Shown here in pieces: positions 1 through 64,000 of a DNA stretch of 64,000 nucleotides. The stretch's first letter is position 1. Each line of letters starts with the position of its first letter. A program made the position numbers and the translations under genes. The notes below the pieces were generated by a model. That model did not search any database and was not told the origin of the DNA. It saw only the letters and a program-made list of their open reading frames with translations. The DNA comes from Patescibacteria group bacterium (GTDB taxonomy: Bacteria; Patescibacteriota; Patescibacteriia; Patescibacteriales; UBA12465): assembly GCA_041665845.1 (NCBI GenBank), contig JBAYIC010000001.1, positions 9,531 to 73,530 on the forward strand, given 5' to 3'.

Positions 1-119
1 AAACGCTTCTCCATTTCATTCATCACTCCGCGCGAAGAAAAAGAGCCTCCGTTTTCAATTAATATCTTGAAAGCCGTCTGCAAATATTCACCGATTCTAT
101 TGTATGAAATTTTTTTCAT
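1..119 (-). CDS. hypothetical protein, N-terminal part only (ORF runs off the window start); possibly a winged-helix Mrr_N-like N-terminus
   Basis: ATG at 119 (cat at 117-119 on + strand), 16 nt after the stop of ORF 136..588. It reads MKKISYNRIGEYLQTAFKILIENGGSFSSRGVMNEMEKR with no stop down to position 1. It is absent from the ORF track because it is truncated. The domain guess rests on loose pattern resemblance only. Confidence 0.35.
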   Translation of the reverse strand, partial: MKKISYNRIGEYLQTAFKILIENGGSFSSRGVMNEMEKR

Positions 120-135
120 ATTTTTAAATTGTTTA

Positions 136-588
136 TTAAAAGCATATTCCCAAAGAAGAGCATTTATCAAATATACCTAGCATAGAAAGTAAATAAATTA
201 TTATAAAAACTAATGAAAATACGCCCCATAGCCCATAGTGTTCTTTTTTCACTTTTTTCATTAATAATCTAACTAATAAAACTAACGCAATTGTAAAACA
301 CCCAATAATACCGATAGCAATAGTGACTCCTCTCCAAAATTGGAATGACACACTAGAAGCTTGTAATAGCCAAGTAAAACCTCTCCAAAACAAAAAAATC
401 ATTAGAAAAGTTCTAATGATAAACCCTAAAATACATAGCAATTCAAACTTTAACAGTCTCCATGGAAATAAATTCTTTTTACTATTAGATAAATTAGTAA
501 TTTTACTTTCTTTGTCTATTTTTGCGCCTAAAATCTGATATCCAATCCCTTCCTCTTCTAATGTTTTATCAATTATTTTAGCGTTCAT
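136..588 (-). CDS. multi-pass membrane protein, unknown family (distal gene of the R-M operon)
   Basis: 150-aa ORF starting 4 nt after the endonuclease stop. A polar ~45-aa N-terminus is followed by 3-4 hydrophobic helices. The motif FWRGxT is duplicated (LFWRGFT, QFWRGVT). Confidence 0.5.
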   Translation of the reverse strand: MNAKIIDKTLEEEGIGYQILGAKIDKESKITNLSNSKKNLFPWRLLKFELLCILGFIIRTFLMIFLFWRGFTWLLQASSVSFQFWRGVTIAIGIIGCFTIALVLLVRLLMKKVKKEHYGLWGVFSLVFIIIYLLSMLGIFDKCSSLGICF

Positions 589-592
589 ATTT

Positions 593-1510
593 TTAAATCA
601 AACTATTTAACACCCCTTTCTCAATCATATCTAAACTAAAAATATAATCGTTGTGATTAAAGGTTTCTCTAAGCGGTCGAGAAGTACCAACCCAGCCCTT
701 GCCATCAGTGATCCAAACAAATTTGTACTGGCCGTTTAAAACATTGAATAAATCCCTATATTCACCGGCTGTTGATTTTAACTTTGAACCACCACCGCCA
801 TAAAAATTTGTTTCAAAAATTACTATATCTTTACCGGTGTTTATAACATAATCATAACGTCTAGATGATTTATCTACCGGCACGTCAAACCCCCATTCGC
901 TTTTTATTTTTTCCGATGTCGCCTCCTTTAAGTATTTAAAACCTTTAGTTTTACAAATATCGGCTATAAAGAAACCAACAATATCTTCCATAGAATGACC
1001 GCCTCTATTTTTACGGCCATTGCTATCAAGCCCGGCCTCTACGCCGATCATATAATCAACAAGATTTTTTATTTTTTGAGAAATAATTAAATCTTTAAGA
1101 CCAGTTTCTTTTACAAATAATAAATACTTTTCAATATCTTCATCTGTTACTGCCTCTTTAGAAAAATCATAGTCTTCATAAACTAGCTTTTTCTTTTTAT
1201 AATCAACTAGAATTTTAAACTTATTTGTATTACCACCATCTCTAACAACTAAGGCTGGAATAACTTTAATAATCTCTGGGTTTTGTTTAACTAAAAACTT
1301 AAACTCTTTATCAAAATCTTCTTTACCAATTAAATAATTAAGATTATTTAAAGCAATTTCAATTTTTCTGGTGTTTGTAAAAACTTTTTCCCAATTTACA
1401 AAATAAGACCAAAGCATATTGCTTGGCTTGAGATTATTTAAAAAATAATCAAATACCTGGTCCTCATTTTTACATCCCAAAACTTCATTATAAAATTTAA
1501 GTGACTTCAT
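593..1510 (-). CDS. type II restriction endonuclease, DpnII/MboI family (predicted GATC specificity)
   Basis: 305 aa. The blocks WSYFVNWEKVF, VDYMIGVEAGLDSNGRKNRGGHSMEDIV, ETNFYGGGGSKLKSTAGEY and FVWITDGKGW...LRETF match the DpnII/MboI family as I recall it. ATGA start/stop overlap with the upstream ORF. Confidence 0.78.
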   Translation of the reverse strand: MKSLKFYNEVLGCKNEDQVFDYFLNNLKPSNMLWSYFVNWEKVFTNTRKIEIALNNLNYLIGKEDFDKEFKFLVKQNPEIIKVIPALVVRDGGNTNKFKILVDYKKKKLVYEDYDFSKEAVTDEDIEKYLLFVKETGLKDLIISQKIKNLVDYMIGVEAGLDSNGRKNRGGHSMEDIVGFFIADICKTKGFKYLKEATSEKIKSEWGFDVPVDKSSRRYDYVINTGKDIVIFETNFYGGGGSKLKSTAGEYRDLFNVLNGQYKFVWITDGKGWVGTSRPLRETFNHNDYIFSLDMIEKGVLNSLI

Positions 1511-3168
1511 ATAATTTTACCTGTTTTTAAAATATTTATAAAAATATAATAAACATCAGACGCAATATCTTCGGTTCTTCTTTTCATAGCTTTTTTATAA
1601 TTCTTATCAAAATCATATTTTAGAATTAACTGATGTTCTTTGTATGGGCTTTTTTTATAAATACTAATTTTATCTTTAAACTTTGTTGGTAATTTAGAAT
1701 TTTCACTAAGCTCAAAAATAGTCAAGTTGCCAATTTCATGGATACAATCATCATCTCCATCACTTTGGCTTATGATATGCTCTATAGTGGGCTCCTTAAA
1801 CGATTTAGCGCCCCCTTTTGAAAAAACATATCTTTCTAGAATAAATTGTACGTCCCCACTTTTAGATTCTTTATAAATACTTTTTCTTGAAAAATTTTCC
1901 ACAAATTCATCGTGTCCATTCTTTACTAAACTATGCAATTCCTGAAAAAGTGTATTCACATTTTTAGATTTTGTAGCAAAACCAGCAAATATTTTTTCAG
2001 CGGAGCTTGGACTTCCTGGAACATACTTATATAGAAACTGAAAAGCGGCTAATCTATTAAGAAATTTTTTAAAATTTTCCTTACTTTCATTTTTATAAAA
2101 AAATAATACCGGGGCGTATATCTGATCTACATTTAAAAAAGAAAGGAATTCAAGAATTTCTTTAACAGACTTTATATCAAATCTTTTCCACTTTTGTATT
2201 TTGCCTAAAGACTCAACATTGGAATTTCTTATTGACACATAAATAATTGCGTCTTCTGCAAGTTCGTTAGAGTAACTTAATGAAGTAATTATTTTATTTT
2301 TACACTTATCTTCGACGTCAGAATACAGACCCGAATGACTTATGTAGTATCCCTTACTTATCCAATGATGTCGCAAAAATGTTTTAAAAAGAGCCCTGTT
2401 GTCCGCAAATATATCTTCCAATTTTTGCCAGTTGTTTTCAACTTTTGGTAATAAAGATTTATCTTTTGAAGCATTTTTAAAAAGGAAATTTTTAATTAAA
2501 TCAACGCTAGCTAGAGACATTCCGGTGGCATTGATACTTTCAAATAATTCATAGGCGATCGAATTATTTGTGCAACTTATGGCAATAACCTTTAGCGTTT
2601 TTATCTTATTTAAAAAATTTGTTATTCCTGAATCAATATTTTTACTAAATTTCTTGGTTAATTCTTTATAAATATAATTATAATTATCCAACATTCTTTT
2701 TTGTGTTTCTGTCTCGGAGGGGCCACATTCTCCTTTTAATAATTTTATATAGAAGCTATTCGTTCTTTTATCATAAAATTCTATCCTTGGACTCTTTTTC
2801 AAATCATATGAATCTACAAATTCTAAAAAGCTACTAACTTCACGTAAAATACTATCCAATTTTGTTTCCTTTTTATATTTTATTATAAAATCTCTTATTG
2901 CTATTAAAATTAACGATATAGTTATCATTCGCTGTTGTCCGTCAATAATCTCATCTCTGCCAACGGTCCCATTTGATGACAAAACAAAAACCAAACTACC
3001 AATAAAATAATAATCATTACTAGTTAAAATATCCTCAATAAACTTTTTTACTTGTTTTTTGTCTGTCCAAACATATGGTCTTTGCAATGTTGGTATCAAA
3101 TGTTTTGTTGATACCTTATCTATAATTGAAGAGTATAAATATGATCCAGCGTATATATCATTATTCAT
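1507..3168 (-). CDS. DUF262/DUF1524 protein (GmrSD-like, type IV restriction-like NTPase + His-Me finger nuclease)
   Basis: 553 aa. The N-terminal DUF262 signature is IPTLQRPYVWT ... IIDGQQRMITISLIL. The C-terminal DUF1524/HNH-like signature is TIEHIISQS ... IGNLTIFELSENSK. Confidence 0.8.
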   Translation of the reverse strand: MNNDIYAGSYLYSSIIDKVSTKHLIPTLQRPYVWTDKKQVKKFIEDILTSNDYYFIGSLVFVLSSNGTVGRDEIIDGQQRMITISLILIAIRDFIIKYKKETKLDSILREVSSFLEFVDSYDLKKSPRIEFYDKRTNSFYIKLLKGECGPSETETQKRMLDNYNYIYKELTKKFSKNIDSGITNFLNKIKTLKVIAISCTNNSIAYELFESINATGMSLASVDLIKNFLFKNASKDKSLLPKVENNWQKLEDIFADNRALFKTFLRHHWISKGYYISHSGLYSDVEDKCKNKIITSLSYSNELAEDAIIYVSIRNSNVESLGKIQKWKRFDIKSVKEILEFLSFLNVDQIYAPVLFFYKNESKENFKKFLNRLAAFQFLYKYVPGSPSSAEKIFAGFATKSKNVNTLFQELHSLVKNGHDEFVENFSRKSIYKESKSGDVQFILERYVFSKGGAKSFKEPTIEHIISQSDGDDDCIHEIGNLTIFELSENSKLPTKFKDKISIYKKSPYKEHQLILKYDFDKNYKKAMKRRTEDIASDVYYIFINILKTGKII

Positions 3169-3185
3169 AAAATTTAGAGTTAAAG

Positions 3186-4058
3186 TTATAAATTACGATT
3201 ATTATTTAAATCCCTATATCTCTTAATCGATAATTCCAGATATTTCTTCTCTAAATCAATACCAATAAATTTTCTATCATTGAGAGCGCAAGCTAAGCCA
3301 GTCGTTGAAGAACCAGTAAACGGATCAATGACTAAATCACCTTTATTAGTACTTGCCATAACAATACGAACCAATAGATCTATTGGCTTTTGGGTCGGGT
3401 GTTTGCCGAACTTCTTTTCGGTAGGCTTGGGCGTTCCCATAGACCAAACACTGCGCATTTGTAAGTTGGGCTTTTTCAAAAAATCTTCCGGCCAATTACC
3501 ATTCTTCATTAAATCATAATTGAATTTATGTTTAGTGGTTATTTGTTTTCCGGTTTTAGGGTGGACTAATTCTTTTCTCGCCCAGATTAAAGTTTCATGA
3601 CTGGCAGTAAAAAAGCGACAGCTTAAATTTGGCGAGGCATTCGGCTTAAACCACGCAATATCATTTAGGATGTGAAATTTGCTAACCTGGAGAGCAAATC
3701 CACATTGGTAAATAGAGTGATAGGTGCCAGAAATCCAGATCGTACCACCCGGTTTTAAAACTCTATGGCAAGCCTTAATCCAAGCTAACTGAAATTCAAA
3801 GTCTTTCTTTAAGCCATTACTGACGTCCCACTCACCCTTATTAACGCTGACCATACGGCCGGCGTGAACGGAAAAACCGCCGTTAGACAATAAGTAAGGC
3901 GGATCGGCAAATATCATATCAACCGAATTCTCCGGTAGAGTAGCTAAAAATTCCAAGCTATTGGCTTGGTATAATTTGAAGTCTTTATCTTTAAAAAATG
4001 GATCTAGCATTTTTTTGCTTTTTTTCTTAGTTTTTATAGCTTTTTTTAAGGTAGTCAT
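3186..4058 (-). CDS. DNA methyltransferase, beta-class N6-adenine/N4-cytosine (N6_N4_Mtase family), probable cognate GATC methylase
   Basis: 290 aa. Motif IV (DMIFADPPY) precedes motif I (VIDPFTGSSTTG), which is the beta-class order; HPTQKP is also present. The true start may be M17 (ATG at 4010). Confidence 0.85.
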   Translation of the reverse strand: MTTLKKAIKTKKKSKKMLDPFFKDKDFKLYQANSLEFLATLPENSVDMIFADPPYLLSNGGFSVHAGRMVSVNKGEWDVSNGLKKDFEFQLAWIKACHRVLKPGGTIWISGTYHSIYQCGFALQVSKFHILNDIAWFKPNASPNLSCRFFTASHETLIWARKELVHPKTGKQITTKHKFNYDLMKNGNWPEDFLKKPNLQMRSVWSMGTPKPTEKKFGKHPTQKPIDLLVRIVMASTNKGDLVIDPFTGSSTTGLACALNDRKFIGIDLEKKYLELSIKRYRDLNNNRNL

Positions 4059-4109
4059 ATTATAGCAAAGTGGATATAAAGAAAAGATAAAGTCTTATTC
4101 TCTGGCCTA

Positions 4110-4138
4110 ATTTTACGAGTTTTAGAGGAAAAAGTCAA
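4110..4138 (-). promoter_or_regulatory. putative sigma-70 promoter of the methylase-GmrSD-endonuclease operon
   Basis: On the minus strand it reads TTGACT (4138-4133), a 17-nt spacer, then TAAAAT (4115-4110). It lies about 50 nt upstream of the methylase ATG. Confidence 0.4.
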
Positions 4139-4179
4139 AGAACGGATATTTAATCAGAACCACATTTTAACTTATTTTA

Positions 4180-5577
4180 TTATCTATTCAAATTGTAAAA
4201 TTTTTTTGCCATTTCAATACTTAATAGTATATTTTTTATTGGCTTCTTAATACTTTTATAAAATCCCAATATATTATAAAGTCTATCTGAATATAAACAA
4301 TCACTAATCTCTTGATCGAGTAAACTTATGAATTTTTCTTTTTCTGCTTGATCTAAAATTGAATATATTTTTTTAAACTCAGTGGGCTTTAAAGGAGTTT
4401 TATATAAAAAATCATCTGAGATTATTAAGCCTTTTAGTCTGTTAACCGCAGGTGGGATATCAGACATTTCTCCTATAACATTTATAATTCTTTTTAGTAA
4501 ACTTAAGCCTTGTTTTCTTAATTCATGTCCGTGCGTTAAATAAAAAATAATTTGTTCATTGACAACTTTAGTATTTATTGATTTTCCATTTTTACATAAA
4601 ACAAGAAAATTTTCAAAACAAAAATATTTTTTAAACTGTTCAGTTTCCATTATATTTACTTTTTTCTGATTAAAATTTAATCCTTCACGCATAAGGAGGC
4701 TTGAGGCTTTAGAAATTATTCTTAACGCGTCTTTTTTGTTTAGCGTAAATATGATCTGATCATCAGCATATCTAAAATACATAGCGCCTTTTTTAACACA
4801 ATATCTAGCTATATTTTTATCATATTCTTGCAAATAAAAATTTGCTATAATCCGCGAACATTCTCCAAAAGTATCTTGCGGAATACCTGCGCCCTGCTGC
4901 CGATAGAAATTAATGTGTCTATTCCAGAAACGCAAAAAATGCATTAATAAATATACTATTTCGTTATCTTTATTTTTTATATATTTTCGGAGTTTGAATT
5001 CTAAATTATCTAGTTGAATGGAGTCATAAAAATTAGATATATCGAGTTCAGTTGCATAACCATATTTTACATTAGCACAATTAAAATAAAGTTTTTTGCT
5101 AAAATCATTCCATTCCGCAAACCATGCATTCGGATTTAAATTAGAAACAGAATAGCCGTCATCAGTAAAAACGAATTTATCATTATCAAATTCTACTATT
5201 TCATAGCTATCTTTTATTTCTTTAATTTCATCTTCTTCGAGCCTTCTTAATTTTCCTCTTAAACCGAAGCCCCCATAGGTGCCCGGTGTATGATTTATTG
5301 CTATATATTTTTCTAATCTTCTGACACAATAATAGTAAACGCAAAGATCATCTAGGCGAAATGATGGCACAATACGAACAACACCATTTCCTTTATTAAT
5401 TGTTATATATTCTTCCGGAGGTTTTGGATAATAATTTCTTGAGCTAATTTTACCAAAAACTTCCTCTAAAAAGGCTTTTTTATTAGCGACCTTTTTATAA
5501 GGCACAGACGATTGCTTGTTAACCCACTGCCAAAATTTTTGCTCTGAGCATACTTTAATAAAATCTGATTTAATCAT
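4180..5577 (-). CDS. reverse transcriptase, stand-alone UG/Abi-like (defence-type) with helical C-terminal domain
   Basis: 465 aa. RT motifs present: YPKPPEEYITINKGNGVVRIVPSFRLDDLCVYY (1-2), ELDISNFYDSI (A), GIPQDTFGECSRIIANFYL (B), FRYADDQIIF (C), GLNFNQKKVNI. I see no maturase X, En, Cas1 or retron VTG signatures. Confidence 0.85.
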   Translation of the reverse strand: MIKSDFIKVCSEQKFWQWVNKQSSVPYKKVANKKAFLEEVFGKISSRNYYPKPPEEYITINKGNGVVRIVPSFRLDDLCVYYYCVRRLEKYIAINHTPGTYGGFGLRGKLRRLEEDEIKEIKDSYEIVEFDNDKFVFTDDGYSVSNLNPNAWFAEWNDFSKKLYFNCANVKYGYATELDISNFYDSIQLDNLEFKLRKYIKNKDNEIVYLLMHFLRFWNRHINFYRQQGAGIPQDTFGECSRIIANFYLQEYDKNIARYCVKKGAMYFRYADDQIIFTLNKKDALRIISKASSLLMREGLNFNQKKVNIMETEQFKKYFCFENFLVLCKNGKSINTKVVNEQIIFYLTHGHELRKQGLSLLKRIINVIGEMSDIPPAVNRLKGLIISDDFLYKTPLKPTEFKKIYSILDQAEKEKFISLLDQEISDCLYSDRLYNILGFYKSIKKPIKNILLSIEMAKKFYNLNR

Positions 5578-5672
5578 ACTTTATATTTTACAGTAACAGC
5601 TATAGCAGCTTTAAACTCTATTTATTTATTTATAATAAAAACGTAAATAAAATAAACTTATCAACAATATTA

Positions 5673-6821
5673 TTATCTTAAAACATTATCTTCGTCAAAA
5701 GATAACGTTTTTGGCATAGAAATTTCTTTCATGCATTGTAAGGCATAATCATCGGTCATTCCTGATATATAGTCAACTAACAATGCTGTTGGCATATCTT
5801 GCTCTTCCTTATAAACGTCTTCATTTTTTTCTAAAAAACCACCAAAAGATTTTGCCACGCCACCTAATCCTTCATAGCAATCATAATCATTTTTATACTT
5901 TTTATATAATTCAAATAGGTGATCATACAAAGCCGAGATCATCTTATTAACGTGTTTTTTATACTTAGAAAGTGTGGCATGAAAGTATATAAATTTATAA
6001 TTAAAGTCCATCAGTTCTTTTAGTGCTTCAAATTTTTCGTTAGAAAATTTTATTCTATCGTCACTTTTTGAATTTTTTATAATATCCACAATAAAATTAT
6101 TAATTATAGATGAATTACTAAATTTGCCATCTTCATAACTTAGTTCATTTCTTACTTTATCTGGCACATCACTCTTTAATATAAATTTTCCCTTTATAGC
6201 ATCCTCCAGATCTCTTCCGAGGTAGGCTATTTTATCTGCAAACCTTACAATACAGCCTTCATATGAAGTCGGCGTCATGCTCAATGTATTTGATTTAGAT
6301 ATAACCTCAAAATCATTTTTTTCTTTTGACGGTCTAATCTCTTGTTCTAGCTTCTCGCCATTATGAGAAATAATGCCATCTTTAACTCCATATGTTAAAT
6401 TTAATTTATAAATTTTTTCCACAATCCTATACCCCTGAATTTCGTGATGAAATTCTCTACCGGTCTTTTCTTTTAGTGCTGTCTCTCCAGCGTGTCCAAA
6501 TGGAGCGTGTCCCAAATCATGACCGAGTCCAATAGCGTAAGCCATGTCCTCATTTAATTTCCAATTATTTCCGCTCTGATTTAATCCTCTGCAAATAGTA
6601 GTTGCTATAGTAGCAACGTGTATTACATGCTCTATCCTGGTACATATATGATCGTTTTGGGGGGAGAAAAATACTTGAGTTTTTTTCTTTAATCTTCTAA
6701 ACGGCATGGAATGAATAATTTTTGTTTGATCTCTGAAAAAGACTCCCCTAGGATCCGGGTCTTCGTGATATTTGTAGCTAGTTCTCTCTTGATATGCTAT
6801 TTCATTTAAAGGATTATTCAT
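5673..6821 (-). CDS. dgt: dGTP triphosphohydrolase-like HD-domain protein
   Basis: 382 aa. It carries FFRDQTKIIHSMPFRRLKKKTQVF, the HD-domain block RIEHVIHVA ... GLGHDLGHAPFGHAGE, and a C-terminal DYISGMTDDYA, all typical of the Dgt family. Confidence 0.8.
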   Translation of the reverse strand: MNNPLNEIAYQERTSYKYHEDPDPRGVFFRDQTKIIHSMPFRRLKKKTQVFFSPQNDHICTRIEHVIHVATIATTICRGLNQSGNNWKLNEDMAYAIGLGHDLGHAPFGHAGETALKEKTGREFHHEIQGYRIVEKIYKLNLTYGVKDGIISHNGEKLEQEIRPSKEKNDFEVISKSNTLSMTPTSYEGCIVRFADKIAYLGRDLEDAIKGKFILKSDVPDKVRNELSYEDGKFSNSSIINNFIVDIIKNSKSDDRIKFSNEKFEALKELMDFNYKFIYFHATLSKYKKHVNKMISALYDHLFELYKKYKNDYDCYEGLGGVAKSFGGFLEKNEDVYKEEQDMPTALLVDYISGMTDDYALQCMKEISMPKTLSFDEDNVLR

Positions 6822-6872
6822 ATATTTATTTCGAAATTCCTTTACATCATTGGTTAATAAGGGGCTAGATTA

Positions 6873-7151
6873 TTATTTTATTACTATATTATTGGAATCT
6901 TTTTCAATAACTTCTTTCATAACACTTTTATTACCATTTCTTCTATCAATATCTTCAGCCATAAAATCTTGCGCTATAGCAATTTTTTCTAAAGCGTCAG
7001 CAATTCTACTTAAAGACTGAGTATTCTCATTAATTTTCCAATACCATAAAATCAGCTCACGGATAATCAAAAAGAATACTACTACAACGGCTAACCAAAA
7101 AAGGAAAGATACTGGGCCAGGCTCAAATAATGGATTATTAAGAATGTTCAT
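6873..7151 (-). CDS. small single-pass membrane protein, unknown function
   Basis: The track ORF is 6873..7181, but its first 10 codons overlap the terminator hairpin, so ATG 7151 (MNILNNPL...) is preferred. It has one hydrophobic helix (FLFWLAVVVVFFLII) and then a charged helical tail. Confidence 0.4.
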   Translation of the reverse strand: MNILNNPLFEPGPVSFLFWLAVVVVFFLIIRELILWYWKINENTQSLSRIADALEKIAIAQDFMAEDIDRRNGNKSVMKEVIEKDSNNIVIK

Positions 7152-7172
7152 ATTTTTAAAAATTAATAAAAT

Positions 7173-7205
7173 AAAAAACAAACGAGAGCAATCTCGTTTG
7201 TTTTT
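7173..7205 (-). terminator. rho-independent terminator downstream of tRNA-Asn (bidirectional shape)
   Basis: Stem CAAACGAGA (7179-7187) pairs with TCTCGTTTG (7192-7200) around loop GCAA. It is flanked by an A-run (7173-7178) and a T-run (7201-7205). Confidence 0.6.
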
Positions 7206-7234
7206 CTATAAGAGTTGATCCGAAACGGATCGCT

Positions 7235-7309
7235 TGGCTCCCGGGGTCGGATTCGAACCGACGACCAATTGGTTAACAGCCAACTGCGCTACCGCTGCGC
7301 TACCCGGGA
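7235..7309 (-). tRNA. tRNA-Asn (anticodon GTT), CCA encoded
   Basis: 75 nt. Acceptor stem TCCCGGG/CCCGGGA, D stem GCGC/GCGC, anticodon stem GTTGG/CCAAT with loop CTGTTAA, T arm GTCGG-TTCGAAT-CCGAC, discriminator G plus CCA. Confidence 0.9.
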
Positions 7310-7405
7310 ATATTAAATTGTTTTACGGGGCTCTATAAATAAACTCTTAAATAAGCCTCCGTTTTTACCAAAAACAAAAATGTTTAGAAAACATTTTATG
7401 TTTAT

Positions 7406-7433
7406 ATTCTAGCAAATACCCTAACTATGTCAA
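7406..7433 (-). promoter_or_regulatory. putative sigma-70 promoter upstream of tRNA-Asn
   Basis: On the minus strand it reads TTGACA (7433-7428), a 16-nt spacer, then TAGAAT (7411-7406). Confidence 0.4.
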
Positions 7434-7454
7434 TAAGCTAAAATTACGCAAATA

Positions 7455-7847
7455 TCAATCAACTTCTTCAAGTTTAACCCCTGAAGCAAAAGCATTATAG
7501 CAATTCATAAACTCTGAATTATAACTTTTCTTTAAAGATTCTTTTTCTGTTTTATTGATTACAATTATACATTCGGCCTTCCTTCCAATATTCGCGTTAT
7601 CCAATAAAGCCTTAAGTCCATTAGCGGCGGCGATTTTCTTACCTTCTGGAATTTCCTCCCACCTTAACCTCATAACAAAAGAAGTGTTTTTTCCTTCATA
7701 CTTTTCCTCCATCTCGTCTAAAATATCCGACCAAGGCCTTTTGCTCTGACCAGTTAAACATTCTAGATACTGCGCGCTTAAATCAATTTTTTCTATCTCT
7801 GGTTTTACTGGTGTATCCTCTGGTTTTATTAATTCTCCAAAGCTCAT
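7455..7847 (-). CDS. hypothetical acidic protein
   Basis: 130-aa ORF 13 nt downstream of rpoD. No motif recognised. Confidence 0.5.
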   Translation of the reverse strand: MSFGELIKPEDTPVKPEIEKIDLSAQYLECLTGQSKRPWSDILDEMEEKYEGKNTSFVMRLRWEEIPEGKKIAAANGLKALLDNANIGRKAECIIVINKTEKESLKKSYNSEFMNCYNAFASGVKLEEVD

Positions 7848-7860
7848 ATTTTTAAGTATT

Positions 7861-9249
7861 TTAATAATCCCTCAACTTTTCTAAGCCCTTAAACTTCCTA
7901 ATTTTCTCTAGAGCTTTGGATTCAATTTGACGAATACGTTCACGGGTAACTTCAAATTCCTGACCGACTTCCTCTAAAGTATGAGCAACTCCATCAACTA
8001 GCCCGAAACGCATCTCAAGTATTTTCTGTTCACGCGGTGATAACTGAGCAACAATTGCTTTAACATAATCACGTAGTAGTTGTAAGGCCGCCGCCCTATC
8101 TGGAGAAACATTTTTTACATCTTCAATAAAATCTTCAAGGGTTGAATCTTCTTCATCATCACCAATAGTTGTCTCAAGAGAAATTGTATCTTGAGAAATC
8201 TTCATGATATATCTAACCTTATCTAATTCCTCTCCCATTTCCGCCGCAATTTCATCCGCTAATGGTTCGCGTCCTAATTCTTGAATTAAATTACGTTGAA
8301 CTTGTTGGAACTTATTAATCGTTTCAACCATATGAACCGGAATACGGATTGTACGAGATTGATCAGCGAGCGCTCTGGTAATTGCTTGTCTTATCCACCA
8401 AGTTGCATAAGTTGAAAACTTAAAACCCTTACGATATTCAAATTTTTCTACTGCACGAAATAAACCAATATTTCCTTCCTGAATTAAGTCCAAGAGACTC
8501 ATACCCTTTGCGCCGGCAAATTTCTTAGCAATTGAAACAACCAAACGCAAATTAGCTTCAATAATTTTCTTCTCGGCTTCTTTATCGCCCTTTTCTTTTC
8601 GTTTTGCAAGTTCCGTTTCCTCTTCTCCAGTTAAAAGTGGAACTTTCCCAATCTCCTTCAAATACATTTGAATGGAATCAGCACTTAATTTCGATAAATC
8701 AACTTGTAAAGCATTTTGATGAGCAAGTGCCCGTCCAGTTAAAGCTGGTTCCGCCGCCTTTTTCTCGGCCGTATCTAAAATTCGACCAGAATCCTCTGCA
8801 ATTCTAATTCCATTTTTCTGTAAATCACCTAAAAAAACATCATATTCATAAACATATTCTTCGACTTCCGGGAAAAGATATAATAATTCTGTTTCGGTAA
8901 TAAAGCCACGCATTCTTCCTTTATCAATTAGCTTTTTCAGTTGTTCTTCGGTTGGTCTTACAACTTCATGCGGCGCTTCTTTAACTTTTATTCTAACCGG
9001 TTTAGCCGACTTTAAAACCTTCTTTGCTTTAGGTGCTAATTTCTTAACTGAAATTTTATGAGCAATCTTTGATTTAACAATAGATTTAACAGCCCGTTTA
9101 ATAATCGGCTTCTTCACTGAAGTTGATTTTTTCGTTTTAACAGCCTTAGCTACCGTCTTTTTTATAGTCTTTTTAGATACATTATTCATTTTTTTAGTTT
9201 TCTTTTTCGGCGGCCTAGCTGGCTGCTTCTTTGGCTGTTTTTTAGCCAT
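7861..9249 (-). CDS. rpoD: RNA polymerase sigma-70 factor RpoD with Lys-rich N-terminal extension
   Basis: Region 2 ([39 protein letters not shown]), region 3 and region 4 ([15 protein letters not shown] ... [20 protein letters not shown]) are all present. Confidence 0.95.
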
Positions 9250-9254
9250 ATGTT

Positions 9255-11102
9255 TTAAATTAGTTTTTTTAACTCATCAGTCGCGCTCTTGAGCTCACTC
9301 ATAAGTTGTTCCATTTTTTCTCCACCGCCTATCTCCTGATTACCTTCTCTTTCAGCGGCAACCATCGCCTTCTCTAATTTCTTAATTTTTTTCTGATAAC
9401 TATATTTTTTAAGCTCCATTACAATCTTAGTTATTTCCGATTTTGCTTCTTCTTGATTATGAGCATAGAAATCTTTTTCGCCAAGTAGTATAAGCTTATT
9501 TAAAAGTTTTTCTAGTCCCGGTTCGTTCTCTTCTAAATATTTATTAAAATTATCATAATCAAACAAAGTAGACTTATTATAATAGATAATTAAGGTCTTG
9601 TAAAACCTAGAATTCTCTTCCGGATAGGTTTGACTGGGGTCTAAGCTTTCTAAACTATAGGCAATAAACTCGGGAAATTTAATAATAAGCGCTAGAAATA
9701 ATTCGGATAAAAGTTCTTCTCTAAGCAAGGGTCTGATAATCGGTGCTCCAGGTAGATTATTTTTCATTCCCGCTCTAGCAAAGTCTGGTTTTTTTGCTTT
9801 TTGATATTTTTTAAATTCTTCTCTAATATCAGGTTCGGAAAAATCTAATTCTTCACTCGTTTTCTTGAGCCAATAACCTTGTTCGGAATCATTAAAGACT
9901 AAATCAATCATCGCAAACATTTTATCTCTCACAATAATTTTATTATCCAATTTCTCTAAATCCAAATCAGCGCTTATTTTTCCAAAATAATATTCTAACA
10001 TCGGCTTAGCTTCCTCAACCGCCTTCTTAAAATCATCAGGATTATTTTTCAAGCAATCATCTGGATCCTTACCATATGGGAGGGTAATTACTTTTAAATT
10101 CATGTTTTGAGCAAGAGCTTCTTTAATTCCCCGATCAGCCGCCATTTGTCCGGCATCATCCATATCAAAAGCTAAGGCTAAGTTATTGGTAAATCGCTTA
10201 ATCAAAGTTATCTGTTCGGTTGTTAAAGCGGTTCCAGAAGAAGCGACAACATTTACAAAACCATGATTATGACAAGCAATCGCATCCATCTGGCCCTCAA
10301 CTACAATCGCTAAATCTTCTTTTCTAATCGCATTCTTCGCATAATTTAAAGCAAATAAAATTCTACTCTTATCATAAATCTCGGTCTGCGGGCTATTAAT
10401 ATACTTCCCCATTTTTTCCGTCTTTTCTTTTTCGGGATTAACGCGCGCGGTAAAGGCAACAATGTTATTATTTACATCCCAAATCGGAAACATAATCCGA
10501 TCACGAACCCTATCATAATAATTGCGACCACCGCTAGTTGATGCTTCTTTTTTAATAATTAACCCCGCCGCTAAAATTTCTTCATCGCTATATTTACTTC
10601 CAACAATTGGTCTTTGACGTAAAAAATCATACAAAGAGCTCCAACTATCTGGACTATAGCCTAAGTTCCAATCGGCTATCGTTTCCTCTTTTAAGCCTCT
10701 TTCTAATAAATATTCTTTCGCTTTATATCCGGGGGCGGTTTTTAAAAGATGGGCATAATATTTTCCTGCTAACTCCATGATATCTAAAACGCGATTACGC
10801 TTAGAAAATTTTTCCGGATTCTCATGTTTTAAAGTAACATTCGCTTTAGGCGCTAAAAGTCGCAAAGCTTCCATAAAACTTAAAGCCTCCTTCTCCATTA
10901 CAAACGTAAAAACATCACCACCGCGACCGCAACCGAAACAATGCCAAATCTGCTTATCGGGAGAAATTACAAAAGACGGCGTCTTTTCATTATGAAAAGG
11001 ACAGACCGCTTGGAAGTTAACGCCAACCGCTTTAACCGGGACATATTCCCTAATAACTTCCACAATATCTAATTTTGACTTTACTTCTTCACTATCTGAC
11101 AT
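9255..11102 (-). CDS. dnaG: DNA primase DnaG
   Basis: Zinc-finger block [35 protein letters not shown] and a TOPRIM region (VVEGQMDAI ... FDMDDAGQ). Confidence 0.93.
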
Positions 11103-11137
11103 ATAAAGCCTTAAATTATAATTAACTATTACTTTAA

Positions 11138-11467
11138 CTAAACGAAAAATTCGGGCAACAGGAGGCTCTCTAAACGCCTAGCCTCACTTTCTACCACTTC
11201 GCCGTCATACTCGGCGTTATGGCGACTCTGGCCGGCATATCCAGGTCGTTTTTGATCAAGATGCAGATTGAAAGTTACAAATACCTCGCCCTTACTATCG
11301 GCTTGTTCAATAAAATAAATATGAAAACGAGGATAAAAATCGCGCGATAAACGTCTAGCAAAACTCATTTGGCCATCTTCTTTTTCCGGAATATAAACAT
11401 AGCCAGCGCTTCTAAGCCAAATTTCCGGCGTTTCCTGTAATTGTTTCTTGCGAGCAATTATTTTCAT
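11138..11467 (-). CDS. hypothetical protein
   Basis: The track ORF is 11138..11521. ATG at 11467 (MKIIARKK...) is preferred, and it still overlaps the GtrA-like ORF tail by about 56 nt. No motif recognised. Confidence 0.4.
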   Translation of the reverse strand: MKIIARKKQLQETPEIWLRSAGYVYIPEKEDGQMSFARRLSRDFYPRFHIYFIEQADSKGEVFVTFNLHLDQKRPGYAGQSRHNAEYDGEVVESEARRLESLLLPEFFV

Positions 11468-11930
11468 CTTTTTTTGTTCTAAAAACAATAAATTTATAAA
11501 CGAAAAAATTATAAACACCAATCATCACATTAACAATTACTTGGGCGAGTAAGTACCAAATCCCAAGCTTGTTTGCTAGTAGATGCATTAAAAATCCATT
11601 AATATTCAAGCCAATAAAAGCATTTCCGATATATAGTACGAATTGGACGGGAATTCTCTTCTGGCTATAATTTCTAAAAGTCCAAAATTTCTGTAAAGTA
11701 AAGCTAACCGCAAAGGATAAAATAAAGGCTAAACTGGTCGATAAGACTAAATTCCACTTAAAAATTCCATGGAAAAGAAAGAGAAAAACCAAATCAACTA
11801 ACGCCGCGGTGCTACCGGCGAAAAAGAACTTTATCACCGATTTGCGTTTTTCGCAAGTATAAAACAGTCCAGGATAACGGGTAGAAAACAAGTTTTTGAA
11901 CTGAAGATATAATCTATTTATCACTGGCAT
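11412..11930 (-). CDS. GtrA-family membrane protein
   Basis: 172 aa with four TM helices. FFFAGSTAALVDLVFLFLF ... YKFIVF is the GtrA-like pattern. Confidence 0.6.
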   Translation of the reverse strand: MPVINRLYLQFKNLFSTRYPGLFYTCEKRKSVIKFFFAGSTAALVDLVFLFLFHGIFKWNLVLSTSLAFILSFAVSFTLQKFWTFRNYSQKRIPVQFVLYIGNAFIGLNINGFLMHLLANKLGIWYLLAQVIVNVMIGVYNFFVYKFIVFRTKKDENNCSQETITGNAGNLA

Positions 11931-11944
11931 AACTCAATACTAGC

Positions 11945-12814
11945 TTACTTTTTAAAATAATTATCAAACACCCAGGCAATTAAAGCTTTGCTCTCTTTAA
12001 AACGATCATTTTTACCAGAACTATTTAAAACCGCAACAATTAAATCTTCGCCATTTACTCCTTTGAATCGGCCGACGAAACAATACCCTGCTTTATCAGT
12101 ATAACCGGTTTTGCCTCCAGTCGGTTCAAAATCGGTTTTAGCAGAATCAAACAATAAATAATCGGTTGATTCAATTATTTTTTCTCGTCCTTCAAGTGTT
12201 TGAAATTTATATTCTTTAAGATTTGCAGCATCGCTTATTTCTGGATTTTCCAAAGCTTCCTTAGCTAGCAGAGCAACTTCTCGGGCGGTTGAAACATTAT
12301 TATCACTTAGCCCAATCGGATCAGAAAATGAAGTATGATGCAAATCTAAACGCGTTGCTTTTTCGTTCATTTTTTTAACAAAATCTCGTTCGCTCATTCC
12401 TGAAGCATGGACTAAAGCAATTGTTGCTCCGTTATCTGACGCAATTAAACTAGTAAGCAATAAATCTTTCAAATTAACATTATCTCCTAAAAAAAGATTT
12501 AATTTCCCGCCGGAAATACTATCGGCCGTTGTTATTTGATAACTTTTATTCCAATCGGGTTTTGTATCAATAAATACTAAAGCCGTCATTAATTTAGTAA
12601 TACTGGCGATTGGCTGTTTCACATCAGCATTTTTATTAAAGAATAGAAAACGTCCGTCTTCAGAAAGAACTGCCGCTTTATCGGCTAAGACAATTTGATT
12701 AGCCCCAACTGGAATCAGCGAAATAATTTTCGCATCTTGATTCGTTATCGCCGGTATACCGTTACCAGCAAAAAACAAGATTAATATAAAATTTATAAAA
12801 AAGTTCCAAATCAT
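11945..12814 (-). CDS. D-alanyl-D-alanine carboxypeptidase (S11 penicillin-binding protein)
   Basis: SxxK (ASITKLM), SxN (ASDNGA) and KTG (GGKTGYT) motifs plus an N-terminal signal/anchor. Confidence 0.85.
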   Translation of the reverse strand: MIWNFFINFILILFFAGNGIPAITNQDAKIISLIPVGANQIVLADKAAVLSEDGRFLFFNKNADVKQPIASITKLMTALVFIDTKPDWNKSYQITTADSISGGKLNLFLGDNVNLKDLLLTSLIASDNGATIALVHASGMSERDFVKKMNEKATRLDLHHTSFSDPIGLSDNNVSTAREVALLAKEALENPEISDAANLKEYKFQTLEGREKIIESTDYLLFDSAKTDFEPTGGKTGYTDKAGYCFVGRFKGVNGEDLIVAVLNSSGKNDRFKESKALIAWVFDNYFKK

Positions 12815-13350
12815 TTTATTTCTTCTAAAACGGCGGCTAATTCTTCCGACTTATTTAATTTTTTATAATCAGGCAAATCATTAACGCTCCCAATCCCTAA
12901 AAATCTAATAAAATCCAAACTAACATTATAATAATTTTCGTTTTTTGTTTTTTCAAATTTTTCTTCAATTAATCCGCGGATAAGCAGATTGCGAATTATT
13001 AAACTACAATTTATACCTCTTATTTTTTCTAATTCCAATTTACTAATTGGTCCGCGATAAGCAATAATAGTTAAAGCTTCTAGACTAGGTTGCGATAATT
13101 CACCGCTGGTTTCACTTTTTAGAAATTCTTTAATTAAAGCGGCATTATCACTAGCCGTTGTAATTTGATATTGGCCATTATTTTTAATAATTGCTAAACC
13201 GCTACCGGCTCTCTCATAATCTTCAGTTAAGGTTCTTAGAACCTCTTCGATTTCATTAGTCTTAGCGTTAGTTAAAGCCGCTAATTCTTTTAAAGAAAGC
13301 GATTTAATAGAAACAAAAAGTAAGGATTCTAATTGGGATTTCAAAGTCAT
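12811..13350 (-). CDS. scpB: segregation and condensation protein B
   Basis: 179 aa. LESLLFVS start and tandem winged-helix pattern; directly follows scpA. Confidence 0.85.
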   Translation of the reverse strand: MTLKSQLESLLFVSIKSLSLKELAALTNAKTNEIEEVLRTLTEDYERAGSGLAIIKNNGQYQITTASDNAALIKEFLKSETSGELSQPSLEALTIIAYRGPISKLELEKIRGINCSLIIRNLLIRGLIEEKFEKTKNENYYNVSLDFIRFLGIGSVNDLPDYKKLNKSEELAAVLEEIK

Positions 13351-13353
13351 ATT

Positions 13354-14079
13354 TTATTGCTTATTACTTGTTATATGTATTTCACTAAACAACTCGTCTT
13401 GTTCAAAAATAAGTTCCTTCTGCTTGGCTAATTCTAAGACTGCTAGAAAACTAACAATCATTTCAGTTTTATTGGTTGCCGCTCTTAAAAGTTTAGAAAA
13501 ATTTACTCTTACTTTATCAAATAACATTTGTCTAATGAGTAAGATTTTTTCCTCGATATTCATTTTTGGCTCTAACTTTTCTTCTGGTAATTTTTCTTCA
13601 TTCCGCTTGGCTAAATCAGCTAATATTTTTTTGAACTGTTCTAACAAAATAAGCGCAGTTACTTTGGTCGGCGGAGAAAAAGTTGGTTCAACTATTGTTT
13701 GAATGCGGCGACTTTTTGTTATCGGTGGTAAATATAAAAATTTTTCTTGAGCAATTATATCTTTTATCTGGCGGCTCGCTTCAATAAACTCCTTATACAT
13801 TCGTAATTGCTTTTCTAAATCATCCCCTTCCTCCTCTTCGGTATCAGTGTACAAATAAGGAAGAAGCGCCTTTGATTTGATATACAATAATTTAGCGGCG
13901 ACTACTAAAAAATCGGCTAATTCTTCCGGATCAATATTTTCCGCCGCTCTAACATAAGCGACATACTCATCGGCAATTTTTGCTAAATTAATTTCCGTTA
14001 TATCCATCTCCTCGCTTTCAATCAAGGAGAGTAAAAGCCCCAAAGGACCAGAAAATTTTTCCGTTGTGAATTCAATCAT
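13354..14079 (-). CDS. scpA: segregation and condensation protein A (kleisin)
   Basis: FSGPLGLLLSLIESEEMDITEINLAKIADEY is a typical ScpA N-terminus. Confidence 0.88.
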   Translation of the reverse strand: MIEFTTEKFSGPLGLLLSLIESEEMDITEINLAKIADEYVAYVRAAENIDPEELADFLVVAAKLLYIKSKALLPYLYTDTEEEEGDDLEKQLRMYKEFIEASRQIKDIIAQEKFLYLPPITKSRRIQTIVEPTFSPPTKVTALILLEQFKKILADLAKRNEEKLPEEKLEPKMNIEEKILLIRQMLFDKVRVNFSKLLRAATNKTEMIVSFLAVLELAKQKELIFEQDELFSEIHITSNKQ

Positions 14080-14081
14080 AA

Positions 14082-15047
14082 TTATTTAAGCGGTTGAGCC
14101 ATTATTGCTTCTTTTTCATTAATAGCTCCTGGTTCATTCCAAACCGTACTCTTAAAACACTGATAGCCAGCTTCATGGTCTTTGCTACCAGCAGCATAAT
14201 TAATAGTTGGACGAGTAGCAATATTGTCTGGATAACTGGCTGCTAAAAAAGTAGTGCAAAGTTGAAAATTAGTATCATCTATTTTTTGATAAACTATTAC
14301 TTTTTCTTTACCAGTTTCTGGATCAATTATTGCCCTTTCCATGGAGTTATAATATCCAGGACTATTTATAATATCTTCTAAGCTATTTGGTAAAACTTTC
14401 TTGGTCTCGTAATAAGTATTAGCTGCACTCTCTAAATTATAGATACGATTAATTACAATCTGATCTAAACGACGATTACGCGCTTCTTTAGGCGACTCCA
14501 TAAAAAACCAAGCCGAGACAAAAGCGGCGACGATTAACACTAATGAAACAAAAAAGAAAATTTTTACAATCTTATCTTTCTGGGTTGCATCAGCGCGTCT
14601 AATATCATAAAGATAAAAAGAAAAAACTGAACCGGAAATAATTAACATGGTTAGTGCTTTAAGGATAAAACTCAAAGTTAATTCACCGTTTAGAAAATTA
14701 TTAATTACACTAATAAAAATTCCTAAAACAGTAACGGAAGAAACTAATAAAATAAAATAAGTTAACCAGCGTCTAATTCCCGATTCTTGAGCTAACTCTT
14801 TAGTTTGTAAACCACGATTAATTAAACGGTTAATAATAAAGAAAATTGGAGTAGCAATTAATAACGCGGAAATAGCAAAGCGAAATTGGCTGTTGTAATC
14901 ACCGTAAATATTAAGAGCAAGCGTATCGGCAACAGTTTGGCTAATAATTCCAAAAACAATCATCCCCACGGAAATAGAGACAAAAACCAGAGCGACTAAA
15001 GATAGGAGATAATAGAAAGCGTATTTTGCATTATGATTACTAGACAT
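14082..15047 (-). CDS. membrane protein (DUF5671-like N-terminal TM domain plus extracytoplasmic C-terminal domain)
   Basis: 321 aa. About five TM helices are followed by a soluble domain. The family call is from memory of CPR proteins and is tentative. Confidence 0.5.
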   Translation of the reverse strand: MSSNHNAKYAFYYLLSLVALVFVSISVGMIVFGIISQTVADTLALNIYGDYNSQFRFAISALLIATPIFFIINRLINRGLQTKELAQESGIRRWLTYFILLVSSVTVLGIFISVINNFLNGELTLSFILKALTMLIISGSVFSFYLYDIRRADATQKDKIVKIFFFVSLVLIVAAFVSAWFFMESPKEARNRRLDQIVINRIYNLESAANTYYETKKVLPNSLEDIINSPGYYNSMERAIIDPETGKEKVIVYQKIDDTNFQLCTTFLAASYPDNIATRPTINYAAGSKDHEAGYQCFKSTVWNEPGAINEKEAIMAQPLK

Positions 15048-15071
15048 ACAATTATTAATTTAATTAATAAA

Positions 15072-16865
15072 TTATTTTTTGCCCAAATCTAATTTGAGAG
15101 ATAATTCTTTCAGTTGTTTTTCATCAACGACGCTAGGCGAATCGGTCATCAAATCGCGACCTTGGCCATCCTTAGGAAAAGCATAAATATCACGAATCGA
15201 ATCCCAATCATTTAAAATCATCAAGATTCTATCAATCCCCGGGGCATTACCGCCATGAGGCGGAGCACCATAAGAAAAGGCATTGATCATCGCTCCAAAT
15301 TTAGCATCAACTTCTTCTTTTTTGTAACCGGCGATTTTAAAAGCCTCATACATTATTTCCGGTTCATGATTTCTAATCGCGCCACTAGAAATTTCAAAAC
15401 CATTTAAAACTAAATCGTATTGATAAGCTAAAATATCAAGGGGATCTTTTTCTTGTAAAGCCTTAAGTCCTCCCTGAGGCATAGAAAATGGATTATGGCC
15501 AAAGTCTATTCTTCCCTCTTCAATTTCTGAATAATCATACATCGGGAAATCTACTATCCAAGCAAAGGCGGCCTTGTTATTATCTTTCAAACCTAATTTA
15601 AAAGCCGCTTCATTTCTTATCGCTCCCAAAACTGAACAAGCTTCACGCCAAGAATCAGCCGCAAAAAATACCAAATCATTATTTTTAGCTAAACAAGCGC
15701 CGGCTAATTCCGCTAATTTTTCTGGGCTTAAAAATTTTGCAAATGAAGCGCCAATTATTTCTTCCTTAATACTTAAATAAGCTAAACCCTTCGCGCCTTT
15801 TCGCTTAGCAAGGTCAACAAACTCATCAAGTTCTTTACGAGTGAACTTAGCGCCCCCTTCAACTCTTAAAGCTTTAACAACGCCCTTATTCTTTACCGCG
15901 TCTTCAAAAACAGAAAAACCACAAGCTTTAGCAATCTCGCTTACATCATTAATTCCCATTTCAAATCTTAAGTCCGGCTTATCAATTCCATAAGTATTCA
16001 TTGAATCAGTCCAAGATAAGCGTTTAAAATTCCCTTCTTTATCAAGATTAACAATTTTTTTAGTACTAAATCTTGCAATTAATTCTTTCATGAACGGTTG
16101 CATTACCGCAAAAACATCATCCTGTTCTACAAAACTCATTTCCATATCAAGCTGATAGAATTCACCGTAATGTCTATCCATGCGCGGATCCTCATCACGA
16201 AAACAAGGCGCAATCTGAAAATATTTATCAATCCCGGCAACCATTAAAAGCTGCTTAAATTGTTGTGGCGCTTGAGGAAGGGCATAAAACTTACCCGGGT
16301 AAACTCGAGAAGGAATTAAAAAATCACGCGCTCCTTCTGGTGAGGAATTAGCTAAAATCGGAGTTTGAATTTCCATAAATCCCTGACCATGGAAATATTC
16401 ACGCGCATAAGTTATAAAAGCATCTTTAGTTGCTAACATCTTCTGTAATTTCGGTCGACGTAAATCTAAAAATCTATATTTAAGACGGAGATTCTCACCC
16501 GCTTCCGCCGCTTTTTCTTCATTATTTTCAAAAGGCATTATTTTCGCTTGGCTTAAAATTTCTAACTCTATCGCCTCAACTTCTATCTCACCCGTTTCCA
16601 TTTTACTATTTATCATTTCTGCTGGACGGGTAATTACGGTTCCGGTTATTTTGATAACACATTCTGGACGCAAACCACTAGCCGCTTCAGTTAAAGCTGG
16701 GTTTTTCAAAGGATCAATTTTAACTTGAGTCAAACCGTAATGATCACGCAAATCTAAGAAGATCAAACCGCCATGATTACGAAAGCTGTTTATCCAACCG
16801 GCTAAAACAACATTTTCACCGGCTAATTTTTTGTTTAACTCTCCACAGGTATGTGTTCTTAACAT
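15072..16865 (-). CDS. aspS: aspartyl-tRNA synthetase
   Basis: The MLRTHTCGEL start at ATG 16865 is preferred, because the track start at 16874 is TTG. Class II motifs FRDEDPRMDRHYGEFYQLD and GGNAPGIDR are present. Confidence 0.95.
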   Translation of the reverse strand: MLRTHTCGELNKKLAGENVVLAGWINSFRNHGGLIFLDLRDHYGLTQVKIDPLKNPALTEAASGLRPECVIKITGTVITRPAEMINSKMETGEIEVEAIELEILSQAKIMPFENNEEKAAEAGENLRLKYRFLDLRRPKLQKMLATKDAFITYAREYFHGQGFMEIQTPILANSSPEGARDFLIPSRVYPGKFYALPQAPQQFKQLLMVAGIDKYFQIAPCFRDEDPRMDRHYGEFYQLDMEMSFVEQDDVFAVMQPFMKELIARFSTKKIVNLDKEGNFKRLSWTDSMNTYGIDKPDLRFEMGINDVSEIAKACGFSVFEDAVKNKGVVKALRVEGGAKFTRKELDEFVDLAKRKGAKGLAYLSIKEEIIGASFAKFLSPEKLAELAGACLAKNNDLVFFAADSWREACSVLGAIRNEAAFKLGLKDNNKAAFAWIVDFPMYDYSEIEEGRIDFGHNPFSMPQGGLKALQEKDPLDILAYQYDLVLNGFEISSGAIRNHEPEIMYEAFKIAGYKKEEVDAKFGAMINAFSYGAPPHGGNAPGIDRILMILNDWDSIRDIYAFPKDGQGRDLMTDSPSVVDEKQLKELSLKLDLGKK

Positions 16866-16944
16866 AAAAATCAAACGCTACAAACGTTTATAATTAATAA
16901 TTTTATCTATTTAAATATTATCTCATTTTAGCTCTTTTAGCAAG

Positions 16945-16972
16945 AAAAAACAGCTCATATTTTCAGCTGTTT
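16945..16972 (-). terminator. rho-independent terminator after recO
   Basis: Minus strand AAACAGCT-loop-AGCTGTTT followed by a T-run (the complement of the A-run at 16945-16950). Confidence 0.5.
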
Positions 16973-17008
16973 ATTGCGATAAATCCTCTATAAATTCTAA
17001 TAAAATCT

Positions 17009-17749
17009 TTAATTTCTAAAATCCAAGAATCCTTTAGTTAAAATTGACAATTCCTTGATTAATTTTTTATCTATCCTTAGTTTTTGACTTAAATCGAGCT
17101 TATTTTCCAACATAAAACGCAGTAATTTCACACAATTATCAGATATTGTCAATAATTCTCTTTCTTCTCCGCCCTTTCTAGCTAAAAAGCATGACTCACA
17201 TATCAACCCACCGTTTTGTAAATTAAAATAATTTTTCCCCGGACTTATTTTTTGTTGGCAAACTAAACAATTTTCTGTTTCCGGCTTATAGCCTATTTCT
17301 GAGAGAAATTTAAAAATAAAAAAAGAGAACAGTAATTCCCCGTTTTCTTTACTAAACTCCTCGCAAACATACTTATCTAAAGTACGCAGATAGTTTAGCA
17401 AAAGATAAAACAAAGGCTTATCCGGCTCATTTTCCGATATTAAACGACGAAACCAACGTAAAGCTAAACCAGCATAATATAATTTATTTAAGTCCTCTTT
17501 AATTCCCGCAAATATTTCTTGATTAATTGCCCCGGCGGCGTAATCCCTTCCCTTGCCAGGGATAATCATTAAATCAACTAAATTTAACGGCTCTAGATGC
17601 CCAGCTAATTTTGATTTTAATCTTTTAGTTCCTCGAGCCATTAAAACTAACTTGCCATAACCTAAAGTATAAAAAGAAACCAGGCTATCATATTCTCGAT
17701 AATCCTGGCGATTTAAAACTATGGCTAAGGTTTTTTTACTTTCCTCCAT
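17009..17749 (-). CDS. recO: DNA repair protein RecO
   Basis: N-terminal OB pattern (LNRQDYREYDSLVSFYT) and a C4 zinc motif (CLVCQQK ... CESC). Confidence 0.85.
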   Translation of the reverse strand: MEESKKTLAIVLNRQDYREYDSLVSFYTLGYGKLVLMARGTKRLKSKLAGHLEPLNLVDLMIIPGKGRDYAAGAINQEIFAGIKEDLNKLYYAGLALRWFRRLISENEPDKPLFYLLLNYLRTLDKYVCEEFSKENGELLFSFFIFKFLSEIGYKPETENCLVCQQKISPGKNYFNLQNGGLICESCFLARKGGEERELLTISDNCVKLLRFMLENKLDLSQKLRIDKKLIKELSILTKGFLDFRN

Positions 17750-17760
17750 AAGTGATTCTG

Positions 17761-18141
17761 CTATCTAAATTTTTCATCTAAATAACTTTGCAAAATAATT
17801 GTCGCGGCAATTTCATCACGGTTAGCCTTGGTTTTTTTGTTGCCAATTAAGGCATCAGCGGCAAGACTACTCAAGCGTTCATCTAAAAAAATAATTCGAC
17901 AATCAGTTTGTTTTTCTAAACGAGCAACAAAATCAAGCCATTTCGGGCTGTTTGCCTCTTCGCCGCTCATTTTTTTTGGACTTCCGATTATAATTGTATT
18001 TATTTCCTCTTCTTTAATTACCGCTAGAACTTCAGCCATCTTAGCCACGGTTTTAAAAGGCGTCGCAATTTTTGTTTCTTCCTCGGCTAAAGCTAAACCG
18101 ATTCTTTTTTCTCCCCAATCAACGCCCAAATATTTTTCCAT
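17761..18141 (-). CDS. ruvX: putative pre-16S rRNA nuclease / Holliday junction resolvase-like YqgF
   Basis: YLGVDWGEKRIGLALA ... DERLSS motifs. Confidence 0.88.
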   Translation of the reverse strand: MEKYLGVDWGEKRIGLALAEEETKIATPFKTVAKMAEVLAVIKEEEINTIIIGSPKKMSGEEANSPKWLDFVARLEKQTDCRIIFLDERLSSLAADALIGNKKTKANRDEIAATIILQSYLDEKFR

Positions 18142-18143
18142 AT

Positions 18144-18977
18144 TTATTTATCTGTTAAAATTTCAAAACCGTCTTCGGTTACAGCAATCGTGTGTTCAAA
18201 ATGAGCACTTAGAGAATTATCAGCTGTTAAAATTGTATAGCCGTTCTTAGCTACTTTAATTCGCCAATCACCAATATTTATCATCGGTTCAATCGCAATG
18301 ACCATTCCTGGCTTTAAAACAATATTTTCAGGCGAATTTTCACGGATTTCAAAATTAAAAACATCCGGTTCTTCATGTGCGAAATACCCAACACCATGTC
18401 CAACTAAATCCCGCACTACTCCATAACCGTTTTTCTTAGCTAAACTAGATACGGCACGGGCAATATCATTAATTTTATTCCCTGGTTTTACTTGTTTAAT
18501 TCCTTCCATTAAACATTGCCGAGTCACATTCATTAATTTTTTTGCTTCTTGGCTAACTTTTCCGACGCCAACCGTAGCGCACATATCAGTAAAATAACCG
18601 CCATCTTTAGAATGGGAGTTAATCGGTGCAGAAAAATTTGCTCTTAGTTCTTTAGTTGTTGGCCATTCCATTCCAATATCTAAATCAACAATATCTCCAT
18701 TCTTGATTAATCTGGAAGGCAAAGCACTACCATGAACAACCTCATTATTAATCGAAACACACAAAGATGAAGGGAATATTATTCCATCTCCCATCGGGTA
18801 ATCTTTAAAAGCCGGACTACCGCCGGTCGTTTTTATCAAACGATTAGCTAAATCTTCTAAACTTCCCGTACTAACGCCCGGTTTAGTTTCATTTATTAAG
18901 GCCTCTAAAATAGCCGCCAATCGACGACCGCCCTCTCTAATAATATCAATCTCTTTTTCTTTCTTAATATAAATCAT
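18144..18977 (-). CDS. map: methionine aminopeptidase type I
   Basis: Metal ligands sit in DIVDLDIG, VGHGVG, IAIEP and HFEHT contexts. Confidence 0.93.
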   Translation of the reverse strand: MIYIKKEKEIDIIREGGRRLAAILEALINETKPGVSTGSLEDLANRLIKTTGGSPAFKDYPMGDGIIFPSSLCVSINNEVVHGSALPSRLIKNGDIVDLDIGMEWPTTKELRANFSAPINSHSKDGGYFTDMCATVGVGKVSQEAKKLMNVTRQCLMEGIKQVKPGNKINDIARAVSSLAKKNGYGVVRDLVGHGVGYFAHEEPDVFNFEIRENSPENIVLKPGMVIAIEPMINIGDWRIKVAKNGYTILTADNSLSAHFEHTIAVTEDGFEILTDK

Positions 18978-18981
18978 AAAC

Positions 18982-19686
18982 TTATAAATTTTGAAAATGC
19001 GGAATATCCTTTTCCATCGCTATAGATGGAGGAGTCTGCATGTTAGGTTCGCCAGCTCTAGTTATGGCCGGTGGCGGCTGGACCGCACCCATATCGCGAC
19101 CGATACGATTTGAAGGTAACTTATCTTTAAACATTTTTTCTCGGGAATTAAAACGTCTTTGTAATAATTTCCCGCTCATAGAAAGATTTTCATCATCAGC
19201 CCCGTCTGGCCGAGAAGCAAAACTCAACTTTGCTTCCCCACCATTAGTAGCTCTATCAAAACGACCAATCTTCCCTTTCATCTTTTCATTTCTTTCTTTC
19301 TCAAAACTATTATCACGATCGAGTTGCATTTGTGAACGTCTAATACCAACCGAACCGCTATTCCCTTCGTTATCTTCCTTACGACTTCCTAAGTGCTTTA
19401 AAACCAGCTTAAGGTCCTTTTTATCTTCTTTAGTAAGTTTATTCCCCTCTATCTTTCTAACCGCATTATAAGCGCTTAATTGGCGCAACCTATCAAATTT
19501 ACCGATTCTGATTGCTCCCTGGCTCTTTCTAATAACGTCTATAATCGCTTTCTTATTATCCTGCAAGTTATAAAGAGCGCTACCAGCTACTCTAGCGGCG
19601 CTATTGAATTTTTTAGAAAAATTACCTGCACCTGAGGTTGCCCTAAACCCTCCTCCGGCTCCTGGTAAATCTTTAATATTTCCCAT
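18982..19686 (-). CDS. hypothetical low-complexity basic protein
   Basis: 234-aa ORF tightly packed between the 98-aa ORF and map. No motif recognised. Confidence 0.5.
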   Translation of the reverse strand: MGNIKDLPGAGGGFRATSGAGNFSKKFNSAARVAGSALYNLQDNKKAIIDVIRKSQGAIRIGKFDRLRQLSAYNAVRKIEGNKLTKEDKKDLKLVLKHLGSRKEDNEGNSGSVGIRRSQMQLDRDNSFEKERNEKMKGKIGRFDRATNGGEAKLSFASRPDGADDENLSMSGKLLQRRFNSREKMFKDKLPSNRIGRDMGAVQPPPAITRAGEPNMQTPPSIAMEKDIPHFQNL

Positions 19687-19689
19687 AGG

Positions 19690-19986
19690 CTAATCTTTAA
19701 AACTCGCTAAAAGATCCTTAATTTGATCTAAATCATGATAAGTTAAACCGAGTTTAATGCGATTTTGGTAAAGATGATACATCTCTTCCCTAATTGTATA
19801 ACCCGATGTTTTAATTCCATGAATCGCTTTATTTTTTTCCTTAGCAATTAAATCAAAAATCAAGTCTTGATTGCTTTTATCTAAATTACGATAACGAGGA
19901 TTAGTTCTCATCATCTCTTTAAAGCGCTGCTCAATTCGATAAACTGTTTGATCTTTTAAATCTTTGGTAACATCTTTTAAGTCCAT
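19690..19986 (-). CDS. hypothetical protein
   Basis: 98-aa ORF and the first gene after the secY terminator/promoter. No motif recognised. Confidence 0.5.
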   Translation of the reverse strand: MDLKDVTKDLKDQTVYRIEQRFKEMMRTNPRYRNLDKSNQDLIFDLIAKEKNKAIHGIKTSGYTIREEMYHLYQNRIKLGLTYHDLDQIKDLLASFKD

Positions 19987-20010
19987 AAAATTTAAATTAT
20001 TAATCGCCTT

Positions 20011-20058
20011 CCCCTATTAAATAATAGGGGCTGCGCACTATATCTAGATATTATACCA
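20011..20058 (-). promoter_or_regulatory. extended -10 promoter (TGGTATAAT) plus 5' UTR hairpin for the hypothetical-hypothetical-map unit
   Basis: Minus strand TGGTATAAT at 20058-20050. A 9-bp palindromic hairpin CCCCTATTA/TAATAGGGG lies at 20011-20030, between the promoter and ATG 19986. Confidence 0.45.
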
Positions 20059-20060
20059 TA

Positions 20061-20086
20061 TAAAATGGCGGCCTTAAAGCCGCCAT
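20061..20086 (-). terminator. rho-independent terminator after secY
   Basis: GC-rich stem ATGGCGGC (20065-20072) pairs with GCCGCCAT (20079-20086). On the minus strand it is followed by TTTTAT. Confidence 0.5.
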
Positions 20087-20120
20087 TTTTCTATTTTTCT
20101 ATCAGTCTTTTTAAAATTGA

Positions 20121-21392
20121 TTATAGCCCATCGTAATCTCTCATTGTTAACTGAGATTCTATTTGCTTCACAGTTTCAATAACTACGGAAACGACGATTA
20201 ATAAACTAGTACCGCCAATCGCAAAAGCTTGAACACCGGTGAAATAACGCATGATAAGCGGTAAGACGGCGATTAAACCTAGGAACAAAGCGCCGACTAA
20301 AATAATGCGGTGAGTAGTATCACTTAAATAATCGCTAGTATTTTTACCAGGTCTAATTCCAGGAATAAATCCGCCTTGTTTTTGAAGATTTTCGGCAATT
20401 TGCGTTGGATGGAAAATAACTTCAGTATAAAAATAAGTAAAGGCAAAAACCATCAAGAAATAGACAACACCATAAAAAAGTTGATTATTGAAAAGTGTAA
20501 TTGTCATATTAGCCGCAGAAACAATCCAGGCTGATTTAGCATGAATTAAGAACTGAGCAATCATGGATGGAAATAAAACGACGGAGATGGCAAAAATAAT
20601 TGGGATAACTCCAGCCATATTAACTCTCAAAGGTAAATGAGTACTTGTCCCACCAAAGGTGCGATTACCTCTGATTTGTCTAGCATATTGAACAGGAATA
20701 TTTCTTTGACCTTCATTAATAACAACAACGCCAACGACCGTTATTAAAGTTACAACCACAAAACCGATAAGCGTAAATAACTGTGTTTGATCAAAAGAAA
20801 CAGCAATCTGTTGGACCATCTTTGGTAAAGCGGAAACGATTCCGGCAAAAATAAGTAAAGAAATACCGTTACCAATTTTTTGTTCAGAGATAAGTTCACC
20901 AATCCACATCAGTAAAACTGTACCAGCAGTAATTGTAATCAAGATGGTGGCAAAATCAAAAGCGCTTACTTGACCTAAAATACCAGCTGACGAACGTCGC
21001 AAAAGGGTAATCATACCGTAAGACTGTAAAACACCCAAAGGAACGGTTAACCATCTGGTCCACATATTAATTTTTTGTCTACCGGATTCTTCTTTCTGCA
21101 TCTCTTCAACCTTAGGAACTATCATCCCTAAAAGTTGGAAAATAATCGAAGCGGTAATATAAGGAGCAACGCCCATCATCACAATCGAAAAGGTTTCCAT
21201 ACCGCCCCCAGAAAATAGATTCATGAGCCCTAAAATCTGATTAGACTCAAATAAACTTTTAAGAGCTGCTTGATTTACTCCAGGGATTGGAATATGAGCC
21301 GCTAAACGAAAAACAACCAGCATCCCCAAAACAAATAAAACTTTATTTCGTAAATCTCTAGCTTTCCAAATTTGAATTAATTTATCAAACAT
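20121..21392 (-). CDS. secY: preprotein translocase subunit SecY
   Basis: 423 aa, 10-TM pattern, with RLAAHIPIPG, GVAPYITASII and GGTSLLIVV. Confidence 0.95.
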   Translation of the reverse strand: MFDKLIQIWKARDLRNKVLFVLGMLVVFRLAAHIPIPGVNQAALKSLFESNQILGLMNLFSGGGMETFSIVMMGVAPYITASIIFQLLGMIVPKVEEMQKEESGRQKINMWTRWLTVPLGVLQSYGMITLLRRSSAGILGQVSAFDFATILITITAGTVLLMWIGELISEQKIGNGISLLIFAGIVSALPKMVQQIAVSFDQTQLFTLIGFVVVTLITVVGVVVINEGQRNIPVQYARQIRGNRTFGGTSTHLPLRVNMAGVIPIIFAISVVLFPSMIAQFLIHAKSAWIVSAANMTITLFNNQLFYGVVYFLMVFAFTYFYTEVIFHPTQIAENLQKQGGFIPGIRPGKNTSDYLSDTTHRIILVGALFLGLIAVLPLIMRYFTGVQAFAIGGTSLLIVVSVVIETVKQIESQLTMRDYDGL

Positions 21393-21401
21393 AAAAATTG
21401 A

Positions 21402-21815
21402 TTATTTAGCTTGATCTTTAACACTCTCGCTCATTTTAATACCAGCAAACTTAACTTTAACGGTTAATTTTTCCTTGCCCAAAATTTTAACTGGTAAAAC
21501 AATTGAAGAAATAAGATTCTTAATAGCTAAATTTTCTGGATTAACAATTTCTCCATCCTTAAAGTTACTATTAATCGCTTTGATACTTACTACTTGATTC
21601 TTAGGATTCAAAGATTTAAAACCGCGTGATTTTGGAATTTGTAGAAGTTGCTTCTTCATACCTAAACGCTTCAAGCCAGAAACACCTGAACGAGATTTTT
21701 GACCTTTTTGACCTCTGGTACTATAAGTTCCATGTCCGGAAGCGTTACCGCGACCAACACGCTTAATCTTTTTACTAGAGCCCTTGGCTTGTTTGATAGT
21801 ATTAAGTGATAGCAT
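21402..21815 (-). CDS. rplO: 50S ribosomal protein L15
   Basis: KRVGRGNASGHGTYSTRGQKGQKSRSG. Confidence 0.93.
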   Translation of the reverse strand: MLSLNTIKQAKGSSKKIKRVGRGNASGHGTYSTRGQKGQKSRSGVSGLKRLGMKKQLLQIPKSRGFKSLNPKNQVVSIKAINSNFKDGEIVNPENLAIKNLISSIVLPVKILGKEKLTVKVKFAGIKMSESVKDQAK

Positions 21816-21847
21816 ATGTATGAATTTGAAAAACTAATTTTTTATGT

Positions 21848-22507
21848 TTATTTAACTGATTCTTTTACAATATTATTTTCAGTTTTAACTTCTAAAGTAT
21901 TTTCAGCTTTAACTTCCGGCTTGTTTTCCATCTTACGTAATAAAGATAAAGCTTCGATTGTACAACGAGCATTATTAATCTTATTATTAGAACCTAAAGT
22001 TTTAGTAGTAATATTTTTAACACCAGCTAATTCTAAGATAACACGAGTAACACCGCCAGAAATAACACCACGTCCTTTCTTGGCCGGCTTAAGCATAACT
22101 TTAGCGGCCCCCATTTTATTATATACTTCGTGAGGGATAGTGTCATTTTTCATCGGAACGTTAATCATAATCTTTTTAGCACGATTAACAGCTTTGTTAA
22201 CGGCCATAGTAACATCAGCGCCTTTTCCTAAACCAACGCCAACATTTCCCTTCTTATCGCCAATAGCAACACAAGCGCGAAAATTCATTCTTTTACCTCC
22301 AGCCATAACACGAGTAACGCGAGCAATTTCGAGAATTCTTTGTTCAAATTCATCGCGTTTTTCATCGCGTCTATCGCCTCTTTTTGGACCACGTGCGCCT
22401 CCGCGTTTCTTATCGCCGCCGTAAATATCTTTAGCAACCGTCGCCGCCGCACCAGCACCGACTTCTTGTTTCTTTTCAGTTGTTTTTACTTTTTTATCTT
22501 CAGACAT
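21848..22507 (-). CDS. rpsE: 30S ribosomal protein S5 (N- and C-terminal extensions)
   Basis: RVTRVMAGGKRMNFRACVAIGDKKGNVGVGLGKG ... VILELAGVKNI. Confidence 0.93.
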   Translation of the reverse strand: MSEDKKVKTTEKKQEVGAGAAATVAKDIYGGDKKRGGARGPKRGDRRDEKRDEFEQRILEIARVTRVMAGGKRMNFRACVAIGDKKGNVGVGLGKGADVTMAVNKAVNRAKKIMINVPMKNDTIPHEVYNKMGAAKVMLKPAKKGRGVISGGVTRVILELAGVKNITTKTLGSNNKINNARCTIEALSLLRKMENKPEVKAENTLEVKTENNIVKESVK

Positions 22508-22521
22508 ATTGATTATTCTTA

Positions 22522-22875
22522 TTAGAAATTCAAACCGCCTTCACGGGCGCCTTCAGCGGCAGCTTTAACTCGGCCGTGATATTTATAAGATCCACGGTCA
22601 AAGACAACCGCTTCTATCTTTTTTCCTTTTCCCTTCTCAGCAATCAGTTTACCAAGTTCTTTACTTGCTTCAGTTTTAGTAACCGTTTGTTTTAATTCTT
22701 TTGAAGAAGCGCTAACTAAAGTCTGGCCAGCTTCATCATCTATTAACTGTAAAAACATACCGCGATTAGAGCGGAAAACGCTAAGTCGAGGACAAGTCGC
22801 TGTTCCTGAAATTTTAGAACGAACGCGCGCATGACGACGAATTTGCTTCTGATTTTTTGCCTTATTTTTATCCAT
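22522..22875 (-). CDS. rplR: 50S ribosomal protein L18
   Basis: [18 protein letters not shown] ... [15 protein letters not shown]. Confidence 0.93.
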
Positions 22876-22900
22876 ATGATTAATATACTTTTAAATCGCG

Positions 22901-23446
22901 TTATTTCCCTTTAGTAGCCGACTTACCTGCCTTACGTCTAATAATTTCATCTGAATATTTAACACCCTTTCCTTTATAAGGTTCTGGCTTTCTTATTTTT
23001 CTAATTTGAGAGGCAATCTCACCCAGCAATTCTTTACTAGCACTCGATAAGGTAATGGTATTTCCTTCAACTACCGCGGTAATTCCTGCTGGTAAAAGAA
23101 ATTCAATCGGATGAGAAAAACCAAGGCTCATATTTAATTTATTACCAGCGACAGCAGCACGATAACCAACACCATTGATTTCTAATTTTTTTGAGAAACC
23201 AACGCTTACGCCAAGAACAGCATTTCTAGTTAAGCTCCAAACCAAACCCCACATGGCGCTAGCATTTTTAGCCGCCCTATCATAAGGGGCAATAATAATT
23301 TGTCCATTTTCAACTTTAACTTCAATAATCGAGTTAACTAAAACTTTTAATTCTCCTTTTGGACCCTTAACGGTAACGAAATTATCGCTATAAGTAGCGC
23401 TCACTCCGGCCGGAAGTATAATTGGTAATTTTCCTAAACGTGACAT
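22901..23446 (-). CDS. rplF: 50S ribosomal protein L6
   Basis: MSRLGKLPI ... VTVKGPKGEL ... EPYKGKGVKY. Confidence 0.93.
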   Translation of the reverse strand: MSRLGKLPIILPAGVSATYSDNFVTVKGPKGELKVLVNSIIEVKVENGQIIIAPYDRAAKNASAMWGLVWSLTRNAVLGVSVGFSKKLEINGVGYRAAVAGNKLNMSLGFSHPIEFLLPAGITAVVEGNTITLSSASKELLGEIASQIRKIRKPEPYKGKGVKYSDEIIRRKAGKSATKGK

Positions 23447-23468
23447 ATAGAATTATGGTTATTGATTA

Positions 23469-23879
23469 TTAAAATATTTCTCCAACTACTTCACCGCCAA
23501 CTTGCTGTTTTTTTGCTTCACGACCAGTCATAATACCAGATGAAGTAGAAATAATAGCAATTCCGTAATTATTTAAAACGGTTGGTATTTCATCTTTAGA
23601 AACATAAACTCTTAAACCAGGCTTACTAATTCTTTTAATAGAATTTATTTGCGGTTTACCATTCTTACGATATTTTAATTGAATTAAAAGTTCGTCAAAA
23701 TTATTACGTTTACCTTCCAGTCCGCCCGGAACGATTTCCGCTTTTTTTATCCAGCCTTCTTTTTCAAGAATTTTGGCAACTTCATATTTCAACTTGCTCA
23801 TAGGTAAAATCAGTTCCGTTTTTTTAACAGCGGAAGCGTTCCTGATTCTTGTGAACATGTCTGCGATGGGATCCATCAT
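23469..23879 (-). CDS. rpsH: 30S ribosomal protein S8
   Basis: DPIADMFTRIRNA ... GIAIISTSSGIMT. Confidence 0.93.
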   Translation of the reverse strand: MMDPIADMFTRIRNASAVKKTELILPMSKLKYEVAKILEKEGWIKKAEIVPGGLEGKRNNFDELLIQLKYRKNGKPQINSIKRISKPGLRVYVSKDEIPTVLNNYGIAIISTSSGIMTGREAKKQQVGGEVVGEIF

Positions 23880-23907
23880 ATTTTTAGATTAAACTTAAAT
23901 TTCTAAA

Positions 23908-24093
23908 TTACCAGCTAGATTTCCTGATACCCGGCAAATCGCCATTATCGGCTAATTCGCGGAAACAGATACGGCATAATTTAAAATCTCGCATAAATCC
24001 GTGGTTGCGGCCACAGCGCCAACAACGACGAATGATACGGGTGGAAAATTTTGGTTTTCTTTTTGCTTTAACGATTAATGCAGTTCTTGCCAT
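23908..24093 (-). CDS. rpsN: 30S ribosomal protein S14 type Z (zinc form)
   Basis: 61 aa with CWRCGRNHG ... CRICFRE. Confidence 0.93.
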
Positions 24094-24104
24094 ATTTATT
24101 TGAA

Positions 24105-24650
24105 TTATTTGCTGTCTTTTTTAAAGGGAAACCCAAGGAGCTGAAAAAGCGCTAGCCCTTCTTCTTTATTCTTTGCGGTGGTCGACATACAAACTTCCAA
24201 ACCGAAAGTTTTATCGATATCTTCTACTCTGATTTCTGGAAAAGCGACATGTTCTTTAAACCCAATAGTCATATTACCCTTATTATCAAGGCCCTTATTA
24301 TCAATACCACGGAAATCACGAACTCGAGGAAAAGTTATTCCAACCAATTTTTCAATAAAGTCATACATTCTTGGACCTCTTAAAGTAACTTTAGCACCAA
24401 TAGTCATCCCTTCTCTGATTTTAAAAGCAGAAACAGATTGTTTAGCTAAGGTGAAAACTGCTTTTTGACCGGTAATCATTGTTAAGCCTTTAGAAACACT
24501 TTCTAAATATTCCTTTTCCTTGGCATGAGCACCAAAGCCGACGTTAAGAACAACCTTGGATAAACGAGGAACAAGCATGGCATTTTTAAAGCCAAACTGC
24601 TCTTGCATTTTTTTAACAATCTCCTTTTGATATTTTTCTTTAAGTCTCAT
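24105..24650 (-). CDS. rplE: 50S ribosomal protein L5
   Basis: [11 protein letters not shown] ... FPRVRDFRG ... FPEI. Confidence 0.93.
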
Positions 24651-24660
24651 AATTTTGATA

Positions 24661-24984
24661 TTACTCGATTATTTCCTGGCATTTTTTACAAGCCCTGAAC
24701 TTTTTGTCTTTTTTACCCTCAGTTTTAATTACTGTGTGAGAAACGCGAGTTGCGCGACCACACTTTGGGCAAACTAAAGCGACGTTAGAAACCTGGATAA
24801 AAGCTGGGAATTCAATTCTTTGACCTTTTTCTCCCTGTTTTTGTGGACGTAAATGTTTAATAAGCAGATTCAAACCTTCAATACTAATCTTACCTTCAGC
24901 AGGCAAAACTTGTAGGACTTTACCGATTTTATCCTTGTCCTTACCGCTTAATATTTTTACTTTGTCGTTCTTTTTGATATTCAT
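24661..24984 (-). CDS. rplX: 50S ribosomal protein L24 with C-terminal CxxC...CxxC
   Basis: KKNDKVKILSGKDKDKIGKVLQV KOW motif, then CPKCGRATRV ... CKKCQE. Confidence 0.9.
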   Translation of the reverse strand: MNIKKNDKVKILSGKDKDKIGKVLQVLPAEGKISIEGLNLLIKHLRPQKQGEKGQRIEFPAFIQVSNVALVCPKCGRATRVSHTVIKTEGKKDKKFRACKKCQEIIE

Positions 24985-25012
24985 ATATTTCTCTAACTGT
25001 CTCTTGTAATTT

Positions 25013-25387
25013 TTATAAAACTTCGGGAGCTAAGGAAGCAATTTTTACGAAACCAGCCCGTCTTACTTCTCTAGCAACCGGACCAAAGATACGAGTACCT
25101 TTAGGGTCCTTCTTAACAAGATCAGTAATTATCACACAAGCATTATCATCAAAGCGTAAGTAAGAGCCATCAGTGCGTCTAATCTCCTTAGCCGTTCTGA
25201 CAACAACCGCCTTAACAACATCACTTCTCTTAACAGCGGCGTGAGGGGTTGCGCTCTTAACGGCGGCAATTATAATATCACCAACGTGGGCATAACGTCT
25301 TCTGGTTCCACCTAAAACTCTAATGCACATAACTTCCTTGGCACCGGAATTATCAGCGACTTTTAAATAAGTTTGTACTTGTATCAT
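25013..25387 (-). CDS. rplN: 50S ribosomal protein L14
   Basis: [27 protein letters not shown]. Confidence 0.95.
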
Positions 25388-25427
25388 ATTTTTCTGCTTG
25401 TAATTTATTTATATCAGCGAAAGTCAA

Positions 25428-25694
25428 TTAATCAATAATCCGCCATCTCTTATCACGGCTTAAAGGGCGACATTCAACGAAAGAAACCTTATCACCAGTT
25501 TTATATTTATTATTTTCATCATGAACTTTATACTTACGGCTAACAGTATATCTTTTTCTATATTTAGGATGAACTTTAATAGTTTCAACTTTAACTAAAA
25601 TAGTTTTAGCGCTTTTATCACTAACAACTACTCCAGTGAACTTCCGACGAATAACCGCCGGCTTGATTGTTTTGTTTTCTTCTTGGGCGGCCAT
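25428..25694 (-). CDS. rpsQ: 30S ribosomal protein S17
   Basis: GVVVSDKSAKTILVKVET ... HPKYRK ... VHDENN ... GDKV. Confidence 0.92.
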   Translation of the reverse strand: MAAQEENKTIKPAVIRRKFTGVVVSDKSAKTILVKVETIKVHPKYRKRYTVSRKYKVHDENNKYKTGDKVSFVECRPLSRDKRWRIID

Positions 25695-25695
25695 A

Positions 25696-25881
25696 TTATT
25701 TTTGCTTATTTGTTATCGTTAAAATCTGGGCGATAAGTTGTCTAACAACTCTTATTTCCCTGATATTTTTTAATTGTTTATTTGAATCTTTAAAGCGTAA
25801 GTCACGTAATTTCTCTTTATTTACGGCTAGTAAATTCTTGAGTTCATCCGCGCTCTTAGCCATTAATTCTTTTTTATCCAT
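25696..25881 (-). CDS. rpmC: 50S ribosomal protein L29
   Basis: 61 aa with ELKNLL ... LRDLRFK ... IREIRV; positioned between rplP and rpsQ. Confidence 0.88.
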   Translation of the reverse strand: MDKKELMAKSADELKNLLAVNKEKLRDLRFKDSNKQLKNIREIRVVRQLIAQILTITNKQK

Positions 25882-25898
25882 ATTTTTTAACTGTTTAT

Positions 25899-26306
25899 TT
25901 ATTCCTTACTGATGAATTGACATTTAATCGGCAATTTATGAGCCGCCGATTCCATCGCTTTTTTAGCCGTTTCTTTATCAATACCTTCCATTTCAAACAT
26001 GACCATTCCCGGCTTAACAATTGCGACATAATAATCAACCGCACCCTTACCTTTACCCATCGGAATTTCTCCACCATGAGCGGTAACCGGTTTATCAGGG
26101 AAAATTCTAATCCAGATTTTTCCAGTCTTCTTAACATATTTAGTCATAACCCTTCGAGCCGCTTCAATTTGACGAGCGGTCACCCAGCAAGGAGTTAAAC
26201 TTTTAAGACCATAACTTCCGAAACTAATATTCAAAGTACGGGTTGCTTTCCCGCCTCGACGCCGTTTCTGATCTTTTCTCCATTTAGTTTTCTTTGGCAT
26301 TAACAT
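25899..26306 (-). CDS. rplP: 50S ribosomal protein L16
   Basis: MLMPKKTKWRK ... ARQIEAARRVMT ... KGAVDYYVA. Confidence 0.95.
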   Translation of the reverse strand: MLMPKKTKWRKDQKRRRGGKATRTLNISFGSYGLKSLTPCWVTARQIEAARRVMTKYVKKTGKIWIRIFPDKPVTAHGGEIPMGKGKGAVDYYVAIVKPGMVMFEMEGIDKETAKKAMESAAHKLPIKCQFISKE

Positions 26307-26337
26307 ATTTTTGTAAACTCAAAACTCAAAAAATTTA

Positions 26338-27018
26338 TTAACTTTCAATCACTTCTCCGGCGGTTGATTTCTCTTTTTCAAAAACTTCGCCTTTATAAAT
26401 CCAAACTTTTATACCAATTGCTCCATAAGTAGTATGAGCAACGCCGCGAGCGTAATCTATATCTGCTCTTAAAGTTTGCAATGGAACTTTACCCCAAACT
26501 AACTTTTCAGTTCGAGCAATTTCTGCTCCGTTTAAACGTCCAGCAACAACTGTTTTAGCTCCAAGTGCACCGGCTCTTTCAACTTTCGCAATAGTTTGCT
26601 TCATTACTTTTCGAAAAGGTAATCTTTTTTCAATATCTAAAATCATGCTTTGAACAATTATCTGGGCACTCAAATTTGGACGACTAACTTCTTTAATATT
26701 TAAATTAATCTCTTGCATGCGGAAATTCTTTAAATACTTATCATGCAATTTCTTTTTCAAATCTTCAGCGCCATTACCACCGCGACCAATAATTAAACCT
26801 GGTTTAGCAGTGAAAATAGTAATTTCAATCTTGTTAATTCCACGACCAATTTCAACCTTATCAACACCGGCTTCTTTGAACTCTTTAATCAAGTATTTGC
26901 GGATGACAATATCCTGTTTAATATTCTTGATGTATTGTTCACCTTTTTCAAACCAAGTAGAAGGCCAGGTTTTGATGATACCCATGCGTAGAATTTTCGG
27001 ATTAACTTTTTTACCCAT
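26338..27018 (-). CDS. rpsC: 30S ribosomal protein S3
   Basis: MGKKVNPKILRMG ... KPGLIIGRGG ... GRLNGAEIAR. Confidence 0.95.
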   Translation of the reverse strand: MGKKVNPKILRMGIIKTWPSTWFEKGEQYIKNIKQDIVIRKYLIKEFKEAGVDKVEIGRGINKIEITIFTAKPGLIIGRGGNGAEDLKKKLHDKYLKNFRMQEINLNIKEVSRPNLSAQIIVQSMILDIEKRLPFRKVMKQTIAKVERAGALGAKTVVAGRLNGAEIARTEKLVWGKVPLQTLRADIDYARGVAHTTYGAIGIKVWIYKGEVFEKEKSTAGEVIES

Positions 27019-27044
27019 ATATATTGCTATTACTTTTTATTATA

Positions 27045-27551
27045 TTAACCAGCTTTTCTTCTAAACATTTTTGCTTTCTCCGGAGCCGCTGCTTTCTTAG
27101 TCTTATCTTTTTCCATTTTTCCAGCAACTTTAGCCGCCTTCTCACCTTCTTTAACTAATTTTTCTAGTTTTACCGGTTCTTCTGTTTTAACAACTTTCTT
27201 TTCTTTTTTACCGCTATCTTTAATTTCAGCCAAAATTACGTTAATATGACAACCTCTCTTGCGAATTGCACTAGCGCGACCATGAGCTCTAGGCATCCAA
27301 CGTTTTAAAGTAACACCTTCATCAGCCTTAATTTCTCTGATTAACAAATTAGTTTTATCTAAATCGTAAGTATTAACAGCATTAGCAATCGCCGATTTGA
27401 TAAGTTTTCTAACCGGGATAGCCGCCTTCTTATTGATAAACTTCAATTGATCAAGAGCAGCTTCAACTGGCATTTTTCGGACAACATCAATCACCAGGCG
27501 AACTTTCTGGGCTGACATTCTCAAATGTTTTAAACTGGCTTTTACTTCCAT
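27045..27551 (-). CDS. rplV: 50S ribosomal protein L22 (Lys-rich C-terminal extension)
   Basis: LRMSAQKVRLVIDVVR ... RWMPRAHGRASAIRKRGCHI. Confidence 0.93.
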   Translation of the reverse strand: MEVKASLKHLRMSAQKVRLVIDVVRKMPVEAALDQLKFINKKAAIPVRKLIKSAIANAVNTYDLDKTNLLIREIKADEGVTLKRWMPRAHGRASAIRKRGCHINVILAEIKDSGKKEKKVVKTEEPVKLEKLVKEGEKAAKVAGKMEKDKTKKAAAPEKAKMFRRKAG

Positions 27552-27563
27552 ATAAATTTTCGA

Positions 27564-27851
27564 TTATTTTTTAGCGGCCGCTTGCGTCTTAGCCATCTTT
27601 CCTCCATGACCAGGGAATTTTCTAGTTTGAGAAAATTCACCTAAACGATGGCCAACCATATTTTCAACAATATAAACCGGAATATGTGTTTTACCGTTAT
27701 GAACTCCAAGCGTAAATCCAACCATTTCTGGAGTAATCGTACAGGCTCGATCCCAAACCTTAATTACAGTTTTATCTTCAGCCTTAAGATTCTTGATTTT
27801 GTTTATCAGTCTGAGATTAACGTATGGACCCTTTTTTAGACTTCTGGACAT
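27564..27851 (-). CDS. rpsS: 30S ribosomal protein S19
   Basis: [11 protein letters not shown] ... [12 protein letters not shown] ... MVGHRLGEF. Confidence 0.95.
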
Positions 27852-27873
27852 AATTATTTAAAATTAATTCTTC

Positions 27874-28710
27874 TTATTTGCGTTTAGCTCTTCTTTTAAC
27901 AATTAAACGATCGCTGCGGCCTTTCTTTCTGGTCTTAACTCCAAGAGCTGGTTTACCCCACATAGTCTTCGGATGTTTCAAACCAATAGATTGTTTACCT
28001 TCACCACCACCATGAGGATGATCAACTGGATTCATAGCGGTACCGCGAACGGTTGGTCTAATACCTAGATGGCGACTACGTCCCGCCTTACCTAATGAAA
28101 TATGACGCTTATCTGGGTTACTAGCTTGGCCAACGGTGCAAAGACATTCTTTCTTCACTAATCTGATTTCACCTGATGGCATTTTAATTTGAGCATACTT
28201 ACCTTCAACGCCCATGACGTAAACAACATTACCGGCTCCACGAGCAATCTGAGCGCCTTTTCCTGGTTCAAGTTCAACTGAACTAACTGGCATACCGGCC
28301 GGAATAAAGGATAAAGGTAAAGCATTCCCGTTTTTTATTTCGATTAAACCTTTAGAACTCATTAATTTATCACCAACACCAACGTTAATCGGAGCAGTAA
28401 TATATCTTTTTTCACCATCAGCGTAATGTAATAAAGCAAGTCTTGCGCCACGATTAGGATCATATTCAATCGCCGCGACTGTTGCTTCAACATCAAATTT
28501 ATCACGTTTAAAATCAACCAGACGAACATAACGCTTAGCGCCGCCACCACGATGTCTAACAGTAATCTTACCGGTAGAATTGCGACCGCCTCTTTGCTTT
28601 TTGATAACAATCAATCTTTTTTCCGGAGTAGACTTGGTTATATCTTTAAAATCATCAAAAGTCGCTTCACGGCGTCCAGGAGTATTTGCTTTTACTTTTT
28701 TAATTCCCAT
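27874..28710 (-). CDS. rplB: 50S ribosomal protein L2
   Basis: RHRGGGAKR ... [11 protein letters not shown] ... [13 protein letters not shown]. Confidence 0.96.
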
Positions 28711-28749
28711 ATTGATTCAAAAAAATCTATTTATAAATGCTTTAGTATC

Positions 28750-29208
28750 TTAAACGCCTTCGTAGATCTTAATTTCTTGACCCTTAGCTAAGGTAACTAT
28801 CGCTTTTTTCCAATCTTTTCTTTGACCTCTAATTTTACCGCGACTAACGCGCTTACCTTTCATATTAACAATATTTACATCTACCGGCTTAACACCATAA
28901 ACAGCTTGTACGGCCTTAGCAACTTCTATTTTATTTGCTTTAGTAGAAACAACAAAAACATATTTATTTTCACTCGCTAAATGCGTTGCTTTCTCGGTAA
29001 TAAGCGGTTTGACTAAAAAATGGCTAGAAGCAGAATATTTTACAATCGCATTTTTACTCTTAGCAGCGCTTTTAGGGGTTTCAGTATATAAATCTTTCAT
29101 ACTCACCGCTTCGGTCTTTTCAATCTTTTTATCAGCTGAAATATCTTTAACGTTAGCAGTTGTTTTTTTATCTTCAGTTTTTGTTGTTTTAGATCCAAAT
29201 AATGCCAT
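28750..29208 (-). CDS. rplW: 50S ribosomal protein L23 (long N-terminal extension)
   Basis: The track ORF reaches 29244, inside rplD; ATG 29208 (MALFGSK) is preferred. The core is LVKPLITEKAT ... KYVFVV ... NKIEVAKAV. Confidence 0.88.
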   Translation of the reverse strand: MALFGSKTTKTEDKKTTANVKDISADKKIEKTEAVSMKDLYTETPKSAAKSKNAIVKYSASSHFLVKPLITEKATHLASENKYVFVVSTKANKIEVAKAVQAVYGVKPVDVNIVNMKGKRVSRGKIRGQRKDWKKAIVTLAKGQEIKIYEGV

Positions 29209-29212
29209 ATTT

Positions 29213-29863
29213 TTATTTATTATAGCGTTTGGTAAAAGCTTCAACCGCTTTTTCCGTGAGCAGTAAATTCTTATGATTTAACAAATCAATCAAATTGATA
29301 TTTTCTAAATTAATCATCTTAACACCAACTAAATTGCGACCGGAATATTTTACTTTTTCATCCTTAGAATCATTAACAACTAAAATATTTCGTCTTTCAC
29401 TATTTAAAACTTTCTTTTCCATAGTGCTAAGAATTTCATTAAACTTCTTAGTTTTAAAATCCGCAATTTCTAAAGTATCAATTACCGCTAAAGCATTACT
29501 TTTAACGCGGTCTGATAGAACCATGAAGATTGCCTTCTGTTTCATCTTTTGATTTATTTTCTGTTTAAAATTACGATCTTTAGTCGGACCAAAAGTTACA
29601 CCACCACCAATCCAAATCGGACTGCGGCTAGAACCAGCACGAGCACGTCCTGTTCCCTTTTGTTTCCAAGGCTTTTTACCACCGCCAGAAACCTCACTCC
29701 TATCTTTAGTATGAGCTAAAACCTGACGACAATTAGCCATCTGGGCAACCATCGCCTGGTGAAGTAATTCATGGTTAGGTTCTACGCCAAAAATATTAGC
29801 GCTTAATTCTAAATCCTTAATTGGTTCAGCAGTTTGGTTGTAGACTTTTATCTTTAATGACAT
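29213..29863 (-). CDS. rplD: 50S ribosomal protein L4
   Basis: SGGGKKPWKQKGTGRARAGSSRSPIWIGGGVTFGP. Confidence 0.95.
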   Translation of the reverse strand: MSLKIKVYNQTAEPIKDLELSANIFGVEPNHELLHQAMVAQMANCRQVLAHTKDRSEVSGGGKKPWKQKGTGRARAGSSRSPIWIGGGVTFGPTKDRNFKQKINQKMKQKAIFMVLSDRVKSNALAVIDTLEIADFKTKKFNEILSTMEKKVLNSERRNILVVNDSKDEKVKYSGRNLVGVKMINLENINLIDLLNHKNLLLTEKAVEAFTKRYNK

Positions 29864-29888
29864 ATGATCTCAATTTACTAATTACTAA

Positions 29889-30656
29889 TTATGAAGCAAC
29901 TTCCTCAGTTTTAACTTCCTCGGTTTTAACCTCTTCCGGCTTTTCTTCTGTTTCAACTACATCTTCTTTTACCTCGACTTCAGCTGGAGCAATTTCTTCA
30001 GTTGCAACTTCAGCAACAACCGGTTTTACGTTAACTTTTAATTCACCTTCGGAATTTATTAAAACTAAACCATTAATAGCTCCTGGAATAGCGCCCTTAA
30101 TGAAAATTAAATTATTTTCAACATCAACTTTAATTATTTCTAAATTGGTAGTAGTTACTCTTTCTCCGCCCATACGTCCACCCATACGAGTACCTTTAAA
30201 AACACGGGCTGGACCTTTAGGACCAATAGAACCAGGCATTCTTTCTTGATCTTTATTACCATGAGTTTTTCTAAAACCATGGAAATGATGACGTTTAACT
30301 ACACCTTGAAAACCTTTACCTTTAGAAGTTCCGGTTACATTAATTTTATCGCCAACGGCAAAAGTTTCAACATTAATTACATCGCCAACCTTTAAACTAG
30401 CCACGTCAGTAGTTCTAAATTCTCTAACGTGTTTAGGCATTTTTTCCATTCCTTTAAAATGGCCAATTTGTGGTTTGTTGATATTTTTCTTTTTTCTTTC
30501 ACCATACGCTAACTGAACAGCCTCATAGCCATCAGTTGCCTTAGTTTTAACTTGGGTTATTTGGCAAGGACCAGCTTGAACCGGAGTAACAGCAAATACT
30601 TTATCGCCATTCCAAACTTGAGTCATGCTCATTTTTTTTCCACTGATAAATTTCAT
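29889..30656 (-). CDS. rplC: 50S ribosomal protein L3 (acidic repetitive C-terminal tail)
   Basis: ATG 30656 (MKFISGKKMSMTQVW) is preferred, because the track start at 30704 lies over the terminator hairpin. It carries KGKGFQGVVKRH, and the tail is EEVKTEEVKTEEV. Confidence 0.93.
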   Translation of the reverse strand: MKFISGKKMSMTQVWNGDKVFAVTPVQAGPCQITQVKTKATDGYEAVQLAYGERKKKNINKPQIGHFKGMEKMPKHVREFRTTDVASLKVGDVINVETFAVGDKINVTGTSKGKGFQGVVKRHHFHGFRKTHGNKDQERMPGSIGPKGPARVFKGTRMGGRMGGERVTTTNLEIIKVDVENNLIFIKGAIPGAINGLVLINSEGELKVNVKPVVAEVATEEIAPAEVEVKEDVVETEEKPEEVKTEEVKTEEVAS

Positions 30657-30676
30657 ATAGTTCTTCTTCAATACAC

Positions 30677-30700
30677 AAAAAAACTGGTTTAATAAACCAG
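30677..30700 (-). terminator. terminator/attenuator-like hairpin between rpsJ and rplC
   Basis: Minus strand CTGGTTTA-T-TAAACCAG (30700-30684) followed by TTTTTTT (30683-30677), about 20 nt before the rplC ATG. Confidence 0.55.
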
Positions 30701-30863
30701 CCAAAAAACAAAAAATTAAGAATAAAACAAAGGTTTTATTTATTAACTATAAGTTTACTCGCTGATTTACCTCCAAATTTTGCTGATTTTAGCCTAGATA
30801 CTTTCTTATACAAGAGTTATTTAGACCGCTAACAACAAAGATTATTATTACTTTTTTATACTA

Positions 30864-31199
30864 CTACATTTTTATTTCTACGTCAACCCCAGCCGGAAGA
30901 TTCAAATTCGTCAAATCTTCAATGGTTTTAGCGCTCGGGTCAATAATATCAATCATCCTCTTGTGGATACGCATTTCGTACTGATCTCTAGCATCTTTGT
31001 GCACAAAAGTAGACCGGTTAACAGTATATTTTCTCTTCTCAATCGGAAGCGGTATTGGTCCAAAAAATTGGGCGTCAGAACGCTCGATTGTTTCAATGAT
31101 AGTCTTGGTGGATTGATCAATAATTTTATGGTCAAATGCCTTAATCTTGATTCTTATCCTCTGTTTAAATTCTTTTTCGTCTTTTTTGTGTTCGGACAT
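30864..31199 (-). CDS. rpsJ: 30S ribosomal protein S10
   Basis: [10 protein letters not shown] ... GPIPLP ... [19 protein letters not shown]. Confidence 0.95.
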
Positions 31200-31229
31200 A
31201 ATTTAATTTTTTTAAAATGATCACTACGA

Positions 31230-31255
31230 GCTTGCTCTTTTTGTTAAGAGCAAGC
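31230..31255 (-). other. 10-bp intercistronic stem-loop between tuf and rpsJ
   Basis: GCTTGCTCTT (31230-31239) pairs with AAGAGCAAGC (31246-31255). There is no adjacent U-tract on the minus strand, so it is not a classic terminator. Confidence 0.5.
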
Positions 31256-31263
31256 CTAAGTAA

Positions 31264-32454
31264 TTACTTTAAGATTTTAGTTACAACACCAGCACCAACA
31301 GTGCGGCCACCTTCACGAATTGTGAATCTTTGTTTTTCTTCTAAAGCAATCGGAGCAATTAATTTAATATTTAAATTAACAGTATCTCCAGGCATAACCA
31401 TTTCAGTTCCAGCTGGTAAGGCAATATCACCAGTTACATCGGTAGTCTTGAAATAGAATTGTGGTTTATAGCCATTGAAGAAAGGTTTATGACGTCCGCC
31501 TTCTTCTTTAGAAAGAATATAGACTTCAGCACCGAATTCAGTGTGTGGAGTAATAGTTCCTGGCTTACAAAGAACTTGACCTCTTTCAACTTCAGTCTTC
31601 TTAGTACCACGAAGAAGTAAACCAGCATTATCTCCAGCTTGACCTTGATCAAGTTGCTTGTTAAACATCTCAACTCCAGTAACGGTAGTCTTCTTAGTAT
31701 CCATTAAACCAACAATTTCAACTTCATCACCAATTTTGATGATACCTCTTTCAATACGACCGGTAACAACTGTACCGCGGCCTTCAATTGAAAAGATATC
31801 TTCAATCGGCATTAAGAAAGGATGGTCAATATCTCTAACTGGTTCTGGGATAAATTCATCAAGTTGCTTCATAAGTTCCATTAAAGGTTCAGCATCTGGA
31901 CCGGTTGGATTTTCTAGAGCCTTTAAAGCACTACCTCTGATAATTGGAGTAGTATCTCCTGGGAATTCATATTTCTTCAATAAATCACGAATTTCTTCTT
32001 CAACAAGGTCGATAAGTTCAATATCTTCAACCATATCGCACTTATTTAAGAAAACAATGATATAAGGAACGCCAACCTGACGAGCTAATAAGATATGTTC
32101 TCTAGTTTGAGGCATAGGGCCATCAGTTGCAGAAACAACTAAAATTGCACCGTCCATTTGAGCGGCACCAGTAATCATGTTTTTAACATAATCGGCGTGA
32201 CCAGGACAATCAACGTGTGCGTAATGACGTTTTTCTGATTCGTATTCTACGTGAGCAGTTGCAATAGTAATACCTCTTTCTCTCTCTTCTGGAGCAGCAT
32301 CAATTTCGCCAACTCCTTTATGAGAAGCTTTCATGCCTTTAGCGGCAAAAACGGCCAACATAGCGGCTGTTAAAGTTGTTTTTCCATGATCAACGTGGCC
32401 GATAGTACCGACGTTAACATGGGGCTTACTGCGTTCAAATTTTTCTGTTGCCAT
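31264..32454 (-). CDS. tuf: elongation factor Tu
   Basis: [23 protein letters not shown] and NKCD motifs. 396 aa. Confidence 0.98.
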
Positions 32455-32559
32455 GTTTTTGTTGTACGGCCCCCGTTTTTCACGGGGTTTCTTTCCTTAA
32501 AATAGGAAACCAGCCGAACTAAATTAATTAATTATTTTTATAAAATTTTTAATAAAAAA

Positions 32560-32895
32560 CTACTCGATATTATGCGCGTTATTCTTTACAGCCGGTGGGA
32601 TATTCCAGGTTTTTTTAACCTTATCTTCTTCTGATAATACAGGCGCATTTTCTTGATTCTTCCACATCGAGATTTCGCGATTAATTTTATCAGTTAAATC
32701 TTCTTCTGTCAAATTTTCCTTTTTCTCTGTTTTAACAATAGAATCAGGCTTTTTTTCAGGTTCATCCTTTGTTTTAACATAACTATCAAAGTCCATTACC
32801 ACATAAGCGCTATCTGGATTATTATCATCAAAAACAATTACTTTATCCCCTGTCTTTTTTATTAATTCAATAATTTTTTTAAATTGTTCTGACAT
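32560..32895 (-). CDS. hypothetical acidic protein inserted between fusA and tuf
   Basis: The track ORF begins with TTG at 32934, abutting the fusA stop; ATG 32895 (MSEQFKK) is preferred. No motif recognised. Confidence 0.45.
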   Translation of the reverse strand: MSEQFKKIIELIKKTGDKVIVFDDNNPDSAYVVMDFDSYVKTKDEPEKKPDSIVKTEKKENLTEEDLTDKINREISMWKNQENAPVLSEEDKVKKTWNIPPAVKNNAHNIE

Positions 32896-32934
32896 ATTTT
32901 TATTGATTAATTTAACTCTAATTGTTTGTTCCAA

Positions 32935-35013
32935 TTACTTACCGTTTTTTTCTTTCAAAGTTTCTAAAATATTTTTTGGTACTTCAGCATAATTAGAAAA
33001 TTCCATTACATAGTTAGCTCGGCCTTGGCTCATGGATCTAAGCGAAGTTGAGTAGCCAAACATTTCGGCAAGTGGAACTTTAGCTTTAACAACTTTAATA
33101 TTAGCGCGATCAGACATCTCTTCGATTTGACCACGTTTACTACTTAAGTCGCCAATAATATTTCCCATGTATTCTTCCGGAGTAGTAACTTCGACTTTCA
33201 TCATCGGTTCAAGTAAAACTGGACCAGCTTTTTGACAAGCATCTTTAAAAGCAAAAATACCAGCCATTTTAAAGGCGATTTCCGAAGAGTCAACTTCATG
33301 ATAAGAACCATAGAAAACAGCAACCTTAACATCAACCATTGGGTAACCAGCTAAAACACCGCTATTTAAAGCTTCTTTAACACCCTTTTCAATCGCTGGA
33401 ATATATTCACGCGGAATAACGCCGCCCTTAACTTCATCAACGAATTCATAACCCTTACCAGTCTCTTGAGGTTCAACACGTAAAGAACAATGACCATATT
33501 GACCGCGTCCTCCAGATTGCTTAACGTATTTATGTTCTGCTTCAGCGACTCTAGTAATAGTTTCGCGATATGATACTTGTGGTTTACCAACATTAGCTTC
33601 AACTCCGAACTCACGTTTCATACGATCAACAATAATTTCCAAATGAAGTTCTCCCATACCAGCAATTAAAATCTGATTAGTTTCTTCATCGGTTGTGACT
33701 CTAAAAGTTGGATCTTCTTCTGCGAGGCGTGCTAAAGCAACACCCATCTTTTCTTGATCAGCCTTAGTCTTAGGTTCAACTGCAATTTTAATAACCGGTT
33801 CTGGGAAAGTAATAGATTCAAGTAGAACAGGTTCGTCTTCAGCGCATAAAGTATTTCCAGTAGTAGTATTTTTTAAACCAATAACCGCCGCAATATCTCC
33901 GGCATAGATTTCTTTAATTTCTTCACGATGATTAGCGTGCATTCGTACTAAACGGCTGATTCTTTCCTTATTTCCGGTTGAAGAATTAACAATATATGAA
34001 CCAGATGTTAAAACACCTTGATATACGCGGACGAAACAAAGTTTACCAACAAAAGGATCGGTCGCAATTTTAAAAGCTAAACCAATAAACGGTTTGCTAT
34101 CATCAGCATTAACAGCGACTTTTTTTTCAGGATCACGAACATCATTAGCTTCAACCTGAGGGACGTCTAAAGGTGATGGCAAATAATCATTAACCGCATC
34201 AAGCGCTAATTGAACGCCAATATTTTGTAAAGCGGTTCCGCATAAAACTGGATAAATTGCATTAGCAATTACCCCTTTTCTAATGGCGGCCTTAATTTCT
34301 TCTGGAGTTATTTCTTTGCCATCTAAATATTTTTCCATGGTTGCTTCATCACATTCAACTGCTTTCTCAATAAGTTCGGCGTGGAAAGTATCAACTTTGG
34401 TTTTCATGTCTTCTGGAATTTCTATTTCTTCAATATTAACGCCAAAATGGCCAGAAAAGATATAAGCTTTTTTGGTTAAAACATCAATTACACCTTTCAA
34501 ATTATCTTCAGCTCCAATTGGAAGTTGGATAGCAACGGCCTTTTGATTTAATCTAGTCTTAATAGAATCAAGACTCATATAAAAATCAGCTCCCATCTTA
34601 TCCATTTTATTTACAAAACAAAGACGAGGAACATTATATTTATCAGCTTGGCGCCAAACAGTTTCAGACTGCGGTTCAACTCCAGCTTGGCCATCAAAAA
34701 CAGCGATTGCGCCGTCTAAAACGCGAAGTGAACGTTCTACTTCAACGGTAAAGTCAACGTGTCCAGGAGTATCAATAATATTGATTTTATTATTTTTCCA
34801 AAAACAAGTAGTTGCGGCGGAAGTAATAGTAATACCTCTTTCCTTCTCTTGTTCCATCCAATCCATTTCTGCGGCACCTTCATGAACTTCACCAATTTTA
34901 TGCTTTTTACCAGTGTAAAACAAAACACGCTCGGTAAAAGTTGTTTTGCCGGCGTCAATGTGCGCCATAATACCAATATTTCTAATATTTTCTAGAGAAT
35001 AATCACGGGCCAT
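32935..35013 (-). CDS. fusA: elongation factor G
   Basis: [22 protein letters not shown] and NKMD motifs. 692 aa. Confidence 0.98.
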
Positions 35014-35065
35014 ATTTTAAATTTATTTTAATTTATATTTAATGATGATTGATAATTTTATTTTT

Positions 35066-35155
35066 GAGGGAAGTTCGAGGAAAAGGTGAAGCGCGGAATG
35101 AGCCGTATAGAAATACGGCGAACGAGCACTGGAGCCTTTGACGAAGAAATTCTCC
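35066..35155 (-). other. GC-rich structured intergenic element (candidate cis-regulatory RNA or small RNA) between rpsG and fusA
   Basis: A ~90-nt island, visibly GC-richer than its AT-rich flanks. Hairpin GCCGTAT-AGAA-ATACGGC lies at 35102-35119. A second hairpin at 35131-35155 reads GGAGAAUUU-CUUCGUC-AAAGGCUCC in the mRNA sense. The strand of function is uncertain. Confidence 0.3.
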
Positions 35156-35165
35156 AAAAATAGAA

Positions 35166-35633
35166 TTATCTAGAGAAGTGAGCGAAAGCCTTGTTAGCCT
35201 CAGCCATCTTATGAACTGCTTCCCTCTTCTTCACTGCTGTTCCTTCACCATTAGAGGCATCTAGAATCTCAGTAGCAAGCTTATCAGCAGTAGCACGACC
35301 CTTTCTATCATTGGCGGCATTAATAATCCAGTTGCAACCTAAGAAATATCTTCTTTCGCCACGAACTTGAAAAGGAACTTGATAGTTAGCACCGCCGACT
35401 CTCTTACCTCTTACTTCAACAAGTGGAGAAACTTTCTTAATTGCTTTATTAAAGATATGACGTGGGTCTTGTTTAGTTTTTTCTTTTAAAATATCAAAAG
35501 CGCGGTAAACGATACTTTCAGCAACGCTCTTTTTACCTCTTTCCATGACGTAATTAATAAACTTAGCGATATTCTTATCGTTATATTTAGAATCACCTTC
35601 AATCGTTCTTTTTGGAGCTGGTTTTCCTCTCAT
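35166..35633 (-). CDS. rpsG: 30S ribosomal protein S7
   Basis: EVRGKRVGGANYQVP ... AHFS tail. 155 aa. Confidence 0.95.
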   Translation of the reverse strand: MRGKPAPKRTIEGDSKYNDKNIAKFINYVMERGKKSVAESIVYRAFDILKEKTKQDPRHIFNKAIKKVSPLVEVRGKRVGGANYQVPFQVRGERRYFLGCNWIINAANDRKGRATADKLATEILDASNGEGTAVKKREAVHKMAEANKAFAHFSR

Positions 35634-35724
35634 ATTTGTTATTTTGCGAAATTTAGCAGCTATCTAAAATCGCACTTTATTTTAACTTATTTATTAAAAT
35701 TATTATTGAAATTTTTAGTTTGAA

Positions 35725-36153
35725 TTATTTAGTAGCCGCTTTTGGTTTTTTAGCGCCATAAGAACTGCGACTCTTACGTCTTGCTTCTACGCCAGAGGCA
35801 TCGTAAACACCACGAACAACTTTATAACGAACACCAGGAAGATCTTTAGTTTTTCCACCCTTTACTAAAACGATAGAATGCTCTTGCAAATTATGACCCA
35901 TGCCTGGGATATAGGCAGTTACTTCCATTCCGTTAGATAAACGAACACGAGCAATTTTACGTAAAGCAGAGTTCGGCTTCTTTGGAGTAGTAGTAGTTAC
36001 CTTTAAACAAACGCCTTGTTTAAACGGAGCGCCTTTAGCAGTTTCCTTCTTTTTTCGGTGCAAAGAATCAAGACTAAGATGAAGAGCAATCGCGTTCTTT
36101 CTAACTTTAGTTTTCTTTCTTCCTTGCTTAACTAATTGATTGATAGTTGGCAT
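35725..36153 (-). CDS. rpsL: 30S ribosomal protein S12
   Basis: [12 protein letters not shown] ... [10 protein letters not shown] ... VRGG ... DLPGVRYK. Confidence 0.96.
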
Positions 36154-36271
36154 AATTTTCAGTTACGGCCCGTCTACTAGACGGACGCCTAGCGAACTTG
36201 TCTAATTACTAAATTTTAAATATTAAAATAATCCTGGATACTCAGGATCTGTGATTTTTTTATACTAATTT

Positions 36272-36300
36272 AATTTAACAAAATATAAAACATAAGTCAA
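36272..36300 (-). promoter_or_regulatory. possible rpsL (str operon) promoter
   Basis: Minus strand TTGACT (36300-36295), a 17-nt spacer, then TAAATT (36277-36272). This would give a ~110-nt leader containing two hairpins. The AT-rich context makes the call weak. Confidence 0.3.
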
Positions 36301-36380
36301 GAAGGAATAAATGAGAATAAACAGGATTTTAACGATATCCCTAAAATAGCTAAGTCATTTTTACCTAAATTAGGCTAGTC

Positions 36381-36409
36381 TTGACATAATTTTGTATTTA
36401 TGCTACAAT
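36381..36409 (+). promoter_or_regulatory. strong consensus sigma-70 promoter of the plus-strand cassette
   Basis: TTGACA (36381-36386), a 17-nt spacer, then TGcTACAAT with the extended -10 (hexamer at 36404-36409). Confidence 0.6.
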
Positions 36410-36468
36410 AATTTGAAAATAAAATGGACATTAACAACTATTATAAATTTAAAAACCTATTAGATTAA

Positions 36469-37047
36469 ATGGACTGGAACTGGCAAGTATTTTTTTGCGT
36501 GGCTATAGTTAATACCACGCTATGTTTGATGCAATTTTTGTTTCAAACGGTTGATAAAAGACGGCGGAAAATATCCCCTCGTCACTCCCTCATCCCCGGC
36601 ACAAAACAAAAATTTCTGTACTGGGAAGATTTCTATACTCAAACTTATGGGGATTTCCTCGGATTAGTCTGGGTAATGAATGGGTTCGCTCATTTATTAA
36701 TTAACGAAAAAATAGACGGACCTTTATGGATAATATTCATATTCGTCCTCTTTATTTGCAGTATGGTCGTTACGGCTGTTTGTTTAGCAAGTGATCATAA
36801 ACCCGATTGGGGTTTTCCAAAAATTGGAATGATCAGTTTAGGCGGGGCAAGCCATATTCCCTATTTCAGCTTGAATGCGGCAATGATTATTATCTGCCTA
36901 TTCCACGCTGTTATCGGGACTCTATCAGGGATGCTCCTTATAACGACTGCTACGGGCGTAGCGATATTGATGATGACGGCAATAGCCGACGTACAGGCAG
37001 GTCACTTTGACCCGCTCAACAAAGAAGAAAAAGCTGAAAAATTGTAA
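36469..37047 (+). CDS. integral membrane protein, unknown family
   Basis: 192 aa with 4-5 hydrophobic helices. Its GC-rich codon usage is unlike its neighbours. Confidence 0.6.
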   Translation: MDWNWQVFFCVAIVNTTLCLMQFLFQTVDKRRRKISPRHSLIPGTKQKFLYWEDFYTQTYGDFLGLVWVMNGFAHLLINEKIDGPLWIIFIFVLFICSMVVTAVCLASDHKPDWGFPKIGMISLGGASHIPYFSLNAAMIIICLFHAVIGTLSGMLLITTATGVAILMMTAIADVQAGHFDPLNKEEKAEKL

Positions 37048-37077
37048 AAAAACAAAAACCAAAAAAAATCGCAGAAA

Positions 37078-38049
37078 ATGAAAAATTTAAATCCAGAAAA
37101 AATCAGAATTATTGCCACCATTATTCTTGTGGCATTGTTTATCAGCTGCATTATGTCATCCTGTACTAAAGAAGCGGATGACGAAATTTCAGCTCCAGTC
37201 GAGAAAGCAAAAATTTTCATGTCTATTCAACCGAGAAACAATGGGTTGAAATCAGGATCTATTGCAAGCTCCACAAAAACCGATGAAATTGCCGATGGCG
37301 ATACTGTAACTGTTCAAGACATTACCGATCTTTACGTTGTACTCGTAGCTGAAAATGAGTACGGGTTTAAATCAAACGGAACTTGGATTATCAACATGAT
37401 TGATAACGAGCTCTCAGATGAAGCCATTGATTTGTATCTCTTAGAGCAACCGAATGCTGCTGCCGATGGTAGTTCGATTGGAATACAACTATCGATGCTG
37501 GGTTTATACCGCGCAACTTTCAAACAAAAGTTCGGTGAAGAAAGGGTTTTCTTTATCAGGCATCTGGGGATGCCGGGAGATCCTAACCTGGGCGATGGTT
37601 ACCAAAATGGCTATGCATTCCGTTTAGAAAGAAACCTCTTCCAGTGGTATGGTACGAACTCTTCAGAAAGTAAGCTGAAAAAGGGCTATAGCCTATTCCT
37701 ACGTTATAATGTAGGAGAATTTGGTGACCAAAGCCAAAGCGATGTTGATCCAGGAAACGAAAAATATTTTCATGCGTTTATGTATGCTCAAAACCATGAC
37801 TATATTTTCAAATCTCCATTCAATTCGGGAGAGACAACAGTAAAAGGGAAAATATTCAAAGTAAAAAGATGCAAATATTCTCCGGAATATATTAGTTTTA
37901 CTTTTCTCGCGGAAGATATAGTTCCTTTCAACGGAATTTATGAAACGGAGTTTTACTCTGGAGAATATGAAAAATGGAGATGGGCTTTTAGATCGCTTCA
38001 AAATTCTAATTGGACAAGACGCGGAGTAATAGCTTTCCTTCCATTCTAA
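37078..38049 (+). CDS. putative lipoprotein, unknown family
   Basis: 323 aa. The signal peptide carries lipobox-like LFISC/MSSC followed by TKEADDE. The remainder looks soluble and beta-rich. Confidence 0.6.
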   Translation: MKNLNPEKIRIIATIILVALFISCIMSSCTKEADDEISAPVEKAKIFMSIQPRNNGLKSGSIASSTKTDEIADGDTVTVQDITDLYVVLVAENEYGFKSNGTWIINMIDNELSDEAIDLYLLEQPNAAADGSSIGIQLSMLGLYRATFKQKFGEERVFFIRHLGMPGDPNLGDGYQNGYAFRLERNLFQWYGTNSSESKLKKGYSLFLRYNVGEFGDQSQSDVDPGNEKYFHAFMYAQNHDYIFKSPFNSGETTVKGKIFKVKRCKYSPEYISFTFLAEDIVPFNGIYETEFYSGEYEKWRWAFRSLQNSNWTRRGVIAFLPF

Positions 38050-38123
38050 TCTAAATGATTAAATTACTAGCGTTCTAAAACGAACGCCAAAACACAGAAT
38101 ACAAAATTAAACAACAAAACAAA

Positions 38124-38157
38124 AGACCCGAGTCTAACCAGCCCGGGTCTCTTTTTA
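38124..38157. terminator. bidirectional rho-independent terminator
   Basis: Stem AGACCCG (38124-38130) pairs with CGGGTCT (38144-38150). A T-run follows on the + strand and an A-rich run precedes it, so it serves both convergent units. Confidence 0.65.
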
Positions 38158-38171
38158 TTTAAAATAATATT

Positions 38172-38711
38172 TTAACAAGAAATATTATAAACCCACCCTG
38201 GTTGCCAAGCTTTTGTATTTCTCCAATCTTCTCTTAAAGCTTGTTCCCAAGTCTTTCCGTTTAATACTACTTCAAGAGCTAATTGCGGAGCTTTATGCGC
38301 CATAATGGCAACAAATTTATCATTATGTTCTTTCTTTAAATACTCAATGAAATCTCTAATTCTTTCTTCAACATCTTTCATACTTTCACCATTTGGAAAT
38401 GGGATTTCAATATGCTCATTATAATTTACCAACTCCTCGCTTGCTTGAGTTAAATCTCCATAATTACATTCTCTTAATCTTTTATCCTGAACGATGGAGT
38501 AACCCTCAAAACCTAAATTAGCGGAATCGATCGCTCTTTTTAAATCTGAACAAAACATCAGTTCAAAATCTTTATCTTTAATTTTATCTTTCAAATCTTT
38601 TGCTTGCCTAATTCCTAATCCTGATAATTCTCCGCCTATCCAACCGGTAGATTTTCCAGCCTCATTATCAATTGTTGTCCCATGAACAAAATAAATAATT
38701 TTTATACTCAT
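38172..38711 (-). CDS. histidine phosphatase family protein (phosphoglycerate mutase-like)
   Basis: 179 aa. IYFVHGTTIDN ... SDLKRA ... MAHKAP pattern. Confidence 0.65.
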   Translation of the reverse strand: MSIKIIYFVHGTTIDNEAGKSTGWIGGELSGLGIRQAKDLKDKIKDKDFELMFCSDLKRAIDSANLGFEGYSIVQDKRLRECNYGDLTQASEELVNYNEHIEIPFPNGESMKDVEERIRDFIEYLKKEHNDKFVAIMAHKAPQLALEVVLNGKTWEQALREDWRNTKAWQPGWVYNISC

Positions 38712-38712
38712 A

Positions 38713-39618
38713 CTAAATTAAATTAATGGGCTTCCCTTTTAAATATGCTTCTACGTTATCAATCATCATTTGATGACCAACCTTATTAGAAACTTCGGTA
38801 TTATGAGCAATGTGAGGAGTAGCTAAAATTTGAGGATGGCTAATTAACCGCTTGTAAAAAGGGTCATCTGTATTTCCTAAATTCATTGTCCCGTCATCTA
38901 TCGCCGCTTTTAATAATATTCCTTTATCTAACGCGCCTAACATCGCTTCTAAATCGTAAATCTCATGATTAGTAATCGAGATAAAAAATGAGCCCTTTTT
39001 AAGTGAAGTAAAAAAAGTCTTATCCAATAAATTTATCGTACTTTTATTAGTACTTAAACAATTAATTATAATATCTTGATCTACTATTTTTTTGATTAAA
39101 TCATCTCCCTTGTCAAAAAAATCTACCTTCATTTTTAATGAATTACAAATTTCACCAACCCGAGTTCCAACATTCCCTCTTCCTAAGATTAAGACTTTTT
39201 TTTCAACTAGTCCTAATGTTTGCGGAGGCATTTTCCCTTGAGGAAGCTTCTTATTATTGATAAAAAACGGCAGATCTCTAAGCAAATTAATCATCATTCC
39301 AATCACCCATTCTGAAACCGCGTCTTTATTACATCCCGGACTATTAGAAACTTTAATATTATTTTTATTTAAAATTTCTTTATTTAAATAAGAGACCCCA
39401 ACCAAAGGTAGGGATATAAAAACGTTTTTTAATTCTTGATACTTATCTCTTAGGCCTGGTATGCCGCTGCAAATAATATCTGCTCCCTGACAACGACTTA
39501 ACCATACGTCGCCTGATTCAGGCCTATCATTAAAAAAAGTAACTTCACCGAGCAATTTTAATCGTTTTATATCTTCAGGAGATAATCCTAAATCATGAGT
39601 AACAACTATTTTGGGCAT
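38713..39618 (-). CDS. D-isomer-specific 2-hydroxyacid dehydrogenase family protein
   Basis: NAD fold ILGRGNVGTRVG and a catalytic-region TPHIAHNT. Confidence 0.8.
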   Translation of the reverse strand: MPKIVVTHDLGLSPEDIKRLKLLGEVTFFNDRPESGDVWLSRCQGADIICSGIPGLRDKYQELKNVFISLPLVGVSYLNKEILNKNNIKVSNSPGCNKDAVSEWVIGMMINLLRDLPFFINNKKLPQGKMPPQTLGLVEKKVLILGRGNVGTRVGEICNSLKMKVDFFDKGDDLIKKIVDQDIIINCLSTNKSTINLLDKTFFTSLKKGSFFISITNHEIYDLEAMLGALDKGILLKAAIDDGTMNLGNTDDPFYKRLISHPQILATPHIAHNTEVSNKVGHQMMIDNVEAYLKGKPINLI

Positions 39619-39640
39619 AATAAATATATTCCTACTAACT

Positions 39641-40237
39641 TTACCCCGCTATTAATTTAAATAAAAAATTAACCGGGCCGCTAATAACTTGACCAAACAA
39701 CATGATTACAAAAATAACTAAAATAAATCCGAATCTTTCCATACTTAAATATTTTTCCCGCAAAGGCTCGGGTAAAAAAACGGCTAATACTTTAGAACCA
39801 TCAAGCGGCGGAAGTGGTAGTAAATTAAAGACTGCTAAAAGTAAATTGATATAGATTATTATCCCAATTAAACCAGAAAAAGTTAAACTAATTAGCGGTA
39901 AAAATTTTAAGCATAAACCAAAAGCGACGGCAATCGCTAAATTACCCAACGGCCCTGCTAAAGCAACTCTAGCTTCTCCATATTTTTTATCTCTTAAATT
40001 ATGGGGATTATAAGGAACTGGTTTCGCCCAAGCGATGAGAAATGGCATCCGCGATACAACCATCATTAAAGGCAAGAAAAAAGACCCAAACCATTCTAAA
40101 TGAGCAAGCGGGTTTATCGTTAACCTACCGGCGTCTTTAGCGGTATTATCGCCCAATCGATGCGCCATAAAACCATGTAAATACTCATGGATTACAGCGG
40201 AAAAAATTAAAACTATTATTTGAAATACTTCTATCAT
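39641..40237 (-). CDS. site-2 protease family (M50) zinc metalloprotease
   Basis: HEYLHGFMAH (HExxH) and NLLPLPPLDG. Multi-TM. Confidence 0.85.
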   Translation of the reverse strand: MIEVFQIIVLIFSAVIHEYLHGFMAHRLGDNTAKDAGRLTINPLAHLEWFGSFFLPLMMVVSRMPFLIAWAKPVPYNPHNLRDKKYGEARVALAGPLGNLAIAVAFGLCLKFLPLISLTFSGLIGIIIYINLLLAVFNLLPLPPLDGSKVLAVFLPEPLREKYLSMERFGFILVIFVIMLFGQVISGPVNFLFKLIAG

Positions 40238-40316
40238 ATACGAAATTATAACATAACTTGATTAATTTTAAAAATGCTGGTAGAATAAAACCATTAAAAT
40301 AAGCAAATAAACCAAT

Positions 40317-40589
40317 ATGGCAAAAAAATGTGACTTATGCGGACGTAGCTCAACTAAAGGCGCTAGTCGTTCTCATTCTAAAATTAAAACCTTAAAGAGA
40401 CAAAATATCAACTTGCAGAGCAAGGTTCTTGAAGGCGTTAAAGCTAAGGTCTGCACTTCTTGCATGAGAACTATGGCTAAACCTAAACGTGTAAAAACTC
40501 CAAGAAAACCGGCGCTTAAAGTTGGTGAAACAGCTACTATTAGAAAGACTGGTAAAAAGGTAGTTAAAGTTGCTAAAGCAAAAAAATAA
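40317..40589 (+). CDS. rpmB: 50S ribosomal protein L28 (zinc form, Lys-rich C-terminal tail)
   Basis: MAKKCDLCGR ... SHS ... CTSC. Confidence 0.88.
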   Translation: MAKKCDLCGRSSTKGASRSHSKIKTLKRQNINLQSKVLEGVKAKVCTSCMRTMAKPKRVKTPRKPALKVGETATIRKTGKKVVKVAKAKK

Positions 40590-40613
40590 TTTCTCTTAAA
40601 TTTTAAAACTTAA

Positions 40614-40637
40614 AAATCCGCTACACAGCGGATTTTT
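40614..40637 (+). terminator. rho-independent terminator after rpmB (overlaps the comEC stop)
   Basis: AAATCCGCT (40614-40622) pairs with AGCGGATTT (40627-40635) around loop ACAC, followed by a T-run. Confidence 0.6.
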
Positions 40638-41994
40638 GTTTGTTTTGTTGATGATGTAAAAAATAGACAAAAATAATTAATCCTAAATAATAAACGACTG
40701 CATCTAAATAACCAAAATTATTAATCTCAATTGCCGCCCAGCTGGGTGCGGCAAAAAATCGTGCGGCTGAAAAAATAAATTTAAGGATAAAATAAGTGGG
40801 CGCGAAGAACCAAGCTCCTAAAAATGGAAAAATCACCGCTGGAACAAGTGGAATAATAAGCGCCGCGAGTAAAAACGGAAATACCCAAATCACAACTGGA
40901 TTAGCGATAAAAGAAATAATAGAAAATTGATGGAAGTTGATTAACATAATTGGCGTTACCATTAATTGGCAAGCGAGAGTTAAACTAAAAATATCCCAGT
41001 TAGCAAGAATAATTTTACGATGCCAACCATAAAATTTCTTTTTTATTTTGTTTCTTATCGATTCAAAACAGGGATAGATATAAATTATTCCGATTACCGC
41101 CGCAAAAGAAAGTTGAAAACCAATATCGTCTCTGAGAAGGCGTGGATTTACGATAAGCATCAAGGAAGCTGAGAAGACCAAAGCTTTAGTAATCGCCGCT
41201 AAGCGGCCATAATATAAGGCAATAAAGACTAATCCGCCCATTACCGCTGACCTAACGGCCGAAGCGCTTAATCCCGTAATTAAAGGATAAATAAACAAAA
41301 AAATAAAAACTATTTTTAGAGCTAAACGACGACTTAGTCCAAGAAAAAGCGTAAAGCTTAAAATCATGACGCTTAAAATTGTAATATGCGAACCAGAAAT
41401 TGCAATTAGATGACTAAGTCCCGTGCGAGAAAAGGTGGCCGCATCCTCCTTACTAATTGTGCGACGATAGCCAAGAAGCAAGGCATCAGCTAAACCCGCC
41501 TCGGGCTCGGGTAATGATTTATCAATAATGAGTTTAATTTTCCATTTTAATTTTAAAAGAGCGAGATAAGCTTTTTGCGAAATAGGAAGAGCTCCCTTTT
41601 CTGAATTTATTTTTGGATAATATATTACAGAATAAATATCGTAACGGGCTAAATAACGGCCATAATCGAAACCGTTAAATTCTTCTGGTGCCTTTAACAA
41701 GCCGCTAATTTTTAAATAATCGCCATAGTTATACTCAGGATAAAGATTTGTAGTTACGAGAACTCGACTCCCAGCGCAGACCGTTAAACGTTGACTTTTG
41801 TAATCAACATCCGCTTCTTCACAAACTCGGCCAATAAATTCTATCTGTTGATTATTATAACGCGCTAAACTCTCTTCCTCGAAAGTAGCAACAAAGGCTT
41901 GTTTGTTTAGGCCTTTAAAAAATATAAAAGCAATGAATATTAAATTACAATAAAAGAATATTTGAGCTGGAGTTAACTTAATTTTTTTAAACAT
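40621..41994 (-). CDS. comEC: ComEC/Rec2-family competence channel (membrane core only)
   Basis: TGLSHLIAISGSHITIL plus many TM helices. At 457 aa it has no beta-lactamase-fold domain. Confidence 0.8.
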   Translation of the reverse strand: MFKKIKLTPAQIFFYCNLIFIAFIFFKGLNKQAFVATFEEESLARYNNQQIEFIGRVCEEADVDYKSQRLTVCAGSRVLVTTNLYPEYNYGDYLKISGLLKAPEEFNGFDYGRYLARYDIYSVIYYPKINSEKGALPISQKAYLALLKLKWKIKLIIDKSLPEPEAGLADALLLGYRRTISKEDAATFSRTGLSHLIAISGSHITILSVMILSFTLFLGLSRRLALKIVFIFLFIYPLITGLSASAVRSAVMGGLVFIALYYGRLAAITKALVFSASLMLIVNPRLLRDDIGFQLSFAAVIGIIYIYPCFESIRNKIKKKFYGWHRKIILANWDIFSLTLACQLMVTPIMLINFHQFSIISFIANPVVIWVFPFLLAALIIPLVPAVIFPFLGAWFFAPTYFILKFIFSAARFFAAPSWAAIEINNFGYLDAVVYYLGLIIFVYFLHHQQNKQKSAV

Positions 41995-42049
41995 AAAATG
42001 CCATCATTATAATGACATTTTACAAACAACCCGATAAATTTGAGCTAAA

Positions 42050-43144
42050 CTATTTCTTTAAGAATCTTAAATACGCTTCAATAAATTGCTCTAAATCACC
42101 ATCTAAAACATTTTCTACATTTGAGGTTTCGTATTCACTGCGATGGTCTTTTACTAATTTATTTCCATACAAAAAATATGATCTAATTTGTTTCCCCCAC
42201 TCTGCTTTTTGGACTCCACCTTTTAATTTCTTTTCTTCCGCTTCCCTTTCTTCCAAAAGTTTCAAATTTAATTTTGCTCGCAATATTTTAAAAGCATTTT
42301 CTTTATTTTGATGTTGAGACCTTTCAGTTTGGCAAGTAACGGTAATATTCGTTGAAAGGTGAACGATGCGCACGGCGGAATCGGTAGTATTAACACTCTG
42401 TCCGCCCGGACCGCTAGAACGATAGACATCGATTCTTATATCTTCATCTTTTATTACTACTCCGCCCCCATCAGAAATTTCCGGGATTACTTCAACTAAA
42501 GCAAAAGAGGTTTGGCGAAGTCCATCAGCATTAAAAGGTGAATTACGCAGCAAACGATGAACGCCGTTTTCACTTTTTAAATATCCATAGGCATAAGAGC
42601 CGGTAATTCTTAAATCAACGCTTTTTAGCCCCGCTTCATTACCGTAACTCTTATCTAAAATCTCCGCCTTAAATTCTTTCCGTTCACAAAAACGAAAATA
42701 CATTCTCTCTAACATCTGAGCCCAATCCTGAGCGTCAACACCGCCCGTACCGGCATGAATAGACAAAATAACGTTATCTTTATCGTATGGGCCAGAAAAG
42801 AGCGAGAGAAACTCTAATTGAGAGAATTCTTTTTCTAGATCATCGGCCTTTTTTTCTAATTCCTGAGTTAAGTCATCATTTGCTTCTTGCTTTGCTAAAT
42901 CAGCCATCTCCATAGCGTCTTTAATTTCATCTTCAATGCTTAACCACTTTTTAGTCTCTCCGGACAATTCCTCAACTTCTTGGCTAATTTTAACAGCCTC
43001 CTCTCGGTTGTTCCAGATATCGGGTTCAGACATTTTCAGACGCAGTTTATTTGCTTTAATAATCTTTTGTTCAATATTTAAAAGCACTTTCACTCGTAAA
43101 AGCCGCTCTTTCAATTCTTTTAGTTTTTCTATGATATTTTCCAT
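42050..43144 (-). CDS. prfB: peptide chain release factor 2 (uninterrupted ORF)
   Basis: SPF tripeptide (RNSPFNA) and GGQ (SGPGGQSVNTTDSAVR). 364 aa with no in-frame stop. Confidence 0.93.
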   Translation of the reverse strand: MENIIEKLKELKERLLRVKVLLNIEQKIIKANKLRLKMSEPDIWNNREEAVKISQEVEELSGETKKWLSIEDEIKDAMEMADLAKQEANDDLTQELEKKADDLEKEFSQLEFLSLFSGPYDKDNVILSIHAGTGGVDAQDWAQMLERMYFRFCERKEFKAEILDKSYGNEAGLKSVDLRITGSYAYGYLKSENGVHRLLRNSPFNADGLRQTSFALVEVIPEISDGGGVVIKDEDIRIDVYRSSGPGGQSVNTTDSAVRIVHLSTNITVTCQTERSQHQNKENAFKILRAKLNLKLLEEREAEEKKLKGGVQKAEWGKQIRSYFLYGNKLVKDHRSEYETSNVENVLDGDLEQFIEAYLRFLKK

Positions 43145-43212
43145 ATTATTCTAGTATCACACAGCTAAAACTTTCTTTAATAAATCTACTATAGCGGTAT
43201 AAGAGCAACACT

Positions 43213-43596
43213 CTAAGTTTGCGAACCAGCAAATCTTGGCAGCTGATAGCTGGGTGTACCTTTTGATAAACCATAGCTTATCATCTCTTCATAATCAGAT
43301 TTTTTACTGCGGTTCAATTTAAAAAATTTATTTTTAAAAATTACATAATGATATCTGTCATTACGATAATCAATATACCAACCGTGTTTTGATTCAAGCG
43401 CTCGACTTAATTCTTCAGCTAAATTATCAGCCTCGTCGTCTCCAACCTCAATAGTATCCAAGGTCCATTGAGTAAGCCAAGGAGTTTGATGTTTATCCAC
43501 AACCTTCGCTACTCGTGTAGCTATTACATTTAGTTTTTTAAGAATATCCTTGTTTTCCAAAGATTCCTCAATAATGTCACCTCGATAACTGTTCAT
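43213..43596 (-). CDS. hypothetical protein
   Basis: 127-aa ORF. No motif recognised. Confidence 0.5.
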   Translation of the reverse strand: MNSYRGDIIEESLENKDILKKLNVIATRVAKVVDKHQTPWLTQWTLDTIEVGDDEADNLAEELSRALESKHGWYIDYRNDRYHYVIFKNKFFKLNRSKKSDYEEMISYGLSKGTPSYQLPRFAGSQT

Positions 43597-43671
43597 ATAA
43601 ATATATTTACATCTTGTTATCTTTCCCTAGACTAGCTAAGTATATTAATATATTTACTAGTATAACAAAAA

Positions 43672-43694
43672 ACAGCGGCTAAATAAACCGCTGT
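43672..43694 (-). terminator. rho-independent terminator after rpsI
   Basis: Minus strand ACAGCGG-loop-CCGCTGT followed by TTTTTTG. Confidence 0.6.
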
Positions 43695-43711
43695 CTTTAT
43701 AAGTATAGAAA

Positions 43712-44209
43712 TTAACGTTTTGACCATTGTGGAGCTTTTCTCGCTTTTCTTAAACCCGGTTTTTTTCTTTCAACTTGTCTTGGGTCGCGAGTTAAGAAAC
43801 CATTAGCCTTCAAAGCGTCTTTAGTAGCTGGATCAAGAGCAAAAATAGCCCGGCTAATACCTAATTTTACGGCATCAACTTGACCAAATTTACCGCCGCC
43901 TCGAACAATAATAGAAAAATTATAATCACGGTGATGGCCGGTAACTTTAAGCGGTTGGACAATAATGTTTAAACCTTCGCCAGGAAAGTATTCAGCTGCC
44001 CGTTTTCCGTTAATCATGATAACGCCCTTGCCGCCTTCATATAAACGAACCTGAGCGGCCGCTTGTTTACGGCGTCCGACTGCTTTTATATATTTACCAG
44101 TGAATTCAGCGATTTCATTTTTCGCCCATTCTTTATCATCTTCGATAATATCTTCTGTAGCGGCCTCGAATTCATCTTCTCTGGTTTCTTTAATCTTTTT
44201 GTCTACCAT
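43712..44209 (-). CDS. rpsI: 30S ribosomal protein S9 (acidic N-terminal extension)
   Basis: GRRKQAAAQVRL ... GGGKFGQVDAVKLGISRA ... RKKPGLRKARKAPQWSKR. Confidence 0.95.
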   Translation of the reverse strand: MVDKKIKETREDEFEAATEDIIEDDKEWAKNEIAEFTGKYIKAVGRRKQAAAQVRLYEGGKGVIMINGKRAAEYFPGEGLNIIVQPLKVTGHHRDYNFSIIVRGGGKFGQVDAVKLGISRAIFALDPATKDALKANGFLTRDPRQVERKKPGLRKARKAPQWSKR

Positions 44210-44210
44210 A

Positions 44211-44567
44211 TTATTTTATTATTAATCTTTTGAGCATCCCGACTCGTAATTTAGTCGGAGGAAGCATTTCTCTAACCGCTCGCTTTAAAACATCGCCCGG
44301 ATCAAGAGCAAAAACCGAAGACATCTTTTTTGCTTTTAAGCCACCAATATACCCGGAAAAATGATAGTATTCTTTTTGATCAAGTTTTTTACCGGTAAAT
44401 TTCATCTTGGAAATATTTTTAACTTCAACAATATCCCCTAAGTCCATATGAGGTTGATATTCCGGTTTATTTTTTCCATGCAAAAGGTTTGCGATCTGAG
44501 TAGCTAAACGACCAACTGCTTGGCCTTCAGCGTCAAGCTGATGCAATTTTCTTTCAATATTTTTCAT
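44211..44567 (-). CDS. rplM: 50S ribosomal protein L13
   Basis: DAEGQAVGRLATQIANLLHGKNKPEY ... MLP. Confidence 0.9.
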   Translation of the reverse strand: MKNIERKLHQLDAEGQAVGRLATQIANLLHGKNKPEYQPHMDLGDIVEVKNISKMKFTGKKLDQKEYYHFSGYIGGLKAKKMSSVFALDPGDVLKRAVREMLPPTKLRVGMLKRLIIK

Positions 44568-44571
44568 ATTT

Positions 44572-44922
44572 TTATACTAATTCAATTTGAACCATTTCGG
44601 CACCATCACCTTGTCTAGTCCCTAATTTAACAATACGAGTATATCCTCCCGGACGTTCTTTATAGCGAACACCTAAGACATCAATTGTTTTTTTAATGGC
44701 ATTCTTTTGTAATAAAACTTTGATAAGTCCGCGGCGAGCAGCTAAATCTCCAGCTTTTGAAGCAGTAATCATTCTTTCTACAAGCGGACGAACAGCCTGC
44801 GCTTTAGCTTTAGTAGTCTTTATTTTTTCGTATAAAAGAAGACTGGATGCCATATTTCTTAACATCAGCTCACGTGGACCCTTTTCTCTGTCTAAAATTT
44901 TGTTTTTATTTCTGTGGCGCAT
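44572..44922 (-). CDS. rplQ: 50S ribosomal protein L17
   Basis: MRHRNK ... RPLVERMIT ... GGYTRIVKLG. Confidence 0.93.
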   Translation of the reverse strand: MRHRNKNKILDREKGPRELMLRNMASSLLLYEKIKTTKAKAQAVRPLVERMITASKAGDLAARRGLIKVLLQKNAIKKTIDVLGVRYKERPGGYTRIVKLGTRQGDGAEMVQIELV

Positions 44923-44972
44923 AATCTATCATCGATCAGCTTCCCGCTTAAAACGGAATAGCGTGCAAATTA

Positions 44973-45809
44973 TTATTTCTTTGGTTTTTTAGCTTTTTCC
45001 TTTTTTTCTTTTTTAGGCGCTTCAACTTCTTCGATTTCAGCCTCAACTACTTCTAACTCTTCGGGGCTTACCGGTTCCTCACTTTCAACTTTTACTTCCG
45101 CTCCCATGATTTCCTTACCGATGTTTTCCGGTAACAAAGCATTAAATTGTTCAACTAATATTTTTGTAGCTTCATTAAAAGCTTCTTCAGGAGTGATAGT
45201 TCCATCAGTTTTAACATCAAGGATTAATTTATCCCAGTTTGTCATTTTACCAACACGAGCACTATCTACCTTAATACTAACTTGAGTAACTGGAGAAAAA
45301 ATAGAATCAATTTCGATAAAACCGATTTCCTTATTTTCTTTTTTGCTACCTTCAGGCATCTTATAACCACGACCACCCTTAACTAATATTTCGGCATCAA
45401 GACTACCAGCTTCATCAGTGATATTAGCAATAACTAATTCAGGATTTTTTATTTCTAATTGGCTATTCTTTACAATATCCCCAGCGGTAACGACTTTTTT
45501 ACCTTTAACTTTAAGCTCAAGGCGAATTTCTTCCTCGGTAAAGACTTTAAATCTTACTTGTTTCAAATTCAAAATCATTTCCAAAACATCTTCTTTGATA
45601 TGAGGTAAAGCCATAAATTCATGGCTTGCACCTTTTATCTTGACGCCGATAACAGCTGCTCCTGGTAAAGAAGATAATAAAACACGACGTAAGGAATTTC
45701 CTAATGTCATGCCATAGCCAGGAAATAAAGGCTCGACGGTAATAACCCCTTCATTGGGATTGCCAACTGATTTAAAATCAATTTTTTTAGGGTTAGCAAT
45801 GTTTTGCAT
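44973..45809 (-). CDS. rpoA: RNA polymerase alpha subunit, N-terminal domain only plus acidic/Lys tail
   Basis: GMTLGNSLRRVLLSSLPGAAV ... an NTD of about 230 aa. The last ~50 aa are low complexity (EELEVVEAEIEEVEAPKKEKKEKAKKPKK). Confidence 0.9.
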   Translation of the reverse strand: MQNIANPKKIDFKSVGNPNEGVITVEPLFPGYGMTLGNSLRRVLLSSLPGAAVIGVKIKGASHEFMALPHIKEDVLEMILNLKQVRFKVFTEEEIRLELKVKGKKVVTAGDIVKNSQLEIKNPELVIANITDEAGSLDAEILVKGGRGYKMPEGSKKENKEIGFIEIDSIFSPVTQVSIKVDSARVGKMTNWDKLILDVKTDGTITPEEAFNEATKILVEQFNALLPENIGKEIMGAEVKVESEEPVSPEELEVVEAEIEEVEAPKKEKKEKAKKPKK

Positions 45810-45818
45810 ATTATTTTT

Positions 45819-46448
45819 TTATTTTGAATAATACTCAATAATCATTTGAACGTTGATGCTTTGTGGAAGGTCTAAATCTTTAGGTTCATGTAAAACCTTA
45901 CCTGATTTATCAGTCGCTGTGAAATCTAACCAACTTGGTCTTTCCGCCTTAGCTAATCTCTCACTTACATTTCTGAAATAAGGGCTATTTTGACTGCTCT
46001 TTCTGATTTTAATCACTTGACCCAATTTAACGGTAAATGAAGCAATATCAGTCTTACGATCATTAACGGTAAAATGTCCATGATTAACTAATTGTCTAGC
46101 TTGAGCGCGTGAAGTAGCAAAGCCTAAACGGAAAACAACGTTATCTAAACGAGACTCTAATAATCTTAAAAAATTCTTTCCGGCATCACCTTGTTTTTTA
46201 GCAGCTTTCTCGAAAGTTAAACGGAATTGCTTTTCAGCTACACCGTAATATTTCTTCGCTTTTTGCTTTTCTGCTAATTGAGTTCCGAAATCGCTTAAAC
46301 GCTTACGACCCTTTTGACCATGAACACCAGGAATATAATTACGCTTAACCATCGCGCACTTAGGTCCTAAACATCTTTCGCCTTTTAGAAACAACTTCTC
46401 ACCGATACGACGACATTGTTTACATTTATTATCAATATTTCTTCCCAT
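45819..46448 (-). CDS. rpsD: 30S ribosomal protein S4
   Basis: CKQCRRIGEKLFLKGERC ... RLDNVVFRLGFATSRAQARQLVNHGH. Confidence 0.95.
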   Translation of the reverse strand: MGRNIDNKCKQCRRIGEKLFLKGERCLGPKCAMVKRNYIPGVHGQKGRKRLSDFGTQLAEKQKAKKYYGVAEKQFRLTFEKAAKKQGDAGKNFLRLLESRLDNVVFRLGFATSRAQARQLVNHGHFTVNDRKTDIASFTVKLGQVIKIRKSSQNSPYFRNVSERLAKAERPSWLDFTATDKSGKVLHEPKDLDLPQSINVQMIIEYYSK

Positions 46449-46465
46449 ATTATATTTTGATTATT

Positions 46466-47047
46466 TTAAACTCTTCTTGGTTTCTTTGGACGACAACCAT
46501 TATGAGGAACGGGGGTAGTATCTTTGATTGAAGACACATCTAAGCCATTAGCATTTAAAGCGCGAATAGCTGCTTCACGACCGGTTCCAACACCAGATAC
46601 AAATACACTAACTTCCTGCAAACCATATTCTTCTTTAGCTTTTTGAGCAGCAATCTTAGTAATTATCTGAGCGGCGTAAGGAGTCGCCTTTTTAGCGCCC
46701 TTAAATCCTGCTAAACCAGCACTAGCCCAAGAAATAACATCACCATTATTATCGGTTAAGGTAATCATGGTGTTGTTGTAGGTAGCTTGAATATAAGCAC
46801 GGCCGACTTTTACAACTCTAGCGGTTTTTTTCTTCTTTTTCTTGACTAGTTTTTTCTTAGCTCTGGCTACCTTATTTTTTTCAAGTTTTTGCTTGATTTC
46901 TTCAGGTAACTCTTCATCAGATGAATCAAAAGAGAAGGCCGCCATTTCATCGCGTTCTTCTTTTTCTTCGCCCTTAACCGGTGTTAACTCGGCATCAGGA
47001 GCGACATCTTCTTTTTTTACTGAGTCTTTTTTTACTTCTTCAGACAT
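46466..47047 (-). CDS. rpsK: 30S ribosomal protein S11 (long acidic/Lys N-terminal extension)
   Basis: [15 protein letters not shown] ... [14 protein letters not shown] ... [15 protein letters not shown]. Confidence 0.95.
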
Positions 47048-47070
47048 ATTTTAAGCTCTTAGAATTTTAA

Positions 47071-47466
47071 TTAGGTCTTCTGCAAACCAGCTTTACTCTT
47101 ACCGCTGACTGCAGTTACACGCTTATTACCTCTTACTGTACGGCTATTAGTCTTTGTTCTTTGACCTCTAACCGGCAAGTGTTTGGTATGTCTTAGACCG
47201 CGGTAACAACCAATTTCTCTTAAACGTTTAATATTGCTTTGAACTTCACGACGTAAATCACCTTCAACGGTAAACTTCTTTTCAACGATTTCTCGTAAAA
47301 GATTAACGTCGGTTTCTTTCAAATCTTTAACTCTAATATCTTTATCAACGTTTGCTGTCTTTAAAATTTGATTGGATCTAGTTTTTCCAATTCCAAAAAT
47401 ATAAGTCAAAGCGATTTCTATTCTTTTGTCATTTGGGATATTAACCCCAGCGATTCTTACTGCCAT
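47071..47466 (-). CDS. rpsM: 30S ribosomal protein S13
   Basis: [15 protein letters not shown] ... YRGLRH ... [11 protein letters not shown]. Confidence 0.95.
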
Positions 47467-47483
47467 ATTTTAGATATTAAAAG

Positions 47484-47597
47484 TTACCCTTGTCTTTGTT
47501 TATGTTTAGGGTTTTTGCAAATAACGTGGACCCGACCTTTGCGTCTCACTACTTTGCAGTCTTTACAAATTTTCTTAGCACTAGCTCTAACTTTCAT
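47484..47597 (-). CDS. rpmJ: 50S ribosomal protein L36 (not in the ORF track, 37 aa)
   Basis: My own translation of the minus strand gives [37 protein letters not shown] followed by a stop. ATG at 47597, TAA at 47486-47484. Confidence 0.9.
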
Positions 47598-47697
47598 ATG
47601 TGGTATTGATACTTTTCTATGAATTAAACTGCGAGGTTTATTTTATATAAAGCAATTCTCAATCTTACTTAAATAATTTTGACTTCACTTACAACTT

Positions 47698-47955
47698 TTA
47701 CATACGATAGGTAATTCGACCCTTAGTCAAATCATAAGGGCTGATTTGCAGTTTAACTTTATCTCCAGGAAGTAATCGAATGCGATTCATTCTCATTTTC
47801 CCAGATAGATGAGCTAAAACTTCATGGCCGTTTTCTAGAGCAACTCTAAAACTAGCGGCCGGCATTAATTCCAGTACTTCGCCTTGCATTTCAATGAAAT
47901 CCTTGGCGTTTAAATTACTGGAAGTTTCGTTGTTGTTTCCCATGTCTTTTGACAT
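47698..47955 (-). CDS. infA: translation initiation factor IF-1
   Basis: [47 protein letters not shown]. The start is ambiguous: 47982 (non-ATG), 47955 (ATG) or 47943 (ATG). Confidence 0.9.
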
Positions 47956-48085
47956 TAACACAAAAAAATTTGATAAAGACAAGTTAGCCTTATCAAAGTT
48001 TTTTAAAAATATTTCGCTTATTTATTATAATATTCTTAATAAAAACATTATAGATATAACTTTGAAAGTTGTCAATAGTTAAGGT

Positions 48086-49981
48086 TTATATTTCAAGTAC
48101 AGCCTTAATTCTTCTAACACCAGCACTAGATGATTCTTCTTTCTGAATCTTAAATTTCCCTAAAACTCCGGTATTATATACATGCGGTCCCCCACAAATC
48201 TCCTGAGAAAACGCATTATTTAAATCCGGCCCACCATTTGCAAGTAGTGAACTTGCCGTATAGACCTTAACCATTTCCCCATATTTAGAGTCAAATACCC
48301 CCATCGCCCCTCTATTTTTTGCTTCTTCTAGGGACAATTCTTCACAAACAACCGGTAAACTGGCCCTAATGGCCTCATTTACCAAATCTTCAGCTTCCTT
48401 TATTTGTTCAGGCGTCATCTTTTCAAAGTAGGAAAAATCAAATCTTAGTCTTTCAGGAGTAATATTACTTCCCTTTTGAGTAACTTGATTACCCAAAACT
48501 CTTCGCAAAGCGGCTAAAAGTAAATGAGCGGCTGTATGAAGCTTAGTAGTTTCTTCGCTTGAATCAGCTAGCCCTCCCTTAAATTTGCCGACTGAAGCTG
48601 TACGCGATAAATCTTGATGTTCTTTTTGCTGAATTTTGAAAGCATTTTCTATATCTGCTCTATCATATTTAATTCCTTGCCTATCTAATTCTTCAAATGA
48701 TAATTCAATCGGAAATCCATAACTTTGATAAAGATCAAATATGCGGCTACCATCAATATTTTTAATTTTTTCAAATTGTTTGAGACCTTCTTTCAGAGTT
48801 TGTCTAAACTTAACTTCTTCTTTTTCCATTTCGCTCAGGATTGTTTCTTTTTTCTCTAACAAGTTAGGATAATAATTATTATATTCATCAATAAAAACAC
48901 TAGCGATACTATTAGTAAAGTTATCTTCTATATTTAAACTATAAGCCGAACGAACCGCTCTTCTTATTAGCCTACGAGTAAAATATCCTTGATCTTTATT
49001 CCCCGGATAGGCACCATCGCCGATTAAAAAAGTTGCGCCTCTTAAATGATCTAGTATTACTCTAAAAGATTTTACCTCCTCTTGATTTGCTCCATATTTT
49101 TTACCACTTATTTCTTCAAGTTTCTTTCTCGCCGAAGTAAACAAATCACATAAAAATACATCAGGGTTATCGACTACAGCAACAGCCATTCTTTCCAGCC
49201 CACCGCCAAAGTCAATATTCTTATTTTCAAGTTCTTTAAAACCGGTATCTGTTTTTACAAACTTCATAAAAACATTATTTCCGATTTCTATAAAACGACC
49301 ACAATCACAAGCCGGATGACAAGGTTTATTTTTCCATTCAGATTTTTCATGTAGCCCTAAGCTTTCACCAAAATCCCAAAACATTTCACTGTCTGGCCCA
49401 CCAGGCTCTCCTACCGGCATCGCTTCCGGCCCACCGGCTCTAGACCACCAATTTTCTTTCTCATTATAGTAAAAAATTCTCCCACCCTGCATTCCCGTGA
49501 CTTCAGCATTATCGATTATTTTAGCTTCAATATTTAAATCTTCAAACTTATTTTTCCAAAGTTCAGCCGCTTCTTCATCTCTTGAAAGATTCAAATTTTT
49601 ATTACCTCGATAGACTGAAATATAAAGTTTTTTAGGATCCAATTTTAATTCGTTAACTAAAAATTCAAACATCCAGTTTATTTGTTCAACTTTGAAATAA
49701 TCGCCAAAACTCCAATTACCAAGCATTTCAAAGAATGTTGTATGTCTATTATCACCAACCTCTTCAATATCTTTAGTGCGAAAGCTTTTTTGCGAATTTG
49801 CGATTCTTACTCCTAGAGGATGTTTTTCGCCCAACAAATAAGGAACCATGGGTTGCATCCCTGAACTTGTAAAAAGAGTTGTCGGATCATTTTCCGGGAT
49901 TAAAGAGGCGCCGGAAATAATCGTATGCCCCTTAGCAGCGAAAAAATCTAAATATTTTTGGCGCAATTCACTAGCAGTCAT
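48086..49981 (-). CDS. alaS: alanyl-tRNA synthetase, short form (no C-Ala domain)
   Basis: N-terminal class II catalytic core (FFAAKGHT ... FTSSGMQP), then editing-site HTAAHLL and CGGPHV near the C-terminus. 631 aa. Confidence 0.9.
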   Translation of the reverse strand: MTASELRQKYLDFFAAKGHTIISGASLIPENDPTTLFTSSGMQPMVPYLLGEKHPLGVRIANSQKSFRTKDIEEVGDNRHTTFFEMLGNWSFGDYFKVEQINWMFEFLVNELKLDPKKLYISVYRGNKNLNLSRDEEAAELWKNKFEDLNIEAKIIDNAEVTGMQGGRIFYYNEKENWWSRAGGPEAMPVGEPGGPDSEMFWDFGESLGLHEKSEWKNKPCHPACDCGRFIEIGNNVFMKFVKTDTGFKELENKNIDFGGGLERMAVAVVDNPDVFLCDLFTSARKKLEEISGKKYGANQEEVKSFRVILDHLRGATFLIGDGAYPGNKDQGYFTRRLIRRAVRSAYSLNIEDNFTNSIASVFIDEYNNYYPNLLEKKETILSEMEKEEVKFRQTLKEGLKQFEKIKNIDGSRIFDLYQSYGFPIELSFEELDRQGIKYDRADIENAFKIQQKEHQDLSRTASVGKFKGGLADSSEETTKLHTAAHLLLAALRRVLGNQVTQKGSNITPERLRFDFSYFEKMTPEQIKEAEDLVNEAIRASLPVVCEELSLEEAKNRGAMGVFDSKYGEMVKVYTASSLLANGGPDLNNAFSQEICGGPHVYNTGVLGKFKIQKEESSSAGVRRIKAVLEI

Positions 49982-50013
49982 ATATAAAATGATATAAATT
50001 ATTAATTGTGCTT

Positions 50014-51033
50014 TTATATTATATTAACTTCCTCATTTAAATCAAGACCAAACTTCTTCTTAACGGCTGTTTTTACTTTACTCACTAAATTTAACACTTG
50101 TTTAGCCTTAGCGCCGCCCTCATTAACCAAAATAAGAGCTTGTTTCTCATACATTCTAACCGGTCCAAATTTCTTACCTTTCAGACCTACCTGTTCTATC
50201 AGCCAACCAGCTGGAATTTTAACTTTAGAATGATTAGTTGGAAAAGATGGAATGCTCGGATATTTTTTAACTAATTCTTTAAATGTTTTATGGTTAATTT
50301 CAGGATTTTTAAAGAATGACCCAGCGTTAAATAAAATATAAGGATTAGGAAGTTTACTATTTCTAATTTCCGCAATTGTTTTAATAATATCCTGAGCTGA
50401 CGGTTTCTTTATTCCTTTAGCTGATAAAGCGTCGCCAATTGAACCATAATCTAGTTTAAAATTAGGACGACGTGATAATTCAACGGTAACGGAATAAATA
50501 AAATATTTATTTCTAAATTTATTTTTAAAGATACTATCGCGATAACCAAAACGACAATCAGCCCGTGAAAAAATTTTTTCTCGCCCAGTTTTGAGATCGA
50601 CTGCTTTAAGGGAATGAAAAACGTCTTTAAGCTCTACTCCATAAGCACCAATATTTTGTACGGGAGCCGCTCCAACTGTACCATAAATTAAAAATAAATT
50701 TTCTAAACCATAAAACTTATTTTCAACGGTATACGCAACAAATTTAGACCAGGGCTCACCCGATAAAGCTTCAAGCAAAACTTTCTCTTTATTTTTTTGA
50801 ATAATCTTTATGCCTTTGATTTCATTTTTTATCAGTAGCCCTTTAACATTTTTAGAAAACAAAACATTAGAACCTCCGCCCAGAATAAACAAGGGTTGAT
50901 TGTTTGTTTTAGAAAATTCAATCGCCGCCATCAAATCGACTTTATTTTTTACAATCGCAAAATAATCAGTCGTAGCGGCGACCTTTAAGGTTGTATATTG
51001 AGTTAAAGAATGTTTTCTTTCGATTGTTAACAT
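50014..51033 (-). CDS. murB: UDP-N-acetylenolpyruvoylglucosamine reductase
   Basis: LGGGSNVLF ... AGWLIEQVGLKG. Confidence 0.9.
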   Translation of the reverse strand: MLTIERKHSLTQYTTLKVAATTDYFAIVKNKVDLMAAIEFSKTNNQPLFILGGGSNVLFSKNVKGLLIKNEIKGIKIIQKNKEKVLLEALSGEPWSKFVAYTVENKFYGLENLFLIYGTVGAAPVQNIGAYGVELKDVFHSLKAVDLKTGREKIFSRADCRFGYRDSIFKNKFRNKYFIYSVTVELSRRPNFKLDYGSIGDALSAKGIKKPSAQDIIKTIAEIRNSKLPNPYILFNAGSFFKNPEINHKTFKELVKKYPSIPSFPTNHSKVKIPAGWLIEQVGLKGKKFGPVRMYEKQALILVNEGGAKAKQVLNLVSKVKTAVKKKFGLDLNEEVNII

Positions 51034-51052
51034 AGCAGTTTTTTGAATTACT

Positions 51053-52873
51053 CTAATCTTCTAACTCCCCAACTTTTTGTAATTTCAATAATTTAGCATA
51101 TAACCCCCCGGAGACTTTAGCTAATTCTAAGTGGCTTCCCTGTTCGGCTACTTTACCTTTTTCTAAAACAATAATCTTATCAGCACTTTTAATAGTACTA
51201 AGCCTATGAGCGATAACTATCATCGTGCGTCCATGACTAATTTTTTTCATCGCATCAGATATCAAACGTTCACTTTCACTATCAAGACTGGAAGTTGCTT
51301 CATCAAAAATTAAAATACGAGGGTTAGCTAAGACGGCTCGAGCAATACCTAAGCGCTGACGCTGTCCACCGGAAAGTTTTATTCCTCTCTCACCGACCAT
51401 TGAATCATAACCCTTACCTAGTTTGAGAATAAATTCTTCGGCATTAGCAATTTTGGCCGCCGCCTCGATTTCTTTTTGACTAGCATTTGGCTTGGCGTAA
51501 GCAATATTTTCCTTAACCGTTAAATCAAACAATTCTACTTCCTGAGGAACAATTGCTAAAAACTTGCGAAAAGCTTTTAAATCATAATCCTTTAAATCGC
51601 GTCCATCCAGTAGAACTTTTCCCTTTTGCGGATCGTAATGGCGATAAACTAAACGCGCCGCCGTAGTTTTTCCGCCTCCCGACGGCCCCACTAAAGCAAC
51701 CACGCAACCAGAATCAATTTTAAAATTTAAATTAGAAACGGCTGTTCTTTTATTATTGGAATAGGCAAAAGAAACATCTCTAAATTCAAGTTCACCGGCC
51801 ACCATTTTTGGTTTATATGTCCCTGATTTACTATCAATATCGTCGATAGCATTAAACAATAATAACAGCCGATTAACACCTTCACGGCCTTCCTCCATTT
51901 TATCGTAAAATCTAGTTAAACGATATAAGGAAGCATAAGCTGTTTCACTAAGCGTAAAAATAAAAATCAAACTTCCGACTGTGATTGAACCCTGGGAAAC
52001 CATGTAAACCCCTAAAAGCAGAACAACGGTGCGGCCAATATCAGCGATAGAGTTTCGAATTAAGCCAATTTTCATCATCCAGCCCCATTGTCGATCTTCA
52101 TTCTCTCTTAAATTACTTTTAATTTTACCAAATTCTTTCAATTCCCGATCTTCCTGGACAAATGACTGAACAGCATTAATATTAATAATAGACTGAGCCA
52201 TCTTGCCAGAAGCAGTTTCATAGTCGCGAAATATCTGTTTTCTAATCGGGTACATGCGGCGATTAGACCAAAAAACAATGATAATAAACAAACCGGCAAA
52301 GAATAAAAAAGACAAACCGATGCGCCAATCTGACCAAAACAAAGCAACCAGAGTAAAAGCTAATTGAACAGTAGTTGGAAGAACTTCCCAAAAAACATTA
52401 TTTAAGAATTCAGAAATCTTGTCGACTCCTTTTTCAATCTTAATAATTTTAGCTCCTGTATTTTGTTTTTCATGATAACCCAAACTAAGAGAGACTAGTT
52501 TTTCTTGGGCCTTCATGCCTAAGCTATATTCAACTTCTACTAATAACCGTAAAATCTTGCGATCGCTAAAATAATGAATAAAGGAACGAACTTCCTCAGT
52601 CATTAAATAAAGAGCAATCAATTTCAATAAAAAAACTATTTTATCTTTATCAAAATTGGACAAATTATCAACTACTACTTTCAGTAAATACGGCCTAAGT
52701 AGATCTAAAACACCAATAGCAATGGCAATGGCTCCTATTTTCCAGAAAAATTTAAAAAAGGGGGAAAGCAAAATCCAAAAATCAGACCAAAAATGACGAC
52801 GCGGTTGTTCCCCGGCCTTATAGTCCAGATTATTTAAAACTGGTTTTCTTTTTATTTTTTCTTTTTCGGCCAT
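51053..52873 (-). CDS. ABC exporter, fused permease/ATPase (MsbA-like)
   Basis: Six-TM N-terminal half, then Walker A GPSGGGKTT, signature LSGGQRQR and Walker B ILIFDEATSSLD. Confidence 0.9.
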   Translation of the reverse strand: MAEKEKIKRKPVLNNLDYKAGEQPRRHFWSDFWILLSPFFKFFWKIGAIAIAIGVLDLLRPYLLKVVVDNLSNFDKDKIVFLLKLIALYLMTEEVRSFIHYFSDRKILRLLVEVEYSLGMKAQEKLVSLSLGYHEKQNTGAKIIKIEKGVDKISEFLNNVFWEVLPTTVQLAFTLVALFWSDWRIGLSFLFFAGLFIIIVFWSNRRMYPIRKQIFRDYETASGKMAQSIININAVQSFVQEDRELKEFGKIKSNLRENEDRQWGWMMKIGLIRNSIADIGRTVVLLLGVYMVSQGSITVGSLIFIFTLSETAYASLYRLTRFYDKMEEGREGVNRLLLLFNAIDDIDSKSGTYKPKMVAGELEFRDVSFAYSNNKRTAVSNLNFKIDSGCVVALVGPSGGGKTTAARLVYRHYDPQKGKVLLDGRDLKDYDLKAFRKFLAIVPQEVELFDLTVKENIAYAKPNASQKEIEAAAKIANAEEFILKLGKGYDSMVGERGIKLSGGQRQRLGIARAVLANPRILIFDEATSSLDSESERLISDAMKKISHGRTMIVIAHRLSTIKSADKIIVLEKGKVAEQGSHLELAKVSGGLYAKLLKLQKVGELED

Positions 52874-54291
52874 AATAATTCTTCGCCTACACGAAAGACA
52901 TCGCCGGCGCCCATTAACAAAACTAACTCATTCTTTTTTAAATCGGTTCGTAAATAAGCAACCGCCGCCTTAATATCTTTAATATTTAAAACCGTTTGTT
53001 TAATTTTATTTTTCTGATTAAACTTTTTTACAGCGCCGACTAACTGAGCGCTAGAAACGCCGCCTTGCTTTTCTCTAGCAGAACCATAAATATCTAAAAT
53101 TATTAACTCATTCGCTAGGGAAAAACTCGTTGCAAAATCATCAAATAAAGCTTTAGTTCTAGTAAAAGTATGTGGATGAAAAACCACTTTTACATAAAGA
53201 TTGGGATAATGAGCACAAACACCCTCAAGCGTTGATTTGATTTCTGTTGGGTGATGAGCATAATCATCAATTATGAGCGCCCCTTGAAACTTACCTAAAA
53301 TCTGGGCGCGTCTTTCTGTCCCAATAAAACCAAACAAATGTTTTTTAATATCTCCAAGGGAGACATGTAGCTCCCTAGCAGCGGCAATGACCGCTAAGGC
53401 ATTAGCGATATTATGTTTTCCCCAAAGTTTAATTTTAAATTTACCCAAATTATTAACCAAAAAACTTTGGATTCCTTTGTTTATCTTTAAATCATGAGCT
53501 AAATAATTAACCGTTACTCCACCATAACCTTCATCATTAATATCATAACTCACCGTTCGCCCATGACAATATTTTTTTATTTTCCTACTCTCTTTATCCC
53601 GGTTATTAATTATTAAAAATCCATTGTTTGGTAAACGCTTAACAAAATCAGAAAATACTTTTATATAATCCGCTTCAGTTTTAAAAAAGTCGGGATGATC
53701 ATAATCAATATTATTTAAAACAATTCCTTGTGCCTTTAGATATCTGAGTTTATTGCCGTATTCATCGGCCTCAGCAATAAATATCTTTGACTTACCCTGC
53801 AAACCATTGCCTTTAAATTGCGGGACGCTTGAACCCACTAAAACATTCGGTTTTTTACCAGCTTTCCATAAAACATAACCGAGCCAAGCGGAAGTTGTTG
53901 TTTTACCATGGCTACCACAAACGGCAATTCCTTGTCCAGCGCTAAAAATTTCCCCCAAAGCTTCGGAATAGCTTAAAACTTTAGCTTTTAAAGATTTATT
54001 ATTCACTAAAGCCCGCATCTCCGGATTATTTTCTGGAGTGTAAGCAATTGAATGAATGATTAAATCGGCATCAACTGGTAAATTCTTTGAATTAAAAGGT
54101 GAACTAATTTTTATTTTTAAACTTTTTAAGGTTTTATCCGTCATAAAAGTTTCAGAAATGTCTGAACCAGAAACATTATCTCCGGCCGCTACTAGAAACT
54201 GAGCAAGCGTTGTCATCCCAACCCCCTTAATACCGATCATGTAAATTTTTCGAGATTTTTTTTTCATTCTTTTGGAGCTAAAATTTCCCAT
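52852..54291 (-). CDS. murC: UDP-N-acetylmuramate--L-alanine ligase
   Basis: IGIKGVGMTTLA ... CGSHGKTTTSAW ... DDYAHHPTE. The start may be ATG 54267 (MKKKSRK). Confidence 0.92.
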   Translation of the reverse strand: MGNFSSKRMKKKSRKIYMIGIKGVGMTTLAQFLVAAGDNVSGSDISETFMTDKTLKSLKIKISSPFNSKNLPVDADLIIHSIAYTPENNPEMRALVNNKSLKAKVLSYSEALGEIFSAGQGIAVCGSHGKTTTSAWLGYVLWKAGKKPNVLVGSSVPQFKGNGLQGKSKIFIAEADEYGNKLRYLKAQGIVLNNIDYDHPDFFKTEADYIKVFSDFVKRLPNNGFLIINNRDKESRKIKKYCHGRTVSYDINDEGYGGVTVNYLAHDLKINKGIQSFLVNNLGKFKIKLWGKHNIANALAVIAAARELHVSLGDIKKHLFGFIGTERRAQILGKFQGALIIDDYAHHPTEIKSTLEGVCAHYPNLYVKVVFHPHTFTRTKALFDDFATSFSLANELIILDIYGSAREKQGGVSSAQLVGAVKKFNQKNKIKQTVLNIKDIKAAVAYLRTDLKKNELVLLMGAGDVFRVGEELLWPKKKK

Positions 54292-55376
54292 ATTAAACTA
54301 GCCATAGTTTCAGCAGCATTTTTTTTCATAATCTTAAAAATATTGGTTGTTAAGTTTTTTCTTAACTCATTATTTACCAAGACTTCCTTTATTTTATCAA
54401 TTAGCTCTTCAACTGATAACGTTTTTTGATTCAAAACTACGGCCGCTTTATAACGCTTAAACACTTCGGCGTTATCCTCTTGTTGAGAATCGGGAATAGG
54501 AATTAAAATAGCTGGTTTTTCAAGGGCACATAATTCTGTTAAAGATGCTAAGCCGCAACGAGAAATAACTAAAGTAGAAATAGACATCAGAGCAAAAACT
54601 TCGTCATTATTTAAAAATTCAAAAGCTTGATAATTAGGCGCATCATTTTTCTGATCGATTGGTAGTTTTCCTTTACCGGTTAAATGAATTATTTGGGCGC
54701 TAGAAATTAATTTAGGAAGAGCTTTAATAATTAAATTATTAATTGCTTGAGATCCCGTTCCGCCGCCAGTAACCAAGATAAGCGGTAAACCTGATTGCAA
54801 ATTATATTTTTCTTTAATACCGGAAATAAAGGTATCATTTTGTTCAAGTTGGTTGGATGGATTTCCTATCCAAACTGCTTTAGGGCCGTAATCAGATAAT
54901 GATTTTTCAAAACTTACAGTAATTAAACGAGCAAAAGGCGCCATTAAACGATTGGCTAGACCGGGCCTAACATCTTGCTGATGAATAAGAATAGGAATTT
55001 TTTTTAAATAAGCTGCCCAAACCAAAGGGACGCTTACAAAACCACCAGCACTGATCACTAAATTTGGTTTTTCTTTACTTAAAATTAAGAAAGAAATAAT
55101 AAAACCAGAGAAAATCTTAAAGAAATCAAGAAAATTAGCAACTGAGAAATAACGACGTAATTTTCCCGATGAAATAGCAATAAATTTTATATGCTTATCA
55201 TAAACGCGAAAAGAATCAATTAATAACCTTTCCGGGCCCTTTTTAGTGCCAATAAAAATTAAATTAAGATGAGAGTTATCCTTAATTAATTCTTTGGAAA
55301 CGGCCAAAAGCGTCGTTACTGGGCCGCCACTACCGCCACCGCTTAAAATAATAGTTGTTTTTTCAGGCTTCTCCAT
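54264..55376 (-). CDS. murG: UDP-GlcNAc:lipid I N-acetylglucosaminyltransferase MurG
   Basis: LSGGGSGGPV ... GGFVSVP ... TGGGTGS ... RCGLASLTE. Confidence 0.88.
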   Translation of the reverse strand: MEKPEKTTIILSGGGSGGPVTTLLAVSKELIKDNSHLNLIFIGTKKGPERLLIDSFRVYDKHIKFIAISSGKLRRYFSVANFLDFFKIFSGFIISFLILSKEKPNLVISAGGFVSVPLVWAAYLKKIPILIHQQDVRPGLANRLMAPFARLITVSFEKSLSDYGPKAVWIGNPSNQLEQNDTFISGIKEKYNLQSGLPLILVTGGGTGSQAINNLIIKALPKLISSAQIIHLTGKGKLPIDQKNDAPNYQAFEFLNNDEVFALMSISTLVISRCGLASLTELCALEKPAILIPIPDSQQEDNAEVFKRYKAAVVLNQKTLSVEELIDKIKEVLVNNELRKNLTTNIFKIMKKNAAETMASLIWEILAPKE

Positions 55377-55385
55377 ATTAACTAA

Positions 55386-56540
55386 TTAACGTTTGAGATA
55401 GCTAACTTTACCATGTTTACTGATATTAACCAATATCCCTATCGCCATTAAGGCCGAAAGAACTGCCGAGCCGCCGGCAGAAATAAACGGTAAAGGGACT
55501 CCGGTCATTGGAATTAAGTTTATCATTCCTCCAATATTTAAAAAAGTTTGCACGGCTAACCAAATTATAATACCCGTCGCTAGAGTTCGACCATACAAAT
55601 CAGGCGCCGCCCGAGCAATGATTAACCCCCTATAAAAAATAAATAAAAACAATAATATAAGTAAGGAGCTAAAAATAAAACCAATTTCTTCAGCGGCAAT
55701 AGAAAAAATAGAATCGCCCCAAACTTCTGGTAAATACATGAATTTTTGACGACTTTGCCCTAAACCACGCCCGAACCAACCGCCCGAACCAACTGCGATT
55801 AAAGATTGATTTATTTGATAACACTTATCCTGAGCGCTATAACTCGGATCTTTTAGACATTTAAAACGATCACTTTGATAAGATGATTTTATGCTAAGCA
55901 TTAAAAAAAGGACTAAAGCACCCAGAACGACCACTAAAAAAATATGTCTGATTTTACCACCACCAACAAAAAAAACTAGCATTGCAGTTAAGGCAATAAT
56001 AAAAAGGGTTCCCATATCTGGTTGCGCCAACATCAATAAACTAATAATTCCTAAAATAGATAAAAAAGGAATTATCCCACCCGAAAAACTACCCAAATCA
56101 CCTTTTTTAGCTTCAAGCCAAGTTGCTAAGTATATTAAAAAAGAAAGTTTAACCAACTCAGACGGTTGAAAAGAATAACCAAAGATATTTATCCAACTAC
56201 GAGCAGTTCCATATTCAGATCTTATTCCCGGAATAAAAACTAAAATCAAAAGTATAATTGAAAAAATTAAAAAAAGGAAAGCATATCTCTTCCAAACTCG
56301 ATAATCAATTTTGGAAGCAATAAAAAAAGCGACTAGTCCAACTGCAAAACCAAGCAGTTGATGCGCAAAATAATAATAAGTATTCCCAAATCTTGCATAA
56401 GAAACCACCGATGAAGCACTAAACAAAAGGACTAACCCCGAAATAATAAGGACAAAAACAGCTGTTATCAAACTTTTATCAGGTTCATGCTCTCCTAAAT
56501 TAGGAGAAAATATCTTTTTTTTTAAAAGACTTAACTTCAT
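55386..56540 (-). CDS. ftsW: SEDS-family peptidoglycan polymerase FtsW/RodA
   Basis: About 10 TM helices with FQPSELVKL ... AEEIGF ... PLPFISAGGSA. Confidence 0.9.
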   Translation of the reverse strand: MKLSLLKKKIFSPNLGEHEPDKSLITAVFVLIISGLVLLFSASSVVSYARFGNTYYYFAHQLLGFAVGLVAFFIASKIDYRVWKRYAFLFLIFSIILLILVFIPGIRSEYGTARSWINIFGYSFQPSELVKLSFLIYLATWLEAKKGDLGSFSGGIIPFLSILGIISLLMLAQPDMGTLFIIALTAMLVFFVGGGKIRHIFLVVVLGALVLFLMLSIKSSYQSDRFKCLKDPSYSAQDKCYQINQSLIAVGSGGWFGRGLGQSRQKFMYLPEVWGDSIFSIAAEEIGFIFSSLLILLFLFIFYRGLIIARAAPDLYGRTLATGIIIWLAVQTFLNIGGMINLIPMTGVPLPFISAGGSAVLSALMAIGILVNISKHGKVSYLKR

Positions 56541-57583
56541 ATCTGTTTATCTAACAGAAAGATTATCATTCCCATGGTTGCGCCAATTCCGGCTATAACC
56601 CAAAAACGCATAACCACTTTAGCTTCTGGCCAACCAATAGCTTGATAATGGTGATGAATCGGGCTAGATAAAAAAATCTTCCGACCTCTAATTTTTTTAG
56701 ATAAAATCTGGAAAATAACTGATAAAGATTCTATTAAAAAAACTGAACCAATAGGAATAAGCAATAAGGCGTTATTGGTTAACATAGCGATTATACCAAG
56801 TGTTACTCCTAAGCTCATGGCGCCGGTATCTCCCATATAAAATCTAGCAGGCGGAATATTAAACCAGAGAAAGGCTGATAAAGCGCCGATAATAACCGCA
56901 CAGAAAGTAGCTAAATCATATCGCCCCATGGCAAAGGATATCACCCCATAAGAAGCAAAGGCGACGAGCAATGTCCCGCCCGCCAATCCGTCCAAACCAT
57001 CAGTCTCATTAACCGAAAATGATGTAGCAACAATTATAAAAATAAAAATCGGAATGTACCAAGCGCCAATCTCAAAATTTCCCAAAAAAGGAATATGGAT
57101 AAGAGTCCAATCAAGTTTGAAATAAAACCACAATGCTCCTGCTAAAGCGATTAATGTATAGATTAAAATACGATGACGTAATTTCAGGCCGCCTCCACCA
57201 AACACTCCTTTACCTCTAACATCCAACCAATCATCAACTAATCCAATCAAGGCTGTAACTATTAGAGCTCCGAGTGGCAAAAGCGTTTCGGCGCGAGACA
57301 AAAAATTAAAATAGGCAAAAAAATTATTTGGAAATAATTTTGATAAGAAATAAAATAATAATATTAAAATTAAAACTGTTCCCCAAATTAATACCCCTCC
57401 CATAGTCGGCGTTCCCGCCTTATGAGCATGGAGCTCACTAAAAATAGGCGTTATGCCGCTATTTCTTATTTTTTTACCTAATTTATACTTATAAAGAAAG
57501 TGAGTCAAAAGCGGCGTCGCAAAAATAGCAAAAATAAAAGCTAAGGTAGAAAAAAACAATACACGAACGATTTGAAATTCCAT
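56537..57583 (-). CDS. mraY: phospho-N-acetylmuramoyl-pentapeptide transferase
   Basis: GTPTMGG ... DDWLDV ... NETDGLDGLA ... MGDTGAMSLG. Confidence 0.93.
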   Translation of the reverse strand: MEFQIVRVLFFSTLAFIFAIFATPLLTHFLYKYKLGKKIRNSGITPIFSELHAHKAGTPTMGGVLIWGTVLILILLFYFLSKLFPNNFFAYFNFLSRAETLLPLGALIVTALIGLVDDWLDVRGKGVFGGGGLKLRHRILIYTLIALAGALWFYFKLDWTLIHIPFLGNFEIGAWYIPIFIFIIVATSFSVNETDGLDGLAGGTLLVAFASYGVISFAMGRYDLATFCAVIIGALSAFLWFNIPPARFYMGDTGAMSLGVTLGIIAMLTNNALLLIPIGSVFLIESLSVIFQILSKKIRGRKIFLSSPIHHHYQAIGWPEAKVVMRFWVIAGIGATMGMIIFLLDKQI

Positions 57584-57591
57584 AATTATAT

Positions 57592-58005
57592 TTATCTGAA
57601 ATTTATTAAAAAAATAGCCAAAAGCGCCAAACTCAAGAAAACTTCAAAGAAAGTAGCGGAACCTAAGAAAAGATGGGTCATAAATTTAGACTCCTTGCGA
57701 CGAACAAAAAATGTTACAAACACAAAATTAATTATAGCTACCGCCAAACCCAACAAGGGGTATAAAAATATCTTTTCTGGACTACCAACTGAGTTAACGC
57801 CAAAATCAATATTATAATGAAGAATAAGCAAGTCGCTACTCAAACGGCGATTAATAGAAATAGCTTGAAACCAAATTAAAGCTTGAAGCAGTAAAATAGC
57901 GGCTAAATACAATTTGGCCGGATAGAATTTAAGAACTGAGTTTACAACTTCGCCGAGCCTTTGCAAAGATGTGTAAAAACGAGCGTAAAAATTAGAATAA
58001 GTCAT
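57592..58005 (-). CDS. membrane protein, unknown function
   Basis: 137-aa ORF with 4 TM helices, 8 nt upstream of mraY. Confidence 0.5.
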   Translation of the reverse strand: MTYSNFYARFYTSLQRLGEVVNSVLKFYPAKLYLAAILLLQALIWFQAISINRRLSSDLLILHYNIDFGVNSVGSPEKIFLYPLLGLAVAIINFVFVTFFVRRKESKFMTHLFLGSATFFEVFLSLALLAIFLINFR

Positions 58006-58089
58006 AGAAAAAAATCGAGATTATAATATCCTGATTACAAGTTTATCATATTTTTAAAATAATATAAAACGTGCTAAAATAATAGCATT

Positions 58090-59097
58090 ATGACAAACAA
58101 AACCTTGAACAGTCTTTTTGGGGTTGCCGCTAAAGAGGGTGCGAAAAGAATAGTAATTTCTGGATCAAAAAATGGCCCTTCTTTTAGCTATCATCTACCA
58201 AGCGGCGAAGAGGCAATTTTTAACTTACCTAAAAAATTAGAAACTAATTTAGCATCCAACCTGCGTCAACTCCTAAAAATAGCCCCGGGAGAACTTTCGA
58301 CCGGAAAATATTGTAAGCTAAATAATAAAAACTACCAGCTTAATTTTCGCCTAAGCATAATTCCTGATGAATTAGGTGAAAAAATAATTATCAACGTTAT
58401 TGACGAAAAAGAAAAAATAATGAGTCTCACTAAGCTCGGATTACAAAAAACTGAGTTAAATATTATAAAAAATAAAATAAAAGTTAAATCGGGACTCATC
58501 GTTATTAGTTCGGCTGAAAGACAAGGTCGAAGCACCACCCTACGTTCCCTACTTACAGAATTAGATAGGGATAATAAGAATATTTATTTTATCGGTTCGG
58601 AAACAAAACTCAAATTAGATGGGGTAAATTATTTGGACAATAAAACAGAAAACTGGGATAAATTATTACAACATGACTCTGATATAATTATTGTTGATGT
58701 CAAAGGCGAAGATTGCCTTCAAAAATCAATTTTAGCAGCTTCAACTGGCCGTTTAGTTATAATCTCGTTAGAAACAATAAACGCTTTGGAAGCGCTCTAT
58801 AAAATTATCAACAGCGGTCTACCCTTGAAATTAATTCTTGATAACCTTAAGATGATAACTAACCAAGAATTAGTTAATTTAAAAAGACAAAAAACTAAGT
58901 CTAAGATAGAAAGACAAAAAATAGGTCTTTTTGAGATTATTATCCCCAACAACGCGATGCACTCTTTTATAACAAATAATGAAAAAGATTTAAAAACAGA
59001 AGACTTCTGGAAACAGCTTTTTCAACTAGCTACTAATAACGGCTATAAGCCGCTAATAATGGATAAAGATCAGAAAAAACATGATGGTTTAATATGA
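58090..59097 (+). CDS. PilB/GspE-family secretion ATPase homologue with degenerate catalytic motifs (pseudo-ATPase)
   Basis: Colinear with the GspE/PilB core, but Walker A reads SSAERQGRSTT (versus GPTGSGKST) and the Asp-box position reads GSETKL. Walker B reads DIIIVDVKGED (versus VGEIRD), and the His box reads STGRLVIISLET (versus TGHLVLSTLHT). Confidence 0.7.
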   Translation: MTNKTLNSLFGVAAKEGAKRIVISGSKNGPSFSYHLPSGEEAIFNLPKKLETNLASNLRQLLKIAPGELSTGKYCKLNNKNYQLNFRLSIIPDELGEKIIINVIDEKEKIMSLTKLGLQKTELNIIKNKIKVKSGLIVISSAERQGRSTTLRSLLTELDRDNKNIYFIGSETKLKLDGVNYLDNKTENWDKLLQHDSDIIIVDVKGEDCLQKSILAASTGRLVIISLETINALEALYKIINSGLPLKLILDNLKMITNQELVNLKRQKTKSKIERQKIGLFEIIIPNNAMHSFITNNEKDLKTEDFWKQLFQLATNNGYKPLIMDKDQKKHDGLI

Positions 59098-59756
59098 AAA
59101 AAATCTGCATTATACCCGCTTACAACGAAGCTCAACATATCGCCGAAGTCGTAAATCGAGTCCGGCCTTTTGTTGATGAGATAATTGTCGTTGATGATTG
59201 CTCAAAAGATGCAACGGCAAGTATTGCTAAAGAAGCTGGAGCTCATGTTTTAAGCCATCCAATCAATCGCGGTCAAGGAGCGGCTCTTCAAACCGGAAAT
59301 GATTATGCTTTGAAAAATGGCGCTGATATTATAATTCATTTTGATGCCGATAATCAATTTCAAGCTGAAGAAATTCCTAGTTTAACCGCTCCCATAGAAA
59401 ACAACCAAGCGGAAGCAGTTTTAGGTTCAAGATTCCTGTCAAAGAAATCAGAACTACCGCCATTTAAGAAAAACATCATCATGCCGCTTGCTCGATTGTT
59501 CAACCGATTATTTTTTAATATCCATCTTACCGACCCGCAAAGTGGTTTTAGAGCTCTAAGTTACAAAGCCGCCAAACAGATAACTATCACAAACGACGGG
59601 ATGGCACATTGTAGTGAAATTCTCCATCAATTATTTAAAAATAAAATAAAAACTATCGAAGTCCCGATTACTGTTATTTATCACGAGTATGGTCAAAAGT
59701 TTTCCGGCGGATTAAGAATTATAACAGATATTGCGATCAGAAAGATTATTAAATAA
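59094..59756 (+). CDS. family 2 glycosyltransferase (polyprenol-phosphate sugar synthase-like)
   Basis: IIPAYNEAQHI ... VVDDCSKDAT ... FDADNQ. ATGA overlap with the upstream ORF. Confidence 0.85.
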   Translation: MKKICIIPAYNEAQHIAEVVNRVRPFVDEIIVVDDCSKDATASIAKEAGAHVLSHPINRGQGAALQTGNDYALKNGADIIIHFDADNQFQAEEIPSLTAPIENNQAEAVLGSRFLSKKSELPPFKKNIIMPLARLFNRLFFNIHLTDPQSGFRALSYKAAKQITITNDGMAHCSEILHQLFKNKIKTIEVPITVIYHEYGQKFSGGLRIITDIAIRKIIK

Positions 59757-59761
59757 AAAAA

Positions 59762-59779
59762 GGAACCCCGTAAGGTTCC
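59762..59779 (-). terminator. terminator hairpin between convergent genes
   Basis: GGAACC (59762-59767) pairs with GGTTCC (59774-59779). On the minus strand it is followed by TTTTTTTT. Confidence 0.55.
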
Positions 59780-59805
59780 CTGCAAAATTTGAAAGCTGCT
59801 TGCTA

Positions 59806-60303
59806 TCAAGCAACAAGCGGGACTAAGAAAGATTCAATCAATACAAAAATTGAAATAAAAACAAATATCTTCGCCCAAATTTCATGGGTAAAAAAATAAT
59901 TAATTTCAATCTTTTCTGTACTTGAAGCATAACTGAGATCAGAGCGGTTAAAAAAACGTAGGATGCTAATAGCACAAGCAATAATGATTAAAAAAATGGC
60001 TACGCCTGTCCAAAGCAAAATATCACTTTCCCAATCAGTTAATTCCCAAAAAAACACCCCTCCGCCTACAAGCATAAAGACATCGATCGAATACGATAAC
60101 CAGTTTTTACGCTTACCAAATAGATAAAAGAATAAGGAAATAAAAATCGCCGCCATAGCCAGCACCACAGTTAGCGTGCCATTATCCACATAGAGACTAA
60201 TGTTTTCCCGTTGATTGATTAAAATCAAACGAAGAAAACAAAAAACAGTTAAGAAAAGAGTGGTCATCCCGACCCCTCTCGACAAAATAGATTTTTTCTT
60301 CAT
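59806..60303 (-). CDS. membrane protein, unknown function
   Basis: 165-aa ORF with 5 hydrophobic helices. Confidence 0.5.
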   Translation of the reverse strand: MKKKSILSRGVGMTTLFLTVFCFLRLILINQRENISLYVDNGTLTVVLAMAAIFISLFFYLFGKRKNWLSYSIDVFMLVGGGVFFWELTDWESDILLWTGVAIFLIIIACAISILRFFNRSDLSYASSTEKIEINYFFTHEIWAKIFVFISIFVLIESFLVPLVA

Positions 60304-60412
60304 TAGACATAAATTTTAAATGTACTATTATTACAGATTAAAGAATTTCAGTTAATCATAAAAATCTAACATAAAAAGATAAGCTAGTCAATAATTCATA
60401 ACTTATAACAAT

Positions 60413-60763
60413 ATGTTACAACAAATAATTGCCCTTGCTATCATTACTATCTTTGTTTGGCGCTTAAACGAACAAAGGAGGAAGAAAAAAATAGGTAGTA
60501 ATGAATTTATTTTTTGGCTTATTTTCTGGGCGCTAGGAGCAATCGCTATAATTTTAATTCGCCAAATTGATCGCCTTGTGGGAATGTTAGGATTTTCCGG
60601 AGCGGGAATAAATTTTTTGCTTTATTTAACGGTGATGCTTCTTTTTTATATGGTTTTTAAACTCCGCCTCTCAATTGCTAAAATGGATTCTAATCTAACA
60701 GAAATTGCTAGAAAAATTGCGCTAACAACAAACAAAGACGACTCCCATCACTTACAAAAATAA
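60413..60763 (+). CDS. small membrane protein, DUF2304-like (GT2-associated)
   Basis: 116 aa with 3 TM helices and a C-terminal amphipathic helix. The family call is from memory. Confidence 0.45.
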   Translation: MLQQIIALAIITIFVWRLNEQRRKKKIGSNEFIFWLIFWALGAIAIILIRQIDRLVGMLGFSGAGINFLLYLTVMLLFYMVFKLRLSIAKMDSNLTEIARKIALTTNKDDSHHLQK

Positions 60764-60766
60764 TTT

Positions 60767-61915
60767 ATGAAAATTGCCCAAATAGTTTGTGCTTTCCCTC
60801 CCTATGCTGGTGGTATTGGTAATAGCGCCTTTACTTTATATGAGCTCCTGTCTGATAAGCACGAAATCACAAATTTTACACCCAATAATCTAAAACCCCT
60901 TCTACGTCACGGACATGGCGCTTTTTTACCGCAACTTTTATGGAAACTAAAGAATTTTGATTTTATATATTTACACTACCCCTTTTTTGGAACCGCTGAA
61001 GTAGTTTGGTTATTTAAACTCTTTTTTAAAAAACCCAAATTAGCGATTATTTATCACATGGATGTAAAAAATTCTTCTCTGACAAAAAGAATTCTAGGCT
61101 TACCAAGTTTAGCAATTAGAAATTCCCTTCTAAAGCAAGCTGATGTAATAATTACCGGAAGTCTCGACTATATCAAAAATAGTCAAATAAAAAATTTCTA
61201 TGATACTTGCCCCGATAAATTTAAAGAAATTCCCTTTGGTATCGATTTGGAAAAATTTAAACCGAAACCAATAAACCTCCCGAGTGAAAATAAAATTTTG
61301 GCTAAAACTAAAAGTCTAATTAGAATTGTTAATGACTTATTTATAAAAAAGGGCCGTAAAGATCGTTTAGAAATAATCTTTGTTGGCGGACTCGATAAAG
61401 CCCATTATTTTAAGGGCGTTAATATTCTTCTTAATTCTTTATTTAAACTTGATCCTAAGGGTTGGTATTTAAACATAGTCGGCGATGGCGATTTGCGACC
61501 GGAGTATGAAGCTCTAACTAAAAAGCTTAATCTAGAAAAGCGAATAAAATTTTTAGGAAAAACTAGCGACGAGGAACTTGTTCACTCTTTACAAAATGCT
61601 GATTTATTAATACTACCATCGATTAACAGCAATGAAGCTTTTGGCTTAGTTCTAATTGAAGCCTTAGCTTGCGGTGTACCGGTTATTGCTTCCAATCTTC
61701 CTGGCGTTAGAAGTGTTTTTGAAGATAAACGCGAAGGCTTATTAGTTGAACCGGGGAATGTTGAAGATTTAAAACAAAAATTAGAATTTATCTTGAACAA
61801 TGAAAACATCAGACGCGAAATGGCTAAAGCTGCGCGTCGACTCGCTGAAAGAAAATACAATAAAAATTTGATGAAACAAAAATATGAAAATTTGCTTACT
61901 GAACAATCTCTATAA
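60767..61915 (+). CDS. family 4 glycosyltransferase
   Basis: EAFGLVLIEALACGVPVIASNLPGV (E-x7-E region). 382 aa. Confidence 0.85.
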   Translation: MKIAQIVCAFPPYAGGIGNSAFTLYELLSDKHEITNFTPNNLKPLLRHGHGAFLPQLLWKLKNFDFIYLHYPFFGTAEVVWLFKLFFKKPKLAIIYHMDVKNSSLTKRILGLPSLAIRNSLLKQADVIITGSLDYIKNSQIKNFYDTCPDKFKEIPFGIDLEKFKPKPINLPSENKILAKTKSLIRIVNDLFIKKGRKDRLEIIFVGGLDKAHYFKGVNILLNSLFKLDPKGWYLNIVGDGDLRPEYEALTKKLNLEKRIKFLGKTSDEELVHSLQNADLLILPSINSNEAFGLVLIEALACGVPVIASNLPGVRSVFEDKREGLLVEPGNVEDLKQKLEFILNNENIRREMAKAARRLAERKYNKNLMKQKYENLLTEQSL

Positions 61916-62939
61916 GCCATACAACCACGGTGGCGCGGAAAAAGTAGTCCAAGCGATAATCGCGAGAAAAAAAAGCGAAGGGCATGAAGTTATTTTAATT
62001 AGCACTAAACCAAAATATCCCGCACTTGATTTGAATGAAGATTGCAAGACTTTTTATATAAAATCTGATTTTTATAATTTGGATAAAAAATCTATCTGTG
62101 CAAGATTTGTTTGGCATCTTAATGACTTAATATCAACGCGAAAATACTCAGAAATATCAAAAATATTAAAAACAGAAAAACCAGATTTAATAGTAACTCA
62201 TAATCTCATGGGGCTTGGCTTAAGAGTGATACAAGCCATTAAAAGGACTGGAATTAAACACCATCATTTTCTCCATGATATTCAATTACTCCATCCTTCC
62301 GGCCTAATGATGAGCGGAAAAGAAAAAAAAGTTGATTCTCTCTTAGCAAAAATCTACCAATTCATAACAAAAGTTATTGTTAATTCGCCGGAATTGATCA
62401 TTTCTCCCTCAAACTGGCTATTAAACGAGCATAAAAAACGTGGCTTCTTTAGTAATTCAAAAAAAGAAATAAAAAAATTAGAAAATATTTTAGAGTTAGA
62501 TCCACCACAAATTGATAATCAAGCAATCAACAAACAAAATAAAAAATTATTATTTGTCGGCCAAATTGAAGAACATAAAGGAATATTGTTTTTAATTAAA
62601 GCCTTTAGAGATAGGGCTAGCTCTGAAGCAACCTTAGCTATTGCTGGAGATGGGAGTAAATTAAAAGAAGCTTTGGCGTTAGCTCAGGGAGACAATAGAA
62701 TTGTTTTTTTAGGAAGACTAGAAAAAAAAATATTAAAAGAAACTATGATTGGATCCGATATTCTGATTGTACCCTCTCTTTGCTATGAAAATTATCCCCT
62801 TGTAATTTTAGAGGCGAAGGCGGTCGGTTTAAAAGTTATCGCTTCCAATATCGGCGGTATACCGGAAATGGTGGATAATAATGATTCCTTATTTATCCCC
62901 GGTGATGCTAATGATTTATTTGAAAAAATAGTAAAATAG
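61884..62939 (+). CDS. family 4 glycosyltransferase
   Basis: ENYPLVILEAKAVGLKVIASNIGGIPE. 351 aa. Confidence 0.8.
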   Translation: MKICLLNNLYKPYNHGGAEKVVQAIIARKKSEGHEVILISTKPKYPALDLNEDCKTFYIKSDFYNLDKKSICARFVWHLNDLISTRKYSEISKILKTEKPDLIVTHNLMGLGLRVIQAIKRTGIKHHHFLHDIQLLHPSGLMMSGKEKKVDSLLAKIYQFITKVIVNSPELIISPSNWLLNEHKKRGFFSNSKKEIKKLENILELDPPQIDNQAINKQNKKLLFVGQIEEHKGILFLIKAFRDRASSEATLAIAGDGSKLKEALALAQGDNRIVFLGRLEKKILKETMIGSDILIVPSLCYENYPLVILEAKAVGLKVIASNIGGIPEMVDNNDSLFIPGDANDLFEKIVK

Positions 62940-62951
62940 TAAAACTAAAAA

Positions 62952-62975
62952 ATCGAGTAACTCACTCGATTTTTT
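62952..62975 (+). terminator. rho-independent terminator after the glycosyltransferase operon (bidirectional shape)
   Basis: ATCGAGT (62952-62958) pairs with ACTCGAT (62964-62970), followed by TTTTT. An A-run precedes it. Confidence 0.6.
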
Positions 62976-63006
62976 GTATTGTTATTTTTTTATTAATCGA
63001 AATGCA

Positions 63007-64000
63007 TTAATAAGAACTAAACTGGTGTAATTTCTTTTGCGCTTTAATATCAAAAATTGTTTTACGCAAACCATTCTCCAAAGTAACTACCGGCATCCAA
63101 CTGAGTTCATTTCTAGCTAAATGGATATCCGGCAAAATAAGTTCGGTCATAAATAAAATCTTTTCGGAATGAATCTTTTTTGATTTTGAACCAGTCTCTT
63201 TAATAATAATATCGACTAAATCAACCATTCTACAATCAACATCAGAACCGATATTTATCGGACCCGCGAGCTCAGAATTCATAACTTTAAAAACAGCATC
63301 AATAATATCTTCAATATAACAGAACGAAGAAGAAAAATTTTCGTCCCCGCTGATTGTTATATCCTTATCCTCTAAAGCATTATTAATAAAATCGGGAATC
63401 ATTTGACCATCGTTAGATTGCATTCTTGGACCATAGACTCTAAAAACTCTTATTATTTTAGCATCTAAATTATAAATTGAACGATAAGTTGCAACAATCG
63501 TTTCTGCGAAACGTTTTCCTTCATCATAAGAAGCGCGATCAGAAAGATTATCAACTAAACCAATATCGGATTCTCTCGCCTTAAAATTAGGATCATCTTG
63601 ATGGCGTGGGCCATAAACAACCGAGGAAGAAAAATGAAGAAATTTAGCATCATATTCAACGGCTAAATCTAATAAATTTTTAACAACCGAAGAATTAGCT
63701 TCAAGCGTAGCAATTCTATTTTTCAAAAAATCATTAGGAGACATCGGACAAGCAAGATTATAAATTTCTTGTATTCCTTGAAATTCAATTTTGAACTTTT
63801 TTAATTCCGGTAACTCCATTAAATTTATCGCTTGAGAAAAATTATGATTAATAAAAACGAAGTCCGGATTTGCTAATAAATGATCGATATTTCTTTCGTT
63901 TCCAGAAACAAAGTCATCCACGCAAATCACTTTACAAGTTTTAATCAATTCATCACATAAATGTGAACCAATAAACCCTGCTCCGCCGGCGACTAAAACA
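63007..64000 (-). CDS. NAD-dependent sugar epimerase/dehydratase, UDP-glucuronate decarboxylase-like (5' end beyond window)
   Basis: The reading frame continues upstream of the track M to the window edge and encodes VAGGAGFIGSHLCDELI (Rossmann GxxGxxG). YDEGKRFAE (YxxxK) is also present. Confidence 0.85.
   Translation of the reverse strand, partial: VLVAGGAGFIGSHLCDELIKTCKVICVDDFVSGNERNIDHLLANPDFVFINHNFSQAINLMELPELKKFKIEFQGIQEIYNLACPMSPNDFLKNRIATLEANSSVVKNLLDLAVEYDAKFLHFSSSVVYGPRHQDDPNFKARESDIGLVDNLSDRASYDEGKRFAETIVATYRSIYNLDAKIIRVFRVYGPRMQSNDGQMIPDFINNALEDKDITISGDENFSSSFCYIEDIIDAVFKVMNSELAGPINIGSDVDCRMVDLVDIIIKETGSKSKKIHSEKILFMTELILPDIHLARNELSWMPVVTLENGLRKTIFDIKAQKKLHQFSSY

Follow-up and report, generated by a model that had tools for sequence, protein, structure and literature searches.

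The 5' end of the window, by which we mean the whole 64,000-nt stretch of Patescibacteria DNA analyzed here, is very probably the start of a co-directional defence array. The core of this array is a DpnII-type GATC restriction-modification (R-M) cassette with an embedded DUF262-DUF1524 nuclease, and it belongs in all likelihood to a recurrent cassette family that is shared by bacteria and archaea. The gene set far exceeds what chance would produce, since the same arrangement repeats in 21 other independent loci. The reading that we favour, at slightly less than even confidence, is that the nuclease would be a second restriction arm that is kept off host DNA by GATC methylation, by analogy with DndI and SspE. 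It is favoured over an independent type IV complement, which is quite possible but which we would sooner doubt than accept.

All genes of the cassette and those following it are located on the minus strand. A beta-class (DpnA/LlaDCHIB-type) N6-adenine DNA methyltransferase (3186..4058, 290 amino acids; PF01555 N6_N4_Mtase, 3.3e-54) is followed after 17 nt by the embedded DUF262/DUF1524 nuclease (1507..3168, 553 amino acids; GmrSD_N 6.9e-34 and GmrSD_C 6.8e-11) and by a type II restriction endonuclease of the DpnII/MboI/LlaDCHI family (593..1510, 305 amino acids; PF04556, 2.8e-91), giving the order M(DpnA-like)-nuclease-R.DpnII in this genome. The window reads tcat at positions 1507-1510, corresponding to ATGA in the minus-strand direction; here the stop codon of the nuclease gene overlaps the start codon of the endonuclease gene. 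After a further 4 nt lies the gene of a predicted protein with three transmembrane (TM) segments (136..588, 150 amino acids; assigned by hydropathy), and after another 16 nt the first 39 codons of an Mrr-type restriction endonuclease (1..119, recognized from the translation; 293 amino acids in full), whose open reading frame starts at 119 and exits at the window edge. No terminator-like hairpin was found between the genes of the array, and the cassette genes are likely to be co-transcribed. All coordinates and spacings of the original prediction were correct. Its view that the ATGA overlap indicates obligatory co-expression needs correcting: tight packing on one strand is conserved among related cassettes, but translational coupling is not. 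Gaps in relatives measure ~2-52 nt (52 nt in locus L090), and the ATGA overlap is peculiar to the genome of the window. The predicted TTGACT-17-TAAAAT element (4110..4138, minus strand) is present within the 121-nt gap that precedes the methylase gene and scores 10/12, but it lacks statistical support, as such matches occur at chance frequency in AT-rich DNA (44 found versus 39 +/- 7 in shuffles). The promoter is therefore plausible by position only.

The assignment of the flanking genes to a DpnII-type GATC cassette, as originally proposed, was borne out by comparison with the LlaDCHI system of the Lactococcus lactis plasmid pSRQ700. The translated methylase contains the motifs DPPY and FTGSSTT, matches PADLOC MTase_II (2.3e-90) and is 46% identical over 264 amino acids (full length) to M.LlaDCHIB. 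The endonuclease matches PADLOC REase_II (1.2e-89), covers 277 of the 278 profile positions of PF04556 and is 40% identical over 304 amino acids to R.LlaDCHI. Endonuclease, methylase and the D12 methylases share 40-48% identity with the LlaDCHI proteins, and among the 4-nt palindromes of the window GATC shows the strongest depletion (O/E 0.64). These identities and the depletion support a GATC specificity of methylase and endonuclease, which is predicted from homology. Profile searches detected no D12 methylase in the array of this genome. The cassette shares with DpnII (Streptococcus pneumoniae dpnM-dpnA-dpnB) and LlaDCHI the DpnII-family endonuclease, the DpnA/LlaDCHIB-type beta methylase and the tight same-strand operon, and its relatives add a DpnM/LlaDCHIA-type methylase (45-48% identical). 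However, the classical arrangement, as on pSRQ700, consists of M1-M2-R alone, whereas the window harbors a DUF262/DUF1524 gene between M and R and its methylase is of the beta class only. Most related cassettes have the order M1(DpnM-like)-nuclease-R-M2, in which M2 belongs to a different N6_N4 subfamily of ~250 amino acids.

The embedded nuclease was analyzed for its domains and motifs. It is a single chain of the HEC-06/DndI-like branch with an N-terminal DUF262 domain (a ParB-like NTPase) containing a DGQQR motif and a C-terminal DUF1524 His-Me/HNH domain with the motif pattern EH...N...N, and both Pfam domains score above the gathering threshold. The residues D76-G-Q-Q-R80, E463, H464, N481 and N490 are invariant in an alignment of 46 members of its clade. 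It has been shown for HEC-06, a GmrSD-like single-gene defence embedded in Hma systems, that mutation of Q79, R80 and the E-H residues abolishes defence (Payne et al. 2024, bioRxiv 10.1101/2024.01.29.577857), and the clade-invariant NTPase and nuclease residues correspond to these positions. Judged by its motifs, the gene embedded in the cassette is catalytically intact; the embedding itself agrees with the original prediction. In the same study HEC-06 alone, without its native neighbours, protected Escherichia coli; the E. coli host of that test was Dam+.

Comparison with characterised systems places the nuclease closest to HEC-06 (PADLOC PDLC04154), which it matches over its full length (1.6e-62, residues 20-538). 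A second full-length match (2.9e-50) was obtained to PADLOC Orf5, which corresponds to DndI (PMC4198939), and a weak match confined to the N-terminus to mREase_IV (8.9e-11). In a profile search of the PDB the best match was DndI (9JFL, 6e-30), followed by SspE, whereas BrxU fell short of 0.01. An AF2 model of the nuclease (pLDDT 88) yielded the same ranking in Foldseek, with DndI (2e-14, TM 0.6) ahead of SspE (4.5e-11) and BrxU (8e-4, TM 0.3). A single-sequence PDB search with the nuclease gave no match; of the structure searches only those by profile and by fold were informative. The closest characterised relatives are thus HEC-06 and the modification-sensing DndI and SspE, with BrxU, a type IV enzyme, further away. 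In a profile alignment, Y25 of DndI and Y30 of SspE, which are part of a P-x-Y-Q-R patch (PMC11662687), align with L28, a residue that is invariant in the clade. The tyrosine that senses phosphorothioate is replaced by leucine, and the sensor, if one exists, differs from the known one.

These relationships bear on the interpretation given in the original prediction, in which the nuclease is an independent type IV complement that is expressed and transferred together with the R-M cassette. Following the logic of BrxU in BREX, it would cut modified-base phage DNA (hmC, glucosyl-hmC) that escapes GATC restriction, and it would need no methylation by the cassette. This is the default reading of embedded GmrSD-like genes in the field, with BrxU as its model. 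The domain architecture and motifs are those of the GmrSD family, the weak mREase_IV match points in the same direction, and HEC-06 functions as a single gene. In addition, precedents have been published of GmrSD-like genes that lie inside BREX, Hma and type I R-M systems and act on modified DNA (PMC8565348; bioRxiv 10.1101/2024.01.29.577857; PMC4619093). However, among the solved relatives BrxU is the one furthest from the nuclease, and with HEC-06 and the self-sparing DndI and SspE as nearest characterised relatives, the type IV-like activity on modified DNA turned out to be an assumption.

The clade to which the nuclease belongs is sharply bounded. In all 22 informative loci, which were sampled starting from the nuclease side and are mostly metagenomic, the clade member is part of a cassette with DpnM/DpnA-like methylases or adjoins one. 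The hosts comprise Patescibacteria, Peregrinibacteria, Ignavibacteria, Gammaproteobacteria and Nitrosarchaeum. The adjacency seen in the window is therefore not a one-off but recurs across bacteria and archaea. In the window and 15 other loci M and R flank the nuclease gene on the same strand, and in three loci it is found at the cassette edge; in one of the 22 a recombinase gene is inserted between methylase and nuclease. In contrast, none of 78 control loci with DUF262 genes from outside the clade has an adjacent DpnM/DpnA-like methylase or an endonuclease of such a cassette. These controls were drawn from the matches listed in a contig profile scan with the full clade alignment and generic DUF262 motif patterns, among which identity did not exceed 31% and the best two, L010 and L011, were outer clade members. 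The control flanks contained, among the matches listed, 89 same-strand ORFs from 70 loci with 134 Pfam families, led by ResIII, Eco57I/MmeI-type methylases, HsdR and PglZ; D12, N6_N4 and DpnII were absent from the 25 commonest of these families. Thus other DUF262 lineages are promiscuous in context, and a type IV complement leaves unexplained why this clade was never seen outside GATC cassettes. No clade members were found in viral contigs or PLSDB plasmids (best identity 30%), nor any sign there of carriage by known phages or plasmids. Housekeeping genes surround the cassettes in several genomes, which indicates that the cassettes behave as discrete units.

The composition of the cassettes varies around the nuclease. 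The R slot is occupied by four unrelated families, namely DpnII, MutH-like, PADLOC PDLC03457 and DUF6996/7 (= PDLC03513), which are interspersed on a neighbour-joining tree of the nuclease built without support values. With G denoting the nuclease, the gene order can be M-G-R, M-R-G or G-M-R, and the adjacent methylase is of the alpha or the beta class. This shows that the constant partner of the nuclease is the GATC methylation function and not one particular protein. The persistence of the linkage through endonuclease swaps and reordering is likewise left unexplained by a type IV complement. Every locus with both flanks visible retains a classical restriction endonuclease, so that the nuclease never replaces R. 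This retention fits a type IV complement, but it also fits an accessory or guard of the R-M system that acts after the type II enzyme or on its failure, either by degrading DNA from GATC-cut ends or by a PrrC-like release once the cassette has been disabled by an anti-restriction factor of a phage. Such a guarding role would agree with the exclusive embedding and the tight same-strand packing, and it has a precedent in the near-exclusively embedded PrrC (bioRxiv 10.1101/2024.01.29.577857). It is nevertheless improbable, as four unrelated endonuclease folds and two methylase classes argue against specific protein-protein guarding and no homologue is known to act in this way.

The linkage could also be passive, if a mobile GATC cassette acquired a DUF262 gene in a single event and the two have been inherited together since then without functional interaction, or the gene could serve as a DndB-like regulator. 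Defence genes are known to cluster and nest for mobility and co-regulation (PMC4619093; bioRxiv 10.1101/2024.01.29.577857). Inside the cassettes, L098 carries a serine recombinase and L116 a chimeric scar, both signs of recombination, and the nuclease gene is frameshifted or fragmented in two loci, L102 and L103. However, the NTPase and HNH residues have remained invariant although the clade has diverged to ~30-40% identity, and the nuclease stays adjacent to its cassette through endonuclease swaps and reordering, with no escaped copy in the 22 loci. We therefore give little credence to a passive linkage. A DndB-like regulator as the main reading was rejected because the protein is a full-length enzyme of 553 amino acids, not a DndB-like single domain, and because its nuclease residues are invariant.

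The genes downstream of the cassette were examined as possible further components. The TM protein has hydrophobic segments at residues ~45-71, 84-113 and 116-146 and no match in Pfam, PADLOC or NCBIfam. A single homologue was found among 5.8 billion proteins, and it is encoded near an Mrr gene without a DpnII cassette. The protein that had been described as possibly containing a winged helix does so. Its gene was completed on contig L001 (positions 10470-11351), which differs from the window by one mismatch in 10,587 nt, and comprises Mrr_cat (1.4e-17), a PD-(D/E)XK domain, and the winged helix Mrr_N (6.2e-10); the completed protein matches PADLOC PDC-S02 (1e-36). The proposal that the membrane and winged-helix proteins belong to the system had to be rejected. 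Locus L109 of a related genome contains the TM protein and an 80%-identical Mrr at the same site downstream of rpoD without a DpnII cassette, and L090, an 89%-identical relative, harbors a different protein, TM-NERD-like by motif, 3' of R. The TM gene is probably co-transcribed with the cassette but lies outside its conserved part. On L001 an unannotated type IIG-like protein of 749 amino acids is encoded 3' of Mrr; a single-sequence PDB search with it gave no match. The TM protein, Mrr and this type IIG-like enzyme downstream, together with a UG13b reverse transcriptase and a dGTPase upstream, are separate residents of the defence island. In three lineages, represented by the window, L007 and L010, the cassette is followed by an Mrr-type type IV enzyme. 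The two Mrr lineages involved are unrelated (25% identical), which suggests selection for a pairing of type II with type IV restriction and adds to the evidence for a type IV complement.

The confinement of the clade to GATC cassettes of distant bacteria and archaea suggests a dependence on the methyl mark of the cassette, which brings the argument back to the favoured second restriction arm. In this mechanism the methylase would place m6A on GATC and R.DpnII would cut unmethylated GATC. The embedded protein, produced from the same transcript, would act as an NTP-driven (DGQQR) His-Me/HNH nuclease and would spare the host via the same GATC methyl mark. One modification would then serve two mechanistically unrelated executioners, and a phage able to block or escape the small type II enzyme would still come under attack from the nuclease. 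The coupling of the nuclease to m6A is modelled on DndI and SspE, which sense phosphorothioate on self DNA via the DUF262 NTPase domain and nick unmarked phage DNA, so that self DNA is spared. Each acts as the restriction partner of a modification module next to it (PMC11662687, PMC9646914), and for PrrC in type I R-M systems near-exclusive embedding signals functional dependence (cited in bioRxiv 10.1101/2024.01.29.577857). DndI (9JFL) and SspE (6JIV/7DRS) are the closest solved structures by profile (6e-30) and fold (TM ~0.6) and are likewise NTPase-gated nucleases beside modification genes. As phosphorothioate-sensing nickases they are encoded next to the genes making the mark they read. 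In contrast, the nuclease of the window adjoins base methylases, shares only ~20% identity with them and has the invariant leucine in place of the sensing tyrosine; no dnd or ssp genes were present among the called genes of L001 and the other 21 loci. The replaced tyrosine counts against the favoured reading, as do the single-gene protection by HEC-06, the type IV default of the field, the constant retention of a classical endonuclease, the sampling from the nuclease side, the mostly metagenomic loci and the tree without support values. It is conceivable, though still doubtful, that the clade represents a base-methylation-coupled restriction effector, the m6A(GATC) counterpart of DndI and SspE.

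The original prediction knew of no described system with this exact arrangement. This needs to be qualified, as GmrSD-like genes have already been published as embedded in type I R-M, BREX and Hma systems (RloF; BrxU; Payne et al. 2024, bioRxiv 10.1101/2024.01.29.577857; PMC4619093). A clade dedicated to type II GATC cassettes, however, appears to be undescribed in the literature searched, where DUF262 together with DpnII or GATC was found in reviews only, which name both separately. The nuclease of the window is nested in the same orientation between genes of a defence system, which is the 'guilt by embedding' criterion of Payne et al. (2024). With HEC-06 it shares DGQQR at identical numbering (Q79/R80), the E-H nuclease motif and the same-orientation embedding in a multi-gene modification-based system, but its host system is a type II GATC R-M system instead of Hma (helicase-methylase-ATPase), and the clade occurs in no host system but this one. 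BrxU in BREX (pEFER) and RloF in Campylobacter type I R-M systems are also GmrSD-family genes nested in the same orientation in modification-based operons (PMC8565348, PMC4619093). Unlike the type II-associated nuclease of the window, BrxU-like and RloF-like genes are found in a wide range of host systems as well as on their own.

PADLOC-style tools currently report a cassette of this kind as two unrelated systems. DUF262/DUF1524 nucleases are among the commonest genes of defence islands. To our knowledge only two modes of action have been established among them: GmrSD and BrxU restrict modified bases as type IV enzymes, and SspE and DndI sense phosphorothioate. A lineage that occurs only in GATC methylation cassettes, in CPR bacteria, other phyla and an ammonia-oxidising archaeon, thus offers a clean test of m6A as a self mark. 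If m6A does not have this role, the cassette is a compact natural pairing of type II and type IV restriction. If it does, the modification-sensing mechanism of DUF262 proteins would extend from backbone sulfur to ordinary base methylation, and many of the type IV labels on embedded DUF262 genes would have to be reconsidered. A second restriction arm would be added to type II R-M systems, and the cassettes would form a hybrid class that stands between these systems and host-dependent restriction of the Dnd/Ssp-like kind.

The cassette at the start of the window is encoded on the minus strand, and the raw sequence and the called ORFs agree with the original prediction at every coordinate. It consists of a methylase gene with DPPY and FTGSSTT motifs (290 aa, 3186..4058), a DUF262/DUF1524 nuclease gene (553 aa, 1507..3168) and a DpnII endonuclease gene (305 aa, 593..1510), which are followed in the ORF list by a gene for a 150-aa transmembrane (TM) protein (136..588) and a partial ORF running from 119 out of the window. 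The predicted identities were upheld by Pfam and PADLOC, with matches of the methylase to N6_N4_Mtase (3e-54) and MTase_II, of the nuclease to GmrSD_N (7e-34), GmrSD_C (7e-11) and HEC-06, and of the endonuclease to DpnII (2.8e-91) and REase_II. Gaps of 17 nt separate methylase and nuclease, 4 nt endonuclease and TM protein, and 16 nt TM protein and last ORF. The nuclease stop overlaps the endonuclease start in the minus-strand ATGA at 1507-1510, where the plus strand reads tcat. The overlap on which the predicted coupling was based thus exists in the window but is not kept in relatives, where the gaps called at this position are approximately 2-52 nt, with the upper value in L090, a relative at 89% identity. 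No terminator-like hairpin was found between the cassette genes. The predicted promoter motif, TTGACT-17-TAAAAT, is present at 4138..4110, but such matches occur at chance frequency (44 versus 39 +/- 7) in this DNA of 26-35% GC; it is the position within the 121-nt gap 5' of the methylase gene that makes a promoter plausible.

The nuclease has about 70 relatives at 38-89% identity, after which identity falls to about 30%. Their contexts were obtained from exact-protein look-ups, a metagenome scan with clade-specific fragment alignment, and our own ORF and phmmer annotation. The adjacency predicted from the window recurs, as a D12 (DpnM-like) or N6_N4 (DpnA-like) methylase gene lies beside the nuclease gene in 22 of 22 distinct informative loci. 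The most frequent order is D12 - nuclease - endonuclease - N6_N4; the window, L090 and L091 show N6_N4 - nuclease - DpnII, and in three loci the nuclease is located at the cassette edge. Named hosts include Patescibacteria, Paceibacterota, Peregrinibacteria, Ignavibacteria, a gammaproteobacterial MAG and the archaeon Nitrosarchaeum. Housekeeping genes surround the four cassette genes in L105-L108, which indicates that the cassette is a discrete unit. No clade members were found on catalogued plasmids or viral contigs, which fits a restriction of the clade to uncultivated lineages. In the otherwise typical cassette of L098 a convergent gene for a large serine recombinase (2457-3800) is inserted between the nuclease and two methylase genes. 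In L116 the nuclease and DpnII genes are separated by a 79-aa ORF (6698-6937) that joins a DpnII N-terminus to a D12-methylase C-terminus, apparently the scar left by a deletion within two tandem GATC cassettes; 5' of this cassette, a small HTH_3 gene possibly encodes a controller protein.

At least 80 DUF262 loci with identities of up to 31%, taken from a generic genome scan, served as controls. Among the 80 DUF262 matches listed, a GATC cassette was present only in L010 and L011, which had the highest similarity, and none of the remaining 78 had an adjacent D12, N6_N4 or DpnII gene. The 89 same-strand flanking ORFs of 70 control loci yielded 134 Pfam families, headed by ResIII, Eco57I/MmeI-type methylases, N6_Mtase, HsdR and PglZ; these represent the promiscuous type I restriction-modification and BREX context already known for DUF262 genes (PMC4619093). 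Since the controls lack the GATC context, its uniformity belongs to the clade and not to DUF262 proteins at large. In L112 the gene for a 364-aa DUF262 + HNH protein is overlapped at its start by a gene of the EcoRI_methylase family (11595-13548); the pair looks like a two-gene restriction-modification unit and bears on the idea of methylation-coupled DUF262 nucleases.

The endonuclease slot is filled by a DpnII-family, a MutH-like, an approximately 200-aa family or a DUF6996/DUF6997 protein. Each of these types matches PADLOC type II endonuclease models, and on a neighbor-joining tree of the nuclease, computed without support values, the four are interspersed. Loci also differ in gene order and in the class of methylase adjoining the nuclease. 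Compared with the LlaDCHI proteins, the D12 methylases share 45-48% identity with M.LlaDCHIA, the window methylase 46% with M.LlaDCHIB and the endonuclease 40% with R.LlaDCHI. The LlaDCHI plasmid pSRQ700 has the classical M1-M2-R arrangement and lacks any DUF262 gene. This variation together with the LlaDCHI identities indicates that the constant feature is the GATC-methylation function. The second methylase of most related cassettes (about 250 aa, N6_N4; e.g. L007 8558-9310, L106 7556-8317) is not DpnA-like and resembles M.LlaDCHIB only locally, over about 58 aa; a true DpnA-type methylase occurs in the window, L005, L090, L091, L096 and L098. No other 4-nt palindrome in the window is as depleted as GATC (125 observed versus 195 expected, O/E 0.64), consistent with long-term GATC restriction pressure.

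The residues DGQQR, E463-H464, N481 and N490 are invariant in 46 clade members, and their equivalents are essential for HEC-06 defence (bioRxiv 10.1101/2024.01.29.577857). PADLOC ranked HEC-06 (1.6e-62) before Orf5 (2.9e-50), since renamed DndI (PMC4198939), and before SspE and mREase_IV (both about 1e-11). A clade profile searched against the PDB matched DndI (9JFL, 6e-30), then a 2026 DUF262 entry and then SspE, while no BrxU match reached 0.01. The AF2 model of the nuclease (pLDDT 88) gave a full-length match to DndI (TM about 0.6, E 2e-14), followed by SspE (4.5e-11) and BrxU (8e-4, TM 0.3). In DndI and SspE the DUF262 domain senses phosphorothioate on self DNA, which raises NTPase activity and releases the protein from this DNA, and unmarked phage DNA is nicked (PMC11662687, PMC9646914). 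A phosphorothioate-type sensor was ruled out for the clade, because the sensor tyrosine of DndI and SspE aligns with an invariant leucine.

We tentatively favor a role of the nuclease as a second restriction arm whose self-tolerance would depend on the GATC m6A made by the cassette. This reading is based on the exclusivity of the context, on a link that outlasts endonuclease replacement and reordering, and on the homology ranking. BrxU-like type IV genes occur in many contexts. Near-exclusive context accompanies functional dependence in DndI and SspE, encoded beside modification genes (PMC11662687, PMC9646914), and, as cited in bioRxiv 10.1101/2024.01.29.577857, in PrrC embedded in type I systems. 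Nearly as likely is an independent type IV complement, the view of the original prediction and the default of the field, for which speak that HEC-06 works alone, that the classical endonuclease is retained everywhere and that Mrr genes are juxtaposed. A guard or accessory role and pure hitch-hiking of the nuclease gene are each unlikely. Embedded GmrSD-like genes are published for modification-based systems, namely RloF in type I loci, BrxU in BREX, and HEC-05 and HEC-06 in Hma (PMC4619093, PMC8565348, bioRxiv 10.1101/2024.01.29.577857). Dedication to type II GATC cassettes appears undescribed, as no such clade was found in the full-text literature searched on DUF262 with DpnII or GATC.

The ENA metagenome contig L001, retrieved by exact-protein look-up, differs from the window by one mismatch over 10,587 nt. 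Completed on this contig, the last window ORF encodes a 293-aa Mrr_N + Mrr_cat protein, which bears out the suspected winged-helix gene. The TM protein has three hydrophobic segments, no Pfam, PADLOC or NCBIfam match, and a single homologue among 5.8 billion proteins, in the genome of L109. There, downstream of dnaG-rpoD, the TM gene is accompanied by two small ORFs and an Mrr gene of 80% identity, and the DpnII cassette is absent from this site. In L090, the closest relative of the window cassette, the slot of both genes after R.DpnII is taken by a gene (3809-4606) whose 265-aa product has TM segments at its N-terminus and, by motif, a NERD-like nuclease. TM protein and Mrr are thus island neighbors and not, as predicted, cassette components, although in the window they are probably co-transcribed. 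In Nitrosarchaeum and the gammaproteobacterial MAG, the cassette is followed by an Mrr of an unrelated lineage (25% identity to the window Mrr), and the repeated juxtaposition may reflect island clustering.

Twelve nt past Mrr, continuing the minus strand beyond window position 1, lies a gene for a 749-aa protein (L001 11364-13613) with invariant D38...E47-x-K49, DxxGxG and NPPY motifs and no Pfam, PADLOC or PDB sequence match. Its unannotated homologues number more than 3,500, the best 120 of which are 50-85% identical and all 'hypothetical'; those in L112-L115 are stand-alone. Its AF2 model (pLDDT 82.5) best matched the type IIG enzyme BpuSI and then gamma-class adenine methylases. The family looks like a large unannotated group of single-chain restriction-modification enzymes. 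Directly upstream of the cassette promoter region, a minus-strand gene (4180-5577) encodes a 465-aa reverse transcriptase of the defence-associated class UG13b with a YADD motif (RT_UG13b 1.5e-129, PADLOC). Next to it on the upstream side is a gene for a dGTP triphosphohydrolase-like HD protein (5673-6821, minus strand; dGTPase 2.2e-55, PADLOC), which matches housekeeping and anti-phage dGTPase models of NCBIfam, each below the equivalog cut-off. Further upstream are rpoD and dnaG. The GC content is 26-35% in the island versus 32-38% further on. The NCBI name on a 100%-identical protein identifies the organism as a Patescibacteria MAG. Comparison of window positions 1 to about 7200 with L109 revealed that the gene sets 3' of dnaG-rpoD differ between the two related Patescibacteria genomes, with only TM protein and Mrr shared. 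The cassette, Mrr, the 749-aa protein, the reverse transcriptase and the dGTPase together place the finding at the start of a defence island, and the stretch downstream of dnaG-rpoD behaves as a variable defence hot spot.
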